DNA of 64,000 bases from Candidatus Thorarchaeota archaeon (GTDB lineage Archaea; Asgardarchaeota; Thorarchaeia; Thorarchaeales; Thorarchaeaceae). Positions 1 through 64,000 of the stretch are shown here, piece after piece; position 1 is the first letter of the stretch, and every line of letters starts with the position of its first letter. The notes beneath the pieces are model-generated. The model was not told where the DNA came from and did no database searches. It saw only the letters and a program-made list of their open reading frames with translations. The stretch covers positions 1 to 64,000 of the forward strand of contig JBHLQH010000007.1 of assembly GCA_048884965.1 (NCBI GenBank). Reading direction: 5' to 3'. The position numbers and the translations under genes were made by a program.

Positions 1-384
1 GCATTGACGCCGGGACGCCAAAGAGCGTACATTCTTTATTTTTCTGCACCCAAGCAATCCAAAACTCGGGAATCAAGGGTCGAAAAATATGTGCAGCACA
101 TTCTCAATGGAAAGGGCTTGAATGATTGATATGTTCGATGATATGTAGACACACGAATACCACATCCAAAGCATCTCATATCATCATACAAGAGCGTCTT
201 ATTGAGCTTCGAATGCAAATCTATCCACAACCGTCCCATGTGTACGGGAGCAGAGGGCACTGAGGATGAAATACGAGTTTCTCGCTATTGTTCTGGAGCG
301 CATCATTCAATCTTGCTGAAAATTTGCTGGTAACGTAATGGTATTTTAGGTAAATGTATCAGATTGTATCATCTTAGATAAGGT

Positions 385-1248
385 GTGAGAAGTAAGATGA
401 ATAGATTTGCAGGACTCCTAGTCGTCCTTTTAGTAATAGCAGTAGTTCCTAGTATGTATGCGCAGCCAGTTGCGGCTCAAGAACCGGGCGGGGGAGGAAT
501 GCAAAGGGCTTTCTTTGAGGTCGATTACTTCACGTATCGTGCAGCCTTCGAGCTGGCAGATGGCACAGAGGCAGTTGTGTTGCGTAGTTCATACAAGGTC
601 AACTTTCTCTATCAGCACCATCATCCTACTCTCAATGAACACTATATCTCAGTCACGATGGGATTCTATTTCGGAAAGACCATGCTTGGTAGGCCACTTG
701 TCCAGAACATGACCTTCGACGAGATTGCCTTCTATCCAAAATGGCGCAATAGTGCTGGATACTATCATGACTATCTGAATGTCCTGCCGGTCTTCTCGAC
801 ATCCGGTGCGATGGCAGACGGAAAGATGTTTGGCGGATTCTTACTGATCGATAACGACGCGCTCTCACAATACATCCCAATGTTTGGAGGGTATATCGTC
901 TTTGATGGCCTGCGAATCACCCTGATTGATGGGTCTGTGATAGACTACAGCGATTCGACCTTCATGATTGAGCTTGAGAAGCGCTCCAATGATGTGCTTC
1001 CACAAAATGCAACCCTTACTGGAAATGACATCGATTACACCAGTGATGATGGGTATATCCACATCAATACCATGGGAGCTGCTCAGCCAGTCGTTCTTAT
1101 TGACCTGATACTTGGGATTGCCATCCTGAGTACAGCGAGTCTAGTTGTGGTCCTCGGGGTGCTCCATGTAAAGGGACGGATAACCCTTCCAATATCTCGC
1201 CTAAAGGGAGCCTTCAGACATGAGAGCACACCGCCTCCCAACATGTAG
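385..1248 (+). CDS. Hypothetical secreted, membrane-anchored protein
   Basis: N-terminal hydrophobic signal peptide (LLVVLLVIAVVPSMYA) and C-terminal TM helix (VVLIDLILGIAILSTASLVVVLGVL) followed by basic residues. Confidence 0.75.
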   Translation: MRSKMNRFAGLLVVLLVIAVVPSMYAQPVAAQEPGGGGMQRAFFEVDYFTYRAAFELADGTEAVVLRSSYKVNFLYQHHHPTLNEHYISVTMGFYFGKTMLGRPLVQNMTFDEIAFYPKWRNSAGYYHDYLNVLPVFSTSGAMADGKMFGGFLLIDNDALSQYIPMFGGYIVFDGLRITLIDGSVIDYSDSTFMIELEKRSNDVLPQNATLTGNDIDYTSDDGYIHINTMGAAQPVVLIDLILGIAILSTASLVVVLGVLHVKGRITLPISRLKGAFRHESTPPPNM

Positions 1249-1320
1249 AATCTAGAGCTAGATATCAGAGCAAACTAGAAATTCACATTCTTTTCACTAA
1301 GGAGTAGGTGTAAGATACAA

Positions 1321-1455
1321 ATGACGGCTGCAATCTGCCCCCGGTGCGGTTACAATGAAACTGCGATAGTTAGGAAAGAGCTATTGGGGCCTGGCAAGTA
1401 CAAGAAGAGCTGGCGATGCCCAAGGTGTAGCAACACATGGGAGTCAAAGGACTAG
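1321..1455 (+). CDS. Small zinc-ribbon protein (44 aa), not in the ORF track
   Basis: Hand translation MTAAICPRCGYNETAIVRKELLGPGKYKKSWRCPRCSNTWESKD*; two CPRC motifs; GGAGTAGGTG SD-like sequence upstream. Confidence 0.8.
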   Translation: MTAAICPRCGYNETAIVRKELLGPGKYKKSWRCPRCSNTWESKD

Positions 1456-1498
1456 ACGAAACGGTTAAAATCAGATAGTGTCCGAAGTCTGATGCACT

Positions 1499-1616
1499 GC
1501 GGAGGTTGCCAAGCCAGGTCAACGGCGCAGGGTTTAGGTCCCTGTTCAGTAGTGATCTGCGAGCTGCTTGCCAGTTCGTACGCGAATCGCGTGTTCGAAT
1601 CACGCCCTCCGCACCA
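1499..1616 (+). tRNA. tRNA-Leu(TAG) with 30-nt non-canonical intron (1557-1586) and encoded CCA
   Basis: Acceptor GCGGAGG/CCTCCGC-A-CCA, anticodon loop TTTAGGT, variable arm TCA-GTAG-TGA, T arm GCGTG-TTCGAAT-CACGC; removing 30 nt gives an 88-nt tRNA. Confidence 0.92.
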
Positions 1617-1623
1617 TACCTTG

Positions 1624-2112
1624 TTATTTTTGAATACGATAGACAAAGATATCCTGATGATTATGCCAGCTGAGATAGTGAGGCGCATGTGCTATTCTCT
1701 CGAATCCGCAAGAGAGGTAGAACTGATGTGCGTATTCCATAAAATCACCAGTATCGACACGAATAACGTCAATGAGAGGGTGTCCTTTCCCGATTTCCTT
1801 GATTGATTCCATCATCTTTGTGCCAACACCACATCGTAGGTGATCGTGATGTGTGATAACAGAGGTGATGACAAGAGCTTTCCAGTCGAATCGAATGCTA
1901 CTATATCCAACGATTTCATTGCTCTTGGAATCAAATGCGACTAGGATTCTTCCAAATTGAGGAAAAGTGGTATAGACATCGATTTTTAGCAGCTCGTCCT
2001 CAAGAAAAGGAGTGCCAAAGTTCTCAGCCTGTAGAATCATCTTCTCTATGACTTCTCTATCATCGAACTGATACTCGCGTATGACAATGGTCATGGCATA
2101 GGATACTCGCAA
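1624..2112 (-). CDS. GNAT family N-acetyltransferase
   Basis: Acetyl-CoA motif HLRCGVGTKMM and AHQFYLSCGF. Confidence 0.85.
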   Translation of the reverse strand: MRVSYAMTIVIREYQFDDREVIEKMILQAENFGTPFLEDELLKIDVYTTFPQFGRILVAFDSKSNEIVGYSSIRFDWKALVITSVITHHDHLRCGVGTKMMESIKEIGKGHPLIDVIRVDTGDFMEYAHQFYLSCGFERIAHAPHYLSWHNHQDIFVYRIQK

Positions 2113-2160
2113 CTGTGACTTAAGAAATTCGCATCTCGGTTTCCGTGCATGATAGTCACT

Positions 2161-2964
2161 CTAGGTGATGATGTTCCTCAGAGATTTGTGACCTATTAGT
2201 GGACTCAAATCAAGCGACTCGAACTTGTTGAAGGCAAGGTTAAGCATCAGCAACTTTGTGCAAGCTCGAAGAGGCAAGAGATCAATTGCTTGAAACCTGT
2301 TCTTTGAAAGATTGAGAGATTGCAACTCCTGACAGGATGACAATGGCTCCAAATCAATTCTTGTAATGCGATTCAACTCCAGTATGAGTTCTTTCAGAAG
2401 TTTGCAATGTGACAGGGGGTTCAAGTCGACCTCTTCCAGGTAGTTTTGCTCAAGATTGAGTGACTGTAGATTGGATCTTGATAAGGGTGCAAGATCGATT
2501 TTGGAGAGCTTATTCGATGCCAAATTGAGCATTTCAAGGGAGGGCAACTCCACTAAGTCAATAGCGCTCAAGCTATTCATATCAAGATTGATGCTTGCTA
2601 GGCTTTCACATTCTACTAATGGGTTTAGATCGATGTGCTCCAATTTGTTGAATTGAAGGTCCAAATTCGTAATGGTGTGTAGACCTTGTAACGGCGACAG
2701 ATCGATATCAGTGACATTACATGATCTAATTGTCAGATTTCGTAAGTTTTTGCAGATTTTCAACTCGGATAGGTCAAGGTCGAGCACTTCTGGGCGATAA
2801 CTCAGCTCAATCTCCTTTGAATCCACATCAAACTCGACCATTTCCTGCTGCTTTACTAAGGACCATTCGCTTCGCGTACCATCGTCAAAGACATACTGCA
2901 GCGCATCTTCCTGTCGCCATGGCACCCATTCCGCTGTAGCATACCGAATAGCACATTTCACCAA
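2161..2964 (-). CDS. Leucine-rich repeat protein (copy 1)
   Basis: ~22-aa LxxLxLxxNxLxxIDLxPL repeats; paralog of 4371..5177. Confidence 0.9.
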   Translation of the reverse strand: MVKCAIRYATAEWVPWRQEDALQYVFDDGTRSEWSLVKQQEMVEFDVDSKEIELSYRPEVLDLDLSELKICKNLRNLTIRSCNVTDIDLSPLQGLHTITNLDLQFNKLEHIDLNPLVECESLASINLDMNSLSAIDLVELPSLEMLNLASNKLSKIDLAPLSRSNLQSLNLEQNYLEEVDLNPLSHCKLLKELILELNRITRIDLEPLSSCQELQSLNLSKNRFQAIDLLPLRACTKLLMLNLAFNKFESLDLSPLIGHKSLRNIIT

Positions 2965-3078
2965 TTTTACTCGAGTTCAAGTGAGAATCAATGAATTTCA
3001 ATCAATTTCATCTATCTATTGAAGGGATTCTCGAAAGATAATATTGTGGTAGCCTTCATCAGGACAGGAGGATTATCC

Positions 3079-3276
3079 ATAAAGTAACTATTCTTAGCTC
3101 CCGATGACAATAAGATGCAGCTATACCACCTGCTCTTGAATGCGAATAACTTCTATGAGAAGGAACATGGGGTGGCAGTCGTGTTGGAACGCGCATCTCC
3201 AAATCTGCTTATCGAGATCGCGGATGGGTCAATGAAGCTACCTGTCTTCGATAGAGCGATGAAGAAAGGGATTATC
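3079..3276 (+). pseudogene. Decayed, truncated copy of the DsrE-like gene at 5340..5681
   Basis: Aligns to 5340-5537; start ATG>ATA, codon 3 TAT>TAA, LECAS>LERAS; homology ends after KGII, so CxxC is lost. Confidence 0.85.
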
Positions 3277-3359
3277 CCTCCCAAATCCAATACAGGATTG
3301 TTAGTTCAACTCTCGCCCATCGCACCATCTTTACATCTATCTGATTCCGACCTCAGATT

Positions 3360-3911
3360 TCATCTTACTAGGAGGAATGCATACCTGTTCATGGTATCAG
3401 TATACTCCTTTAGAACTTCAATTGGATACCCGACATTCCGAACAGACGAGAAGACATCGACAGCCATCGCTTCTGCTGTAGGACGGGCGTGATACGGTTG
3501 TTTGCACTCTTCCCTTAGGTTGGCGCACTCCTTACAAAGGGAACAGCTCCCAGCGAATAGTAGAAAGGTCTTGACATTGCCTGCAAGGAATACCTCTTTC
3601 TCTAATTCTAGCAGTTTATTGTCAAAATCTCTGACCAGATCATGTCGCTCATCTATACTATCAAGTTTCTTTCCAAGATGAAAGATAGCTATGTCTGTGT
3701 ACTCGCTAAAGAACTCCCGACATTCGGAAACGGAAAGAGTGTTCGGCGGACATGCCGCGATTCTTCCATAGTCAGGACAACCAAACTTGCATTTCATTCG
3801 GACCCAGTTAGATACTATAATATCGTCAGGTGTAGTCCACTTGAAATCTGAAAAACCATGCCTATGAAAGATTGCTTCTAATTCATCGATCGTTTGCGCC
3901 TTGCTATTCAT
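3360..3911 (-). CDS. DUF2284-like metal-binding protein
   Basis: VRMKCKFGCPDYG..ACPP, AGSCSLCKEC, ARPTAEAMAVDV motifs. Confidence 0.85.
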   Translation of the reverse strand: MNSKAQTIDELEAIFHRHGFSDFKWTTPDDIIVSNWVRMKCKFGCPDYGRIAACPPNTLSVSECREFFSEYTDIAIFHLGKKLDSIDERHDLVRDFDNKLLELEKEVFLAGNVKTFLLFAGSCSLCKECANLREECKQPYHARPTAEAMAVDVFSSVRNVGYPIEVLKEYTDTMNRYAFLLVR

Positions 3912-4370
3912 AATGTGTCCTGTAAAAGAGTAATTTCGAAACTATTTGATTGTCTTTTAACGCAAGTATACTTGAATGATAATTGATGACACTACTGCGA
4001 TTATCATAAATCGAATTCCTTGGACAGGAGAAACGGCCATAGATTCGCTTCTAGGTTACAGGAATTCTAGCCAAGGCAGGTACTTTGCATTTTCTGTCTA
4101 TCTGAATGGTTCTTGTAGACTCCCACAGCCTCAGCACATGCAGGGCGCATGTATACAATTCTCTTCAATGCAGATGGAGGGGAGAATGCTTCTTGATCAT
4201 GACTCCTTCTTCTGTTCGCAGTGCGACCGGATAGGAGAACAAGGATGGCTATCGAAAATGCAATCATTGCGAGCAAGATGCCGAGATTCATACTTAGTCG
4301 ATTGTTCAATCTATTAAAAGATAGACTAATCGCGTAATGCTCTAACAGGTGTCTAATTGATTTCTTCTAC

Positions 4371-5177
4371 CTAGCGTATGATATCTATCAGGTGCTCGAT
4401 ATTCTTCAGAGGTGTCAGATTGATCGATTTGATGTCATTATGAGCGATGTCGAGTGTTTCCAATTCAATGCAATTTCTAAGAGGTGCAAGGTTGATCGTT
4501 CGTAGTCTATTCTTTGAAAGATTCAGAAGTCGTATCTTCTTGCAATCTGACAGAGGGCTTAGGTTGATCCGCTCAAGCAGATTCGATTCCAATGTGAGAT
4601 CTCTCAGATACAAGCAATGTGATAATGATGTCAAGCTGATTTTTTGTAGCCGATTGTGCGCTATATTTAGAAACGTGAGGTGGGGACTTTTGGACAAAGA
4701 TTTGAGATTGATTGTAGAGAGCTTGTTCGACCCAAGATGAAGAGTTTCAAGTGATGGTAATCCTACAAGATCAATCTCGGTCAGATGATTCATATCGAGA
4801 TTGATGTGTTTCAACTTTGGGCAATTCTCTATTGGTTTGAGATTGATTCCCTCAAGTCTGTTAAATCGCAGGTCCAAGCTTGCGAGACTGGGATGCATTT
4901 TCAATGGAGAAAGGTCAATCTCTGTTAGATTGCATGATTCTATCGTTAGATTTTGTAGTTTTTTACAGGATTTCAAGTCAGATAGGTCAAGATCAAGGAC
5001 TTGTGGCTGAAATCTCAACTCGACGCTCTCACAATCACTGCTAAACTCGATTATCTCTTGCTGCTTGATAAGAGACCACTCACTTCGCGTACTATCATCA
5101 TAAGTATGACGTATGGCATCTTCTTCACGCCATGGTACCCATTCATTCTTCGAATATGTGAGCGCACATCTTTTCAT
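4371..5177 (-). CDS. Leucine-rich repeat protein (copy 2)
   Basis: LRR repeats with IDLSPL/INLSPL; shares the EWVPWR..TRSEWSL N-terminus with copy 1. Confidence 0.9.
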   Translation of the reverse strand: MKRCALTYSKNEWVPWREEDAIRHTYDDSTRSEWSLIKQQEIIEFSSDCESVELRFQPQVLDLDLSDLKSCKKLQNLTIESCNLTEIDLSPLKMHPSLASLDLRFNRLEGINLKPIENCPKLKHINLDMNHLTEIDLVGLPSLETLHLGSNKLSTINLKSLSKSPHLTFLNIAHNRLQKISLTSLSHCLYLRDLTLESNLLERINLSPLSDCKKIRLLNLSKNRLRTINLAPLRNCIELETLDIAHNDIKSINLTPLKNIEHLIDIIR

Positions 5178-5339
5178 GGTGTCCTTCGGGTATCATACGG
5201 ATTGAGAGATTTCAATGGATTTCAGATGTTATCTGGATATTATATCTTCGATTTCTTACAAGTATCAAGAATAGATGGCCACAGTCCATCTCGAAAGGTA
5301 ATTATTGCCGTGCGTTTCATCAAATTGTGAGGGGTATCC

Positions 5340-5681
5340 ATGAAGTATCTGTTTCTTGCTACTGATGATAACAAGATGCAACTATACCACTTGCTCTTGA
5401 ATGCGAATAACTTCCATGATAATGGACATGAAGTTGCGGTTATCTTGGAATGCGCATCTCCAAAGCTGCTTATAGGAATAGCAGATGGATCGATGAAACT
5501 ACCTGTTTTCGATAAGGCGATGGAGAAGGGAATCATTGATCATGCCTGCAAGGCATGCACGGCGGCATTCAATGCGACCGAGGCTGCTGAGAAGCTTGGA
5601 GTTCCACTAAAGGGAGAGTTGAGTGGTCATAGTGATCTGTTGGGCTTTGCTGCCACGGACTATTCGATAATTACATTCTGA
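5340..5681 (+). CDS. DsrE/DsrF-like small protein
   Basis: 113 aa; HLLLNA..VAVILE, ACKAC motif, SGH near the C-terminus, ends YSIITF. Confidence 0.75.
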   Translation: MKYLFLATDDNKMQLYHLLLNANNFHDNGHEVAVILECASPKLLIGIADGSMKLPVFDKAMEKGIIDHACKACTAAFNATEAAEKLGVPLKGELSGHSDLLGFAATDYSIITF

Positions 5682-5721
5682 CCTGAATTCCAAATTGTTT
5701 TATCCTACCTAGTCACTTTAC

Positions 5722-6390
5722 GTGATTGTGAAGTCTTCCAAGTACAAGGATATGCGGTTCTATTCCAGAGAAAGAGTAGAGGAAATTACTCAAAGTCTAG
5801 AAGAGATTGTTGTTATTCCCGTAAATGAAGCATTTGAAGGCGAAAATAGAGTCTATAGTTTAGGAGAAATGGAAGAGATCCTAAGAAGTGCAGATAAAAT
5901 CGCGTCAGGAAAATGCGGGTGCAGAAGAGAGTATGGCAATTGCAATTCACCTTTGGATGGCTGCATTAGTCTAGATACAGTAGCAGACTATTATCTGGAG
6001 AATGAGCCTTCGACAGATAATACAATAAGTGTCGAAAAAGCACTTGAATTGCTCAGGAAAAGTCATGATGCGGGGCTAGTACATATCTCCTATACTATGA
6101 AGGATGACAAAAGGCCTGGTCTGATTTGTAGTTGCTGTCCGTGTTGCTGTCACACTCTTGGAAGCTTGGTCAGAGACGGAACGCACCCAAAGATGCTAAC
6201 TTCCAAGTACATCGCAAGAAATGACGCTGAATCGTGTATACGATGTGGGAAGTGTGTAGATAGGTGCGCTTTCGATGCACGAGTGCTGACCAACGAGGTA
6301 CTTTTGTATGATTCCACTAGGTGTTTTGGTTGCGGTTTATGCTTGTCAACATGTCCAAACAATGCAATCAGTCTGACTCCAAGAGAATAG
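5722..6390 (+). CDS. 4Fe-4S dicluster-binding protein
   Basis: CGCR, ICSCCPCCC, CIRCGKCVDRC and CFGCGLCLSTCP motifs. Confidence 0.85.
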   Translation: MIVKSSKYKDMRFYSRERVEEITQSLEEIVVIPVNEAFEGENRVYSLGEMEEILRSADKIASGKCGCRREYGNCNSPLDGCISLDTVADYYLENEPSTDNTISVEKALELLRKSHDAGLVHISYTMKDDKRPGLICSCCPCCCHTLGSLVRDGTHPKMLTSKYIARNDAESCIRCGKCVDRCAFDARVLTNEVLLYDSTRCFGCGLCLSTCPNNAISLTPRE

Positions 6391-6404
6391 TCATGCAAAG
6401 AATA

Positions 6405-6521
6405 TGGCGCCGGGGATGAGATTTGAATTCGTGCCCTGTGTCTTCAAGATACACAGGGTCTCACGCGTCACGAAGACAGCGGTTTTCGAGACCGCCTCCA
6501 TAGCCACTAGGAGACCCCGGC
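6405..6521 (-). tRNA. tRNA-Ser(CGA) with 32-nt intron at position 53/54 (6428-6459) and encoded CCA
   Basis: GCCGGGG/CCCCGGC-G-CCA acceptor, GCGGT-CTCGAAA-ACCGC anticodon arm, long variable arm, GTGAG[intron]TTCAAAT-CTCAT. Confidence 0.92.
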
Positions 6522-6563
6522 TTGCGGTAATGCTAGCACATCTGAATCATGATTTAATCTTTC

Positions 6564-7943
6564 TCATGAGCTTAGGTCGTCAAGAACCTGTTCCATGACC
6601 TTTCGAGCAGTGTCTGCAATACTATCAAGGGTCGCTTGTGACCTCGCGCCAATGTAGAGTCGTGCCTTTGGCTCAGTACCAGACACTCGAACGAGGACAT
6701 AGGAGCCATCATTGCGCTCGATTCGAATGCCATCCTCCTCCAGAATCTGATCTATTCCTGAGAACTCAGGTACAAGAAGCTCTTTCACCTTTGAGAGGAA
6801 TTTAGGCTTGATTGGGTCGGGACAGGACACATTCTCCCGGAGCATGGGATACTCGGGGATTGACCTCATTAGCTTGATACAACTGCCATTGCCCTCCTCT
6901 GTGACCATCTGAGAGATACGAGCAGCACCTATGATTCCATCCATCCACCTGCCGAATTTCATGAAGATCGGCTTCCAAGGCTCGGATGCGAAGATGATCT
7001 CATCACTATCCTTGGCTTCGAACGATTCCTGAAGGGATCCCAGTGGAGCCCTGACCACGGTACCCCCTGCTGCAGTGACGATTTCATCAATGACGCTCGA
7101 AGTGTCAATCGAAACGACGACTTTTCCACCATTGTTCCGTTCGACCTCATCTCTTGCGAAGAGCGCGATGATCCTGTTCTGATCAATGAAACGACCTTCT
7201 TCGTCAATCACTGCTATTCGATCCCCATCACCGTCATGGGCGATGGTCACTGCGAAATCTGAATCCTTCGCCATCTTCATGGTATCGACAAGATTGGCCG
7301 GTGAGGGCTCTGCGAGCCTTCCGGGAAAATGACCATCAGGATTGGAGTTGACGGTGGTGACCTTGAAGCCAAGCTCACGCAGCAGGTGAGGGGTATAGTT
7401 GCATGCTGCACCATTGGCCGTATCGATTAGAACTCGAGTCCCGTCACCCTTCTGCCCACGACTGAGAATGAAAGCCATAGCTCGTCTGAAATATGTCGGA
7501 CGGATGTCCCAGGTCGATATCTTGCCGATCGATGCCCAATCAGCTACTAGGAACTTACAATCCTCTACGCGACTCTCAAGAAATACCTCCTCAGAACGGA
7601 TAAACTCACGACCGCCAACAAAGAACTTGAACCCATTATCGCCTGGAGGGTTGTGACTTGCGGTAATGATCACTGATGCTGAGATACCCTCCAAGGTACT
7701 GTGAGAGGCCGTAGTAGGCATCGGTGCGCCATCTAAATCGACGACATTGGTCCCAGTGGATACTATCCCTGCGATAAATGCGTTCTTGAGCATCTCTCTG
7801 GATGTCCTTGTGTCGATTCCTACGCCTACATTCCCGTTGCCTTCTAGATAGGTGCCCAATGCACGTCCTAGGTCCAAAGCTAGGTTAGGTGTCACTTTCT
7901 CTGTGATTCCGCCACGAATTCCACTTGTTCCGAAGATTTTCAG
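6564..7943 (-). CDS. Phosphohexomutase (GlmM/PMM/PGM family), probable CTG start
   Basis: ITASHNP phosphoserine motif and DGDGDR metal loop; conserved N-terminal KIFGTSGIRG lies upstream of the tracked start at 7895. Confidence 0.9.
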   Translation of the reverse strand: MKIFGTSGIRGGITEKVTPNLALDLGRALGTYLEGNGNVGVGIDTRTSREMLKNAFIAGIVSTGTNVVDLDGAPMPTTASHSTLEGISASVIITASHNPPGDNGFKFFVGGREFIRSEEVFLESRVEDCKFLVADWASIGKISTWDIRPTYFRRAMAFILSRGQKGDGTRVLIDTANGAACNYTPHLLRELGFKVTTVNSNPDGHFPGRLAEPSPANLVDTMKMAKDSDFAVTIAHDGDGDRIAVIDEEGRFIDQNRIIALFARDEVERNNGGKVVVSIDTSSVIDEIVTAAGGTVVRAPLGSLQESFEAKDSDEIIFASEPWKPIFMKFGRWMDGIIGAARISQMVTEEGNGSCIKLMRSIPEYPMLRENVSCPDPIKPKFLSKVKELLVPEFSGIDQILEEDGIRIERNDGSYVLVRVSGTEPKARLYIGARSQATLDSIADTARKVMEQVLDDLSS

Positions 7944-7955
7944 TCAAATCATCTC

Positions 7956-8969
7956 CTAATTTGTCGGAAGTGCAAGATCAACGATGTCTTTCGATGCCTC
8001 ACCTATTTTCAGAAGGCTATCGATCACATGAAGCTGAGCCTGAATGTCCCCATTTGGTGATGCCAAGATGTCCTGTCGGACCTTGGCGATGCCATCGATG
8101 AGCTCTTTCTCGGCAGCAATGACCCATGAGACCTTCTCGGAGTTGAACTTGAATAGGTTCGATACTGATTCTGAGTGCATTCTTTTTATCTGTTCGACAA
8201 GCGGCATCATCTTCTTGCTAATCTTGCTATCTACTGGATCGGAAGTCTTTCTTGCGATATCAACAGCAAGATCTGCGATTCGTTCAATATACTGTGCAGC
8301 GAGCCTGAAATCAAGCGCAGATACGGGATTGATGCCCATTGTTTCGGACATGCTAGGATACTGTATCGCGGATCGCAGCTCACGAACGATGAGGAAGAAT
8401 AGACGGTCGACCTCCTCATCCCGCTCGATGACTGCATTGGCCATGTCGCGTTGTCCCTCAAAATAGGCATGCATAGCGTCGTTGAACATCCGTGATGTGA
8501 TCAGATCCATCCGCTTCATGGCCTTGTCGACAGGCAATGTCGAAGGATCCACCAAGCATTGAATGATGATCTCATTCTCCGTCTCATCCGTGACCTCGAG
8601 GGCTACAAAGCGCTTGATTATCCGCTTCAGCTCGTCACGATGCTTGTTTGTTAGGGGCTTTTTGGATACGATCCGAATCTCATCGAAACCCAGCAAGTAC
8701 TTGCTAGTGATGGACCATCTTAGGTTAGGCTCGATAGGAATCGAAGTCGAGCGTGTTTCCCCTGCCTTTGAGTATCTGGGATCGATAATCAGACACCCGT
8801 CTTCACGTTCTGAAACTACCACCGGATCTCCTTTCTTCAGATTCTGTCTGGATACCCACTGCTTTGGCAGTATTATCAAGAAGGACCCTCCTTTTTCCTC
8901 ATTCGTATCCTTATCTTTCTGGACTCCGGTTTGTTGTAGGCGTCTGATATTCACGTCTTCCGACCTCAC
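7956..8969 (-). CDS. phoU: Archaeal phosphate uptake regulator (AbrB/SpoVT + PhoU domains)
   Basis: RRLQQTG..SFLIILPKQW N-terminus; ERDEEVDRL and IERIADLA PhoU motifs. Confidence 0.85.
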   Translation of the reverse strand: MRSEDVNIRRLQQTGVQKDKDTNEEKGGSFLIILPKQWVSRQNLKKGDPVVVSEREDGCLIIDPRYSKAGETRSTSIPIEPNLRWSITSKYLLGFDEIRIVSKKPLTNKHRDELKRIIKRFVALEVTDETENEIIIQCLVDPSTLPVDKAMKRMDLITSRMFNDAMHAYFEGQRDMANAVIERDEEVDRLFFLIVRELRSAIQYPSMSETMGINPVSALDFRLAAQYIERIADLAVDIARKTSDPVDSKISKKMMPLVEQIKRMHSESVSNLFKFNSEKVSWVIAAEKELIDGIAKVRQDILASPNGDIQAQLHVIDSLLKIGEASKDIVDLALPTN

Positions 8970-9089
8970 GCATCCCAGTCGCGCGCTCTGGGATAGTTCG
9001 TTGGCACTAATACACTTAACGCACGAGCAGTTAGATATCTTTAGGCAGCTGTTTAAAACGGATTCCTCGTCATTAGTTTTGGTGACCAG

Positions 9090-10736
9090 TTGACTCAGAC
9101 AACTCGACGAGATTTGCTCCGGAAGCTTGTATCTTCAGGATATCAGGTATCTCCAGATGCGTTAGACTATATCACAAGTCTTGATGCTCCAGAGGACATT
9201 GTACAGATAATAGAGTCCTCAAGTGCGGATGTTCCTCCAGTCATCTCAAGAGATTTTCTGAAATCGATCCTTGAGAAATCATCTGAAGATATAGTAACTG
9301 AGATTGATTTGTCCGAACTGGAATCACCAGAACCTGTCGTTGAGCTGGAAGTCGAACGAGTCCAACCTGATATGGAGATAGAGCCTGAGCCAGAGGAAAG
9401 AATTCGAGTCTTGAAGAACCCTGAGTTCGATAAAGTGGGCTCAGCAGGCACGGTAGAGGATTTTCTTGCCCTATTCAACGATCGATTCGACCGGATCAAG
9501 AGGATCTACATGTCCCGTATTGACACACAAGTAGCACTGTCACCGGGAGTCGCGAAGCTACAACGATATGATGCTCGAAGGACTCGGCTAATCAGTCAGG
9601 AGGGTGGAAAAGCCCAGAAACGGGTTAGCCAAACAGTTCTCGGGATTGTATCTAGCAAGAGTGTAGCCAGATCACGTAATATCATTATTGAACTAGAGGA
9701 TGCTGAGGATTCTATAATATGTATCATTCCTGCGGGACGAGAAGGATTACAGGGAGTGCAGCTTTTTGAGAAGGGTAACTCCATCCTTCTTGATGAAACC
9801 CTTTGTATCTCAGGATATGTCGATCAGGATGGGCGTATGATTGCGAATGATGTCATATTTCCTGATATCCCGACTGCAAGACCGATTGGACGTGCGAAAA
9901 GAGAGGTGTATGCAGCATTCATCTCTGATATTCATGCAGGAAGCGAGGAATTCCTAGAAGACGAGTTTGATACTTTTGTCGACTGGCTCAATGGAAAGGA
10001 TGTTGATGGTGCTGACAAGGATCTTGTCAAACGGATAGAGTATCTTTTCATCGCAGGAGATCTAGTTGATGGCATCGGTGTGTACCCGAACCAAGAGAAG
10101 AACCTCAAGATTCCAGATATTATCGGGCAGTATGATCTCATTGCCAAGAAGCTGAAACGAATAAACAAGAACGTGACCATCATATCGATTCCAGGAAACC
10201 ACGATGCATCAAGACAAGCACTTCCGAAACCCCCGATCCCAGAACAATTTGCAGAGCCGCTCTACAAACTGGGAGATAGAATGATGCTTATGGGAGACCC
10301 TGCTCAAATCCAGATAGAGGGGGTCGACATTCTTTTGACACATGGAGACTCAATGGATGATCTTGTCGTGAATACGCCAGGAGCTTCCTATGTTGCACCA
10401 GCCACTGGGATGGTCGAGCTTTTGAAGAAACGGCATCTCGCTCCAGTGTATGGAGGAAAGACAGAGTTGGCGCCCTTGCATAGGGATTGGCTCGTCATAG
10501 ATACGCCCCCAGATATCGTCCACTTCGGCCATGCACACCATAATGCAGTCGACAACTACAGAGGAGTTCAGATCATCAATTCAGGTACTTTCCAGGACCA
10601 GACCGACTTCATGCGAAAGCAAGGGATAGTCCCGACACCAGGTATTGTCACACTGGTCAATCTCAAGACCGGGCAGCCTGATGTGCGATTCTTCTTTGAC
10701 ATGTCGAAACTGAATGGCGCCAATAGCTCGATGTAG
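9090..10736 (+). CDS. polB: DNA polymerase D small subunit DP1
   Basis: FISDIH, IAGDLVDGIGVYP, PGNHD, GHAH, INSGTFQ.QT.F phosphoesterase motifs. Confidence 0.95.
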   Translation: MTQTTRRDLLRKLVSSGYQVSPDALDYITSLDAPEDIVQIIESSSADVPPVISRDFLKSILEKSSEDIVTEIDLSELESPEPVVELEVERVQPDMEIEPEPEERIRVLKNPEFDKVGSAGTVEDFLALFNDRFDRIKRIYMSRIDTQVALSPGVAKLQRYDARRTRLISQEGGKAQKRVSQTVLGIVSSKSVARSRNIIIELEDAEDSIICIIPAGREGLQGVQLFEKGNSILLDETLCISGYVDQDGRMIANDVIFPDIPTARPIGRAKREVYAAFISDIHAGSEEFLEDEFDTFVDWLNGKDVDGADKDLVKRIEYLFIAGDLVDGIGVYPNQEKNLKIPDIIGQYDLIAKKLKRINKNVTIISIPGNHDASRQALPKPPIPEQFAEPLYKLGDRMMLMGDPAQIQIEGVDILLTHGDSMDDLVVNTPGASYVAPATGMVELLKKRHLAPVYGGKTELAPLHRDWLVIDTPPDIVHFGHAHHNAVDNYRGVQIINSGTFQDQTDFMRKQGIVPTPGIVTLVNLKTGQPDVRFFFDMSKLNGANSSM

Positions 10737-10741
10737 CTAGA

Positions 10742-11998
10742 TTATCCTGTGATTTCCTTGGATATCTTCGATAGGCGAGCGTCCTCGTCCAAGATTGTAG
10801 CGATGTGAGTCTTACTAATCGCTAGGCGTATCTTCTTGGTACGACCATACCGGCCTTTGGAAACCACTGTCGTATTGATTAGGCCAAGCATGTCAAGCTC
10901 GCTGATGAGGTCTCCAACGCGCCTTTGCGTTAGGGTATCGATTGACATCTTCTCAGCAATCTCAGCATATGCATTGAAGCACTCTCCAGTAAAGATGTCC
11001 CGCTTTCCGGTATTGGATAGTGCATATACTGCAAGAAGAACTGCCTTGGATTGCATTGGAAGGGTCTTCACAGTCTCAGTGATATTATCGCGCTCGATGA
11101 ACTTCTGTGCCTCTCTGACGTGCTCTTGGAGGACCTTACTGTCGCCCTTTCGTTCGGCAAGTTCTCCTGCCGCTCGTAGAAGATCAAGAGCGCGTCTGGC
11201 ATCTCCATGCTCTTGCGCAGCAAGGGCTCCTACAAGGTTTATGACGCCTTCATCGATGATAGCTTCTTTGTTGAATGCGAGCTCGACCCTCTGTTCTAGG
11301 ATGCCTCGTAGCTCGACCGCGTTATAGGGCGGAAAAATGACCTCTTCTTCGCCAAGTGTAGAGAGGACTCGCGGGTCAAGGACATCCTTGAACTTCAAGT
11401 CATTACTGATTCCTATGATAGAGATCCTGCTATTCTCAAGGTCACCATTCATCCTCGTAAGCCCATAGAGAATGTCATTGCCTTGGTTGATATCTCGCTT
11501 GACTAGGCTATCGACCTCGTCCAGAACGACAACGAAGATCGTAGGCTTGGAATCCAGTTTCTGCATCAGTATATTGCGAATCTCATCAGTTGGCAGACCT
11601 GTGAAAGGTATGGATGAGCCATCGGGCATAGTGGCGTTGATATCCTCACATAGCTGACGTAATACGCGATAATTTGTGCCGACAATCCTGCAGTTGACAT
11701 GGGCTCTAACGGGGACCTTTACCTGACTCTGTTCAGCCTTTGAGATAAGTAGGTCTAATACGTACTTGGCAACTACCGTCTTGCCGGTTCCAGTCTTCCC
11801 ATAGCAGAGAATGTTCGACGGTGGTGCACCTCGAAGGGCAGGCCCCAAGATTGACCCGATCCGATTCATCTGCTCATCTCTATATGGCAGCTCGTCTGGT
11901 ACATAGGTAGGTCTGAGAGAGTCACGGTTCCTGAAGATCGGATTGCCATCGATGAACTTGTCAAATAGTTTGTTGAGTTTCGGAGGGGGTTTAGCCAA
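10742..11998 (-). CDS. cdc6: ORC1-type replication initiator Cdc6/Orc1
   Basis: GKTGTGKT Walker A, VVLDEVD Walker B, HGDARRALDLLR, C-terminal wHTH with SKGRYGRT. Confidence 0.97.
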   Translation of the reverse strand: MAKPPPKLNKLFDKFIDGNPIFRNRDSLRPTYVPDELPYRDEQMNRIGSILGPALRGAPPSNILCYGKTGTGKTVVAKYVLDLLISKAEQSQVKVPVRAHVNCRIVGTNYRVLRQLCEDINATMPDGSSIPFTGLPTDEIRNILMQKLDSKPTIFVVVLDEVDSLVKRDINQGNDILYGLTRMNGDLENSRISIIGISNDLKFKDVLDPRVLSTLGEEEVIFPPYNAVELRGILEQRVELAFNKEAIIDEGVINLVGALAAQEHGDARRALDLLRAAGELAERKGDSKVLQEHVREAQKFIERDNITETVKTLPMQSKAVLLAVYALSNTGKRDIFTGECFNAYAEIAEKMSIDTLTQRRVGDLISELDMLGLINTTVVSKGRYGRTKKIRLAISKTHIATILDEDARLSKISKEITG

Positions 11999-12022
11999 CT
12001 GTTTCTATCAACTCCAACATGA

Positions 12023-12065
12023 GTTCCACTGGATTTCCACTGGAATCATACTATTTCCACTGGAA
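12023..12065 (-). promoter_or_regulatory. Three ORB/mini-ORB-like boxes (TCCAGTGGAA on the minus strand) upstream of cdc6
   Basis: TTCCACTGGA occurs three times in 43 nt and matches the core of archaeal origin recognition boxes. Confidence 0.75.
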
Positions 12066-12101
12066 CCCGTTTGTCAGATAAAGGTACGTATTACTTGAAT
12101 T

Positions 12102-12782
12102 GTGTCACTTTCGGAGGGTTCATGTGCTTTTGACAGGTTGCCAGATTCGATTATCTTGAAACTCAGGGACCTTGAGATTGCTCTTCAATCGATGGAACGG
12201 ACCAGTGAGCATGAGGTGTCCCTCGAGAGCTATCCAACCCCAGCGAATATCGCAGCAGCCATCCTGTATGCGGCTCAGATGGAACACAACGATATAGAAG
12301 GCAAGGTCATCTGTGATTTGGGATGTGGGGATGGTATTTTTGCACATGGTGCTGCCCTTCTGGGAGCTGCCCAGGTCATCGGAATTGACCTACATAGCAA
12401 AGCCTTAAAGGCGGCCCGAAGGAATTCTTCGTTGTTCGAGACAGCTAAAGTTAACCTTGTACTTGGTGATGTTAACGCTCTAACGTTTAGGATGCCAATA
12501 GACACCGTCGTGAGTAATCCACCGTTTGGAACCAAGAAGCGCGGTGCGGACTTGGAGTTCCTTAGAAAGGCAATATCGATTGCCAAGGTCGTGTATAGTA
12601 TACATTTAGCAGGCGAAACGAACAGAAAATTCCTAAGTGATGCGATTCGGAAATTGGGAGGGTCGGTGGCCCAAATAGAAACATTCCAATTCCCGATCCC
12701 AAAGATCTACGAATTTCATAGGAAAAGTAAACATCTGGTCAGTGTTGATTTGTATCGTATAACCATAGATGAGCGTGAATAG
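12102..12782 (+). CDS. METTL5-family RNA m6A methyltransferase
   Basis: LESYPTP, DLGCGDG SAM motif, NPPFG, FH.K motif. Confidence 0.88.
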   Translation: MSLSEGSCAFDRLPDSIILKLRDLEIALQSMERTSEHEVSLESYPTPANIAAAILYAAQMEHNDIEGKVICDLGCGDGIFAHGAALLGAAQVIGIDLHSKALKAARRNSSLFETAKVNLVLGDVNALTFRMPIDTVVSNPPFGTKKRGADLEFLRKAISIAKVVYSIHLAGETNRKFLSDAIRKLGGSVAQIETFQFPIPKIYEFHRKSKHLVSVDLYRITIDERE

Positions 12783-13554
12783 AATGGCGGATGTAAAAAG
12801 CGGTGATACCGTTGTGCCAGGCGAGCAGTTGTGCGTGATAGAGGAGTTAATGCCTGGTTTTGGAACATATGAGAAAGAGGGCGTTGTGTTTTCTGCAACC
12901 GCAGGTTCAGTTGAGATGAACCTGAAGGAAAGAAGCATCAGTGTGAAGACAGGAAAAGGCGGAAGCAAACTGGCACTGCCTGTCAAGGGAGATATACTGG
13001 TAGGAGAAGTAGTAGTCGCCTACGACCAACGAGCTGAGGTAAACCTCGTAAAGAGAAATGGAGAAGATGTCCTTAGCGGCATTCTTGGAGAGATTCACAT
13101 TAGCAATGTGACCCGACGATATATCAAAAGCATGCAGGATGCCATAAAACCTGGTGATATCATCAGGGCGGTAGCATTGAACACTCATGAGATACCGGTT
13201 CATCTCTCACTAGTAGGTCCAGATCTCGGAGTGCTTGCGGGTAACTGCTCAAAATGTGGAAACAAGCTCACCCTAACGACGTACAACAATTTGATATGTC
13301 TGAGGTGTGAGAATCGCGAAACTCGTGAAGTGGCAAAGGACTACGGAACTATGTTCGGGTTAGAAACTCGACAAGACCTTGCACCAAGGCGCAGATCCCC
13401 GCCTCGAAGATATGATGATAGGCGTGATGACAGGCGAGGAGGCGACAGAAGACACTCCGACCGCGATCGCGGAGATCGCAGGGGTGGTGGAGACCGCCGG
13501 TATGGCGATCGGCGAGGCAATGACAGAAGACGCGATGATAGAAGGAGAAGATAG
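12769..13554 (+). CDS. csl4: Exosome RNA-binding subunit Csl4 with RD/RGG-rich C-terminal tail
   Basis: VVPGE.L..IEE N-terminus, S1 domain (IHISNV..IKPGDIIRA), CSKCG/CLRC Zn ribbon, ETREVA. Confidence 0.92.
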   Translation: MSVNRMADVKSGDTVVPGEQLCVIEELMPGFGTYEKEGVVFSATAGSVEMNLKERSISVKTGKGGSKLALPVKGDILVGEVVVAYDQRAEVNLVKRNGEDVLSGILGEIHISNVTRRYIKSMQDAIKPGDIIRAVALNTHEIPVHLSLVGPDLGVLAGNCSKCGNKLTLTTYNNLICLRCENRETREVAKDYGTMFGLETRQDLAPRRRSPPRRYDDRRDDRRGGDRRHSDRDRGDRRGGGDRRYGDRRGNDRRRDDRRRR

Positions 13555-13556
13555 TC

Positions 13557-13847
13557 ATGGAACCAAAGATAATAGAACATAGTCGATATGAATTGAAGAT
13601 CGAAATTGGTGGAGAGGGACATTCTTTCCCTAATTTGCTACGAAAGACGCTATTGGAGGAGCCAGCGGTGGAGTTTGCTGGCTATAACATAGATCATCCA
13701 CTTCTAGCTAGTCCAGTCTTTACCCTGAGAACCAGCAGAAGACAAGCGAACGTGGTCATGAGAGAAGCACTTGAGAAGATGCTCGCTAGAACTGAAGAGT
13801 TTCGCAAGAGTTTCGCTCAAATCGCAGCAGACCATAGTGTTGATTGA
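13557..13847 (+). CDS. rpoL: RNA polymerase subunit L (Rpo11)
   Basis: GEGHSFPNLLR, FAGYNIDHPL; follows csl4 as in other archaea. Confidence 0.93.
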   Translation: MEPKIIEHSRYELKIEIGGEGHSFPNLLRKTLLEEPAVEFAGYNIDHPLLASPVFTLRTSRRQANVVMREALEKMLARTEEFRKSFAQIAADHSVD

Positions 13848-13868
13848 TATTCGATTTGATAAGTAGGA

Positions 13869-14297
13869 ATGGTGAGATTGTTGTGGGACAGTTTGCTTGT
13901 CCAACATGACTCCATTGACTCGATAATGAGTGACAAGGGACTCGCTCAAATTGGCGATAACCTTGTCAATTTCTTCTATTCTCTAGCAAAATCTGTCGTT
14001 CTGGAGTGCATGTCAGGGGAGAAGGTGCGCGATAAGGTCCTTGCAAAGGCGATTAGAGCGACTGCATTGTATCAGCATATCGGTCGTAGAACCGATGCGG
14101 GTCGGGCGGCCGATGCGTATGAGGCCATTATTGCATGGCTATGGATGAAAGGGAAACTTGATGCGGATTGGGCAATTACCCATCTTGCAGAAAACCTGAA
14201 GATTGAGAAGACAACGAATCGGAAGCAAGAAGGAGAGATTGCTGCTGAAGCATTCAGATTGCTCCTCGAGATGATCGCGGATCGCCTTCCAATGTGA
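13869..14297 (+). CDS. Archaeal RNase III-like domain protein
   Basis: DKGLAQIGDNLVNF and ADAYEAIIAWLW motifs; typical position after rpoL. Confidence 0.8.
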   Translation: MVRLLWDSLLVQHDSIDSIMSDKGLAQIGDNLVNFFYSLAKSVVLECMSGEKVRDKVLAKAIRATALYQHIGRRTDAGRAADAYEAIIAWLWMKGKLDADWAITHLAENLKIEKTTNRKQEGEIAAEAFRLLLEMIADRLPM

Positions 14298-14377
14298 TCG
14301 GATTCGCGTTTGTGTTGATGTAGTAAGCCTTTAATTGACTTGAGTTCCGTTGGTGCAGAATACGAGGGAGACAGATA

Positions 14378-14707
14378 ATGCAGTTCTGTGATGAATGCGG
14401 TGCAATGATGATGCCTTTCAAGGACGAGGATGGCTCTGCGAAGTTGAAATGCAGAAGCTGTGGACACATCATGGATGGTGGTAATACCCTCAAAGTATCA
14501 CAGAAGATTGAGAGAACACCACGAGATAAGATAGTAGTCGTTGATGACGAATCGATACCCATGCCAAAGACTGCTGCGTCCTGTCCGAAATGTGGGCATA
14601 ACGAAGCATATTACTGGACGGTCCAAACCCGCCGAGGTGACGAAGGAGCTACAGAATTCTACAGATGCACTGAATGCAAGTACACCTGGCGAAACTATGG
14701 GGGATAG
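14378..14707 (+). CDS. tfs: Transcription factor S (RpoM/TFS)
   Basis: FCDECG, CPKCG, QTRRGDE acidic hairpin, FYRCTEC. Confidence 0.95.
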   Translation: MQFCDECGAMMMPFKDEDGSAKLKCRSCGHIMDGGNTLKVSQKIERTPRDKIVVVDDESIPMPKTAASCPKCGHNEAYYWTVQTRRGDEGATEFYRCTECKYTWRNYGG

Positions 14708-14738
14708 AACAACCCTTACGATATCTGGTCAATTGTAA

Positions 14739-15161
14739 GTGTACTTCTTATTCATTACTACTGTAAGTAAGAATGAGTGTGCTAGATTGGCTAGTGAGAA
14801 GTCCTACATGAGAAAGCGCAGACATGCTAGTCTGAAGAGGGTTAAGGATCTTCGTATTGACACACCGGGACCAATCAGGGTAATATGCATAGTAGTAGAA
14901 GCCGTTGATGGTGTTGCCTTAGTTCAGGATATCATGGATATACCTGGAAAACAAGGGACTATTCGCGTCAATGTAGAGGGACAGCTCGCTGTAGCTGAGA
15001 AGTATATGTTAATAGGGGATGTGAAGATGACTACAGGTCCTGATGGAAAAGACCTGAGGCTTAGCGTGTCCTCAAGTTACAACATCAATGCATTGGACAT
15101 AAAAGCTTACAAAGAGTCTCTGACACTAGAGGAAAGAATTAATCAAGCATTTGTAAGATGA
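14739..15161 (+). CDS. OB-fold protein, RPA14/RPA3-like (true start probably ~14787-14808)
   Basis: Basic N-terminus RKRRHASLKRVKDL, OB strands IRVICIV/YMLIGDV, C-terminal helix LDIKAYKESLTLEERI; resembles archaeal RPA14 from recall. Confidence 0.65.
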   Translation: MYFLFITTVSKNECARLASEKSYMRKRRHASLKRVKDLRIDTPGPIRVICIVVEAVDGVALVQDIMDIPGKQGTIRVNVEGQLAVAEKYMLIGDVKMTTGPDGKDLRLSVSSSYNINALDIKAYKESLTLEERINQAFVR

Positions 15162-15958
15162 GAATGTTGTCTGGAGGAAGAATAATGTTTCATGCGACCC
15201 TTGACAGTACGAAGACTTGGAAACAGATCGTGGATGCACTGGCCACTTTATTGACTGACGCCCATTTTGTGATAGCAAAAAGTGGGATTGTCCTGAACCA
15301 ACTCGACTCTTCGAAAGCTGCGATGGTAAGTCTGAATCTACCAGCAGGAGTGTTCCAAGAGTACGTTTGTGAGGGCGAATTCGACGTGTGCCTCGGGATT
15401 GATGAGCTGGTCAAAGTCAGCAAGAGAATGGCTGGCGATGATAGACTTGAATTCGATCTGGTAAAGACGGATCAAAAGTCAGACAGATTTGACCGCTTTG
15501 AGATCAAGATGCTTGGACAAGCATCAAGAAAGTTCAGCCTACAACTTCTCACTCCACCTGATGAGAGAAGCAAGAAGCCCGGACTACAATTCGCGGTAAG
15601 GGCAGAGATGTTTGCTGACTCATTCAAGCAAGCTGTCAAGGACATTGGAGTCGTATCGAATTATCTTACGATCAAGGCAGGCTCGGACTCAGTGGTGTTT
15701 CTTGGAGAAGGAGACACTGGAGAGGCAGAGGTCGCCCTGAAGAAAGGTGATGATGAATCCGCTCTATTCGACCTCAAGGCTGACAAGGATGTCAGGGCAA
15801 GATACTCACTAAGCTACCTGTCGGAGATAGCAAAGGCGATGGCCGCAGATAGTGTGGTCCTTCAGTTCGATGGAAACAAGCCTATCGCCATTGATTTTGG
15901 GATAGCAGAGAGCGGTCGAATCAGTTTTGTGCTAGCACCTATCATTGAAAAGAATTAG
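15158..15958 (+). CDS. pcn: DNA sliding clamp PCNA
   Basis: MFHATL..WKQIVDAL, QLDSSKAAMV, YSLSYL, FVLAP. Confidence 0.93.
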   Translation: MRMLSGGRIMFHATLDSTKTWKQIVDALATLLTDAHFVIAKSGIVLNQLDSSKAAMVSLNLPAGVFQEYVCEGEFDVCLGIDELVKVSKRMAGDDRLEFDLVKTDQKSDRFDRFEIKMLGQASRKFSLQLLTPPDERSKKPGLQFAVRAEMFADSFKQAVKDIGVVSNYLTIKAGSDSVVFLGEGDTGEAEVALKKGDDESALFDLKADKDVRARYSLSYLSEIAKAMAADSVVLQFDGNKPIAIDFGIAESGRISFVLAPIIEKN

Positions 15959-15975
15959 AATGTCGAGGGCAGGAT

Positions 15976-17367
15976 ATGGCCCCAGATAAGAGTATACGAA
16001 CCAAGAAAATGATCCAGTTGATGTTCCAAGACTACTATAGGACAAATCACGATACGGTAGATATCCCGGACAGGGTTCATAATAGAGAGTTTGGACTGGA
16101 GAATTGGGACTATAGTTGGGTGTGCAAGAGGCGAAGAGAGGAACGCGATGATGGGAAGGAGATATGGGTAGGATGTGGAAGAAATGGACGATCTTTTGCC
16201 AACCTACAGACCTGCCCCCACTGTGGTGCTCAGGGCCTGCAAACCACACGATGGTCAAGACATATTGGCTATAGAACAAAAGATAATCTCTTGAATGACC
16301 TTGTGAAGACTGTCCCGCATAGTGTCTATCATTCAGCAGCATTCTATAATGTACCCGTTGCGAGGTCCATGGCCGAGAAGGAGTGGATAGGCGCGGAACT
16401 GATTTTTGATATCGATGCGGACCATCTGGATGCGCCATGTGCCTCGAAGCATGATGTATGGCAGTGTAGCAATCATGAATGCGGAATCACAGGAAATGGA
16501 CCTCATCCGGACAATTGCCCTGATTGCGATGGAACAGCATTTAGATCACTGAAATGGATATGTGATGAATGTTTGACAGCGGCTAAGAACAATACCATCA
16601 AGCTGTATGACAAGTTCCTGACCAAGCACTTTGGATTGGACCCTGAGAAGATTCAATTGAATTATAGCGGTCATAGAGGGTTTCACGTCCGAGTACAGGA
16701 TCCTCTCGTCTTCAATCTGGACTCGAATGGACGAATGGAGCTGGCACACTATGTTATAGGATTGGGACTGAATAGCACAATTACTACAGAAGGATATCTA
16801 CGAATCAAGCCCACAGGAGAGCTGAGGAACTGGCAATTACCATCTATTGCTAGGAAAATCGCTGATGCAATGATAGAGTTCATTGATTCCATTGAGAAGT
16901 ACAAAGGTAATGAAACATGGGTCAAGAGCCTGCAATTGTACAAGGAAGACGCGATTGAGGGGTTGCAGAAGAATCCACCGATTCTAAGTGCAAAAGTGAA
17001 GAAGGTAGGACCAAAGTATTGGCAGGAGATTGCGAGTAAGGCAGCAATATTGTATAGTGCTGAAATCGATCAGCCTGTGACGACTGATATTCACCGTGTC
17101 ATCAGACTAATAGGAAGTCTGAATGGAAAGACAGGGTTCGCTGTGTCTGAGCTATCGAGGGATAATCTGACAGATTTCGATCCATTGACACATGCCATTG
17201 CTTTCAAGGAGGGAACTCTAAAGGTTTCAATACCTGACAGAGCGATAACAATACCTGAGATACGGATTGGAGGAAGTATATATGGTCCGTTCAATGATTC
17301 TATAGAGGAGCTACCTACGCCTGCAGCGGTGTTCCTACTTTGTAAGGGGATGGCATACCTTGAGTGA
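15976..17367 (+). CDS. priS: DNA primase catalytic subunit PriS with extra Cys-rich insertions
   Basis: REFG, ELIFDIDAD, YSGHRGFH, ID.PVTTDIHR.IRL..SLNGKTG. Confidence 0.95.
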   Translation: MAPDKSIRTKKMIQLMFQDYYRTNHDTVDIPDRVHNREFGLENWDYSWVCKRRREERDDGKEIWVGCGRNGRSFANLQTCPHCGAQGLQTTRWSRHIGYRTKDNLLNDLVKTVPHSVYHSAAFYNVPVARSMAEKEWIGAELIFDIDADHLDAPCASKHDVWQCSNHECGITGNGPHPDNCPDCDGTAFRSLKWICDECLTAAKNNTIKLYDKFLTKHFGLDPEKIQLNYSGHRGFHVRVQDPLVFNLDSNGRMELAHYVIGLGLNSTITTEGYLRIKPTGELRNWQLPSIARKIADAMIEFIDSIEKYKGNETWVKSLQLYKEDAIEGLQKNPPILSAKVKKVGPKYWQEIASKAAILYSAEIDQPVTTDIHRVIRLIGSLNGKTGFAVSELSRDNLTDFDPLTHAIAFKEGTLKVSIPDRAITIPEIRIGGSIYGPFNDSIEELPTPAAVFLLCKGMAYLE

Positions 17368-17998
17368 GATTGGATATGATGATATTCGGGAGCTATGGAA
17401 GGATGAGAAGGATAGGAGGGACCTTGGATATCTGGAGGATCTGAAACTAAGCAAGGTGATAAAGTATCTTTCAAAGATACGACAGTCGCTTGCTGAAATA
17501 CCATCCGACAACGCACTTCAGGTCGAGCTGCTGCAAGAAGAAGGAATCAATGTCGAATTCATGGTCAAAGACCTCTTGATGATTCGACGGAATAAAATCC
17601 TGAGAATTGTGCTTAACGCAGAAAGAATGACTGGGTCCATGACTCTTGCAGAAGAGGAATTCTACAATCGGCTTCTTAGAGCGGTGGAAAGTCATTCTGA
17701 GTTCATCAATGAGGCCATAATGGGGAAGCCGGTTCCTACCATTACAAAGTCTAAATCCAAGAAGACCGAGAAGACTGCTCCGGTGAAGGAAGATATCCCA
17801 GAGGATGAGGCTCTGGAGTATATCATGGTTCGGTTCCTTCGACCTATTGAGGATGCCATAGTGGGGCTCGATGAAGTTGTGTACGGTCCATTTGAAAAAG
17901 AGGATGTGGCAACGATTCCTACAGCGAATGCGAAGACTTGGCTTAGTGATGGAACTGCTGTCAGGATAATGCCATCGAAAAGTGATGGGGACACGTAG
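17360..17998 (+). CDS. GINS subunit Gins51 (A domain, linker, C-terminal B domain)
   Basis: IRRNKI, MTLAEEEFY, VRFLRPI..IVGLD..YGPFEKEDVATIP; follows priS. Confidence 0.88.
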   Translation: MSEIGYDDIRELWKDEKDRRDLGYLEDLKLSKVIKYLSKIRQSLAEIPSDNALQVELLQEEGINVEFMVKDLLMIRRNKILRIVLNAERMTGSMTLAEEEFYNRLLRAVESHSEFINEAIMGKPVPTITKSKSKKTEKTAPVKEDIPEDEALEYIMVRFLRPIEDAIVGLDEVVYGPFEKEDVATIPTANAKTWLSDGTAVRIMPSKSDGDT

Positions 17999-18292
17999 AT
18001 GGAGATAGAGACCATCAAGAAACAGCTGAAGGGCATCTCAGAGGGACTACAGAGCGAGCGAGAGTCTATTGATGATGCTTTTGAAAGACTTGTGGTCGCA
18101 GCGACCAACGTGTTCCGACTGGTTGATGGACAAAGCAGAACACTTTCAGTGCTTCAAGGTTCTCCAAAAGAACTGCATGGCTTCGTTCTAAGCCTTATTT
18201 CCGAGATCAAGAGAAAATCCCTAGATTCCACCGGACAAGCGGTGGTAGACCTCAACAACCTGATAAAAAGCCTTGATGAACAAAGCGAATAG
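17999..18292 (+). CDS. Hypothetical helical protein
   Basis: 97-aa ORF starting immediately after the gins51 stop; amphipathic heptad pattern. Confidence 0.7.
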   Translation: MEIETIKKQLKGISEGLQSERESIDDAFERLVVAATNVFRLVDGQSRTLSVLQGSPKELHGFVLSLISEIKRKSLDSTGQAVVDLNNLIKSLDEQSE

Positions 18293-18327
18293 AAAGCTCT
18301 AAGAGGTAGTGGCATAAGAGGGAAAGT

Positions 18328-18519
18328 ATGTTCTCAGGTCGACGGCTGCTTTTGATTGCCACAGGTGCGATTGCCATTATACTCGCAATCACTGGCGGCT
18401 TGATCTATCCTTTGGCTGGTGGGGATATTGGTAGTATTCTCATATACGAGATAATCGTTATTCTTGGAATTTTAGGCATTCTTCTCCTGATAGACAATCG
18501 AGGATTGGAAGAATCCTGA
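18328..18519 (+). CDS. Small two-TM membrane protein
   Basis: Two hydrophobic segments; fills the intergenic gap. Confidence 0.65.
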   Translation: MFSGRRLLLIATGAIAIILAITGGLIYPLAGGDIGSILIYEIIVILGILGILLLIDNRGLEES

Positions 18520-18590
18520 TTCTGCAAACTTTTAATATGGGAATCATTTTCGCTCAATCATCCAGCCCTTTCACCAAATATTGGTGGTAA

Positions 18591-19139
18591 TTGGTCATGA
18601 CCGAAATAGATGAAAAAGCCGGTCCTCCGGCTGTTCTGATTGATCCCATCGACATGTCAAAGCTCGATTCTGGGTTCCGAAACGAGATTAAGAGTATGCC
18701 AGATGGTGGCGAACTTAATGCTTGTTTTGCATGTTCTACATGCACAGCAGCTTGTCCCATTGCGAACATCTGGAAATACAAGCCGCATCAACTCATCCGC
18801 ATGATAATTCTTGGTATGCGCGAGGAGGTGCTTTCCTCTGAGGAGATATGGCTGTGTTTGACGTGCTTCCAGTGTCAAGAACGATGTCCTCAGAAGGTAC
18901 GAGTGACGGACATCTTCTTTGATTGTAAGAATCTAGCAGCAGAGGAAGGGAAGATTCCAGACAATATCGTGAATCTTGCCAAAGAGCTCATGGACAAAGG
19001 TCAGCTCTATGAAGTCACGGCAGATTGGGAAAGAGAGGATATGGATCTTGAGCCAGCAGTACCTGGACTCTCGACTGATGAAATAAAGGCCATATTGAAA
19101 GAAACGAGGACTGCAAAGATCGTTGGAGGGAAGAACTAG
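18591..19139 (+). CDS. hdrC: Heterodisulfide reductase subunit C
   Basis: CFACSTCTAACP and WLCLTCFQCQERCPQ. Confidence 0.92.
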   Translation: MVMTEIDEKAGPPAVLIDPIDMSKLDSGFRNEIKSMPDGGELNACFACSTCTAACPIANIWKYKPHQLIRMIILGMREEVLSSEEIWLCLTCFQCQERCPQKVRVTDIFFDCKNLAAEEGKIPDNIVNLAKELMDKGQLYEVTADWEREDMDLEPAVPGLSTDEIKAILKETRTAKIVGGKN

Positions 19140-20006
19140 GTGCCGACCTACAATCTCTACATGGGATGCAGTGTACCTGCAAACTATCCGAACTATGAAA
19201 CATCCATGATCAAGGTAGCACAGGTCTTTGGTATGGAACTCGAGTATTTGGAGGGAGTAGCATGTTGTGGAAGTCCTAACCTGCGAGCTATTGATTACAT
19301 GGGATGGCTTACTGTCAATGCGCGAACCCTTGCTATCGCAGAGAAGAATGGACATGATATAGTAACGCCTTGTAACGGATGTTTTGCATCACTGAAAGAT
19401 ACCTATCATTTCTTGAAGCATGACAAGGAGTATCTGAAGAAGGTCAATGAGACACTGAAGAAGGAAGGGTTGGAATTCAAGGGAGTGTCAAAGCCAAGAC
19501 ATTTCGTCGAGGCACTCTATTCAGACATTGGAATTGAAGAAATCAAGAAGAAGATCACAAAGCCCTTGGATGGTGTGAATATCGCCATTCACTATGGCTG
19601 TCATGTCCTCAGACCTCAGGATGTAACGGAGTTCACACCGGAGATATTGCAGGAGCTGGTACGAGTAACTGGAGCTACTCCAATAGACTATCCACTCTGG
19701 AAGCAATGCTGTGGTGCCACTGTATTACCTGTAAATGAAGGAATTGCAGTCAGATTAGCACGTGACAAGCTCAAATCGATGAAGGAATCCGGTGCCGAGT
19801 TTGTAACTGTAGTATGTCCTGCTTGTGGAAATCAGCTTGATTTGCAACAACTAGGACTCAAGGACTCGTACGGAGAAGAGTACAATCTTCCAGTCCTTCT
19901 ATATCCGCAGATTCTTGGTCTTGCTATAGGACTTGACGAGGACACAGTAGGCCTCTCAATGAATCGTGTTGCAGCGTCCCCAATCTTGGATCATCTGACT
20001 GAATGA
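19140..20006 (+). CDS. hdrB: Heterodisulfide reductase subunit B
   Basis: Two CCG domains: GC..CCG..PCNGC and HYGCH..CCG..CPAC. Confidence 0.93.
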   Translation: MPTYNLYMGCSVPANYPNYETSMIKVAQVFGMELEYLEGVACCGSPNLRAIDYMGWLTVNARTLAIAEKNGHDIVTPCNGCFASLKDTYHFLKHDKEYLKKVNETLKKEGLEFKGVSKPRHFVEALYSDIGIEEIKKKITKPLDGVNIAIHYGCHVLRPQDVTEFTPEILQELVRVTGATPIDYPLWKQCCGATVLPVNEGIAVRLARDKLKSMKESGAEFVTVVCPACGNQLDLQQLGLKDSYGEEYNLPVLLYPQILGLAIGLDEDTVGLSMNRVAASPILDHLTE

Positions 20007-20018
20007 GGTGAATGAGTA

Positions 20019-21272
20019 ATGTCTGATTCGGTCCTTATCATAGGCGCAGGAGTCGCAGGACTCACTGCGGCGGTGGAGCTGGCTGATTCAGGGGTCAAAG
20101 TCGTTGTTGTAGAAAGATTACCTACAGTTGGAGGGAATGCACTGGATTTGTACAAGGCTTTCCCAACGGACGATTGTTTCTATTGCTTCGAAGGAAACCG
20201 CTGGCGACCTGGAATCAGGAAGTGCTTCTATCGTAGTGCACTGCTTGATCAGCCAAACATCGATCTGAAGATTAGCTCACAAGTCACGAAAATAGCCGGC
20301 ACGCCCGGGAAGTTTAATGTGACTATCAAGGTTGAGCCACAATACGTGGATGCCAAGAAGTGTATAATGTGCGGCTTGTGTATAGAGAAATCAAAGGCAT
20401 TTGCACTTGTATCACCACAATGTCAACCTCAATCTGTAACTTACAATCCCGATAGAAACGACGATGGAGCCAAGACAGCTGCAGAGGAATGTCCTACTAG
20501 AGCAATAGACTTGGGAGCTCAGCCAACAGAGGAAACCATCAATGCCTCTGATATCATAGTAGCCACAGGTTATCATGAGATGCGACCTGTTTCAATGGAC
20601 GAGTACGGCTACGGGAAGTATCCGAATGTGGTAACACAACTAGAGCTAGCCCAAATACTTGACCCCAATGGTGAGTCAGAAGGTGTGCTTGTACGACCAT
20701 CGGATGGTGCACCTGCCAAGCGCGTGTTGATGGTTCAATGTGTGGGCAGCAGGGATGAGAATTACTATCCTTACTGCTCCAAGATCTGTTGTGTATTCGC
20801 ACTAAAACATGCCAACATCCTTGTTCAAGAGCGTGATGGTGTCAACGTCAGCGTGGTATACATGGACATCCGTACCTATGATAGGCATGAACGCTACTAC
20901 CGAGATGCAAGAGAGAACGGAGTTGAGTTCGTACGTGGACGCATAACTCGGGTCGAGCCTCATGATGAGAATACCCTTGACGTCATAGTGTATGACTCAC
21001 TCTTGGATAGATACCTCAAATTCACAGTTGATCTATTCGTATTGTCCTCGGCATTAGAGCCTCCCGAGGGAGGAGATGAGATAATCAATAGTCTTGGGCT
21101 AAAGACAGCAAGTGGGTTCGTTGCGCCTGCTGACCTCGCGACAGAGGAAGAAGTCGTTGCTGGAGAACACGTCTATGCGTGTGGTACTGCGCTTGGGCCA
21201 GCTGAGGTTCCTGAGAGTGTGACACAAGCAAGAGCAGTGGTATCAAAGATTCTACAAGGGAGGAAACGATAG
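20019..21272 (+). CDS. Short HdrA-family flavoprotein (QmoA-like architecture)
   Basis: IIGAGVAG FAD motif at the N-terminus, FPTDDC, QCVGSRD..YCSKICC, YMDIRT; lacks the N-terminal domain and C-terminal ferredoxin. Confidence 0.88.
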   Translation: MSDSVLIIGAGVAGLTAAVELADSGVKVVVVERLPTVGGNALDLYKAFPTDDCFYCFEGNRWRPGIRKCFYRSALLDQPNIDLKISSQVTKIAGTPGKFNVTIKVEPQYVDAKKCIMCGLCIEKSKAFALVSPQCQPQSVTYNPDRNDDGAKTAAEECPTRAIDLGAQPTEETINASDIIVATGYHEMRPVSMDEYGYGKYPNVVTQLELAQILDPNGESEGVLVRPSDGAPAKRVLMVQCVGSRDENYYPYCSKICCVFALKHANILVQERDGVNVSVVYMDIRTYDRHERYYRDARENGVEFVRGRITRVEPHDENTLDVIVYDSLLDRYLKFTVDLFVLSSALEPPEGGDEIINSLGLKTASGFVAPADLATEEEVVAGEHVYACGTALGPAEVPESVTQARAVVSKILQGRKR

Positions 21273-21273
21273 A

Positions 21274-23439
21274 ATGACAGAGAGCAAAAAATCATCAGTA
21301 CTCCTATGTACTTGTGGCAAGCAGCTTGGATTGGACTTTGATCTCCTCTCATCAGAGCTTGGAAAGAGCGATTTTGTTTCCTCAGTGGTCGTACATGATA
21401 CCTGTTGTCAGGAAGGAGGACTTGACAGCATTGTCGAATTGATGAAGAAGACCAATGGTCATCTTGTCATCGCTGCATGTACCAATCAGAAGATACAGCC
21501 AAGGATCGATGCGTTCCTCAGAGAGAAGGATATAGATCCCTCCATGATACGCTATGTGAACATTCGTGAGCAGTCTGCATGGGTCCATAGCGATATGGCG
21601 AGCGCCACAAAGAAATCCTTGGATATGATACGGGGAGTTGTTGCTGCATCTGGCCTGTCCCAGTCCTTACACATCGAACAAAAGGATGTCAAGAGCCATG
21701 TCACTGTGATTGGTGGGGGCATTGCAGGATTGGAAGCGGCAATCAGCCTGAGCAATCTTGGATATGATATCACGATACTAGAAACCTCTGATAAGCTAGG
21801 AGGGCATGTGTTAAATCTCCCAGTCGTGGCTCCGACAGGCAAGAGCGGTAGTGAGATCCTCCATGGTAGGCTTGAAGCGGTTGAGAAGAATAGTAGCATT
21901 AACGTATTGACCAATGCCCAGGTTCGCTTCTTCGAGGGCGAAATGGGTAATTTCACTATCCATTATACAAAGAATGGTGAGGATGCTACTGTAGCGACAT
22001 CTGCTGTGGTAATGGCAACTGGCTTCAAGGAGTTCAAGCCTGTACAAATGGATGAGTACCGTTATGGTAAGAACACCGATGTCATCACCCAATACGAGCT
22101 GTCTCAGATGATTACCTCAGGTACTATCAAGAGACCCTCGAATGGGGAGGATATCAAAGAGGCGGTCATGGTCCAATGTGTCGGAAGTAGGTCGGAGGAT
22201 TACAAACGGGATTGCAGCAAACTCTGCTGTACATTCGCCATTGATAATGCAATAGAGCTGAAGGAGCATTTGTCTGGCGTCAATGTTCGAATAGTCTACA
22301 TGGATATTAGAGTGCCGTTCGAGAACGAGATGATCTACAAGAGATCTAGGGAGATGGGGGTGGACTTCATCCGAGGCCGTATCGGTATGGTCTGGGAGAA
22401 GGGTGACCAGACCTATGTCAAGATCTATGACTCTCTCATGGACCAGTACTTCGAGGTACCTACCGATCTACTTGTCCTCTCTACGGCGATTCTACCTGGT
22501 GATGGACTCGCAGAGCTATCAGAGACCCTTGGATATGTACTGGATGATGGTGGACACATCAAGGAGCTATATGGAAAGCTCCGGAGAAATGAAACCAGGC
22601 GACGAGGAGTGGTTGCTGTTGGCGCTGTCACACGACCCCAATTCGTCTTTGAGGCCGTCACGGACGCACAGGCAGCATCACTAGTGCTCCACAACGAATT
22701 GCAAGGAGGGAAGATAGAGTCCCTTGCACGTGGAGCGGTCCTTAATGTCGATGACTGCGTGGGCTGTAGTCTTTGTGCACAGCAATGCCCTCGTGGGGTG
22801 CCTCTTATGATTGAACAGACGGAAGCGGAGGAGCTCGATGAGGACCAGAAATTCCTCTTCAAGGCAGCGATTGATACGCTGAATTGTCATGCGTGCGGGG
22901 TCTGTCAAAGCCTCTGCCCTTCAGGAGCGACCCAGCTCAACTTCATCAGCAACGATCAACTCTGGTCACAGATTGAGGCGACGCTGAATGGTGCAGGAGC
23001 AGAGGACCAAATCACATTGTGCTTCTATTGTGAGGAGTGTGCTGTATCCACTATTGACATAGTCGGAACTAGGAAGATGGAGTATTCAGCGAATACTAGA
23101 TTGATTCCAGTGCCGTGTGCAGGCCGTGTTAGCATCATCGATATCCTCAAGGCATTCGAGAATGGAGCGAGTACTGTGATGGTGGCAGCTTGTGAGACCG
23201 ATCGCTGTCATGTTGGTGGTACAGGAAACGAGATTGCTCAAGTGCAAGTCGATGTCGCACGAGACATCCTGAATGCGATAGGATGGAAGGGCAATCGAGT
23301 GGAGATGTTCAGGATGTATAGTGCTGAACCTCACAGATTCACCAATGCCATAGCAGAGATGGCGAAACGAGCGAAAGAGCTCGGCCCAACGCCAGTCCAT
23401 CAGGGCACTGCTGGCAAATGGGCGGAGGTGAGCAAATGA
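21274..23439 (+). CDS. HdrA-MvhD fusion (QmoB-like architecture)
   Basis: LCTCG N-domain, VIGGGIAG, QCVGSR..CSKLCC, two 4Fe-4S motifs, C-terminal MvhD (FYCEEC, VPCAGRV, AAC..CH). Confidence 0.9.
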   Translation: MTESKKSSVLLCTCGKQLGLDFDLLSSELGKSDFVSSVVVHDTCCQEGGLDSIVELMKKTNGHLVIAACTNQKIQPRIDAFLREKDIDPSMIRYVNIREQSAWVHSDMASATKKSLDMIRGVVAASGLSQSLHIEQKDVKSHVTVIGGGIAGLEAAISLSNLGYDITILETSDKLGGHVLNLPVVAPTGKSGSEILHGRLEAVEKNSSINVLTNAQVRFFEGEMGNFTIHYTKNGEDATVATSAVVMATGFKEFKPVQMDEYRYGKNTDVITQYELSQMITSGTIKRPSNGEDIKEAVMVQCVGSRSEDYKRDCSKLCCTFAIDNAIELKEHLSGVNVRIVYMDIRVPFENEMIYKRSREMGVDFIRGRIGMVWEKGDQTYVKIYDSLMDQYFEVPTDLLVLSTAILPGDGLAELSETLGYVLDDGGHIKELYGKLRRNETRRRGVVAVGAVTRPQFVFEAVTDAQAASLVLHNELQGGKIESLARGAVLNVDDCVGCSLCAQQCPRGVPLMIEQTEAEELDEDQKFLFKAAIDTLNCHACGVCQSLCPSGATQLNFISNDQLWSQIEATLNGAGAEDQITLCFYCEECAVSTIDIVGTRKMEYSANTRLIPVPCAGRVSIIDILKAFENGASTVMVAACETDRCHVGGTGNEIAQVQVDVARDILNAIGWKGNRVEMFRMYSAEPHRFTNAIAEMAKRAKELGPTPVHQGTAGKWAEVSK

Positions 23440-25697
23440 CCGGAAAGGCAGTCGTGAAGGAGATAGCTCCGAAGAGAAAGCGGATGATGGACATGATCCT
23501 CGTCCTAGGAGGCCTCAAGGAAGAGGCTGCGATACCACTCAGCAAGGTCAATGAGGAGGTAGCGCATCTCAGGAAGGATATAGAGCCACTCGTGACAAAG
23601 ATCCTTAGATTTCCTGATGTTTACTTCCAAGGATTCCATGAGGCAGCGCAGAAGACTGGTATTTCCAACCAGATATCTGACAAGGGTATCCTTACAGAGG
23701 GTATCTCGAACCTTGACAGGGCACTGGAGTATGCGACATCCACTGGGCTAACCGGCCTCAGGGATTCCTTGAAAGCAGCGCTTGATGCGATGACTACCAA
23801 GGACCAGCCTACAGAGACCGTTTCGATTGATATCGATAAGATACTTACAGACCTGCCATCAACAGCCTCTAAGATATTGGCAGTGATTGATGGGTTTGAG
23901 GAGGCATCGAAGCTAGAACAAGCCAAGGCGAAGGAGGAACTCGACTCTCTTACCGAGGCCTTCAACGAGATTATCACTGATACGACCGCAGATGCGGATG
24001 GCCAGCTGGACAAGCTTCAGAAGCTTGGCACAAAGACAAGATATGGTCCATTCCTCCGAGTCGCTGCACAATTGAAGCGAGCGAAGCGAGAGGACAGGGT
24101 GAATGATGAGCGCTTCGAGACCCTAGTATCCAAGAACTTGGTCGTAGAGCTGCAGCGGGGGATCATCATGTTCGTTCTGGACAAGATGGGCTCCAAGACT
24201 GCAGTTCAGATATCTGACCTTACTGGCTTGGCAGCTCAGGATATTCAAGGTGCCATTATCAGCATGATCAGCCGTGGTGATGTGGAGATGGTAGGTCTTG
24301 ATGGTGATGCGCCTGTCTTTGCCAGGGTGATTGGAAAGGCGCCAGATAGTACGCTTGTCCTGAAACGGGTCATCCAGCAGCTTCGTGGCGTGCTAAAGAC
24401 CCTAGAAGGCAGCTCAAAGAAGACTGTCGAGGAATCATTGAAGGTACTGGAAACGGCATACAACCGACTTCAGATCCTTGGAGAGTATGATGAGCCTACC
24501 ATGGCAGACCCGATGAAGGCACTCAGTGATATTGGAGAGAAGGCAGCAGAGGCGGCTATTGGCTCTCAGGCGGGCGAGGACTCCGATGACCTCCGCTTGC
24601 TGGTTTCGGCAGGTCTTGAGGCCTTTGCGAGGTTCAGATTGAAAATCGCTCTGGAGAAGGGGCACTATCTCGTATCTGGTGTCAACGTCTACGGAGAGAA
24701 GCTCGACGAGGAAACCTATAGACAGATCATGGACTCCTATCTCAATAACGAGCTTGAACGAGGGACCATACTCATCCTTATTCGGGAGCTTGGTGCCATG
24801 ACCGCCAAGGACCTTGGAGAGAGAACAGACATCCCACAGGACAGGATTCTACAGCATCTTCTCAGGATGAAGCGTGACGAACTCTTGACAACTGCGGGAG
24901 AGTCACATGGTTACCTGCTCTATGATGTTCCACGAACCCTTTCCGAGGCCGAGGTCACCATCCAGACCATAGCCTCACTCGCCTTGCAGACCGCACAGGC
25001 AAAGAAGGAGCTTGAGGGAATCATTGCGGACCTTCAGCCTACCACCATTGGAAGGCTTACGAATGCCTTGGATGTCTTCTCAAAGGCTCGTGACAGGATG
25101 GAGAAGATCGAGATTGAGGGAGCGATCATCGCGAAGGACCTCCTTAGAGAGATGGAGGACACGATCAAGTCCGCTGTCGGAATGGGCTATCGTACACGTG
25201 CAAGGATCCCGAGCACTCGTCCGAAGGTGACCATAGATGACTTGATGGATGTGGATGTCCCCACGGTCATTGAAGAGTACAAGTACATGATGGGCTATGC
25301 ACCATTGCTTGGCTTTGGTACCATCGAGTGGGACCATGCAAAGTGCCTAGGGTGCAAGTCATGTGAGATTGCCTGTCCAGAGCATGCTATCGAGCTCAAG
25401 CCCTCCATTGACGTGCCACAGTTCTTCGAGTTCTCTGAGGAGGCGCTTGGCCAGCTTCCTGTCAACAAGTCCACATTCTACAAGACCATCAGGAGCCTTG
25501 CGACCACCAAGCCGGCTGCGAAGATCCCCTTAGCTGGCGAGAAGCCCGGATTCGGGTCTATCGAGGTGGACCTCTGGCTCTGTGTGGGCTGTCGCACCTG
25601 TGTGAGGCGGTGTCCGGGACCTGAAGAGGGAGCCTTGGAGCTCGACCTGAAGTGGAGCCTTCCAGAGGTCATCCGGCAGATCACCGCAAAGAACTGA
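23436..25697 (+). CDS. Large helical protein with two winged-helix modules and a C-terminal 4Fe-4S dicluster domain
   Basis: ATGA overlap with the upstream stop; repeated ELxRGxI..wHTH modules; CLGCKSCEIACP and CVGCRTCVRRCP. Confidence 0.8.
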   Translation: MTGKAVVKEIAPKRKRMMDMILVLGGLKEEAAIPLSKVNEEVAHLRKDIEPLVTKILRFPDVYFQGFHEAAQKTGISNQISDKGILTEGISNLDRALEYATSTGLTGLRDSLKAALDAMTTKDQPTETVSIDIDKILTDLPSTASKILAVIDGFEEASKLEQAKAKEELDSLTEAFNEIITDTTADADGQLDKLQKLGTKTRYGPFLRVAAQLKRAKREDRVNDERFETLVSKNLVVELQRGIIMFVLDKMGSKTAVQISDLTGLAAQDIQGAIISMISRGDVEMVGLDGDAPVFARVIGKAPDSTLVLKRVIQQLRGVLKTLEGSSKKTVEESLKVLETAYNRLQILGEYDEPTMADPMKALSDIGEKAAEAAIGSQAGEDSDDLRLLVSAGLEAFARFRLKIALEKGHYLVSGVNVYGEKLDEETYRQIMDSYLNNELERGTILILIRELGAMTAKDLGERTDIPQDRILQHLLRMKRDELLTTAGESHGYLLYDVPRTLSEAEVTIQTIASLALQTAQAKKELEGIIADLQPTTIGRLTNALDVFSKARDRMEKIEIEGAIIAKDLLREMEDTIKSAVGMGYRTRARIPSTRPKVTIDDLMDVDVPTVIEEYKYMMGYAPLLGFGTIEWDHAKCLGCKSCEIACPEHAIELKPSIDVPQFFEFSEEALGQLPVNKSTFYKTIRSLATTKPAAKIPLAGEKPGFGSIEVDLWLCVGCRTCVRRCPGPEEGALELDLKWSLPEVIRQITAKN

Positions 25698-25704
25698 TCC
25701 CCGA

Positions 25705-25732
25705 GAGAGCCCCCAGATTTTCGGGGGCTTTC
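25705..25732 (+). terminator. GC-rich stem-loop after the hdr operon
   Basis: GAGAGCCCCC-AGATTTTC-GGGGGCTTTC 10-bp stem, 8 nt after the stop codon. Confidence 0.4.
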
Positions 25733-25798
25733 AAAAGGGACTTATAGTCAGGTATCCAGTTCCTAGTATTGGTACTAGTTTCACGGGTGAGATGACAG

Positions 25799-26998
25799 AT
25801 GGTAGACTTCTCATATTCAGATAGACAGCTCGAGCTACAGAAGAAGGCGCGTGACTTTGCGCAGGAGTACATCCTGCCCTATGCGTCCTACTACGACAAG
25901 ACGGGCGAGTTCCCCATGCCCATCATCAAGAAGGCATGGGAGGCAGGCCTCATGAACCTGGCCATCCCGAAGGCATACGGGGGACCCGAGCTTGGCCTGG
26001 TAGATGCATGTATCGTGGTGGAGGAGTTTGCAGCAGGGTGCGCGGGAATGACCACCAGCATCTTCGCGAACCAGCTTGGTCCGGAGCCAGTGATGATCGC
26101 GGGGTCCCATGAGCAGAAGGAGAGATACCTTACCCCCTTGACCAAGGAGCCGAAGCTGGTGTCCTTTGCGTGCTCTGAGCCAGGGATGGGAAGCGATGTA
26201 GCGGGGATCAAGACCACCGCGACGAAGGACGGGGATGCATATGTCCTGAACGGCTCCAAGTTCTGGATCACCAATGCGCCCTATGCAGACTACTATACGG
26301 TCTTCGCAAGCCTAGACCCGAGCAAGCGACACAAGGCCCTCTGTGCCTTTATCGTCGATGCAGACACTCCTGGCGTCAGGATCGGCAGACCGGTCGAAAA
26401 GATGGGACATCGTGCCTCTGCTACCGCGTCGATCATGTTCAGGGACGCCCGGGTCCCTGTAGAGAACCTCCTGGGGAAGGAGGGCGAGGGATTCAAGATC
26501 GCTATGAAGACCTTTGCCTTGACTAGACCAGCCATCGCCGCCTTTGCAACGGGCCTTGCCCGGTCCGCTATGGAGCTTGCTCGGGACTATGCCTCCAAAC
26601 GGGAGGTCTTTGAGAGCAAGCTCAGGGACTTCCAGGTCATCCAGTTCAAGCTCGCAGAGATGCTCATGAAGGTCGAGACCTCACGGCTGCTCTATCTCAG
26701 GGCAGCTTGGGCGGCGGACACGACCCCTGATGCCACCATTCCTGCCAGCATCGCCAAGGCCTTCGCCACGGATGCTGCCATGTGGTGTGCGAGTGAGGCT
26801 CTCCAGATCCATGGAGGCTATGGCTATATCGATCAGTATCCTCTTGAGAAGATCTTTCGGGACGCCAAGCTCTATCAGATCTATGAGGGTACTAGTGAGG
26901 TGCAGCGGCTCATCCTCGGACGCTATGTCCTTGATGGCTACAGGCCAGCCCGTGAGAGCATGCCCAGATGGGCAGGACAGAAGGCGCCTGACTTCTAG
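25799..26998 (+). CDS. Acyl-CoA dehydrogenase
   Basis: SEPGMGSDV, LNGSKFWITN, KMGHR, LQIHGGYGY, RDAKLYQIYEGTSEVQR. Confidence 0.96.
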   Translation: MVDFSYSDRQLELQKKARDFAQEYILPYASYYDKTGEFPMPIIKKAWEAGLMNLAIPKAYGGPELGLVDACIVVEEFAAGCAGMTTSIFANQLGPEPVMIAGSHEQKERYLTPLTKEPKLVSFACSEPGMGSDVAGIKTTATKDGDAYVLNGSKFWITNAPYADYYTVFASLDPSKRHKALCAFIVDADTPGVRIGRPVEKMGHRASATASIMFRDARVPVENLLGKEGEGFKIAMKTFALTRPAIAAFATGLARSAMELARDYASKREVFESKLRDFQVIQFKLAEMLMKVETSRLLYLRAAWAADTTPDATIPASIAKAFATDAAMWCASEALQIHGGYGYIDQYPLEKIFRDAKLYQIYEGTSEVQRLILGRYVLDGYRPARESMPRWAGQKAPDF

Positions 26999-27092
26999 AC
27001 TCAAGGGGACTGCTTCTCATCGCTACAGGAATAGATGGCACAGTCCATCTGTTCCGTAGGGGTCCTGAGGAGAAGAGAATCAAGACTCTCAT

Positions 27093-27944
27093 CTATTTGT
27101 AATAGCCATCTTTCATGACCAAGTTGCCAAAAGAGCTGTTGAATTGGCCCAAGGATATCAAGAGAGCCTCTTCCAAGCGGACGGTTTCAGTTCCTTGATC
27201 TGGAATCGTGTTGACCCAGAAGTCGATATTTCGCTTCAGGGACTCCTTATCTTTGACCAGGTCTCGAACACCAGACTGAGGTCCGCCAAATATGGCCAAG
27301 AGATTATGAGTGTTTGAGAGCGTTGATTCGATATCGGATTCTACTTTCTGAAATGGTAAACCAAGCCGCGAAAGCGCAATACGTGTCTTTGATGGGTTTG
27401 CTTCCAGATAATCGGTTAGCGAAGAGATTGTTTCTACATCATATCCAAAATAGTAACCTACAGACTCACGGGTAGTAGGTTTGAGCGTGACCCTTCCTTG
27501 GTGTTTGGAGAGATGAAAGAGTGTTGGAACACGTGTTCCAATTTGCTTTTCATACTCTATTGGCTCATCAAGGCCAATATCTACTTGACCAGGTCGTTTT
27601 TGGATCCCCCATCGGTACTCTCCGTCACGGACAGCACTAGAACGGGTTTCTAATGGATGACTTCGAGTACGTAAGGGAGGCAAAAGCCCCGCATATTTCA
27701 AGGAAGGACTCATGGGAAAAATCTCTCTTCGGAGATACTGTGGTGTGTCCATGTAACGAAGTAACTTATCTAGTAGGTTCAAGTCACGAGGATTCTTCTC
27801 ACCTGCGCTCGGTTCATAGAGAATAACTCGTTCAACCTTAAATACGGCGAGTGCTCTGGCGATTTGGCCAGTCTTGATGGTTTTCTGACGCAAATCGGAA
27901 CAGTCAGATAGCGTTGAGTCGGGCAGAGCAATCTCGAAGGTCAT
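27093..27944 (-). CDS. SPOUT-class RNA methyltransferase (DUF171/SPOUT1 family)
   Basis: IARALAVF, TPQYLR, AGLLPPL..H, VNTIPDQGTETVRLEEA. Confidence 0.9.
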   Translation of the reverse strand: MTFEIALPDSTLSDCSDLRQKTIKTGQIARALAVFKVERVILYEPSAGEKNPRDLNLLDKLLRYMDTPQYLRREIFPMSPSLKYAGLLPPLRTRSHPLETRSSAVRDGEYRWGIQKRPGQVDIGLDEPIEYEKQIGTRVPTLFHLSKHQGRVTLKPTTRESVGYYFGYDVETISSLTDYLEANPSKTRIALSRLGLPFQKVESDIESTLSNTHNLLAIFGGPQSGVRDLVKDKESLKRNIDFWVNTIPDQGTETVRLEEALLISLGQFNSSFGNLVMKDGYYK

Positions 27945-27956
27945 GGACTATCTTCC

Positions 27957-28400
27957 TCACAAGTCTAAAGTGAACCAGATTGTGGTTAGATTCTCTTGTG
28001 TATCAATCCTTAGGTCTGCATATGTCATTGCCTTGACTTCAGTTCGGGTGACATGTCTATCAAAATCAATCTCCTCACCCCATGCAAGTCCGTCTAGAGA
28101 ATATCCATTCTCGTCCTTCACCAGCTTCACAACTTCGAATTTTCTATAGAATCTATACTCAAGGTCTATCAGTGCAATGATCTTGCCGATCCATTCCACA
28201 AGGAGCTCGCTCAAATCAAATCCTGATACCACTATTGGCGTTGGCGTGTCTGCTTCGACTGTTGATGTGTCCATAATGACCTCAAAGGTAGCCAATGCTG
28301 CCTCTGCGAAAGCAAGCTCCAGAGTAGGAGCCCAGCATTCTATCGTAATATCGGCAGTATGCTCGTGGAACCTAAAGCCATGTTCAGCCATGATGACCAC
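27957..28400 (-). CDS. Archease
   Basis: EHTADI, EVKAMTY, C-terminal LDL. Confidence 0.93.
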   Translation of the reverse strand: MVIMAEHGFRFHEHTADITIECWAPTLELAFAEAALATFEVIMDTSTVEADTPTPIVVSGFDLSELLVEWIGKIIALIDLEYRFYRKFEVVKLVKDENGYSLDGLAWGEEIDFDRHVTRTEVKAMTYADLRIDTQENLTTIWFTLDL

Positions 28401-28484
28401 AACAGAACGCCACCACTACAAGAAGCTTAAAAGGCATTTCCAATGGTTTGCAGACCACCAATCGGAAACGATTGATTGAAGAAA

Positions 28485-28573
28485 GCCGAGGTAGCCAAGC
28501 CTGGATTACGGCGCTGGTCTTGAAAACCAGTTTCTTAACAGAAGCATGAGTTCAAATCTCATCCTCGGCGCCA
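28485..28573 (+). tRNA. tRNA-Ser(TGA), intronless, encoded CCA
   Basis: GCCGAGG/CCTCGGC-G-CCA, CTGGT-CTTGAAA-ACCAG, long variable arm, ATGAG-TTCAAAT-CTCAT. Confidence 0.95.
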
Positions 28574-28621
28574 CCTCCCCTTTCCCATTAGTTTATGTTC
28601 CTTAATTGCTAAGGATGATTC

Positions 28622-29434
28622 ATGCCACATGTTCAAACAGGAAACATCAGGACATACTATGAAATGCAAGGTCAAGGCCCTCCTTTGATTTTCATCCATG
28701 GGGCTGCTGCATCCCATGACATGTGGAAACCTCAGGTTGAGTATTTCTCAAAGACATTCACAACCTTGACATATGATATCAGGGGGCATCAACAAACAGA
28801 AGGATCTGAGGGTGACTATTCCTTTGAGATGTTCGCTGATGACCTCTATGAGTTACTTAGGGCTCTAGAGATTAGAGAACCTGTAGTATGTGGCCTATCA
28901 TTGGGAGGGATGATTGCGCAGTCATATGCAGTAAGATATCGCGATAATCTGCATGGGCTTGTACTAGCAGATACTGCAATCTCATCAGCTATGACTGTGT
29001 CAGACAAGATCACAAAGGCATTGTATCCTCCCAGTCTTGTCAAGTGGACCATGCGAAGGATGTCACCAGAGAAATATGCTGACTGGTCCTTCAAGTTCTT
29101 TGAAGGAGTCAATCCAGAGGTGGTGGAGTATCTGAAGAGTGAGCAGCTAAAGATGTCCTACGATGAGCTAATCAAAATCATCGATGTGATATACCGATTC
29201 AAGCAGCTGCCACTTGAGAGCATTCGCGTGCCAACACTGGTAATACTTGGTGAGAATGAGCGAAAAGCGGTATTTCCTCATGCAGACAAGATGGTTGAGT
29301 TGATTCCAAACTCTAGGAAAGTACTCGTGCCAGATGCAGGCCACGCTTCCAATCTAGAGAATCCCGAGTTTTTCAATAGGGAGCTGGAGGATTTCGTACG
29401 AGGACTTGTTAGATCATCCATAGACGAGTTCTAG
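28622..29434 (+). CDS. Alpha/beta fold hydrolase
   Basis: FIHG, DIRGH, GLSLGG nucleophile elbow, AGHASN. Confidence 0.92.
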   Translation: MPHVQTGNIRTYYEMQGQGPPLIFIHGAAASHDMWKPQVEYFSKTFTTLTYDIRGHQQTEGSEGDYSFEMFADDLYELLRALEIREPVVCGLSLGGMIAQSYAVRYRDNLHGLVLADTAISSAMTVSDKITKALYPPSLVKWTMRRMSPEKYADWSFKFFEGVNPEVVEYLKSEQLKMSYDELIKIIDVIYRFKQLPLESIRVPTLVILGENERKAVFPHADKMVELIPNSRKVLVPDAGHASNLENPEFFNRELEDFVRGLVRSSIDEF

Positions 29435-31032
29435 ATTTCCTTCGCAAGGTAGGGACCATCATCTGAGAACCCAAGATTTCGATAGTATTGCTTCACTCCA
29501 ATACCACTATTGACAAGCATACGCTTTGCATCGAATTCATCAATGCTAATTTCTGTGGCAGTTTCAAGCATACGTTCGCCCAGTCCTAGGTGCTGCCATG
29601 CTTTCGGATCATGATCACCTATCTCAACAACCGGTCCATACACTCTAAGCTCTCGAATGATGGTGCAGGCTTCTCTGGAGATCTCTGGACGGTGGGCGTC
29701 TCTGCTTGGATAACGTAATCGCAGGAAGCCAAAGATAATATCTAATTGCATATCTTCAAAGGACAAGAAGATCTCTTTTCCATCTGCTGCATCATAGTTC
29801 CGTCGTACGAGTTGGATATCCTCGCTATCTATTTTCTGTTTTGATCTCATCTGAAAGTGCCCTACCTCTCTGTACCTGATAGTCGGGTTCCTGAGATTCT
29901 CTTCTATCATTTTTGCATGGACAAGCTCTCGTAGATTACCTTGGTTCAGGCCAGCCTCGATTTGATGCAAGGGAATATCCCTTTGCATTCGCTGGATTCG
30001 AACGTACTCTGGCATCTTACTTACTGCTTTAGAAACGAGGTCAACTATCTGTTCATTCGTATAGGGAGAGTATTCGTTCTGTTTCCACCAATCATAGAGC
30101 TTGGTATTTTTCACGACTAGGGTAGGGTAGATTTTCAACATATCGGGACGAAAACGTGAGTCTGAGAATAACTGAGCGAAGGTTGCGATATCGCCTTCAG
30201 GTGTATTTCCTGGAAGGCCTGGCATCATATGGTAACAGACCTTGAGTCCACTATCTCTGAGCAGCTTGGTTGCTCGAATGGTAGTTTCTACGTCATGTCC
30301 TCTTTGCACTTTCTCAAGGATTTCATCGGAGAGGGTCTGGACTCCAAGCTCCACTCTAGTTGCGCCCATTCTCAGCATATCATCTATCGTGTCTCTATTC
30401 ACCCAATCAGGGCGGGTTTCGAAGGTGAGCCCGACATTTCGAATAGGAGATGATTCGTTTGTTTTCATTGACTCGTAAAGAGTGGTGCTTGTGGATTTAT
30501 TCATGGCATCAAGACATTCCTTTACAAATCCTTCACGATATTCCGATTCTTTGGAACACCAGTCACCGCCCATCACGATAAGCTCCACCTTGTTAACGCT
30601 GTGACCAATGGTGTCAAGCTGTGCAAGCCGACTTTCTACTTGTCTGTATGGATCAAAATCATTCTGTATTCCCCTCATTGTAGCAGGTTCATGACCAGTA
30701 TAGCTCTGTGGAACACCCAAGTCAGGACCACCTGGACAATATGCACACTTACCGTGGGGGCATGCGTGAGGTTTTGTCATGACAGCGACGATAGCTACTC
30801 CAGATATTGTTCTAACAGGACGTTTCAACAGAATTGGACGCAGGATATCAGCTTCTTCAGGTGTTGCCGCTTGAAGAATGTCAGCATTGGAAGGAGTGCG
30901 AGATTTCTTGTATTTGGCGCTCAACTTGTTCTTGACTTGATTCACGACATTCTTCGATAACTCGGAGTCACTTGTCAGCAATTCTTCTATTATTGCTCTG
31001 TAAAGTTGATAGTTCTCATCTTGTTGGGACAT
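29431..31032 (-). CDS. elp3: tRNA U34 carboxymethyltransferase Elp3 (radical SAM + KAT)
   Basis: RTISGVA, CPHGKCAYCPGG, ETRPD, KIYPTLV, WQH.G.G. Confidence 0.96.
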   Translation of the reverse strand: MSQQDENYQLYRAIIEELLTSDSELSKNVVNQVKNKLSAKYKKSRTPSNADILQAATPEEADILRPILLKRPVRTISGVAIVAVMTKPHACPHGKCAYCPGGPDLGVPQSYTGHEPATMRGIQNDFDPYRQVESRLAQLDTIGHSVNKVELIVMGGDWCSKESEYREGFVKECLDAMNKSTSTTLYESMKTNESSPIRNVGLTFETRPDWVNRDTIDDMLRMGATRVELGVQTLSDEILEKVQRGHDVETTIRATKLLRDSGLKVCYHMMPGLPGNTPEGDIATFAQLFSDSRFRPDMLKIYPTLVVKNTKLYDWWKQNEYSPYTNEQIVDLVSKAVSKMPEYVRIQRMQRDIPLHQIEAGLNQGNLRELVHAKMIEENLRNPTIRYREVGHFQMRSKQKIDSEDIQLVRRNYDAADGKEIFLSFEDMQLDIIFGFLRLRYPSRDAHRPEISREACTIIRELRVYGPVVEIGDHDPKAWQHLGLGERMLETATEISIDEFDAKRMLVNSGIGVKQYYRNLGFSDDGPYLAKEI

Positions 31033-31083
31033 GACAGGACAGACGTTATGTCATTTCGATTAATACGCTGTGGTATGGATAAT

Positions 31084-31656
31084 CTATTGACTCTGTTGAA
31101 TAGATGATGCATCTATATCATCTAGTTGAGCTCCTGCAGTTTTGGCGGCATGCCCATCAACATGAATATCGACTGACACCCTTTTGCATACATCTTGTAG
31201 AGTGGCGATTGCAGCCTTGGTCCAGCCGGATATATCAATAGTACCAGGCTTGGCGATATCTCGAACCATGATGCTGAATGGACGTACAAAATCGGCTGTT
31301 AGTGACCTCGCAACTAGATCTATGATTAGAAGCCTATCATCATTGTTTAAAGAAGTTGCAAATATCATTACGAGTTTTTCAAGTGAGTCAGTTGTCCCTA
31401 TTGCTGCGATTGCCTTTACAGCCATTGTCCAATCCTCATGTCTTTGAGATTTGAGGAGCAACTCAGAAAAAGAAAGGAGGTCAGGGTCACGCCTCCTTGC
31501 CAGTTCTAGCAGAGCAGGCTCTCGTAGAACCAGATGGATGTCCTGATCCCTGACTAGCTCCCACAGCTGCGTGCGATCCGCATCAGCATGTAAGGGGGTG
31601 TGTTCTGGCCAGGAGGGAGGGTGGCAGACCAGACGCAGCTGCGATTTAGGAGTCAT
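31084..31656 (-). CDS. Hypothetical protein, possible HEAT-like helices
   Basis: 190-aa ORF filling the gap; AVKAIAAIGTTDSLEKL resembles a HEAT-like repeat. Confidence 0.6.
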   Translation of the reverse strand: MTPKSQLRLVCHPPSWPEHTPLHADADRTQLWELVRDQDIHLVLREPALLELARRRDPDLLSFSELLLKSQRHEDWTMAVKAIAAIGTTDSLEKLVMIFATSLNNDDRLLIIDLVARSLTADFVRPFSIMVRDIAKPGTIDISGWTKAAIATLQDVCKRVSVDIHVDGHAAKTAGAQLDDIDASSIQQSQ

Positions 31657-31768
31657 GTGTTGATGTTCTGCCTCTGTCTAATAAGGTCACCAAGGAAAAC
31701 AAAGTGGACGTGTACAAATAGTGACTCTAGAGCAAGCTTTAAAACTGAATCTTTGAACACGAAGCCTG

Positions 31769-31886
31769 ATGGCGGCCATAGAGGTCGGGGTACACCTGAT
31801 CTCGGCTGAACTCAGAAGTTAAGCCCGATCTCGTTACGTGAAATGTGCGGTGCGCGAGCCCGTGACAAGCGCGTAAGCTGCCACTT
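31769..31886 (+). rRNA. rrf: 5S rRNA (stand-alone)
   Basis: GGCGGCCATAG..GAACTCAGAAGTTAAGCC..GCTGCCA; ends pair; TTTAAA box ~26 nt upstream; T-rich tail. Confidence 0.9.
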
Positions 31887-31954
31887 TCTTCTTATTCTCA
31901 TACAATTCATTCATTCCGAGACTGTAAAATAGCTCCTCGCTTGTACCATGGATT

Positions 31955-32641
31955 ATGGGACCTCAACCAGAGCAGTGGAGAATTGCAGGCATAGACGAGG
32001 CTGGACGAGGACCGATGTTTGGACCAATGGTTGTATGTGGTGTTCTAGTAGATTTGGAATCATTGGATGTTCTCAAGAAGGCCGGAGTGAAAGACTCCAA
32101 AGCCCTTCCGTCCAAACGCCGAGAAGAATATTCGAAGATGATACGGAAAATAGCATCAAAGATTATAGTGGAAAAAGTATCTGCGATTCAAATTGATACG
32201 TCAAGACACAGAGGAACCAATCTGAATGAGACTGAGGTCAATATCTTCGGATCCATTGCGAAGAAGCTAAATCCTACAGAGCTCTACTTGGATGCTGCAG
32301 ATGTCAAGGCTGAGCGTTTTGGAGCGAATGTTAGGAGAGTATCTGGGCTTAGAGAAAAGAGATGCAAGATTGTATCTGAGCATAGAGCAGATTCGAAATA
32401 TGTGATCGTTTCAGCGGCATCGATAATCGCGAAAACCGAGCGTGATGCTGTAATCAAGAAACTGCATGGAAAGTATGGTGATTTCGGGTCGGGGTATCCC
32501 ACAGACCCGAAATCCATTGCATTTCTGAAAGACTTGATCAGTAATGATGAAGAGCTTCCCTTTTTTGTAAGAAGATCATGGGAGTCTGTATCACGTGCTA
32601 TCCGAGAAGGAAAAACTGTTCAAAAGAAGTTGAACATTTAG
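31955..32641 (+). CDS. rnhB: Ribonuclease HII
   Basis: GIDEAGRGP, DSK, SAASIIAK, GSGYP; C-terminal PIP-like QKKL. Confidence 0.96.
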   Translation: MGPQPEQWRIAGIDEAGRGPMFGPMVVCGVLVDLESLDVLKKAGVKDSKALPSKRREEYSKMIRKIASKIIVEKVSAIQIDTSRHRGTNLNETEVNIFGSIAKKLNPTELYLDAADVKAERFGANVRRVSGLREKRCKIVSEHRADSKYVIVSAASIIAKTERDAVIKKLHGKYGDFGSGYPTDPKSIAFLKDLISNDEELPFFVRRSWESVSRAIREGKTVQKKLNI

Positions 32642-33600
32642 TTGCTTGACCTTTCGGAGATTATCTTCTTCAGCTCTCTCGGCTTGTCAATCTCATCAAG
32701 TTCTAGCTGCCGAATCACAGGTAGATTCGAAACACTCTCTTCGACGGACCCTTCTTCAACGATTACAACTGCATCTGATTCGGTTACCTCTGAAACGCTC
32801 TTGAGTATCTCCATTCGTTTCTGGAGTCCCCAGCTTTTGATCGAACCGATTCCGGAGAGCAGAGGGGGACCTTCTTCTTTCGCAGCTACATGGAAAGGAG
32901 CCCTGTCACTCCATAGGACTTGCATGCCCAATCGTGCAAAGAACTCATTGACTCTCATTTGGATGTCTGATACTTCTTGTCCTTGCTTGCTATTTTGGGT
33001 CTGTATTGGGGTTTGCTTGTGTCGTAGCACATCTATTGGGATGACGAGATCTGTTTCTAGGACTTTTTCAAGACGGAACGCCACGTCACTGCTTACATCC
33101 ATCTCATCTTTTTCATAGGCAAGGATTGCCCTTGCAGAAACCTCCACACAGCTTGCAAGCTCTTCCTTGGTCATGTTTTGAGATAGTCGAACATCTTGAA
33201 GCTTGGAACCGTCAATAGCAACGAATCTTCCGCCTCTTTGGATGAATTCCCTTGGCATTTGTTGTTCTTCGATGATAGCTGACAAGCTCTTCGGAGCGAT
33301 AGTGGATACCCCATATCGCTTGTAGACGACTCCAGAATCAAGGTCGCCTCGTCTGGTCTTTACTCCAACAATCAATGGAGTGGCATCGAAGAAATGTGCG
33401 ACCATCTGAAGTGCTATCGCATCCTCTTCAGTTAGAGCATCGATGTTTGACAACACCTTGATGAGAATTAATTGTGAGTCTTTGCGTGCCACCAAATCAA
33501 AGCAGCTTGGTCGGACATCACAACGAGATGACAGATCAAACCCAGCATCCTCTAGAGAAGTAACCACCTGCTCTATCAGATTGCCGCGGGTTTTTGTCAT
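32638..33600 (-). CDS. Archaeal HTH transcriptional regulator (COG1395-like)
   Basis: SCFDLVAR..KVLSNID, RGG.FV.IDG, Cro-type HTH. Confidence 0.85.
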   Translation of the reverse strand: MTKTRGNLIEQVVTSLEDAGFDLSSRCDVRPSCFDLVARKDSQLILIKVLSNIDALTEEDAIALQMVAHFFDATPLIVGVKTRRGDLDSGVVYKRYGVSTIAPKSLSAIIEEQQMPREFIQRGGRFVAIDGSKLQDVRLSQNMTKEELASCVEVSARAILAYEKDEMDVSSDVAFRLEKVLETDLVIPIDVLRHKQTPIQTQNSKQGQEVSDIQMRVNEFFARLGMQVLWSDRAPFHVAAKEEGPPLLSGIGSIKSWGLQKRMEILKSVSEVTESDAVVIVEEGSVEESVSNLPVIRQLELDEIDKPRELKKIISERSSN

Positions 33601-33656
33601 TCTAATTCACATTATTTGCTAGGTCATGTAGCCTTTTCAGCATAACTAATTGTGAA

Positions 33657-34118
33657 TTATGTCCGTTGAACATCATCACCGGAACTAATTGATGTAGTAA
33701 ATCCAAGACAGGTGGTAGAGGGTAGCTTTTTCCGAATGATCTGGACTTGCGGTCTTGCAAGTTTGTCGATAGGACGCCAGCTCCTGAGCTGAGTCCAGTC
33801 AATTGGATTTTGACCCAGCATTTTATGAACAAGGAAAAGCTCGGTTTTTGAACCTGCAATAGTGTATATTCCAATCCCCAAATCCATTCGACGCAGGATG
33901 ACGATTGGAAGCATGAACGAGGAGTGATGCTCCAAGGGAATTTCCTCTGCAAGGTGGGCTATTTCTTCCACCAAGAATCTAGAGTTCTCGCCCCCACGAG
34001 TTAGGTAGCTTGGTTTCTCCTCTTTGAGTAGAGTTGCCAGACATACCTTTTGAGTAGGGAGATGATCATTCGCAGTGTCTATGTCATTCTCAAGCATTTT
34101 CTCGATGAATCGGCTCAC
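33657..34118 (-). CDS. DUF61/UPF0216 family protein
   Basis: NDHLP..LATLL.EEKP, LPIVI, RKKLPSTT. Confidence 0.8.
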   Translation of the reverse strand: MSRFIEKMLENDIDTANDHLPTQKVCLATLLKEEKPSYLTRGGENSRFLVEEIAHLAEEIPLEHHSSFMLPIVILRRMDLGIGIYTIAGSKTELFLVHKMLGQNPIDWTQLRSWRPIDKLARPQVQIIRKKLPSTTCLGFTTSISSGDDVQRT

Positions 34119-34813
34119 CTGGGTTCCTCCGCGATTCTAACCACAACGAGTCGATGGTCTTTCTCTAATGGTTCGAGATTCACATTATCAATAATCTCCA
34201 TCCCATTAGAAGCGAGTTCTGCGATCTCCCGACTGTATACGTCATTAATATCTGAGGTCGAGTCGATGCTACGTGCTTTGATTGCTAGAATGCCATATGC
34301 CCCTAATGAGCAAAACGAGGCCAAGTTATCCAAGAATATCTTTGCCTGATTGGATTGGGCGACATCTTGGTAGACGACATCTATGGGTCCACCTATCAGT
34401 GCTGCATATCTTGATGGATGTCTTGCATCATTGATTATGGGAATGACATTGCTACGAGACTCTGCAAGCCAAATCAGTTTTCTTGCAACCTGTGGAGAGA
34501 ATTCTACCGCATAGACAAGTCCTTTGTTCCCAACGATATCGGAAACATGACTGACTGTTGTGCCTGATGATGCCCCGAGGTAAAGAACACGCGAACCGGG
34601 TTGAATAGGCATTTCTCGCAGCCCGTTCTTTATTCCAGCAGCCAGTTTTGATCGACGTGTGGACCAGAGTCGATAATCATTCCCCTCCACTCGAATGACC
34701 TTTTCGCCATAGACGCTTTGACGAGGTACCAATGAGCGCGTAGAGATTGTTGCTCTATCATCATCATGTATCATGTAAATGCCTGGAAATTTATGGTTCT
34801 TTGCAGAGGTCAT
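34115..34813 (-). CDS. flpA: Fibrillarin-like rRNA/tRNA 2'-O-methyltransferase
   Basis: VYGEK, RSKLAA, VLYLGASSGTTVSHVSD, YQDVAQ, IKARSID. Confidence 0.96.
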   Translation of the reverse strand: MTSAKNHKFPGIYMIHDDDRATISTRSLVPRQSVYGEKVIRVEGNDYRLWSTRRSKLAAGIKNGLREMPIQPGSRVLYLGASSGTTVSHVSDIVGNKGLVYAVEFSPQVARKLIWLAESRSNVIPIINDARHPSRYAALIGGPIDVVYQDVAQSNQAKIFLDNLASFCSLGAYGILAIKARSIDSTSDINDVYSREIAELASNGMEIIDNVNLEPLEKDHRLVVVRIAEEPR

Positions 34814-36060
34814 CTTCTGCCGCCTCCTCTCTTTTTCTTACTTGGAGGTCCACGACTTGGTCTATGTCGTGGACGTTCAATCTTTTGAACGGGTTTGGGT
34901 GGTTTTGGTGGTGGAGCTTCTGGATTCTGACGCTGGATTTCAGCTAATCGAGATTCGAATTGCTCCCTTAGACCTGTTGGGGAGGGGGAGTCTGCGTATG
35001 CATCGATTCTTGCTGCGATAGACAGCTTTCCAGAGAGAGCTCGTGCGATTTTTCCGCGCTGCCAGTAAGGCGCAGAGTGAATATCCGATACTTGATAGAT
35101 AACACCGTGCTTTGGAGGATCAGCTCCAGTCTTGAGACTCCTAAAAAGGGCCTTCTCAGCACCAAGAATCTGCAAAGTACTTGATGGCTTTCTGGCTAAT
35201 TCCTTGAGAGAACCTGCTAGGCTTATGAGTCTAGCACCTACTAAAGGTCCTACAAGTGATGTGATATTCGGAGCTATTTTTCCCATAACCTTGGTTACAT
35301 ACTCTTCTAAATCCCTTCTTTGCTTGTACAGGTTCAGGACACTGGTAGATAGTGATTGAATGATATCCAGATCGGTTGGCGCCATACTTGCCCCAAGTGT
35401 ATCTGCTGAGTTCAGTATCTTCTCTTGTATGGATTCAGGTGCAATTGTCCTTGATAGATTCTCCTTGGTAAGATTCTTCCTATCACCACAAATGCTTACA
35501 ACACTTGCAAATTGTTCGTTGTCCTCAATTATATCATTCAGCATTGGAAAATGAAGAGAATACCATTCTCTTAGTCGCATTGCGATTACGTTGGTTGATT
35601 TGTCAACTTCCTCAACTCCATCTATTGCATGCTTCAATGACTGATCCTTTTCCTCACTAGCTTCGCTGACTGTGAAGCGTGCTAATGCCAATCCGACTTG
35701 CCTGCGAAAGTCATGGAGCTCTTCATTTGATTTGACAATACTTCTATCAATTAGTAGGCTATCATGAATGTTCAGAAACCATTTGATCACTGGTTCATTA
35801 TTTCGAAATTCAACTAGGACATTACTTGAAATGCCAGAGATAGCATCTCTTAGTTCCGGGTGTGCAGTCACGATTGTTGTGTCTTCTGTAAGATTCCCGA
35901 GTAATTCCCTTAGTTGATCAGTGGCAGTCCCTATATTCAGGTGCCTAGTATTCTGAACAGACTCTTCCAAATTAGGATAGGTAATCACTTCGTGGAGTAT
36001 TTTGCTCTCTGAATTTAGAAGAAATACTCCAAAGGTAGTGAATGTTCCAAAGACTTGCAT
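34810..36060 (-). CDS. nop5: C/D box RNP protein Nop5 (Nop56/58)
   Basis: RLREWYSLHFP, APNITSLVG, PSSTLQILGAEKALFR, PKHG, RGKIARAL. Confidence 0.96.
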   Translation of the reverse strand: MQVFGTFTTFGVFLLNSESKILHEVITYPNLEESVQNTRHLNIGTATDQLRELLGNLTEDTTIVTAHPELRDAISGISSNVLVEFRNNEPVIKWFLNIHDSLLIDRSIVKSNEELHDFRRQVGLALARFTVSEASEEKDQSLKHAIDGVEEVDKSTNVIAMRLREWYSLHFPMLNDIIEDNEQFASVVSICGDRKNLTKENLSRTIAPESIQEKILNSADTLGASMAPTDLDIIQSLSTSVLNLYKQRRDLEEYVTKVMGKIAPNITSLVGPLVGARLISLAGSLKELARKPSSTLQILGAEKALFRSLKTGADPPKHGVIYQVSDIHSAPYWQRGKIARALSGKLSIAARIDAYADSPSPTGLREQFESRLAEIQRQNPEAPPPKPPKPVQKIERPRHRPSRGPPSKKKRGGGRR

Positions 36061-36191
36061 TGCTGACCAACTCTAGCAATTGGACTTCGCAGCAATCGGA
36101 TAAGTTTGTCTATATTGCAATTAAAATCGAATTTGCTCATTGTCGTCGAGCTTATTACGAGTATAGTTCAGAGAACAAGTTAGGTGATTCC

Positions 36192-37064
36192 TTGGAAATA
36201 GATGGATACTGGCTCGCATCTGGAATCCTAGGAGTATCAGGCTCCGTGATGAAGAGGGTATACAATGCTGGCGCGGACGCAATTGTGACCAAGTCGATTG
36301 GACCTGTTCCAAGGAAAGGACACTCGGGACCTATAATGGCTACTTCACATGGTTCTCTAATTAACGCAGTGGGCCTTACAAATCCAGGAATAGATGGGTT
36401 TGCATCTGAAATGGCGGTCCTAAAGGAAGCAGGAGTACCTGTGGTGCTCAGTATCTTTGGATCAACTCTTGAGGAGATTGTCAGTGTAGCTCGGAAGGGC
36501 AGTGAATATGCACCCGAGGCGATCGAGCTCAATCTCTCCTGTCCACATGCAGAGATTGCACAAATATCACACAATCCCGAATTGACCTACAAGTATGTTC
36601 GTGCAGTGAAAGAGGTAGTGGATTGTAGTGTCTTTGCAAAGATTACTCCTAATGCATCAGACATCGTGTCGGTAGGAAAAGCTGCTGAAGAAGCAGGGGC
36701 TGATGCGATAGTAGCAATAAATACAGTAAGAGCGATGAAGATTGACATTTATCAGCAACGACCTGTGTTGGGCAATCTAGTTGGTGGGTTATCAGGACCA
36801 GCGATTTTCCCAATAGCTGTACGATGTATCTATGATCTCTATAATGCCCTTGATGTCCCAATTATAGGGGTTGGAGGTGTAAGCACATGGCAAGATGCCA
36901 TAGAGATGCATTTGGCAGGTGCCACTGCCATTCAGATTGGTACTGCTCTGCTAGGGGGTATGGATATCTTCGAAAGAATCAAAGTAGGTGTTAGCGAATA
37001 TCTCCAATCCATGAACTATCAGGATGTTTCTCAAATCATTGGATTAGCAGGGAGGGCACAATGA
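36192..37064 (+). CDS. pyrD: Dihydroorotate dehydrogenase family 1 catalytic subunit (probable TTG start at 36192)
   Basis: LASG, VTKS, NAVGL.NPG, ELNLSCPH, GGLSG; AGGTGA SD before TTG. Confidence 0.93.
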   Translation: MEIDGYWLASGILGVSGSVMKRVYNAGADAIVTKSIGPVPRKGHSGPIMATSHGSLINAVGLTNPGIDGFASEMAVLKEAGVPVVLSIFGSTLEEIVSVARKGSEYAPEAIELNLSCPHAEIAQISHNPELTYKYVRAVKEVVDCSVFAKITPNASDIVSVGKAAEEAGADAIVAINTVRAMKIDIYQQRPVLGNLVGGLSGPAIFPIAVRCIYDLYNALDVPIIGVGGVSTWQDAIEMHLAGATAIQIGTALLGGMDIFERIKVGVSEYLQSMNYQDVSQIIGLAGRAQ

Positions 37065-37885
37065 TGGAAATAGATAGGCTTGCAGGTTCAGCTCAGTCGG
37101 TTCGAATCGCTGCTATCAGAAGAGAAACTGATACAGCATTCACCTTGGAATTCGATTTCTCGTTTCGAGAGCGTGATATTCATGCTGGAGAGTTCCTGAT
37201 GATATGGATTCCAACAGTGGATGAGATTCCCATGAGTGTTTCGTCTTGGAATCCACCAATTGCAGGAATTACTGTGAAAGCAATTGGAGATGCGACATCA
37301 AAACTGACAAGGCTTGAAAAGGATGACTGGATTGGAATCAGAGGACCTTTTGGCAATCATTTCAAGCAGGATGCGAGAAACGCACTGGTGGTTGGTGGAG
37401 GGATAGGAATAGCACCTCTGCGACCCCTTGTCCTTGGACTTCTTGATGATAATAGAGATGTGCATCTAGTCGTAGGTGCTAGGACCGCTGCAGAGCTGAT
37501 ACTCTACGATTTTGAAGATCTTAGAGATGAAAAATTCCATCTTCTCATTTCAACTGACGACGGAACTGCAGGTCGAAAGGGGTTTGCTACTGATATTGCT
37601 CGGGAGCTGATTGAGCAGTATTCTTTTGACAAAGTCTATACTTGTGGACCAGAGGTAATGATGGCAAAACTTCACCAAATTGCCAAAAAGCAGAATATCC
37701 GATTCGAAGCCTCTCTCGAGCGATATATGAAATGTGGATGTGGTATCTGCGGAACTTGTGGAATGGATCCATGTGGTGAGTTGGTATGTATTGATGGACC
37801 AATCTTCTCAGGAGAGCAACTTGATAAAATGAGTGATTTTGGCCATTCTTATCGTGACTCGACGGGTCAAAAGATAGGATTCTGA
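37061..37885 (+). CDS. pyrK: Dihydroorotate dehydrogenase electron transfer subunit
   Basis: IRGPFG, GGGIGIAP, CGPEVMM, ERYMKCGCGICGTC, CIDGP. Confidence 0.94.
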   Translation: MMEIDRLAGSAQSVRIAAIRRETDTAFTLEFDFSFRERDIHAGEFLMIWIPTVDEIPMSVSSWNPPIAGITVKAIGDATSKLTRLEKDDWIGIRGPFGNHFKQDARNALVVGGGIGIAPLRPLVLGLLDDNRDVHLVVGARTAAELILYDFEDLRDEKFHLLISTDDGTAGRKGFATDIARELIEQYSFDKVYTCGPEVMMAKLHQIAKKQNIRFEASLERYMKCGCGICGTCGMDPCGELVCIDGPIFSGEQLDKMSDFGHSYRDSTGQKIGF

Positions 37886-37894
37886 AAGAATGGA

Positions 37895-38056
37895 TTATTT
37901 GCGAACCCCAATCTGCTGTCCCTTGACGAATCTTCGGACATAGTTCCTCTTGTTACGAATTCGAGGGATTGGAGTATGTCTTTCACGGCCTTTGACTTTT
38001 GGAGTAGATTCTCTAACTTTTCCAGCTTTTGTGAGTGAACCGTGTGAACCAGGCAT
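37895..38056 (-). CDS. rps30e: 30S ribosomal protein S30e
   Basis: MPGSHGSLTKAGKVRESTPK..PRIRNKRNY. Confidence 0.93.
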   Translation of the reverse strand: MPGSHGSLTKAGKVRESTPKVKGRERHTPIPRIRNKRNYVRRFVKGQQIGVRK

Positions 38057-38124
38057 CTTGATTTCCTCATATCGATTTTTCAGCTTGTCAATATAAGAGT
38101 ATCCAATTGACATTGATTTCTTGA

Positions 38125-40140
38125 TTACTTTCGTGTCCCACGATATTCTTCTACTATCTCGACTAGATGATCCTCGGTTCTTTTTCGAGCCTTTTCCTTG
38201 GTTTCACGAATAAAGGATTCGAGTTGCTTCTCAAACTTCTTTCTACTAATGAAAGCAAACTCATCGATTCGTTGTAGCTCAACCGATTCTGCTTCGATCA
38301 CAGGGATTGTTGCATCAGTCAGTGTATCAACTGAAAGATGAGATAGAGGTGTATCGAAAATAACCGCTCGAATCTCTCTCTCAACTAGAAGATTGGCCGT
38401 TTGTCGTCCTGCACCTGAGCCATCTTCAAAGAGAATGACATCACCAGCCTTCAGACCTACCTTTCTGGAATATTCTTCGATGCTTTCACGAGTAAAGTGA
38501 GGTATGGTCTTAATTGCAAGCATATCACCTCGCATCTCAAGACGCTTTACCCCGACTAACCGATTGAGTCGTTGCTGGAGCTTGTCAAGACTAGCCTGTA
38601 ACCTTTCGTTATCGTCCCTCAGAATCTTGATTTCACTCTGCTTCTTGGTAACTTCACGGTCTCTTTTTACGCGCCAATAGTTGTCACGATTCATTATTTT
38701 GATGCTGTATTCCAGTTCGTTCTCTCGAAAACGCAAATACTCAATATGACGACGAAGATCCTCCATTTGCTCCATGAGGGCCTCATGGTCCTGTTGAAGA
38801 TCATCATATTTCGTCCTCAAAGCAGCATACTTTTCAGGAGATAGGACTTCTTCTGGCTCTGGTTTTTCTGGGATTTCCTCGATGACTTCCGATTCTTCAC
38901 GAGTTAGGTTGGATATTGCCTCAACCATTGGCATTCCTTTTACTACTAATGCTTTCAAGTGGTTCCGATCCACTGAGAGCTGCTCTTCTCGTATTTTCCT
39001 GTCAATTTGCTGTAGTTTAGGTAGAACATACCTATATGCATACACAGCAGCAGTCAATGCGTCTCTTTCGTGTGCATTTCGAATCTTCATATCATCTGAA
39101 TACTCGCGTGCAAGTTCCTGCTTCTCAGCTACAGGAATGGGCTTATCAGGAGTGTATATTTCCGCGTTAATAGCTCGAGCTACCTTTTCCACCAGATTTG
39201 GAGCTTGAGGAACATCTGATGCTACAATTACTGGTATCCCTTCTTCATAGACCAGTCGGATGATATCTGCGCGTACTAATCCTTTCTTGCTTACCAGCTT
39301 GTGGATTTTTCCATTAAGTGTTAGCAAGCAAATTGCTGCTGTCGTTCCAGGATCAATGCCTAATATGAAGTACTTTGGTGATACTTGGGTCGGAACTGGC
39401 TTAGGTTCAAGTGGAAGGAATTCTGTTCGCTTTCGAACAGGGGATATGATGACATTAAAATCGCCACCACGCTTCGATTCAATAAGACCCTTGATTGCTG
39501 GAAGAGGTGCATATGCAATAAGACGAGCGCTGGCATAACCGAAGTCTGAATGACGAATATCCTCATCGTATTTGATTTCTGCTGATTTCAGTTCTCCTTC
39601 AATATGTCTTGTCATTTGCTGAATTAAGGAATGTAACTTTCGGCGATATCGATTCGCACTTTGTCCACCACGCCCCATTTTTCTTCCACGTGTTACTTTG
39701 ATTTCAGTTTGTTCACTGAAACATTCAATCGTGTATCCTACACCAATCGCAGCAAGCTGAGCTGCGATACGAGCAGAATCAAGTGGGGATGGCTTCCCAC
39801 GCAGATGGATCTTGTGTCGACGAGCAAGCGTCTTCAACGGTGTTTGTTGAGGGGGCACTCCAGTAACTTGGACGATTCTTGTTGAATTTGGTATTCGTTC
39901 TACCAATCTGAAAAGGGAGTTACTGTCTGGTACAATTTCGAAGATATTATCAGTGCATAGATATTTTGGCTCAATCTCCTTAGCAATCTTCAATAAAGCC
40001 CCGCGTGAGAGTTCTGGGTACTCATTGAGTACGATACCTTCTCTCATGATGATTGCAGCAAATTTCGGAGCTGACTTGGACCTAGGGCTGTGTGAAGGGA
40101 GGATGTCAAATCCCATGATGAAATCGTTTTCATCTGCCAT
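38125..40140 (-). CDS. DUF460 domain protein (RNase H-like fold + coiled coil)
   Basis: IMGFDI, GRGGQS.NRYRR, GIDPGTT, NAHERDAL, long coiled coil. Confidence 0.88.
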   Translation of the reverse strand: MADENDFIMGFDILPSHSPRSKSAPKFAAIIMREGIVLNEYPELSRGALLKIAKEIEPKYLCTDNIFEIVPDSNSLFRLVERIPNSTRIVQVTGVPPQQTPLKTLARRHKIHLRGKPSPLDSARIAAQLAAIGVGYTIECFSEQTEIKVTRGRKMGRGGQSANRYRRKLHSLIQQMTRHIEGELKSAEIKYDEDIRHSDFGYASARLIAYAPLPAIKGLIESKRGGDFNVIISPVRKRTEFLPLEPKPVPTQVSPKYFILGIDPGTTAAICLLTLNGKIHKLVSKKGLVRADIIRLVYEEGIPVIVASDVPQAPNLVEKVARAINAEIYTPDKPIPVAEKQELAREYSDDMKIRNAHERDALTAAVYAYRYVLPKLQQIDRKIREEQLSVDRNHLKALVVKGMPMVEAISNLTREESEVIEEIPEKPEPEEVLSPEKYAALRTKYDDLQQDHEALMEQMEDLRRHIEYLRFRENELEYSIKIMNRDNYWRVKRDREVTKKQSEIKILRDDNERLQASLDKLQQRLNRLVGVKRLEMRGDMLAIKTIPHFTRESIEEYSRKVGLKAGDVILFEDGSGAGRQTANLLVEREIRAVIFDTPLSHLSVDTLTDATIPVIEAESVELQRIDEFAFISRKKFEKQLESFIRETKEKARKRTEDHLVEIVEEYRGTRK

Positions 40141-40315
40141 ATACTTGCACTCATTCAGAGATTCAGAGTTTCTCCTATAAGGATTAACATCAAGTAACTA
40201 TTGTATTATCGAAATTTAACCCTCTCTATAGCTTTCCTGTATTTTATTGGATTGTAAATTGATTTGTTTTCACTTACAGTAATCTTATTAAACCCCTGCT
40301 TGAACGAAACGCCAC

Positions 40316-40612
40316 TTGATGCGAGGTGTGACATTGTCAGAAACACTAGAAATCAACAACGACGAAGAGATTCTACGAATCGGCCGTGCTCTCTCTTCAG
40401 GCACTCGCCTTAAAATCCTAAAACTGCTCCTTGATGGAGAAAAAGATGTAACTAGGGTGGCAACGCACCTCGGTGGGACTGAGGCGAATGCTAGCGCTCA
40501 GATAAAGATACTATACGAGGCAGGTCTTCTGGATTATCGATATGAACCTGGACAACATGGTTTGAAGAAAATATCGAAAACCAAGATTAAGCGCATAGTA
40601 ATAGAATTCTGA
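40316..40612 (+). CDS. ArsR-family winged-helix regulator
   Basis: RALSSGTRLKILKLL, ANASAQIKILYEAGLL. Confidence 0.85.
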   Translation: MMRGVTLSETLEINNDEEILRIGRALSSGTRLKILKLLLDGEKDVTRVATHLGGTEANASAQIKILYEAGLLDYRYEPGQHGLKKISKTKIKRIVIEF

Positions 40613-40651
40613 TATATTTTGATATGCCCATCTGGTGATAGATTATATCTA

Positions 40652-41218
40652 TCACTTGCTAAGATGGGCTTTCCATCTCTTTATTCTTCGTAATATGTTG
40701 TCACGTTCTTCAGTGCGGATGCTGCGTCTTCCCCTTGCACGGAGGAACTTCAATACTACATCCATATCCCTAGCGACTTTGTCATTTTGGGACTCCTTGG
40801 ATATTAGCTCGTCTTTTGCGGCTTGAAGGTATTCAGCTATAACTTCCGCTGGAGAACTTCCGGTGCTCAATTCATGACTGATGGGATCTAGCAATCTCGA
40901 AACTCGGACATCTGGTTTTGTATCTGGTTCTGCTGTTTCTTTCTTGGGCGGGATGGATGAAGATGATTTGATTTGCGCTTCTTCGGATTCCATCGATATG
41001 TGTTTTGTAATGGGTTTGTCCTCAATCGAAGGCTTCTCCATTGATGAGGAAGAGCCGGAGGTTGAAGAAAGGACGAGATTCGAGGGCTTCTGACCTAGGC
41101 GCATTCGTAACTCTCGAAATTGGTCGAACAACTCAACTAACATTGCTTGCATATCATCTATGAGTTTTTGGATATCCTCCATGTCATTTTCTTCAGACAT
41201 TGGTTTAGTTAGCTCCAA
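40652..41218 (-). CDS. Hypothetical protein (N-terminal coiled coil, S/P/K-rich linker, helical C-domain)
   Basis: 188-aa ORF co-directional with herA. Confidence 0.7.
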   Translation of the reverse strand: MELTKPMSEENDMEDIQKLIDDMQAMLVELFDQFRELRMRLGQKPSNLVLSSTSGSSSSMEKPSIEDKPITKHISMESEEAQIKSSSSIPPKKETAEPDTKPDVRVSRLLDPISHELSTGSSPAEVIAEYLQAAKDELISKESQNDKVARDMDVVLKFLRARGRRSIRTEERDNILRRIKRWKAHLSK

Positions 41219-41262
41219 TTATGATTGACCCAACTTTTGACTTATCAGATTATGGTTGATAG

Positions 41263-42831
41263 CTACCTCTGCTGTTTGCTCTCCGCCTTTCTTATTGCCT
41301 CAGAGAGATTTTTCGTTTGCTCTTGAGGCTCGAATAATCTCGGTCTTATTTTTACAAAAGTGGGAACTGACACAGTTTCGCCTACGAAAAGAGCCTCACC
41401 GACCTCTAATGTCGTTATCGCGTCTAATGACGAACGGTCTATGCCTTCACTCGACCTCCCAATGTGGTCCAAATCGTAGGGATTGGTACACCTGAGAATG
41501 GCTTGATTGCTGCACTGGCTTAAGACAGTCGTAGAGAGTTTGACAGGACGTTGTGTGATTAGACATAGAAGTGCAAAGAACTTTCTACCCTCGCGCGCAA
41601 TAGTTTCGATTCTAGCCTTCGGTAGAGCAAGCTCCTGCCGACTCTCTGGACAAAACTGATGGGATTCTTCTAATATGAGAAGAAACGGTGGAATGGCTCC
41701 CTGACGGCGGTGGTGTAAGAGTTCAGCTGCAAGATGAGAGACTATGATTTGCTTTTTCTTCAGACTGACAAAGTCACTCAAATCAATCAATGTAATCTTT
41801 CCGGGACGAATTGTATCTTTAAGATCTGGAACAGATTCTCTCCCGAAAAGGCCGGTATTCTCTAGGTTGAATAGCCAACCAATGAGCGCTTCTCGAGTGT
41901 TTTTACTTATCGTATCATCATCCTTGATGATTTGGATTAAATCGTTAAGATTGTACCCGTTTTTGAAACGATCTTGGATATCGGATATTGCTATTCGCAA
42001 GTCACGTCTCTGTACTTCAGACATGCCAGCTACAAAGGAACTCAGTGCATCTGCGCTTAGTGAACTTACTGGGATTTGAATGTGAGAGCCACGAATATGT
42101 TCGACGTCAAAACTGTCATCTGGTAAACCTAAATCACGAGGTTTGAGATCTTTCAAGTATGAATATTCTCCATGTACGTCGATTACAATGACACTCAACC
42201 GACCTTGCTTTTCAGATCGTTTTAGGAGTTCTTCTAGCATAACGGAAACAAAATAGCTCTTCCCTGCACCGGACATCGCAAGAATAGCCAGATGCTTTGA
42301 GAGAAGACGGTCTATGGAGGCTCGGAATTCTAATTCGTGATTGGCAACCTTTCCTAGATTCAGACCTTCTTTGGTGTCTAGTCGCAAAAAGCGAGCGAGA
42401 ATGTCCTCATCTGTTCTTCTAACGACTGCACCAGGTGACACTGTTGTATATGGTCTAACAGTACGACCATCAATCCAAAAACCAACGACCTTTGTTTGAG
42501 CTATCGTATATTGCCATCGATCTGTTGGAAAGATATAACGAAGTGGTTCGCCACGCGACTGATATTCTCTAACTGCTTCTGCATGTTGGAAGTATCTGTT
42601 AGTTCGTATCAAATCCTGAACTCTGGCAATGACTGTTCCAAACTCGGCTTCGACAGTCACAAATTCTCCTCTTCGGACTGTTGTTTCATTGAGTCCTCCT
42701 TCAAGTACGAAGGAAAACTCGGACACTTTCGGGTCCTCATTTGTACATATTACCGTCCCAAGTCTGTGACCTGATTGTTCTTCTACCAAGATTCTAACCT
42801 CCAAATGGGTTTCGAGACCTTCTTCTTTCAA
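41263..42831 (-). CDS. herA: Bipolar helicase/ATPase HerA
   Basis: HAS barrel N-terminus, HLAILAMSGAGKS, DVHGEY, LEESHQF, IAREGRKF, TQRP. Confidence 0.92.
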   Translation of the reverse strand: MKEEGLETHLEVRILVEEQSGHRLGTVICTNEDPKVSEFSFVLEGGLNETTVRRGEFVTVEAEFGTVIARVQDLIRTNRYFQHAEAVREYQSRGEPLRYIFPTDRWQYTIAQTKVVGFWIDGRTVRPYTTVSPGAVVRRTDEDILARFLRLDTKEGLNLGKVANHELEFRASIDRLLSKHLAILAMSGAGKSYFVSVMLEELLKRSEKQGRLSVIVIDVHGEYSYLKDLKPRDLGLPDDSFDVEHIRGSHIQIPVSSLSADALSSFVAGMSEVQRRDLRIAISDIQDRFKNGYNLNDLIQIIKDDDTISKNTREALIGWLFNLENTGLFGRESVPDLKDTIRPGKITLIDLSDFVSLKKKQIIVSHLAAELLHHRRQGAIPPFLLILEESHQFCPESRQELALPKARIETIAREGRKFFALLCLITQRPVKLSTTVLSQCSNQAILRCTNPYDLDHIGRSSEGIDRSSLDAITTLEVGEALFVGETVSVPTFVKIRPRLFEPQEQTKNLSEAIRKAESKQQR

Positions 42832-43957
42832 GCGTAGAATAGGTAAGACCAGATAATGCCATCAGACGATCGATAACGAATCGGGCATCGTTATTGCTTA
42901 TTCTCGCTCTTGCATCGGCCTCTACAATCGGACTTGGCAATCCGTACTCGGGGTGTTGCCAAGATAGAGGAAGGATTGCTGAAAGAGTCCTGTTGAGTTG
43001 ATTAATCCCCTCTTCTCCATCGGATTTGACCATGACTTCGATTCGCAAGGGTAGATCATCTCTAGCTGTCTTAAGATATGTCACCCATATTGATGATGCC
43101 CATGGTGAGAGATCTGTTTGTAACGAGTTAGTGTTCTGTTGAAGCTCGCTTGTGTAGCGGAATGCAAACGTTCGCTCTCCCTCTTCAAGAAACGTATCCA
43201 GTAAATCACAATCTCGTGATATCTTAAACAGCCACCGATAATCTATTCCTTGCATCTTCTCGAAAATAGAAGGATTTCTCAATATATGTGGGAAAATATC
43301 ACCCAATGTATTGATGACTCTAGTTGATCTACTGTCCTTTACGATACCGACTAACATTGCTCTTTTTCTCGATATCTTATTGTAGAGCTGTCTATATAGA
43401 GCCAGAACTTCTTGGAATTTCTCATCTGCACCAGAACCTGTAGGAGGACGGTCTCGAGGATGATAGAATAAACTACCATCCATCAATACAATGTCCACAT
43501 GGAATTCATCAATGGCCGATAGTGTCACTCGCAGCTCTTCTGCGATTCGCTCTAAGGATGCTAGTTGGTCTAATTCTGGCCCTGACATTGATAGCATGAT
43601 TAGTTTGGCTTTTGGTTCGGGGAATGCATCAGGATAGAAATCGACTTGTGGACTACTATTTGATTTGAACCCAAAAACCACAGCGATGCCTCTCGTTAGC
43701 AATAAATCCATGGATTTGAAGCGTTTCCTAATAAGCCCACCATCGATTCCAGCTATCTTGAGCCCATCCAATCGAGCTGGATGGATTTTCGTTGTAAACT
43801 CTGTTTCAATACAATTGGCAGCTAAGGCAGGGTATTTTCCGAGATTGATTTCTTGTTTGATGTCTTTCATAACCCTACCAAATTGATGTTTTGTTTCCTC
43901 GACACGCTCAATCTCTTCAACTAGAAGTGATAGCATTTTGTCGAGATTCTTGTCCAC
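42794..43957 (-). CDS. nurA: Nuclease NurA
   Basis: AGIDGG, LMDGS, GIVKDSRS, YGLP.PIVEAD; adjacent to herA. Confidence 0.9.
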   Translation of the reverse strand: MDKNLDKMLSLLVEEIERVEETKHQFGRVMKDIKQEINLGKYPALAANCIETEFTTKIHPARLDGLKIAGIDGGLIRKRFKSMDLLLTRGIAVVFGFKSNSSPQVDFYPDAFPEPKAKLIMLSMSGPELDQLASLERIAEELRVTLSAIDEFHVDIVLMDGSLFYHPRDRPPTGSGADEKFQEVLALYRQLYNKISRKRAMLVGIVKDSRSTRVINTLGDIFPHILRNPSIFEKMQGIDYRWLFKISRDCDLLDTFLEEGERTFAFRYTSELQQNTNSLQTDLSPWASSIWVTYLKTARDDLPLRIEVMVKSDGEEGINQLNRTLSAILPLSWQHPEYGLPSPIVEADARARISNNDARFVIDRLMALSGLTYSTLERRRSRNPFGG

Positions 43958-45630
43958 TACGGCTCCCTCTTCTTATAGTTTAGACAGGCCCTAATAAACC
44001 CAAGATATAATGGGTGCGGCATTCCTGGCTGTGATTTGAATTCTGGGTGGTATTGAACACCTATCCAAAATGGATGATTTGTTAGTTCAACAGCATTGAT
44101 GATTTTTCCAGACCGATCATGTGCTGCTGTTTGCATACCATGCTCCTTCATCCTACTAACATATCTATCAATTAGGTGATAGCGATGACGGAAACGTTCA
44201 CGAGCGTTGGAAGTGCCATATAGTTTTGAAAGGAGTGTGTTATCCTTAATGAAGACTTCATGTCCTCCCAAACGCATCGTCCCGCCCATGTCTTCCGTTA
44301 CCTTCTGTTCGTCCATCAAGCTCACAACGGGATACAGACTATTACTATCAACCTCAGTCGTATGAGCACCTTTCCATCCCATCACATGGCGTGAAAAAGC
44401 GACAACTCCGAGTTGAGCTCCATAGCATATCCCCAAGAACGGGATTTTTGATTCGAAGCTGACGATGGCTGCATTTATCATTCCCTCTACACCCCGTTCG
44501 CCAAATCCCGGAGTCAATAGAATTCCTTCTACTTCACCAAGATCTTCAATCAAACAGGATATATCACATCGTTCCTCAGTTTCAATCCACTTTATTTTCA
44601 CTTGTACCCCACAAGCAGCAGCAGCATGAGCTAGCGCCTCATTGATACTTTTGTAGGAGTCACTGAGAGTGGTATACTTCCCAGGCATTGCAATTGTGAT
44701 AGTTTTTGTGGGGTTTTTGAAAGACTCTACGATACTTGCCCATTTGGCAGTTTCCGCTGTGCGGTCTTCAAGGCCTAGATGCGTAGTGATGATTGTGCCT
44801 AATTCTTGTTCCTCAAATGATAATGGAAGCTGGTAGATGACAGGTATATCTGGGTTCGAGATTACTCTATCCTCCGGAACATTACAGAATAAAGCAATCT
44901 TACGCTCAGCAGACTCAGTAAGCTCTTTCTCTGCACGACAAACAACAATGTCTGGCTGTAAACCCAGACCTTGGAGTGTTCTGACACTGTGCTGTGTTGG
45001 TTTGGTCTTGAACTCTCCAACAGATGGCATATAAGGAACTAAAGTGACATGAACGAACGCTACCTGATTGCGCCCTACTTCTCGTGCTAATTGTCGTACT
45101 GATTCCAAGAAAGGCATGGCTTCGATATCACCCACGGTCCCTCCAATTTCGACAAGGACTACATCTGGTATTGGTTCTTGGGCAGCGACATCCCAGATTC
45201 TGCGTTTAATTCGATCTGTGATATGAGGTATAATCTGGACAGTTCGACCTAAGTAAATCCCTTTGCGCTCACTGAGAATAACAGACAAATAGATTTGTCC
45301 GGATGTGATGTTTTGGGATGGATGTACTTCAATTCCTGTGAATCGCTCATAAGTTCCAAAGTCCAAATCAATTTCAGATATGTTGAAGTCTACACCTTCT
45401 ACCGGTTTGAAAGTCCATGTTTTCTCAGTCACAAAGACTTCTCCGTGCTCAATCGGATTCATCGTCCCAGGATCAATATTTAGATACGGATCGATTTTGA
45501 GAATTCTGACTCCATATCCTCTGAACTGCAGCAATTTTGCTATCGATGCAGTTGTAACACCTTTCCCAATGCCAGAAAGGACGCCACCAGTTATGAAGAT
45601 GAATCTCGTATTATTTTTCAAAGAATCCAA
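43957..45630 (-). CDS. pyrG: CTP synthase
   Basis: TGGVLSGIGKG, KIDPYLN.DPGTM, KTKPTQHS, GICYG, RHRY, QYHPEF. Confidence 0.98.
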   Translation of the reverse strand: MDSLKNNTRFIFITGGVLSGIGKGVTTASIAKLLQFRGYGVRILKIDPYLNIDPGTMNPIEHGEVFVTEKTWTFKPVEGVDFNISEIDLDFGTYERFTGIEVHPSQNITSGQIYLSVILSERKGIYLGRTVQIIPHITDRIKRRIWDVAAQEPIPDVVLVEIGGTVGDIEAMPFLESVRQLAREVGRNQVAFVHVTLVPYMPSVGEFKTKPTQHSVRTLQGLGLQPDIVVCRAEKELTESAERKIALFCNVPEDRVISNPDIPVIYQLPLSFEEQELGTIITTHLGLEDRTAETAKWASIVESFKNPTKTITIAMPGKYTTLSDSYKSINEALAHAAAACGVQVKIKWIETEERCDISCLIEDLGEVEGILLTPGFGERGVEGMINAAIVSFESKIPFLGICYGAQLGVVAFSRHVMGWKGAHTTEVDSNSLYPVVSLMDEQKVTEDMGGTMRLGGHEVFIKDNTLLSKLYGTSNARERFRHRYHLIDRYVSRMKEHGMQTAAHDRSGKIINAVELTNHPFWIGVQYHPEFKSQPGMPHPLYLGFIRACLNYKKREP

Positions 45631-45726
45631 GTATAATACCTCAGAAATTTCCCCTCACGATTGGGGGTCAACACGAGTTTGCTTCAGGACCATTTCGTAT
45701 AAAGTAATCGCTGGGTTGGTACCATC

Positions 45727-46308
45727 TTATTGTACTGGCTGGGTCATAGCACTTGATCGCATCGCATCATGGAATAGTATTTCGAATGCTTCTAATACGT
45801 TTAGACCATTCATCGCGACACTTCTAATGACAGGTATGGCTGATGGAAGTTTGAGATGGTTTCTAAGTCGATTTTCATCAACTGCATTCGGTAAATCCTG
45901 CTTATTTAGGCAAACGACAATTGGAAGTGGTCGCTCTTCATCAGAAATCAATGTCATTAGTTCGTTCCAACTAGCAAGGTTCTCATCTATGAGATTTTCT
46001 TGGGAATCTGCGACAAATATGACACCGTCAGCACCAACAAGTACAACCTCTCGAGTCGAGCGATAGAAGTCCTGTCCGGTTGCAGACCAGATGTGAGCGT
46101 TAATTGTCCAGCTGTCACCAAGTGCGAATGGAATGGTGCCGAAGTCACAGAACATTGTACGCCCAACGGTATTCTCAATTGAAGTTAGCCGATCTGCACA
46201 ATCAAGACTTTTGAAGAGCCATTGAATAGAAGTGGTTTTTCCACTCATAGCTGGTCCAAAGAATACTATCTTCAATCCTACAGTTCTGTTTCCGTAATCT
46301 ACTATCAC
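45727..46308 (-). CDS. MglA/Arf-like small GTPase
   Basis: G1 GPAMSGKTT, GRTMFCDF, G3 variant SATGQ, G4 NKQD, G5 SVA. Confidence 0.9.
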   Translation of the reverse strand: MIVDYGNRTVGLKIVFFGPAMSGKTTSIQWLFKSLDCADRLTSIENTVGRTMFCDFGTIPFALGDSWTINAHIWSATGQDFYRSTREVVLVGADGVIFVADSQENLIDENLASWNELMTLISDEERPLPIVVCLNKQDLPNAVDENRLRNHLKLPSAIPVIRSVAMNGLNVLEAFEILFHDAMRSSAMTQPVQ

Positions 46309-46322
46309 TAAGCGTTACCCTC

Positions 46323-47243
46323 CTATGCGCCCCACATACTGTCAACCCATGCTCCCAAACCGGATAGAGTTCCTAGCTTTACACAGTCTGAGAAATCTTC
46401 ATGCCATTCAGCGTGGATAAACCTGATTAAATCTTCAAGGTCGCCTCCGTCCCACCCAATAGCTTCGTATAGATTACGTTCAGTCAGTACTGTAGAGGTG
46501 CCTAATTCTCTTGCTAGGCGGATACGGGAGAGAAGTGTTACTGCTCTGCGTGCGGCATGTACGAAATTGTTGATTTCTTCCTCGAACATGTCTTGGGTGA
46601 TTTTTTCGGATTCGTCATCGAGTTTGAGTACTGCATTGATTATCCCGTCAGATACTTTTGCACCTCTCAAGGATTTGCTCAATAGCCTGCGGATTCGTTC
46701 TAGAGATTGTGTCTTTCTTGTAAGAATTTTGTTTACGATTCGTTTTTCTACTTCAAGATTGCTTTCAATTGCGTTGACTAATTCGAAGTTCATGGATGAG
46801 GGAGATACCAACTCAAGAATTCCACATGATCTTGATGTCTGTGTGATATGTGTGATGACTTCGTCTAATTGAGACTTACTAACGTAGATTCCTTTCGATT
46901 CATTTGAAAGGGGAACGCCAATGATCCATCCTGAGAAGTGCTTGATTCTTTCTAGGGCTAATCTAAGATTTGGAGCAAGGCTACAAACGACGGTTCGATT
47001 GACCTCGTAGTTATGTTTCTCCTCTTCCCACACTGAGAGAATTTCATCTTCAGAGGTAAAGTCTCTCCAAAAGACCATCTTATGACGATGGGAGCTCAAA
47101 GAAGCGATGCTTTCGACTAGATCGTCTATGAGTTCGATATCAATCCCTGTAACAAGGATTGGAATGCGTTTCATAACTGAATTCAGTAGTAGGGAAAAGT
47201 CACTTTCCAATAGTTCAGTAAGTCGTAGTATGGAATAACTCAT
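46323..47243 (-). CDS. Hypothetical protein, putative DENN-core-like domain
   Basis: LLLNSVMKRIPILVTG.D.ELIDDLVESIASL resembles the cDENN helix-strand-helix pattern; located between roadblock and GTPase genes. The ORF is solid, the fold call tentative. Confidence 0.55.
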   Translation of the reverse strand: MSYSILRLTELLESDFSLLLNSVMKRIPILVTGIDIELIDDLVESIASLSSHRHKMVFWRDFTSEDEILSVWEEEKHNYEVNRTVVCSLAPNLRLALERIKHFSGWIIGVPLSNESKGIYVSKSQLDEVITHITQTSRSCGILELVSPSSMNFELVNAIESNLEVEKRIVNKILTRKTQSLERIRRLLSKSLRGAKVSDGIINAVLKLDDESEKITQDMFEEEINNFVHAARRAVTLLSRIRLARELGTSTVLTERNLYEAIGWDGGDLEDLIRFIHAEWHEDFSDCVKLGTLSGLGAWVDSMWGA

Positions 47244-48253
47244 GTGTTTCGCCTCGCTAGAAGAAGGTCCTTCTTTGGCCTTTCGGATAATATCAATTCT
47301 CGCAAATCTTGAGGAAGTCCAGGTTTCGCAACTGTAGCAGAACTCAGCACTCGTTGTGTTTCTGTAATGTAATGCTTGAGCAAGAGTCTCATAAGACCCA
47401 GTTTTTGAGAATCGCGTTTCACCCAGAGACTGAAAACACCATTGGGTACAGCATAGATGAAATGGCGGGTTTTCTCAGTTTCACATAGAACGGTGTGTAG
47501 AGAGCTATTCCTCAAGGTTCTTACTACCCGTTCTGATGCATCATGTAGCGCGAAGGACATAGCAGCCAATCGATCATTTGTGAATCCCTCCAAAGATACC
47601 CTTACTCCTCCACTTAGAGAGAGGAACACCGATTCTATATTGGGAATACTATCATGTATCTGACGCAAAATAGAACGAAGGGCAAGAGCTTGAGAACGAT
47701 CAAGTGATAGCATCGAACGCGATGTGGAATACGTTGGAACGTTGCCATCGACAACTGCGAATCCGCGTAGTACCTGTTGAGTTTCTTCTGAGCTATAAGA
47801 TCGGAGAGGTGGTAGTCTTCCGTCTACATGTTGACGCAATAGATAGGAAACACGTGCCATACTCTCACGCATCTCAATGAAAAGCGCAGCTAAATTCACC
47901 CTAGGAGCTGTTGTTATCGTTAGAAAGTATTCAGGATTATTTGGAAGAGATGCAAGGAAAACCTTTGATGTTTCTGATTCCATCAGTAGGTAATTGAAAT
48001 CACCATGAATTAACCTTGCAACACCAAAGATAGCACACGTTGAAGATGCTACAGCAAATACCTCTTCTTTGCTAAACCAAACACCAGCACTTGCAACAGG
48101 TAGTCCATCCTTCTGGATTAAGACCACATTCTCAACTCCAGTGATGGTCTTTATGTTCTGCAAGGCTTCATTAAGATCGTCCGTCAAAGACTCAGCTCCG
48201 AATCTGAATTGATTCAAAGATAAATCCCGGAATTGAGTATATAATCTCCCCAA
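47240..48253 (-). CDS. Tandem roadblock/LC7 (MglB-like) domain protein
   Basis: Domain 1 LNEALQNI..GVENVVLIQKDGLPVAS..PRVNLAALFIEMR; domain 2 LRSILRQI..NIESVFLSLSGG..QKLGLMRLLL. Confidence 0.85.
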   Translation of the reverse strand: MGRLYTQFRDLSLNQFRFGAESLTDDLNEALQNIKTITGVENVVLIQKDGLPVASAGVWFSKEEVFAVASSTCAIFGVARLIHGDFNYLLMESETSKVFLASLPNNPEYFLTITTAPRVNLAALFIEMRESMARVSYLLRQHVDGRLPPLRSYSSEETQQVLRGFAVVDGNVPTYSTSRSMLSLDRSQALALRSILRQIHDSIPNIESVFLSLSGGVRVSLEGFTNDRLAAMSFALHDASERVVRTLRNSSLHTVLCETEKTRHFIYAVPNGVFSLWVKRDSQKLGLMRLLLKHYITETQRVLSSATVAKPGLPQDLRELILSERPKKDLLLARRNT

Positions 48254-48290
48254 TCTTTGAAGTGAGATGCAAAACTGGGAAAACTCGAAC

Positions 48291-49586
48291 CTACATATGT
48301 ATCAAAGCTGCATCAGGAACTTCTTGAAAGATTTCTCTAGCGGCGCGTCCAACTTTTGCTCTATGACGGTCATAGGTATACACCCTAATCACATCCAGAT
48401 ACACTTTCATCATTTGGGCAATGTTTGAGAACTCGGATAGATTTCGCTGAACTCTTTTGCCCTCAATCACCTCAAAGATACTAATTTCCATTGGATCAAT
48501 TTGATGAGGATTATATGGAACTGAAGGAAGAGTTGGTACATCAACAATTACCTCATCTGCGGGTACCTTAGCGATAGATGCTATCTCATCTTGAATGCTC
48601 TCACGGACTCGTTTCTTCGTAAGAACCTTGGACACAAAGCGGTCTTCGGTATGCAATACTTTCTCAAAGGCAGATTTGTAAAGAACTCTAGAATCGAGCA
48701 TATTCATCATTGTTGACGCTTCTCTTGCATCATCAGATTCAGTGGGGTCTATCCTTCGAATTCGCGAAACCAATGACATATCATCCAGAGCTAGAAACTC
48801 CTCGGGAGTGGAAAAAGCTGTCAAATTAAGAACTCTATCGGCTGCAGAAATTAGCTTGATTAACATCACTTCAACACTGCGAACTGTTTTATGATAATAC
48901 ACATTCAAAAACATCTCATATCGTGCAACAAGAAATGACTCTAAAGCGCCTCTTGCCGCTAGATCAAAGTGCATTTCATAATCCTTTGAAATTTCGATAC
49001 TTGCTATTAGACGGTGAATATCTACAAGTCCATAGTTGACACCACAGTAAAAGGAATCTCGTATCAAATAATCCATTTTGTCAGAATCTACTTGTCCGGC
49101 AACAATACCACTAACGACACTATCCTTTTCTTTTTTCCTCCGGCCTCGCACCAAATCTGCAATTCTGTTTTTATCAATCCCACCGTCTTCTATTATTTCC
49201 CCTACAATGCTCTCCTTGATTATCCATTCTGTAACGTCTTCGTGATTCTTACCTTGTCGTTCAATCAAAGGTTCCTCAAAGACATGGCTGAATGGCCCGT
49301 GGCCCAAATCGTGAAGTAGACCTGCCAGTCTTACTTCTTGCAATACATCTTCTCCGAAACCAATCTGTCCAAGAAGCCTTCTTCCAACTAAGCCAGCTAA
49401 ATACATGGCACCGATACAGTGCCCAAAGCGGGTATGCTCTGCAGTAGGATAGACATAGTGTGCTCCAGATAGTTGCTTGATTCTTCTCAATCGTTGGTAT
49501 GGCTCAGAATTGATTATCTTTGCTTCCAAATCCGTCAAACCGATGAAACCGTGTACAGGGTCGTTTATTTCCATATTAAAGTCCAC
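48291..49586 (-). CDS. HD-domain phosphohydrolase (dNTP triphosphohydrolase/SAMHD1-like)
   Basis: DPVHG, QRLRRIKQL, HTRF.H, LLHDLGHGPFSH, DKMDYL.RD, VYYHK. Confidence 0.92.
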   Translation of the reverse strand: MDFNMEINDPVHGFIGLTDLEAKIINSEPYQRLRRIKQLSGAHYVYPTAEHTRFGHCIGAMYLAGLVGRRLLGQIGFGEDVLQEVRLAGLLHDLGHGPFSHVFEEPLIERQGKNHEDVTEWIIKESIVGEIIEDGGIDKNRIADLVRGRRKKEKDSVVSGIVAGQVDSDKMDYLIRDSFYCGVNYGLVDIHRLIASIEISKDYEMHFDLAARGALESFLVARYEMFLNVYYHKTVRSVEVMLIKLISAADRVLNLTAFSTPEEFLALDDMSLVSRIRRIDPTESDDAREASTMMNMLDSRVLYKSAFEKVLHTEDRFVSKVLTKKRVRESIQDEIASIAKVPADEVIVDVPTLPSVPYNPHQIDPMEISIFEVIEGKRVQRNLSEFSNIAQMMKVYLDVIRVYTYDRHRAKVGRAAREIFQEVPDAALIHM

Positions 49587-49608
49587 TTTGATTCACCAAT
49601 ACCAATTC

Positions 49609-50349
49609 TTATGGAGGGTCGAATGTTCTTAGCTCCTTTATTAGCTCATTAGGATTTTGTATACTCGAAACGCACAAAGGAATATGGATACTATCTGCGA
49701 TTTTAACAGCTAAGGGGTCCAATTCGTTCACACCCTGTAGGATTACAACAGCAGGCTTTACTGCTACAGATGTGCCTATCTGACTCGCCTTTATCGCAAC
49801 CATAGGAGACCTTCCTGTGGTAACATTGGTCAAGATAGCAGCTCTTTGAGTTGTACCTCCATATAGTCTAAGCAATTGTTGAGGAGTGAGAGTTACGATT
49901 GCCTTCACACTATCTAATGCTGTATATCCGTAAATATCTCGATCCAACAGACTTTTGTGAGTTAATACCTTGCAATCCAGTTTTTCGACTAGAAATCGTG
50001 CAGGAATAGGAACACCAAATTCACGGCTATCCAAAATGGCCTCTGAAGCAATCTCGGGAGTGACGAGCTTCTCCAATGCCATTGCAATCCTCCCACCATT
50101 TGCTGCATCCATTTCAATAAGACCCTCTACAAAACGTTTGATGGTTTCCACCCGTGGAGATTTGCGTCTGCCACTCTCATAGTCGCTTATCACTGAGGGC
50201 GATACATCAAGATGCTTTGCCAAATCCTTCTGGGAAATTTGAAAGCGCTCACGCCAACGTTTCATCACAGCGCCAGGATCATTCTCCGAAAGGCAAATTT
50301 CCCCAGCCATATTCTCTGCTAGTCTTTGGATTGCCTCACTTTGGTCCAT
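49609..50349 (-). CDS. Archaeal XRE-HTH transcriptional regulator (COG1709-like)
   Basis: AGEICLS..PG, SPSVISDYESGRRKSP, GYTALDS, TNVTTGRSPMVAI. Confidence 0.85.
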   Translation of the reverse strand: MDQSEAIQRLAENMAGEICLSENDPGAVMKRWRERFQISQKDLAKHLDVSPSVISDYESGRRKSPRVETIKRFVEGLIEMDAANGGRIAMALEKLVTPEIASEAILDSREFGVPIPARFLVEKLDCKVLTHKSLLDRDIYGYTALDSVKAIVTLTPQQLLRLYGGTTQRAAILTNVTTGRSPMVAIKASQIGTSVAVKPAVVILQGVNELDPLAVKIADSIHIPLCVSSIQNPNELIKELRTFDPP

Positions 50350-50477
50350 GGGATGAAAATTCTCTGTTTACTGATAAGACTTGTTGCAATACCGTCATCA
50401 TAATTCGTCAAGTGACGAAAATATGCTTTGCTGGATGTACCAAAGAACTCAAAGCGCATCGTATTCTCTTTTTCTCT

Positions 50478-51242
50478 ATGTTCTTCATGTTCGTTGTTGG
50501 TACTGCAGGTTCTGGAAAATCCCTTCTTACATCATCTTTGGAGGAATGGCTGGTTTCTTCTGAGATCAGTGTTTCAGTGGTCAATCTTGATCCAGGTGTA
50601 GAATCGCCTCCGTATACCTCTGATGTGGATATTCGAAGCTATGTTGATTATGGAGAAATTATGCAGCAATTTAGTCTTGGCCCAAATGGTGCCTTGGTTG
50701 CGTCACTTGATATGGCGGTAGGGCATGTTAATGATATCCGAGAAGAGATAAATGATCTTGGACGTGATTATGTCATTGTCGACTGCCCAGGTCAAATGGA
50801 ACTCTTTGCGTACCGCAATTCGGGGCCCCTAATGGTTTCTGGACTGAGAGGGAAAAATTCAGCATTGTCGCTATACTTACTCGATTCTAATATTGCAAGA
50901 GTGCCTTCGGGATATCTTTCTTCTTTGCTACTAGGAATGTCTATCAATATTCGCTTTGGGTTGCCTCAACTCAATTTGTTAAGTAAGACAGATATCCTAT
51001 CTGAAGATGAGGTTGAGGAGATAATAGATTGGTCAACTGACCCCTATCTTTTAGAAGAAGCGCTAGATGCTTCCTCAAGTGGGCTTGTCCGAGAGTTTTC
51101 TTCATCGATTCTAAGAATGCTAGAGGACATTGGTGACGGCCCAAGTGTCATTCCGATTTCAGGAAAACAAGTCACAGGCTTTGAAACACTCTATGGTGAA
51201 TTTCAACGAATCTTTCTAGGTGGAGATAATCTATACGAGTGA
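50478..51242 (+). CDS. GPN-loop GTPase (probable start at 50478)
   Basis: GTAGSGKS, NLDPG, LGPNG, DCPGQMELF, SKTD. Confidence 0.92.
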   Translation: MFFMFVVGTAGSGKSLLTSSLEEWLVSSEISVSVVNLDPGVESPPYTSDVDIRSYVDYGEIMQQFSLGPNGALVASLDMAVGHVNDIREEINDLGRDYVIVDCPGQMELFAYRNSGPLMVSGLRGKNSALSLYLLDSNIARVPSGYLSSLLLGMSINIRFGLPQLNLLSKTDILSEDEVEEIIDWSTDPYLLEEALDASSSGLVREFSSSILRMLEDIGDGPSVIPISGKQVTGFETLYGEFQRIFLGGDNLYE

Positions 51243-52278
51243 TGATTTGTTGCCATACTTCTGTGTATTTCTACTTGGAGATAATATTCCTCTTGCAATG
51301 GCAGAAATAGAGTCACTCGTGAATCTAGTAGATGAATCTAATTTCATTAGATGGAAAGGTCGTTTTGGTATTATAAGTTGCAACAAGGACCCAGCTTCCT
51401 TGTTGGTCGATAGAGCAGTACTGCTAAGAGAAACGGGTAAGCTTCTTATTTCGAGTGAGAATGTTTCTACACTTGAAGAGGAATTAGAAGACATTGAGAT
51501 TTCTGGTGCGACTTCAAACTCAGCAGAAACACGATTTGCAGTCAAAGTACAGGATATGGATTCGACCCTGAAATCTGGTGAAAAGGACCTGTTAGCATCA
51601 ATTATTGGGAAACGGATTGTCGATATGACAAAATGGAGCGTTTCGCTGAAACACCCTAATCGCGTCTTCACTCTCTTTGTTGGAAAAAACTCATGCTACC
51701 TTTCTGAGTCATCTTCTTCCCGATTATTCAAGGATCTGGAACAAACAGGTAGAAACAAGAGGTCTTTCTTTCACCCAAGTATGATGAATGCAGTTCTTGC
51801 TAGAGTCATGTGTAATATTGCTGGAACCCTTCCATCACATACTTTGCTCGATCCGTTTTGTGGAGCAGGAGGGATTCTTGTAGAAGGGGGTAAGATTGGA
51901 CTAAAACTCATAGGAATTGACACAAGTTGGCAGCTTCTTAATGGGGCTAGACAAAATCTCCAATCCATCTCCTGTTCCGATTTCAATCTGATTCAAGGTG
52001 ATTCTCAGAATCCTCCATTGTCTAGTATTGACTACATTGTGACTGATCCACCATACGGACGCACCAGTTCCACTCATGGAACTGAAACAGCCGAGTTGGT
52101 AGGTAGTTTCATATCACATCTGATCGATTGGGAACCCACTCCCGTCATCTGTATTTGCGGGGATGCAAAAATGAAGCTTGGCTCTCTATTCACTCATCAA
52201 GGAGGGCATATTCAATATCAGATACCTATTCCCGTTCATCGAAGTTTAACAAGAGAGGTCATTCGAGTTGTTTTCTAG
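51220..52278 (+). CDS. tRNA m2G10 methyltransferase Trm11/TrmG10-like (THUMP + MTase)
   Basis: FFHPS, LDPFCGAGG, TDPPYGR, VHRSLTR. Confidence 0.85.
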   Translation: MEIIYTSDDLLPYFCVFLLGDNIPLAMAEIESLVNLVDESNFIRWKGRFGIISCNKDPASLLVDRAVLLRETGKLLISSENVSTLEEELEDIEISGATSNSAETRFAVKVQDMDSTLKSGEKDLLASIIGKRIVDMTKWSVSLKHPNRVFTLFVGKNSCYLSESSSSRLFKDLEQTGRNKRSFFHPSMMNAVLARVMCNIAGTLPSHTLLDPFCGAGGILVEGGKIGLKLIGIDTSWQLLNGARQNLQSISCSDFNLIQGDSQNPPLSSIDYIVTDPPYGRTSSTHGTETAELVGSFISHLIDWEPTPVICICGDAKMKLGSLFTHQGGHIQYQIPIPVHRSLTREVIRVVF

Positions 52279-52697
52279 TTCCGAACTATCTTTCCATCCT
52301 TTGTAGGTGGAGTAAACCATCTGAGGAAAGATTCGTAGATTTCATCAGATTCACAGAAAGCTGATATTTCAATATATCCAAGGGGCGGATTGTCAGATTC
52401 ATCTACCAAGTTAACCTTGCCTCTGATTGCAGCCTGTTTATCTAATCTGAATATGAACATAGTACCAGTCCAGCTTGATGCTATGACTTTTCTTGTAGCA
52501 TCAATTATCCTAGATTCGTGAATGAATGATCGCACTGCTTCAAGTGAATTGGCTTCTGAGAACTTGGTTTCAGCCCATCGTTCTCTTTCTTCATCTATCA
52601 GGGTAAAAGATAAGCTCGGAAAATAGGTATGCAATGACTTTAGAATCAACTCTGAGTTTTCAGTTGGGAAAATAGGACATCTTATAGAAAATTTCAT
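52275..52697 (-). CDS. UPF0201/DUF54 RNA-binding protein
   Basis: PIFPTE, LDKQAA..GKVN, PLG.I, WFTPPTKDGK. Confidence 0.85.
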   Translation of the reverse strand: MKFSIRCPIFPTENSELILKSLHTYFPSLSFTLIDEERERWAETKFSEANSLEAVRSFIHESRIIDATRKVIASSWTGTMFIFRLDKQAAIRGKVNLVDESDNPPLGYIEISAFCESDEIYESFLRWFTPPTKDGKIVRN

Positions 52698-53237
52698 TCA
52701 AAGAAACCTCTCCACAATCTCTTTAGATTTCACTTGCATTTCTTCAATACTTGACTCATTTATAATCATAATATCACTTAGAGCAATTACTCCTCCCAAA
52801 CCCACGGATATCTCTCTGATGTCCCGTTCTCGGAATACATTCCATTCAGGAGGTGCGTCTTTTCGAGCTCTATCTTTCAATCGTTGAAATCTTAGAGAGG
52901 GTGAAGCGTGTACACCAATTATGGTAGTCCTTTTGGCGTAATCATCGAAGACATCAATCTCTGCAATACTTCTACATCCTTCAATGACTATTGTAGGCGA
53001 TAAAACCGTCCTTAGCTCTTGGACGCAACGTAATGCTACTGCTCCAGGTCCATCTATTTCTCTGAGTTCGAGCATGACCTTCTTTGTATTTGTTGGGTTA
53101 GGTTCCAGACCTCTTTGCTGTGTTTCGGTTCTTATAACATCACCCATGACAATTACTGGTATTCCAGCTTCTCGAAATGCGTCTGCCAACACTCCTTTAC
53201 CTGCGCCAGGCATACCGGTAATTATTACCAAATTCAT
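52698..53237 (-). CDS. UPF0200 nucleotide kinase (dephospho-CoA kinase-like)
   Basis: ITGMPGAGK, MGDVIR, EGCRS, RD.RE..G. Confidence 0.85.
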   Translation of the reverse strand: MNLVIITGMPGAGKGVLADAFREAGIPVIVMGDVIRTETQQRGLEPNPTNTKKVMLELREIDGPGAVALRCVQELRTVLSPTIVIEGCRSIAEIDVFDDYAKRTTIIGVHASPSLRFQRLKDRARKDAPPEWNVFRERDIREISVGLGGVIALSDIMIINESSIEEMQVKSKEIVERFL

Positions 53238-53272
53238 TTTCTTGCATCCCTTTACAAAGTAGTCCCTTTCTA

Positions 53273-54400
53273 TTACACTGTGTAATCGGGTGCCTTTCTT
53301 GTTCCTATGGCTTCTATTATCTTTACCACGTCACTGAGAGAAATTCTGGATTTATCTTCAGATATAGCATTATGCAATGCCTCCTTAAGGACCCTATCCC
53401 TCAGATCGCGACCAGAAAATCCATCAGTGATCGCAACCAAATCTTGGAGTTTGAAATCTATGGGCAAAGGCAGTCTTTTTGTGTAGAGATCGAGTATCTT
53501 CTGGCGTTCATCTGCTGTGGGTAGCAAGAATTGGAATGAAGAGTCAAATCTGCTTCGTATTGCTGCATCAATTAGTAAAAGGGCGTTTGTTGCGCCGATT
53601 ACAACTACACCAGAGCTTTCGTCGGTTCGATCCAATTCAGCTAGAAGTGCAGTGACTACTTCGGAAACATCGCCTCGAATTGATTGAAACGACCGTGCTA
53701 ATCCGATTGCGTCTAGCTCATCTATAAAGACAATAGAAGGCGCAATTTTCCTTGCTTCTTCAAATAATGCACTGATTCGACGTCCCCCATCGCCAACATG
53801 GGTTCCAATCAAATCTGAAGCCTTGGTAGAAATGATTTGTGCATCGGCCTCATGAGCAAGTGCTTTGGCCATCAATGTTTTACCAGTGCCAGGAGGACCA
53901 AAGAATAATACAGCGCGTGGCGCCCATTCCCCAAATTTCGATGGGTCGCCAAGATATTTCAAAATAACCCTGCATTTTCTTTTCACTGATTCGTGCCCAA
54001 TAACATCATCAAGTCCGAGCACGGGACCTGGAATCTCTGAGCTATGTGATGTCGATTGTAGGATAATCTCAGTATTTCGCGTAATTACGGATTCGGGAGG
54101 GTCTATCTCTACGACTTGAAAAGCAAAATCAGGCATAACGTATCTGTCAAAGAGATACATATCTTTACGTATGACACTACCTGCCCATTGCTCTTTAGCA
54201 TAGTCTGCAAAGAGCTCCTCATTGTCAATCTCCAGACCAGCAGGCTTCGGATCTCCTTTAATCCTAAAGGGATATCCTATATCTCGAATTAGAACCGTTC
54301 TTGCCTCGGGAACCTCAATGCTACGTTTCCTCTCAGATTTTTGACTAGTTTCTCGAGAGGTGACAGGTAAGTCCAGTCCCGAGTCCTTACGCTTCTTCAA
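53273..54400 (-). CDS. Archaeal AAA+ ATPase (COG1223-like)
   Basis: EQW.G N-domain, GEWAPR, GPPGTGKT, FIDELD, RGDVSEVV, SGRDL. Confidence 0.9.
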   Translation of the reverse strand: MKKRKDSGLDLPVTSRETSQKSERKRSIEVPEARTVLIRDIGYPFRIKGDPKPAGLEIDNEELFADYAKEQWAGSVIRKDMYLFDRYVMPDFAFQVVEIDPPESVITRNTEIILQSTSHSSEIPGPVLGLDDVIGHESVKRKCRVILKYLGDPSKFGEWAPRAVLFFGPPGTGKTLMAKALAHEADAQIISTKASDLIGTHVGDGGRRISALFEEARKIAPSIVFIDELDAIGLARSFQSIRGDVSEVVTALLAELDRTDESSGVVVIGATNALLLIDAAIRSRFDSSFQFLLPTADERQKILDLYTKRLPLPIDFKLQDLVAITDGFSGRDLRDRVLKEALHNAISEDKSRISLSDVVKIIEAIGTRKAPDYTV

Positions 54401-54500
54401 CTGATGTATTTCACCACTTCGACCTTTTCTGAAAACGCTTTAAGACTTATCTTAGAGCAAAGCCTAATTTGGATATCAATGATACCATGTTTTTGGAGAG

Positions 54501-55076
54501 ATGCTAATAGTGAGTGATGTTCTTCGAGTCTTCCTCAGTATCGATATCGATGATAAAACATTGCTTTCTAAAGTAAAGGAGATTCAGTCCAAATTAGACA
54601 GAGATTCTGCAAAAATGAAACTAGTAGAGGAGGAGAATATCCATTTCACATGGAGATTCTTTGGAGATACTCCATCTAGGAAGATAGATTCGATTTATTC
54701 TGAGATGTCTAAATTGGAGCACTCATCATTTGACATACAAATTCAAGGCGTTGGAGCATTTCCAAACATCCGACACCCACGAGTTATTTGGATTGGAGTC
54801 ACTGATAATGAACAGCAAATGCAGCAATTAAAGTCTGAAACCGATCTATTGCTATCTAATGTTGGATACAATATCGAGAAACAGAAATTCACACCTCATG
54901 CTACTATTGCTCGAGTGCGTTTTGTGAAGGATAAGGACAGGTTATTTCGTTGCTTGGAAGCACTTGAACCCGAAAGGATCGGTTCCATGAAAGTAGATAC
55001 AATTCGACTAACAAAGAGTACGTTGACTTCATCTGGACCTATCTACGAAACATTATGGGAAATTCCACTTGAATGA
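54501..55076 (+). CDS. thpR: RNA 2',3'-cyclic phosphodiesterase / 2'-5' RNA ligase
   Basis: Two HxT motifs (HFT, HAT), GAFP..PRVIW, S.LT..GPIY. Confidence 0.92.
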   Translation: MLIVSDVLRVFLSIDIDDKTLLSKVKEIQSKLDRDSAKMKLVEEENIHFTWRFFGDTPSRKIDSIYSEMSKLEHSSFDIQIQGVGAFPNIRHPRVIWIGVTDNEQQMQQLKSETDLLLSNVGYNIEKQKFTPHATIARVRFVKDKDRLFRCLEALEPERIGSMKVDTIRLTKSTLTSSGPIYETLWEIPLE

Positions 55077-55092
55077 AGCATGGTGAAGAAAA

Positions 55093-55201
55093 TGGTGGGC
55101 AAGGGGAGATTTGAACTCCCGATCTCTTGCAGATTGTCACTTGAGGTGTAATGCCTTAAGCAGCCCCAAGCAAGAATCATACCAATCTAGACTACCTGCC
55201 C
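55093..55201 (-). tRNA. tRNA-Pro(GGG) with canonical 37/38 intron (32 nt, 55132-55163)
   Basis: GGGCAGG/CTTGCCC-A-CCA, CTTGC-TTGGGG[intron]T-GCAAG, GGGAG-TTCAAAT-CTCCC. Confidence 0.9.
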
Positions 55202-55381
55202 GTGTCGGAGCTTGTACTGATTGTACAGGCAAGAAGTTGCCTGTTATGATTTGAAGATAAACGTTACCACATAACAGCAAAATGAATCCAAATTAGAACA
55301 CGTGTTCCAAATATAGAGGGTTTATGTGTTCCTTTTTCTGTAGATTCTCCATAGCCTGTCAAATGTTCGGGTACGATAAAG

Positions 55382-56437
55382 ATGAATACAGAGATAATTT
55401 TTCACGAGCTCTTTACGAAGCATGTGCTTTCACCAGGTCATCCGGAAAGTCCTGAACGTCTTGTGGTAGCTCTTAATCAAATTAGAGAAGCAGGGATTAT
55501 TGATGGACAACAAGTAGATATTGTCAGTACTGAACCAGCCGACCTAGATGAAATTGTTCCTTTGCATGATAGGAGCTACATCGAACAGATTCGACAAAAA
55601 TCTGAGAAAGGAGGAGGGTATTTTACCTTGGATACGTCTGTGAACTCCTATACCTATGATGCTGCATTATTTGCTGCAGGTGCGGGGATTACAGCAGTTG
55701 ATCATGTGGTAAAAGGTGAGTCAAAAAATGCCTTTGTCTTATGTAGACCTCCTGGGCATCATGCTGAAAGAGATCGTGCCTTTGGTTTTTGTTTTATTAA
55801 CAATATAGCCGTTGCTGCCCAGCACCTCATTGCAAAATATGGTATTCATAGAATATTGATAGTAGATTATGATGCACATCATGGAAATGGAACGCAGAAT
55901 GCTTTCTATGATCGATCGGACGTATTGTACATCGGATTGCACCAAGATGGTCGAACACTATTTCCAGGTTCTGGTTTCCCAAATGAGATAGGATCAGGGA
56001 CAGGAGTGGGCTATAATATCAATCTCTCGATGTATCCTGGAGCTGGCGATGTTTCATTCACAATGGCATTCGATGATGTTGTCATTCCTGTTGCAGAATC
56101 ATTCAAACCTGAGTTCATCCTTGTATCCTCCGGCTTTGATGCACACTATATTGATCCTTTGACAAATCTGGGGCTAACGACATCTGGTTATGCAATGATG
56201 AATGCTAGACTTCGGGAGATTGCAGAAAGATATGCAAAAGGACATTTGGTTTACTTTCTGGAGGGCGGATATGATTTGGATGTCATGAAAATGACCTCTC
56301 AGAATCTAGTGGAAGAGCTGTCTGGAAATCCGGTCACAAGCTTTGGAGATTCGCACACGGAAAGTAGTATTTGTACTAATTATACGAAAGAGCTGATTAG
56401 TGTATTGAGAGATACTCTAGAAGGCATTCATTTCTGA
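55382..56437 (+). CDS. Histone deacetylase-family (class II-like) deacetylase
   Basis: HPESPERL, RPPGHHA, GFC, DYDAHHGNGTQ, GFDAH, LEGGY. Confidence 0.95.
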   Translation: MNTEIIFHELFTKHVLSPGHPESPERLVVALNQIREAGIIDGQQVDIVSTEPADLDEIVPLHDRSYIEQIRQKSEKGGGYFTLDTSVNSYTYDAALFAAGAGITAVDHVVKGESKNAFVLCRPPGHHAERDRAFGFCFINNIAVAAQHLIAKYGIHRILIVDYDAHHGNGTQNAFYDRSDVLYIGLHQDGRTLFPGSGFPNEIGSGTGVGYNINLSMYPGAGDVSFTMAFDDVVIPVAESFKPEFILVSSGFDAHYIDPLTNLGLTTSGYAMMNARLREIAERYAKGHLVYFLEGGYDLDVMKMTSQNLVEELSGNPVTSFGDSHTESSICTNYTKELISVLRDTLEGIHF

Positions 56438-56441
56438 GAAT

Positions 56442-58667
56442 CTAGAAATCCTCTAGAAGTGCCTGAAATGTAGTGGAATTTTCATCCTTTTCGGAGGATA
56501 CTATTTCTTCGGACGCTTCGTGATCTATATCTACACCTACTTGTTGCTTTATTGACTTGGCAATTGTGGTTCCAATTGTTGGTATTCTTGCAAGCTCTAC
56601 AAGAGGAATGTTGTATAAATCAACCAAGTTCCTTACATCATGACTAAATAGCATTCTAGCTCGAACACGTCCAATTCCTCTGAGTGTGACAAGCTCAAGA
56701 AGTTCCTTTCTCACACCGTATTTGACACGAGAACGAAGGTTTTGTAGACTAGGAAGGAACTCAGCAAGATTCAATACTCGTGCAATTTCTGCGGAGGAGT
56801 AGAGTAGCCATTCAGCAGACTGTACATAACGATGAATGTCGCCCATTCCTACATTGAATCTGTCTGTAAGTGTGTTCTCGGTTGCTTCGTTTATCCAATC
56901 AAGTAGTACATTAGTAGTCTTAGCTTCGGATAGGAATCGAGAATATCCTTCAGGGTCTTCCCAGCTATCTGGAATTGGTACAAGAAAATGATCTTCACTT
57001 GAGTCTATGAAAGCCATATTCTCTTCAACCTCACCTTTCGTTACATATGATAATGGCTGATCAATGCTATGGCAAAGCAAGTGAAGGATGCCTATGTCTG
57101 AGATTGAATCAGTGCTCTTCAGAGCATCCCTAAAGAGAATAGCTGTTGAAGGATCAATGTATAGCTTGGAGGCTCTTTGACCTAATGATGTAGCATAGTA
57201 TTGTCCAGTACTATCTGTTTCGATTAGTTCGCCATGTTCTAAAAAGTCAAGAGCAGATGTCACATGATGATCAATTTCCCATCTCTCCGATTGGTATGAG
57301 TAAAATGTTCCATCAATGAGAGAATCTATTTCAGCACGGTTTCTAGTCATTTCGGTTGCAATTGCAGAAAGTAGATGTGATTGTAGGGCTTGTTGTGATG
57401 CGAGCTTGGAAGAAATCGGCTCAGTATCAGATTGTAGGTAATAGTCTAACAAGAACTCCTGCTCTTGTTCAGTCCTAGAGAACAAAACTGCTTCTCCATA
57501 GTGGTCGTACTTGGGACGACCCGCCCTACCAGCCATTTGCTTGTATTCAAGTATAGGAATTGGATAACTACCCCTACCCTGTTCGAACCGACGATAGTCT
57601 CTGATGATTACTCTTCGTGCAGGAAGATTGACACCAGCTGCCAATGTGGGCGTTGCGACTATCACCTTTAGTAGATTCTCTTTGAAGCTGTTCTCAACAA
57701 GTAGTCGCTCCGAATTTGAAAGCCCTGCATGATGAAAAGCAACTCCTTTACTAATCAAATCCGAAAGGGTTTTTGTGGTTGATGGTACAGAAGGACCACT
57801 GTCTAACTTTTTTGAGGTTTCTGAAAGCTTGGCTAGCTCTTCTTTTCCCAGGTATGGACGTATGGATGAGGCAATGTTCTTACATACAGATATCGTAGAA
57901 CGACGAGATGAAACAAAAATCAACACTTGTCCATCTTCTTCCAGAATATCACAGGCTAGGTCAGCCAGCTCCTCCTTTCTCTTTCGTGGTACTCTTCGTT
58001 CAGTAAAGTCCTCAAACTTGATGGAACCATCCAAATAGATTCCCTCTTTGAGTTCAACTGGACGCCAAGTACTACGGACGATGTTTCCATTAAGCCATCC
58101 AGCAATATCATCAGCATTTGATATGGTTGCACTTAGAGCGACAAATTGCACCTCTGGTAGAATCTGCCTTAGCTTTGCAGTAACCATTTCTAGAGTTGGT
58201 CCTCGTGTTTGATCATTCACTAAATGTACTTCATCGATTATTATTATGCCAATATCATGAATCCACTCTGCCTGGTGGCGAATTATCGAATCTGCACGTT
58301 CGGTTGTTAGGACAATAATATCAGCTTTGCTCAAATTTGTACCTTGAGAATCAAAATCTCCCATTGATAATGCTGTTTTGATGCCAAGTGTTTCATATTT
58401 TTTGAACTCATGATATTTCTCTTGAGCCAGAGACCTTAGAGGTACAAGATACAGTGCTTTACCTTTTCCTTCGGATATCGCTTTCAGCATGCATATCTCT
58501 GCAACAAGCGTTTTTCCTGAGCTTGTGGGAATTGCCAATACAAGGTTCTTCCCATTTAGTACATCAGTCATAAGCGCTTCAGCTTGGGGCGGAAAAAGCG
58601 TAGAAATTCCAAATTCCTTTAGTAGAGTAATTATCCTTTGATTCAGGGGGATCTCTTCAATATTCGT
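56442..58667 (-). CDS. hel308: Ski2-like helicase Hel308/Hjm (N-terminus extends upstream of the tracked ATG)
   Basis: LFPPQ Q-motif, PTSSGKT, DEVH, LSAT, FHHAGL, QMAGRAGRP, C-terminal HhH GIGRVRAR. Confidence 0.93.
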   Translation of the reverse strand, partial: TNIEEIPLNQRIITLLKEFGISTLFPPQAEALMTDVLNGKNLVLAIPTSSGKTLVAEICMLKAISEGKGKALYLVPLRSLAQEKYHEFKKYETLGIKTALSMGDFDSQGTNLSKADIIVLTTERADSIIRHQAEWIHDIGIIIIDEVHLVNDQTRGPTLEMVTAKLRQILPEVQFVALSATISNADDIAGWLNGNIVRSTWRPVELKEGIYLDGSIKFEDFTERRVPRKRKEELADLACDILEEDGQVLIFVSSRRSTISVCKNIASSIRPYLGKEELAKLSETSKKLDSGPSVPSTTKTLSDLISKGVAFHHAGLSNSERLLVENSFKENLLKVIVATPTLAAGVNLPARRVIIRDYRRFEQGRGSYPIPILEYKQMAGRAGRPKYDHYGEAVLFSRTEQEQEFLLDYYLQSDTEPISSKLASQQALQSHLLSAIATEMTRNRAEIDSLIDGTFYSYQSERWEIDHHVTSALDFLEHGELIETDSTGQYYATSLGQRASKLYIDPSTAILFRDALKSTDSISDIGILHLLCHSIDQPLSYVTKGEVEENMAFIDSSEDHFLVPIPDSWEDPEGYSRFLSEAKTTNVLLDWINEATENTLTDRFNVGMGDIHRYVQSAEWLLYSSAEIARVLNLAEFLPSLQNLRSRVKYGVRKELLELVTLRGIGRVRARMLFSHDVRNLVDLYNIPLVELARIPTIGTTIAKSIKQQVGVDIDHEASEEIVSSEKDENSTTFQALLEDF

Positions 58668-58699
58668 TTCTTTTCCGCTCCAAATCGATGATTTCTATG

Positions 58700-60790
58700 C
58701 TAGCTCTGAGCTCTCTTTAGCTTCCCGTGAGTGGGATTGAACAAGATTCCTTCTGCAAGTAGCTTCTTGATTACCTCTTCCGCCCGTTCCCGGGCCAAAC
58801 CCATTGTTTCCGCACGGGTAATCAGTTCTTCTTCACTTACAATTGAAGTGCCTTCAGATTCTATATCCTTCATTGCTTTGAGAATTACATCAGATGAACT
58901 TCGTTGTGAAGAGCTCATTGTTGATACTAGTCGGTCGATGTCAATTTTTCCAGTGACACGATCAAGTGCTACCATACGAAGCGATTCTTCCATTAGTCTG
59001 ATAGCGGCCGTTGCATCTTCTTTCGTTACCTTTGAACGAAGCGCCATTTTTGCTCGTGCTTCAGATAATCGGACTAAGGCCTCAAGTTGACGAGCGGTGA
59101 TTGGAACCGGTGCTGCTCCTCCCTCAGCACTTTTGCGAAGGTTGACATAGAAATTCTCGATTTCTTCTGCGGCTTCTGAGCTTAGCTGAGGAATTACGTA
59201 TCGATTGGCATATCCGATATACTTCTTCAAAAATTCTGGAGTTATCGGTGGTGTTGATGGTTGATGAGGGGTCTTCTGCATCCGATGCATACCAAGAATG
59301 AATTGTGCCAGTTCCCTATCTTTCTCAGCTTCGACAGTATCAACGAGAATCCAAAGAAGGTCAAAACGTGATAGAATTGTGAATGGAAGTCTGATATTAT
59401 CTTGAACTGAAAGCGAATCTTCGTATCGGCCGAGAGTCGGATTTGCCGCTGCCAAGATAGAAGTTCGCGCATTCAATGTGGCTACAATTCCTGCCTTAGC
59501 TATACTGACTGTATGTTGTTCCATCGCCTCATGGATAGCAGTCCTATCGTTGGGATCCATCTTATCGAATTCATCTATGCATGCTATACCTTGATCAGCT
59601 AAAACTAATGCACCTGCTTCAAGAGTCATTGATCCGGTTTCAGAATCGTGCATCACTGCTGCAGTAAGACCTGCTGCTGATGTCCCTTTTCCAGATGTGT
59701 ATATACTTCGAGCGACTAATTTCGATACGAACTTCAAAATCTGGCTTTTCCCGGTACCAGGGTCTCCAATCATTAGAATATTCGATCGTCCTCTCAATCT
59801 TGTGCCATCAGGAAGTGTTTTTCCAACTCCTCCGAATAGAAGTAATGCTATGGATTCTTTGATGTGTTCATGACCTTGAATTGAAGGAGCTATTGATGCG
59901 AAAATGCGTTCGTGGATATACGGGTCTTCGGCCATCTTCCGAATCTCCTTTTCATCCTCTTCGGACAACTCTATCTGGTCGTACTCCTTCTCCCCAATTT
60001 CTACACCATTTGCTTGGATGAAAATGTTGAATGTAGCTAGCTTGCCTCCTCGTCTTGAGAAATCCGGAGATGTCAAGAGGGTTCCTGTTATTTTTACAAG
60101 GTCACCAGGTCTTGAGATGTCTACAATATCGCCTTCAAGGACCACATCAATAGACCGAGGCATCTGCCCAGGAGGAAGTTCTTCAGGGGATTCTTGAATT
60201 CGTACCTTCTGCCAATCTCTGAAAGATGATTTCTCAGGTATTAGCCGCACAGGGGTCTTCTTCCCACATACTGTACATTGATCAGGTTCCATATATCGTC
60301 CATCTTCCTGAGGCTGATATAGCTCCTCGCCACATCTGCGGCATTTGAATGTCGCATCGACCAACAATGGTTTAACCTCGCTGGCGCGCATCATCACTCC
60401 GCTAATTGTGATAATAGTGCCAATGTGTCGAGATCTGATGGCTCTTAATGAAACATAGTTTGGATAGTTGATGATTCTGACTTTTATCAAGCGTTCATCA
60501 ACACTTTCGACATAGTCCGGATCTTCTGTTCGAAGAACTGATCGTAGAACCGTGTCAAGAGTCTGCAAGAATTGCATAGGATTGTCCTTTGCCAACGTAC
60601 TAAACACTACATTATCAAAGGTCATTAAATCTTGGAAATCTACCCTGAGGGAAGTTGCCTCATCGATTGAAAATCGTTGAATTTTTGTCCAATATGATAG
60701 TATACCTTGTTCATCCTTGTAAGTCCGCAGGAACTCCTCGAATCGTTCCTGAGGGCCTCCCTCATAGCCTGACATGGATATCTGCCTCAA
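58700..60790 (-). CDS. mcm: Replicative helicase MCM
   Basis: Zn finger CRRC/CTVC, GDPGTGKSQ, AAGLTAA, CIDEFDKM, SRFD, ITARQLE; no intein. Confidence 0.97.
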   Translation of the reverse strand: MRQISMSGYEGGPQERFEEFLRTYKDEQGILSYWTKIQRFSIDEATSLRVDFQDLMTFDNVVFSTLAKDNPMQFLQTLDTVLRSVLRTEDPDYVESVDERLIKVRIINYPNYVSLRAIRSRHIGTIITISGVMMRASEVKPLLVDATFKCRRCGEELYQPQEDGRYMEPDQCTVCGKKTPVRLIPEKSSFRDWQKVRIQESPEELPPGQMPRSIDVVLEGDIVDISRPGDLVKITGTLLTSPDFSRRGGKLATFNIFIQANGVEIGEKEYDQIELSEEDEKEIRKMAEDPYIHERIFASIAPSIQGHEHIKESIALLLFGGVGKTLPDGTRLRGRSNILMIGDPGTGKSQILKFVSKLVARSIYTSGKGTSAAGLTAAVMHDSETGSMTLEAGALVLADQGIACIDEFDKMDPNDRTAIHEAMEQHTVSIAKAGIVATLNARTSILAAANPTLGRYEDSLSVQDNIRLPFTILSRFDLLWILVDTVEAEKDRELAQFILGMHRMQKTPHQPSTPPITPEFLKKYIGYANRYVIPQLSSEAAEEIENFYVNLRKSAEGGAAPVPITARQLEALVRLSEARAKMALRSKVTKEDATAAIRLMEESLRMVALDRVTGKIDIDRLVSTMSSSQRSSSDVILKAMKDIESEGTSIVSEEELITRAETMGLARERAEEVIKKLLAEGILFNPTHGKLKRAQS

Positions 60791-60879
60791 GACTCGTTCG
60801 GTTTAATATTGCAGTCGGCCGAACATCTACATGTATTTCATTAGTTAATCCTGTCATTGATATTTAAGCTCCTGTATGA

Positions 60880-61449
60880 CTACATGAAGAGAGTATTCTT
60901 CCAATCGGATGCTAAAACACCCAGTTCTTCACAAAGCCAGCGTTCTTCTATTGTCATATCTTTGCGTTTATCTTGATATGCTCCCGATATCGCAACTCGT
61001 AGTATTTTCGATAGCCGCTTCTGGGATATTATTCCTATTAGACGGCGTAATTTTTCGATTTCATCATACTGCTTTGGATCCAGAGATGCTCTTTCACTGC
61101 GTATTTCGATTAGCTTCTTATTGATAGCTGAATACAACAAAGGATGAATAGATTGTAATCCCTTGTGAGGGCTGTCATCTTCTGCCCTATACACGTTCTG
61201 GATATGCTGTATTGATGCATAATCCTCATTCGGATCTATCTCGATGTAGCCGTGATTTACCAAAGTGTCGATCACCCAATTCGGAAGGGCGATTTGTGAA
61301 GGAGGTGAAATTGGACCAATCTTCTTTCCCGCGATTATCATCGCGGGTATTTCTTGGATAACCGAACAAAGCCTTGTGTCGTTTGAGAATTCCATTTGTG
61401 CTCGCTCAATAATATCTCTGATAGTGCTTCTTAGATGAATCATGGTCAC
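60880..61449 (-). CDS. GINS subunit Gins23 (N-terminal B domain)
   Basis: IGP..LPNW B domain, KRLSKI, MTIEER; immediately upstream of mcm. Confidence 0.82.
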   Translation of the reverse strand: MTMIHLRSTIRDIIERAQMEFSNDTRLCSVIQEIPAMIIAGKKIGPISPPSQIALPNWVIDTLVNHGYIEIDPNEDYASIQHIQNVYRAEDDSPHKGLQSIHPLLYSAINKKLIEIRSERASLDPKQYDEIEKLRRLIGIISQKRLSKILRVAISGAYQDKRKDMTIEERWLCEELGVLASDWKNTLFM

Positions 61450-61606
61450 ACAAGTCTATGTGGTTTCGTCTATTGATAAAGACCTTACTATAGACAAAAT
61501 CAATTGAATGCCGTAATTTCAGACAAGCTTTTTAGATTATGTAATGTCCAAACATCAGAAGAGATATCCGGACGTATCTGAGATATGCTGTTGGTGGAAG
61601 AAGTAA

Positions 61607-62563
61607 ATGGAAATCGATCTATGGACAGAAAAACATAGGCCTAGCACTCTCAAAGACATTATTGGGCAAGAAGCTATCATTAGTCGTTTATCGAAGTTTG
61701 TTGAGAACAGAACTTTGCCACATTGTTTGTTTGCAGGACCTCCTGGAACTGCAAAGACTACTGCTGGAATGGCATTAGCAAAAGACCTGTTTGGAAGCTC
61801 TTTTGATAGGAATTTCATGGAGCTTAATGCAAGCGATGAGAGAGGAATAGATGTGGTCAGAAACCAAATCAAGGTGTTTGCTCGTTCTTTGCCTGCTGGA
61901 GATGCACCTTTCAAAATCCTTGTCCTTGATGAAGCAGACCACCTTACAAGCGATGCACAACATGCTCTTCGAAGAACCATGGAATCATATGCATCATCAT
62001 GTAGGATGATTCTTATTTGCAATTATTCAAGTCGCATTATCCCCCCAATCCAATCACGATGTGCCATCTTCAAATTCACTCGTTTGAAAGATGAGAATAT
62101 TGCGAGTAGACTAGATTATGTTGCAGAGAGGGAGGGTGTCAAGCTGAATGCAAAAGGGAAAGATGCGATTCTCTATTTGTCTGATGGCGATATGCGAAGC
62201 GCAATCAATCTATTGCAAGCTGCTGCTTCTACTGGACCGGTAACTGACAAAACCGTATTTGCCATATCTGGCAGAGCGGATCCAGTAAAAATCAAGGGAC
62301 TCTTAGAATCTGCATATAATGGAAAATACGATGATTCTCTTGAACATCTAAGAAATATGATATCACAAGATGGCATTTCTCCAGTTGATCTTGCAAGACA
62401 GATACATAGAGAGCTTCAACAAATGGATATTTCATCTGATTTGAAACGTGCTTCACTTGAACGTACGGCAGAAGCTGAATTCCGAATAGCAGAGGGAGCT
62501 AACGGTGAAGTTCAGCTTTCGGCTCTTCTTGCTTTTATATCGTTTAGGAAAGAAGTACAATGA
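61607..62563 (+). CDS. rfcS: Replication factor C small subunit
   Basis: WTEKHRP, ELNASDERG, LDEAD, ALRRTME, IQSRC. Confidence 0.96.
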   Translation: MEIDLWTEKHRPSTLKDIIGQEAIISRLSKFVENRTLPHCLFAGPPGTAKTTAGMALAKDLFGSSFDRNFMELNASDERGIDVVRNQIKVFARSLPAGDAPFKILVLDEADHLTSDAQHALRRTMESYASSCRMILICNYSSRIIPPIQSRCAIFKFTRLKDENIASRLDYVAEREGVKLNAKGKDAILYLSDGDMRSAINLLQAAASTGPVTDKTVFAISGRADPVKIKGLLESAYNGKYDDSLEHLRNMISQDGISPVDLARQIHRELQQMDISSDLKRASLERTAEAEFRIAEGANGEVQLSALLAFISFRKEVQ

Positions 62564-63759
62564 AGGAAGGAAGGTTACCTTGGACTGAAAGATATCGTCC
62601 ATCTACCCGGAGTGAATTGGTAGGAAATCCCGAAAGCATTGACTCCTTTCTTGATTGGATTATATCTTGGAAAAAAGGGATACCCAAAAAACGAGCAGCA
62701 TTGCTTGTAGGTCCACCAGGAACAGGGAAGACATCCTCAGTAGGAGCAATAGCTAGAGACCTCGATTATGAGATTGTTGAGTTTAATGCAAGCGATAAGC
62801 GTAACAAGGATAGTATTGAAACATTTGTATCAAGATCTGCCCTTCAGCAAACACTTACTGGCAACCCTCGTATCATTCTGCTTGATGAGGTAGATGGGCT
62901 TTCTGGCACGAGTGACAGAGGAGGGGTTAGTGCCATATTGAAGATAATCGATCAATCGGTCCACCCAATTGTTATGACTGCAAATGATCCCGACCACCCA
63001 CGCTTGAAGGATTTAGTCAAAAGTTGCCTTCTTGTCCAATTTTCTGCTCTGGATAAAGAAACCATAATTCAAGTCCTTTCAAAATTGGCACGAGAGAATT
63101 CAATCACGATATCTGAAGAAACAATTCAGATAATTGCAAGTAAATCAGCAGGGGACCTACGAGCAGCTATATCTGACTTTGAATCGATTGTCGAAGGGAA
63201 TATTTCTAGTGAGGAATTGGGAACTAGAGATGTTAGGACATCTATCGAGCAAACTCTTCGAAGATTGTTTATGACAACTGAGCCATCTGTTGCGAAGATG
63301 ATAATAAATCAGGCAGATATTGACCATGATAGCCTAGTGTTGTGGTTGGAAGAAAATTTACACCTTCATCTAGGTACTCCAACAGAGTTGAATCGGGGTC
63401 TTGATTCTCTGTCTGTTGCGGATTTGTACCTCGGGAGAATTATGCGTCAACAAAACTGGAAGCTCCTTGCTTATGTTTATGACTTTCTCTCGTCTTTTAT
63501 TGCATCAAGTAGGACGAAATCTCCATTTAGGCGTGTTGAATATTCTGAGCCTCTTTGGCCGTTGCTAATCTGGAAAGGTAGAAGAAAAAGAGACAAGAGT
63601 GATGAATTATCATCGCATTTGGCGAAAGTTGCTGGAATATCTAAAGAACGAGTGTTTGATGAATATGTGAGGACTTTAGAACGTCTTGTTGAAGAGGATC
63701 CTAAACAAAAAGAAAGAATAGTTCAATGGCTAGAAATTAAGAAAACATCTTTCCGATAG
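62560..63759 (+). CDS. rfcL: Replication factor C large subunit
   Basis: WTERYRP, GPPGTGKT, EFNASD, LDEVDGL, GDLRAAI, WLEEN. Confidence 0.95.
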   Translation: MKEGRLPWTERYRPSTRSELVGNPESIDSFLDWIISWKKGIPKKRAALLVGPPGTGKTSSVGAIARDLDYEIVEFNASDKRNKDSIETFVSRSALQQTLTGNPRIILLDEVDGLSGTSDRGGVSAILKIIDQSVHPIVMTANDPDHPRLKDLVKSCLLVQFSALDKETIIQVLSKLARENSITISEETIQIIASKSAGDLRAAISDFESIVEGNISSEELGTRDVRTSIEQTLRRLFMTTEPSVAKMIINQADIDHDSLVLWLEENLHLHLGTPTELNRGLDSLSVADLYLGRIMRQQNWKLLAYVYDFLSSFIASSRTKSPFRRVEYSEPLWPLLIWKGRRKRDKSDELSSHLAKVAGISKERVFDEYVRTLERLVEEDPKQKERIVQWLEIKKTSFR

Positions 63760-64000
63760 AGAAGGGGATTTCTGCTAGACCATCAAGCATCGTGAGGGTC
63801 CTATTGTGAAAAGATGTTTCCATTGCAATCTTCTTTCTCATCTGTGCGATGGCATTCTTACTTGGTTTTAGCCTAAATGGAATGATAGCTTCCATAAAGA
63901 CAAGTCCTTCAGGTGGAGCAGGTTCGATTCCGCCAGTAATTACATCTTCCCCGTCCAATATCTTGAGAATGCTTTCAGGCGAATAATGGCCAGCTCCAAT
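63737..64000 (-). CDS. truA: tRNA pseudouridine synthase TruA, 3' part (runs off the window)
   Basis: Frame is open to the window edge: IGAGHYSPESILKIL..IEPAPPEGLVF matches the TruA APxxGL motif. Confidence 0.7.
   Translation of the reverse strand: MGAGHYSPESILKILDGEDVITGGIEPAPPEGLVFMEAIIPFRLKPSKNAIAQMRKKIAMETSFHNRTLTMLDGLAEIPFSIGKMFS

Follow-up and report, generated by a model that had tools for sequence, protein, structure and literature searches.

A Thorarchaeota gene cassette encoding a tandem Roadblock protein, a predicted DENN-fold protein and an MglA-type small GTPase

In eukaryotes, DENN proteins, Roadblock/longin platforms and small GTPases run nutrient signalling as well as membrane traffic. 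In the MglA-MglB switch, the MglB homodimer binds a single MglA in an asymmetric way. It was proposed by Zhang et al. (2012, PMC3521125) that the longin domain of DENN modules derives from MglB-like Roadblock GAPs of MglA. Among MglA proteins, Group 1 is recognized by an intrinsic arginine finger located beside the conserved threonine of G2 (Wuichet & Sogaard-Andersen 2014, PMC4316618), and groups named 'MglA1' and 'MglA2-5' have been reported in Asgard archaea (bioRxiv 10.1101/2024.02.28.582541).

According to Liu et al. (bioRxiv 10.1101/2020.10.19.343400; Nature 2021), most Asgard archaea share a putative operon that associates a Roadblock protein, a small GTPase and a DENN protein, the GTPase being labelled 'Rab-like' and the Roadblock protein 'LAMTOR1-like'. 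This operon type is already known as a prediction from that work (2020/21), to which the significance of the module is credited. What the cassette described below adds to it is a GTPase that appears to be a Group-1-like MglA, a diverged tandem Roadblock protein with an MglB-like N-terminal domain and a location in a conserved core region.

The cassette lies on the minus strand of the window, i.e., the whole stretch of 64,000 nucleotides analysed here. It consists of three ORFs of 337, 306 and 193 aa, hereafter RB2, MID and GTP, whose features are the following:

47240..48253, minus strand: gene 1 (RB2), tandem-Roadblock protein, longest ORF 337 aa (Robl_LC7 and AF2 model)
47828..48172, minus strand: N-terminal Roadblock domain of RB2, residues 28-142, MglB-like, the more conserved half
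47342..47698, minus strand: C-terminal Roadblock domain of RB2, residues 186-304, a diverged copy with Roadblock topology in the model
47240..47243, minus strand: ATGA in which the stop of RB2 overlaps the start of MID (the DENN-fold gene), read from the sequence
46323..47243, minus strand: gene 2 (MID), 306-aa protein of predicted DENN/folliculin fold, devoid of longin/uDENN (AF2, Foldseek and VIA-align)
46764..47243, minus strand: cDENN-like alpha/beta three-layer domain of MID, residues 1-160 (secondary structure of the model and family alignment)
46332..46754, minus strand: dDENN-like all-helical domain of MID, residues 164-304 (model)
46309..46322, minus strand: 14-nt spacer GAGGGTAACGCTTA preceding the GTG start of the GTPase gene, read from the sequence
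45727..46308, minus strand: gene 3 (GTP), 193-aa small GTPase of MglA type, Group-1-like (phmmer against PDB)
46234..46257, minus strand: G1 P-loop GPAMSGKT, invariant in 19 orthologues
46156..46161, minus strand: R50-T51, arginine adjoining the G2 threonine, aligned to DRT of M. xanthus MglA and invariant in 19 orthologues
46072..46086, minus strand: G3 motif SATGQ, with Ser75 in place of the canonical Asp and the catalytic Gln79, aligned to TVPGQ of MglA
45895..45906, minus strand: G4 motif NKQD, read from the sequence and the 19-orthologue alignment

The initial annotation had described co-directional genes, the first two overlapping by ATGA (47240-47243) and the next one following after a gap of 14 nt, and both junctions are indeed read directly in the sequence. 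The overlap is predicted to couple translation of RB2 and MID; a -4 junction between these genes is likewise found in most of the loci compared. The spacer GAGGGTAACGCTTA includes a Shine-Dalgarno-like GAGG located before the GTG start of the GTPase gene. RB2 probably starts not at position 48253 but at 48187, with a TTG codon and a length of about 315 aa, since the homologues of the family start there, the profile match runs from 48193 and the pLDDT of the model is below 50 over residues 1-18.

Comparison with PDB sequences (phmmer) relates the GTPase to MglA from M. xanthus (8.4e-29, 103.6 bits) and T. thermophilus (1.6e-27), the next-best match being Arl10C (2.9e-8, 36.6 bits) and those to Arl, Rab and Arf proteins all lying around 3e-8. 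In Pfam, only the generic Arf, Roc and Ras families are matched. Within G3, S/T75, T77 and G78 are conserved in the 19 orthologues and Q79 is invariant; NKxD of G4 is also kept among them. By alignment, R50 is at the position of the intrinsic arginine finger of MglA. As judged from its sequence, the GTPase shows all the hallmarks of Group-1 MglA (arginine finger, Ser/Thr replacing the Asp of G3, and Gln) and can be called Group-1-like. The MglA-like features that had been noticed at first sight, GRTMFCDF, SATGQ and NKQD, are all present, and the score of 103.6 bits to MglA versus about 36 bits to Arf/Rab upholds this assignment.

RB2 matches the Pfam family Robl_LC7 with 40.4 bits (cut-off 23; 2.5e-10) over two stretches, and its AF2 model (pLDDT 75.4, pTM 0.72) contains two domains with an alpha-beta-beta-alpha-beta-beta-beta-alpha topology, whose mutual arrangement is suggested by the pTM to be a defined one. 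The N-terminal and C-terminal halves are homologous to each other (hhalign E 5.9e-5 over 114 columns). Joined to the structural matches of each domain, this agrees with the two roadblock domains that had been attributed to the protein. In VIA-align, the N-terminal domain finds its best match in MglB of M. xanthus (6hjm_A, Z 12.3, rmsd 2.0 A, 123 aligned residues), and the Asgard Roadblock3 9jue is matched with Z 11.8. This domain carries an invariant QxDGxP hairpin (residues 47-52), the invariant residues being G39, V40, Q47, D49, G50, P52, G57, W59 and E64. Its mean majority frequency is 0.61 versus 0.475 for the C-terminal domain. The latter matches dynein LC7/roadblock (Z about 7.1) and Mon1-Ccz1 (Z about 7.2), and PDB 7yh1_D matches residues 210-293 of RB2. 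Among single PDB chains, none was found that has an MglB-like side-by-side packing and aligns with low rmsd across both RB2 domains.

The AF2 model of MID has a pLDDT of 90.4 and a pTM of 0.86. It begins with the cDENN-like domain, and the chain includes no longin/uDENN domain. When this model was compared with 48,161 chains by VIA-align, ranks 1-6 were all occupied by DENN-family proteins (Z 10.1-13.3), including DENND10 (Z 13.3, 186 aligned residues), FLCN 345-558 (Z 12.9, 188 aligned residues), SMCR8 (Z 11.0), C9orf72 (Z 10.7) and DENND1A (Z 10.1). These alignments involve about 185-205 residues and run from residue 1 of MID to about residues 280-289, i.e., they cover both domains; residue 1 corresponds to position 345 of FLCN, 157 of DENND10 and 170 of DENND1A. 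In the same way, the top Foldseek matches are FLCN (prob 1.00), and the neighbours found in the ESM Atlas by a language-model search are clusters of C9orf72-like, SPA, Folliculin_C and DENND11 proteins. The N-terminus of the middle protein had been read as cDENN-like without a longin domain, which these comparisons bear out.

By sequence, signals are at or below detection. No Pfam or NCBIfam family was found for MID, only sub-threshold noise (Chalcone_2 0.032, RecX 0.07), and no DENN-clan family (DENN, Folliculin_C, C9orf72-like, SPA, etc.) matches the MID of the window at E <= 1. Among 40 relatives of MID, Folliculin_C is matched weakly in three (best 4.8e-4) and DENN in one (0.093), all these matches being below cut-off; Folliculin_C is the sole Pfam family that matches more than two of the 40. 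Neither phmmer nor the family profile detected a DENN protein among PDB sequences; the matches to ferritin (0.002) obtained in the same sequences were discarded, as they fall on a low-complexity helical stretch. Longer relatives that would fuse a Roadblock or longin domain to DENN were searched and none was found, which is weak evidence. In P0131, P0184 and P0186, which are longer members of the family, Pfam finds no additional domain. Throughout the genome, Pfam DENN and Folliculin_C gave nothing above noise, and no DENN-like gene other than MID is detectable in it. In the family alignment, R26 and P28 are invariant and R53, E75, R83 and W106 nearly so. Homology of MID to eukaryotic DENN proteins is suggested by the modelled fold together with weak sequence signals.

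The cassette was also expected to be conserved across Asgard archaea, and this is what was found. In all the 48 loci compared, which belong to at least ten Asgard families, the genes RB2, MID and GTP follow one another in this order on one strand, either overlapping or separated by short gaps, while the flanking genes vary and no other gene is common to all the loci. The grouping of the trio is thus beyond what chance would give. Of 301 Asgard genomes, 169 carry MID and 170 carry RB2, with an identical pattern of families, strong matches being found in 10 of 30 families.

The core region in which the cassette is located is a conserved one, with orc1/cdc6, a specialized TFB and a Tad-like pilus locus nearby. 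In six Asgard families (f1, f3, f9, f12, f24 and f28), synteny is kept between the cassette and the genes of a TFB paralogue and of two ATPases, one TadA-like and the other VirB4/HerA-like, and this pilus/VirB4/HerA cluster with TFB lies within 2-25 kb; in one genome of the Thor family, the cassette directly adjoins the TFB/TadA/VirB4-HerA cluster. Pfam gave no pilus-specific annotation apart from the ATPases among the neighbours of the cassette in f12 and f28. This synteny may simply come from the location of the cassette in a core region that is conserved as such, close to orc1/cdc6 and the rRNA operon. The genes of an HD-domain phosphohydrolase and of a CTP synthase were rejected as functional partners, as they flank the cassette within the Thor family only.

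On balance, it seems probable that the cassette represents, in a Thorarchaeota-type copy, the operon of Roadblock, DENN and small GTPase genes that is conserved in Asgard archaea, and that it encodes a self-contained switch with an MglA/MglB core. One RB2 chain would stand in for the MglB homodimer, bind the GTPase at its switch face, position R50 and Q79 and speed up GTP hydrolysis. The DENN-fold protein MID would bind RB2, the GTPase or both. The Roadblock platform of RB2 and the cDENN and dDENN domains of MID could then make up, from two chains, a counterpart of the tripartite DENN module of eukaryotes, in which MID might act as an exchange factor or as a modulator of GAP activity. In FLCN-FNIP, the DENN domains make no contact with the GTPase; the fold alone therefore implies no direct catalytic role for MID. 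As to what the switch would control, the surrounding genes give a hint: a Tad-like pilus or a secretion machine may be under its spatial control. An archaeal operon in which all three components are separate co-translated genes would be a natural minimal system for the early function of these regulators, and the cassette, as a predicted module, is a good bench target.

Another role can be considered for MID: it would serve the GTP-bound GTPase as effector or adaptor and relay the signal, e.g., to the nearby pilus or secretion machine, RB2 being the sole regulator (GAP, perhaps GEF). This is possible but unlikely. In a study of M. xanthus (PMC13408092), RomRX is reinterpreted as an effector and MglB as a bifunctional protein; the synteny with the TFB paralogue and the TadA-like and VirB4/HerA-like ATPases in six families points in the same direction, and the conserved arginines R26, R53 and R83 of MID may make a binding patch. 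However, that synteny may merely mirror the core region already mentioned, and the strict co-occurrence of RB2 and MID, as well as their ATGA coupling, suits a regulatory heterocomplex. Furthermore, it is established that every characterized DENN module targets the nucleotide state of a GTPase, either as a GEF or within a GAP complex (PMC3521125).

A wider proposal, decidedly speculative and rather doubtful, would see in the Asgard DENN operon essentially a polarity switch of MglA and MglB and not a proto-lysosomal Rag/FLCN or Rab trafficking system. The DENN fold would have begun as a third partner of MglA-MglB that positions or switches a surface machine, the nearby Tad-like pilus and VirB4/HerA system being a candidate, and the eukaryotic tripartite DENN module would have arisen by fusion of adjacent Roadblock and c/dDENN genes.

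The initial annotation had also drawn an analogy with eukaryotic Rag, Ragulator and FLCN, which is the weaker part of its reading and is suggested by Liu et al. as well: the GTPase is of MglA type rather than Rag type and the longin that bears the FLCN arginine is absent. Taken literally, the cassette would be a nutrient-signalling module in which RB2 resembles Ragulator or a heterodimer of Rag C-terminal domains, MID resembles FLCN/FNIP and the GTPase resembles Rag. Such a module is improbable. The RB2 domains do match LAMTOR2/p14 and the Roadblock domains at the C-terminus of Rag (Z 8-10), the best Foldseek matches of MID are FLCN chains within FLCN-FNIP2-Rag-Ragulator complexes, and an FLCN-like role is proposed by Liu et al. 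However, MglB is closer than any other structure to the N-terminal domain of RB2. The GTPase is a single-domain protein of 193 aa, devoid of a C-terminal Roadblock domain, for which Gtr1_RagA stays below its cut-off (21.4 versus 22 bits) and MglA lies about 70 bits above all else. The arginine finger is predicted to be intrinsic to this GTPase, whereas the GAP arginine of FLCN (Arg164-type) sits in the longin that MID lacks. Moreover, Liu et al. themselves give the GTPase of the operon as non-Rag.

Finally, it is very improbable that MID is unrelated to DENN, i.e., a degenerate P-loop or RecA-like ATPase domain with a helical tail whose likeness to DENN is convergent. It is true that many ATPases of the secretion, RecA and AAA+ kinds match residues 1-160 with Z 7-10 and fill the lower Foldseek ranks, and that the MID of the window matches no Pfam DENN family. 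But such look-alikes are expected, since the description of cDENN is that of a minimal alpha/beta sandwich of Rossmann-like type (PMC3521125). Their alignments end at about residue 160, whereas the DENN chains of ranks 1-6 alone span both domains and exceed them by up to about 3 Z units, neither Walker A nor Walker B is found in the sequence of MID or in the family alignment, the independent language-model search gives DENN-clan clusters, and Folliculin_C is alone among Pfam families in matching more than two MID relatives.

With the cassette read as a switch with an MglA/MglB core, its likeness to four described systems can be summarized. With the lysosomal FLCN-FNIP2-Rag-Ragulator complex (PDB 6nzd, 6ulg, 8dhb), which includes the best Foldseek match of MID, it shares the use of Roadblock platforms, whereas it has neither a Rag-type GTPase, nor a longin with a catalytic arginine, nor a second DENN protein. 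As in the eukaryotic tripartite DENN module (uDENN/longin, cDENN and dDENN, as in the Rab35 GEF DENND1A/B, DENND10, FLCN, SMCR8 and C9orf72), a cDENN and dDENN fold is predicted, here for MID, and RB2, the gene that overlaps MID upstream, encodes a Roadblock platform related to longin. However, MID has no longin in its own chain, the RB2 domains have the strand order of roadblock and not of longin, sequence similarity to MID is at or below detection and the partner GTPase is of MglA type, not Rab, Arf or Rag. The cassette agrees with the 2012 proposal that the DENN module arose from MglB-type Roadblock GAPs of MglA.

As in the MglA-MglB switch of M. xanthus and T. thermophilus (PDB 3t1q, 6izw, 6h5b), the Roadblock partner, whose best structural match is MglB, is encoded in one operon with the GTPase. 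The latter aligns end to end with MglA and has the putative intrinsic arginine finger, the Ser/Thr replacing the Asp of G3 and the catalytic Gln. Unlike MglB, this partner is a single chain with two diverged domains and not a homodimer; a DENN-fold gene is moreover inserted between the Roadblock and GTPase genes, and the host is an archaeon.

The operon of Liu et al. likewise associates a Roadblock-superfamily protein, a small non-Rag GTPase and a DENN protein. The GTPase of the cassette scores as Group-1-like MglA and not as Rab-like, and its Roadblock protein is a tandem one whose N-terminal domain is nearest to MglB. By composition and distribution, and because no second DENN-like gene is detectable in the genome, the cassette is very probably the operon that Liu et al. 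describe.

The three co-directional genes described in the initial annotation lie exactly where it placed them, all on the minus strand:

47240-48253, minus strand, tandem-Roadblock protein RB2 (337 aa, longest ORF)
46323-47243, minus strand, middle protein MID (306 aa ORF)
45727-46308, minus strand, small GTPase (193 aa ORF)
47240-47243, minus strand, ATGA overlap common to the RB2 stop and the MID start
14 nt between the MID TAG and the GTPase GTG start, minus strand, spacer GAGGGTAACGCTTA with a Shine-Dalgarno-like GAGG

Both the overlap and the 14-nt gap, also part of that annotation, are read directly in the sequence. The longest RB2 ORF is probably over-extended at its N-terminus, since Thor-family orthologues begin level with the TTG at 48187, the match to the family profile begins at 48193 and the AF2 model is disordered over residues 1-18; together these support TTG 48187 as the start. 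The longest-ORF start at 48253 is itself a TTG overlapping a TATA-like box, 'TTATATAC', which would fall upstream of the gene if RB2 starts at 48187.

MID gave no significant match to Pfam, NCBIfam or PDB sequences. Scanned exhaustively with HMMER, 1.84 billion representatives yielded only 68 clusters; the named ones are Asgard without exception, the closest being "hypothetical proteins" of Candidatus Thorarchaeota MAGs, which makes the host an Asgard archaeon of the Thorarchaeota type. The AF2 model (40-sequence alignment; pLDDT 90.4, pTM 0.86) comprises an alpha/beta domain (residues 1-160) and, C-terminal to it, a helical domain (164-304). In VIA-align comparisons, the highest scores are those of DENND10 (Z 13.3, chain 157-357) and FLCN (Z 12.9, chain 345-558), followed by SMCR8 (Z 11.0, model 1-282), C9orf72 (Z 10.7, model 1-289) and DENND1A (Z 10.1, model 1-279), these three matching over both domains. 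Secretion, RecA and AAA+ ATPases stay below Z 10 and match model residues 1-160 only, and MID has no Walker motifs. The proposed Foldseek comparison with DENN, FLCN and C9orf72 proteins placed FLCN chains (6ulg_L, 3v42, 6nzd_H, 8dhb_J) at the top, with C9orf72, DENND10 and DENND1B lower in the list. Two independent leads agree with these structural matches. The ESM-Atlas feature neighbours are clusters with C9orf72-like, SPA, Folliculin_C/SMCR8_C, DENND11, Avl9 and Afi1 annotations, and Folliculin_C is the sole Pfam family matched by more than two of 40 MID relatives (best 4.8e-4). The alignment places the first residue of MID at FLCN residue 345, which leaves no room for a longin domain. From the model, we conclude that MID has a predicted cDENN+dDENN fold devoid of uDENN, which bears out the longin-less DENN-like protein anticipated from the sequence; the support for homology with DENN proteins is mainly structural.

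Pfam Robl_LC7 matches RB2 in two stretches, and the AF2 model (with 19 orthologues; pLDDT 75.4, pTM 0.72) contains two alpha-beta-beta-alpha-beta-beta-beta-alpha domains (residues 28-142 and 186-304), so that the two Roadblock domains initially reported are both recovered. They are joined by a low-confidence linker containing an invariant PP. Among 48,161 chains, the best structural match of the N-terminal domain is MglB from Myxococcus xanthus (Z 12.3, rmsd 2.0 Å, 123 residues), followed by Asgard Roadblock crystal structures and LAMTOR2, while for the C-terminal domain the matches are dynein LC7 and the longin/roadblock domains of Mon1-Ccz1 (Z about 7). The halves are homologous (hhalign E 5.9e-5) yet unequally conserved, with a mean majority frequency of 0.61 for the N-terminal domain versus 0.475 for the C-terminal one, and the invariant residues, among them those of the QxDGxP hairpin, lie almost entirely in the former. 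At the sequence level, "single-chain pseudo-heterodimer" therefore describes RB2 fairly, the side-by-side packing of the domains being putative. In some RB2 orthologues the match contains a single in-frame stop, TAA in two genomes of the Loki-type family f9 and TGA in four Thor-family genomes (G099:C102:9001-10005 and G077:C125:3123-4127; also G296, G299, G128 and G179). These may correspond to matches running past the true start or stop, to sequencing errors or to pseudogenes.

The motifs GRTMFCDF, SATGQ and NKQD, on which the MglA assignment had been based, are all found in the GTPase. Its Pfam matches are limited to generic small-GTPase families (Arf, Roc, Ras), Gtr1_RagA falling under its cut-off. 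Against PDB sequences, it matches MglA from M. xanthus (8.4e-29, 103.6 bits, residues 3-176 aligned to 4-181) and from Thermus thermophilus (1.6e-27), the next best being Arl, Rab7, Rab11 and Arf1 at about 3e-8 or worse. Across 19 orthologues drawn from distantly related Asgard families, the P-loop, R50-T51 (an Arg adjoining the G2 Thr), D55, S/T75, T77, G78 and Q79 (hence a G3 motif lacking Asp) and N135-K136-x-D138 are invariant or conserved. Group-1 MglA proteins are defined by an intrinsic arginine finger adjoining the G2 Thr and by a distinctive G3 motif, and MglB speeds their hydrolysis by placing the intrinsic Arg and Gln (Wuichet & Sogaard-Andersen, PMC4316618). The match scores and these residues indicate that the GTPase is MglA-type and Group-1-like, as judged from its sequence. 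MglA1 and MglA2-5 groups have already been recognised among Asgard GTPases (bioRxiv 10.1101/2024.02.28.582541). In f9 loci, a second, longer MglA-like GTPase (about 220-250 aa; MglA 6.6e-20 against PDB) is encoded on the other strand, a short way downstream of the GTPase gene of the cassette; no such gene adjoins the cassette in the window. Its positions are:

L032:3023-3718, plus strand
L033:988-1647, plus strand
L040:3084-3839, plus strand
L046:670-1323, plus strand
L047:2960-3649, plus strand
L056:14408-15097, plus strand

The conservation of the cassette across Asgard archaea, suggested as a check, is extensive. Among 301 sampled genomes, MID is matched in 169 and RB2 in 170, with 74/76 and 76/76 in family f1, 57/68 for both in f9, and 15/19 and 19/19 in f12. 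Both are also matched in f2, f3, f6, f8, f15, f24 and f28, and neither in f5 (0/28), f14 or f27. The order RB2-MID-GTPase on one strand is kept in all 48 loci examined, the first junction being usually the same ATGA and the second ranging from small overlaps to gaps of about 25 nt. An all-against-all comparison of 18 distant loci found no fourth gene common to every locus, and the flanking HD-phosphohydrolase and CTP-synthase genes are specific to the Thor family. The upstream neighbours in the window are:

48291-49586, minus strand, HD + HD_assoc_2 phosphohydrolase, directly upstream of the cassette
49609-50349, minus strand, HTH_3 (Xre-type) protein
50154-51242, plus strand, GPN-loop GTPase (Pfam ATP_bind_1, 7.3e-59)

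The first two probably do not belong to the module, because only Thor-family loci (L043, L044, L057) keep them beside it. In the GPN-loop GTPase, the longest ORF includes 113 extra N-terminal residues whose coding sequence overlaps the opposite-strand HTH gene; translation probably starts near residue 100-114. In f9, the start of the 16S rRNA gene lies some 350 nt from RB2 on its upstream side, in divergent orientation (L032:7063-7504, L033:7042-8003; ends of L040 and L047). This accounts for the breaks seen in dozens of f9 assemblies at 0.4-1.1 kb from the cassette. The shared intergenic region has a high AT content and contains conserved blocks.

Past the window end, the same contig carries a TFB paralogue and a pilus-like cluster:

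64872-79723 (L049:872-15723), region with the TFB/pilus-like cluster
70565-71602, divergent TFB paralogue

A gap of 13 nt separates the TFB paralogue from the TadA/T2SSE ATPase gene downstream of it; further on come a pilin-like ORF, genes for Ig-repeat proteins and one for a VirB4/HerA-like ATPase. The TFB paralogue shares 38% identity with a TFB-like gene that Loki-type loci carry about 2.5 kb from the cassette. Where both are on one contig, the TFB-cassette distance is about 2.5 kb in f9, 7.6 kb in f12, 9 kb in f28, 13 kb in f3 and mostly about 22 kb in f1. Exceptions at 64 kb and 870 kb exist, and in some genomes they are on different contigs. TadA-like and VirB4/HerA-like genes occur in the same neighbourhoods, and in one Thor-family genome (G188, L057) the cassette and the pilus-like cluster are immediate neighbours. 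Across six Asgard families (L050-L057), synteny comprises the cassette, the TFB paralogue, the TadA/T2SSE-like and VirB4/HerA-like ATPases and orc1/cdc6. In f12, a tubulin/FtsZ-family gene lies on the opposite strand between the cassette and the TFB-TadA operon (L050:2307-3644 = L034:7307-8644). Bacterial type IV pili are under MglA control, and the linkage could be functional; we regard it as a lead rather than a result. It could also come solely from a conserved origin-proximal core region, since orc1/cdc6, ribosomal protein genes, FtsZ and, in f9, 16S rRNA are nearby. The TFB paralogue is also present in families devoid of the cassette.

The feature is real and its initial reading is supported, and the cassette is already known as a computational prediction. 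Liu et al. (bioRxiv 10.1101/2020.10.19.343400; Nature 2021) place the GTPase of a conserved Asgard operon, made up of Roadblock, small GTPase and DENN genes, outside the Rag family and put the module forward as a candidate FLCN-like GEF. No DENN-like gene other than MID could be detected in this genome, so the cassette is very probably a copy of that operon. The literature search found no bench study of it. The reading with the most support is a switch of the MglA/MglB type that has a DENN-fold protein as its third subunit. RB2 would stand in place of the asymmetric MglB dimer and promote GTP hydrolysis via R50 and Q79 of the GTPase itself, while MID would bind the Roadblock platform, and the two would make up a split DENN-like module that may either exchange nucleotide or tune the GAP. 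The analogy with Rag/Ragulator/FLCN drawn in the initial annotation is weaker, because the GTPase is of another class and the catalytic longin is absent. Zhang et al. 2012 (PMC3521125) had proposed that the DENN longin arose from Roadblock GAPs of MglA that resemble MglB.
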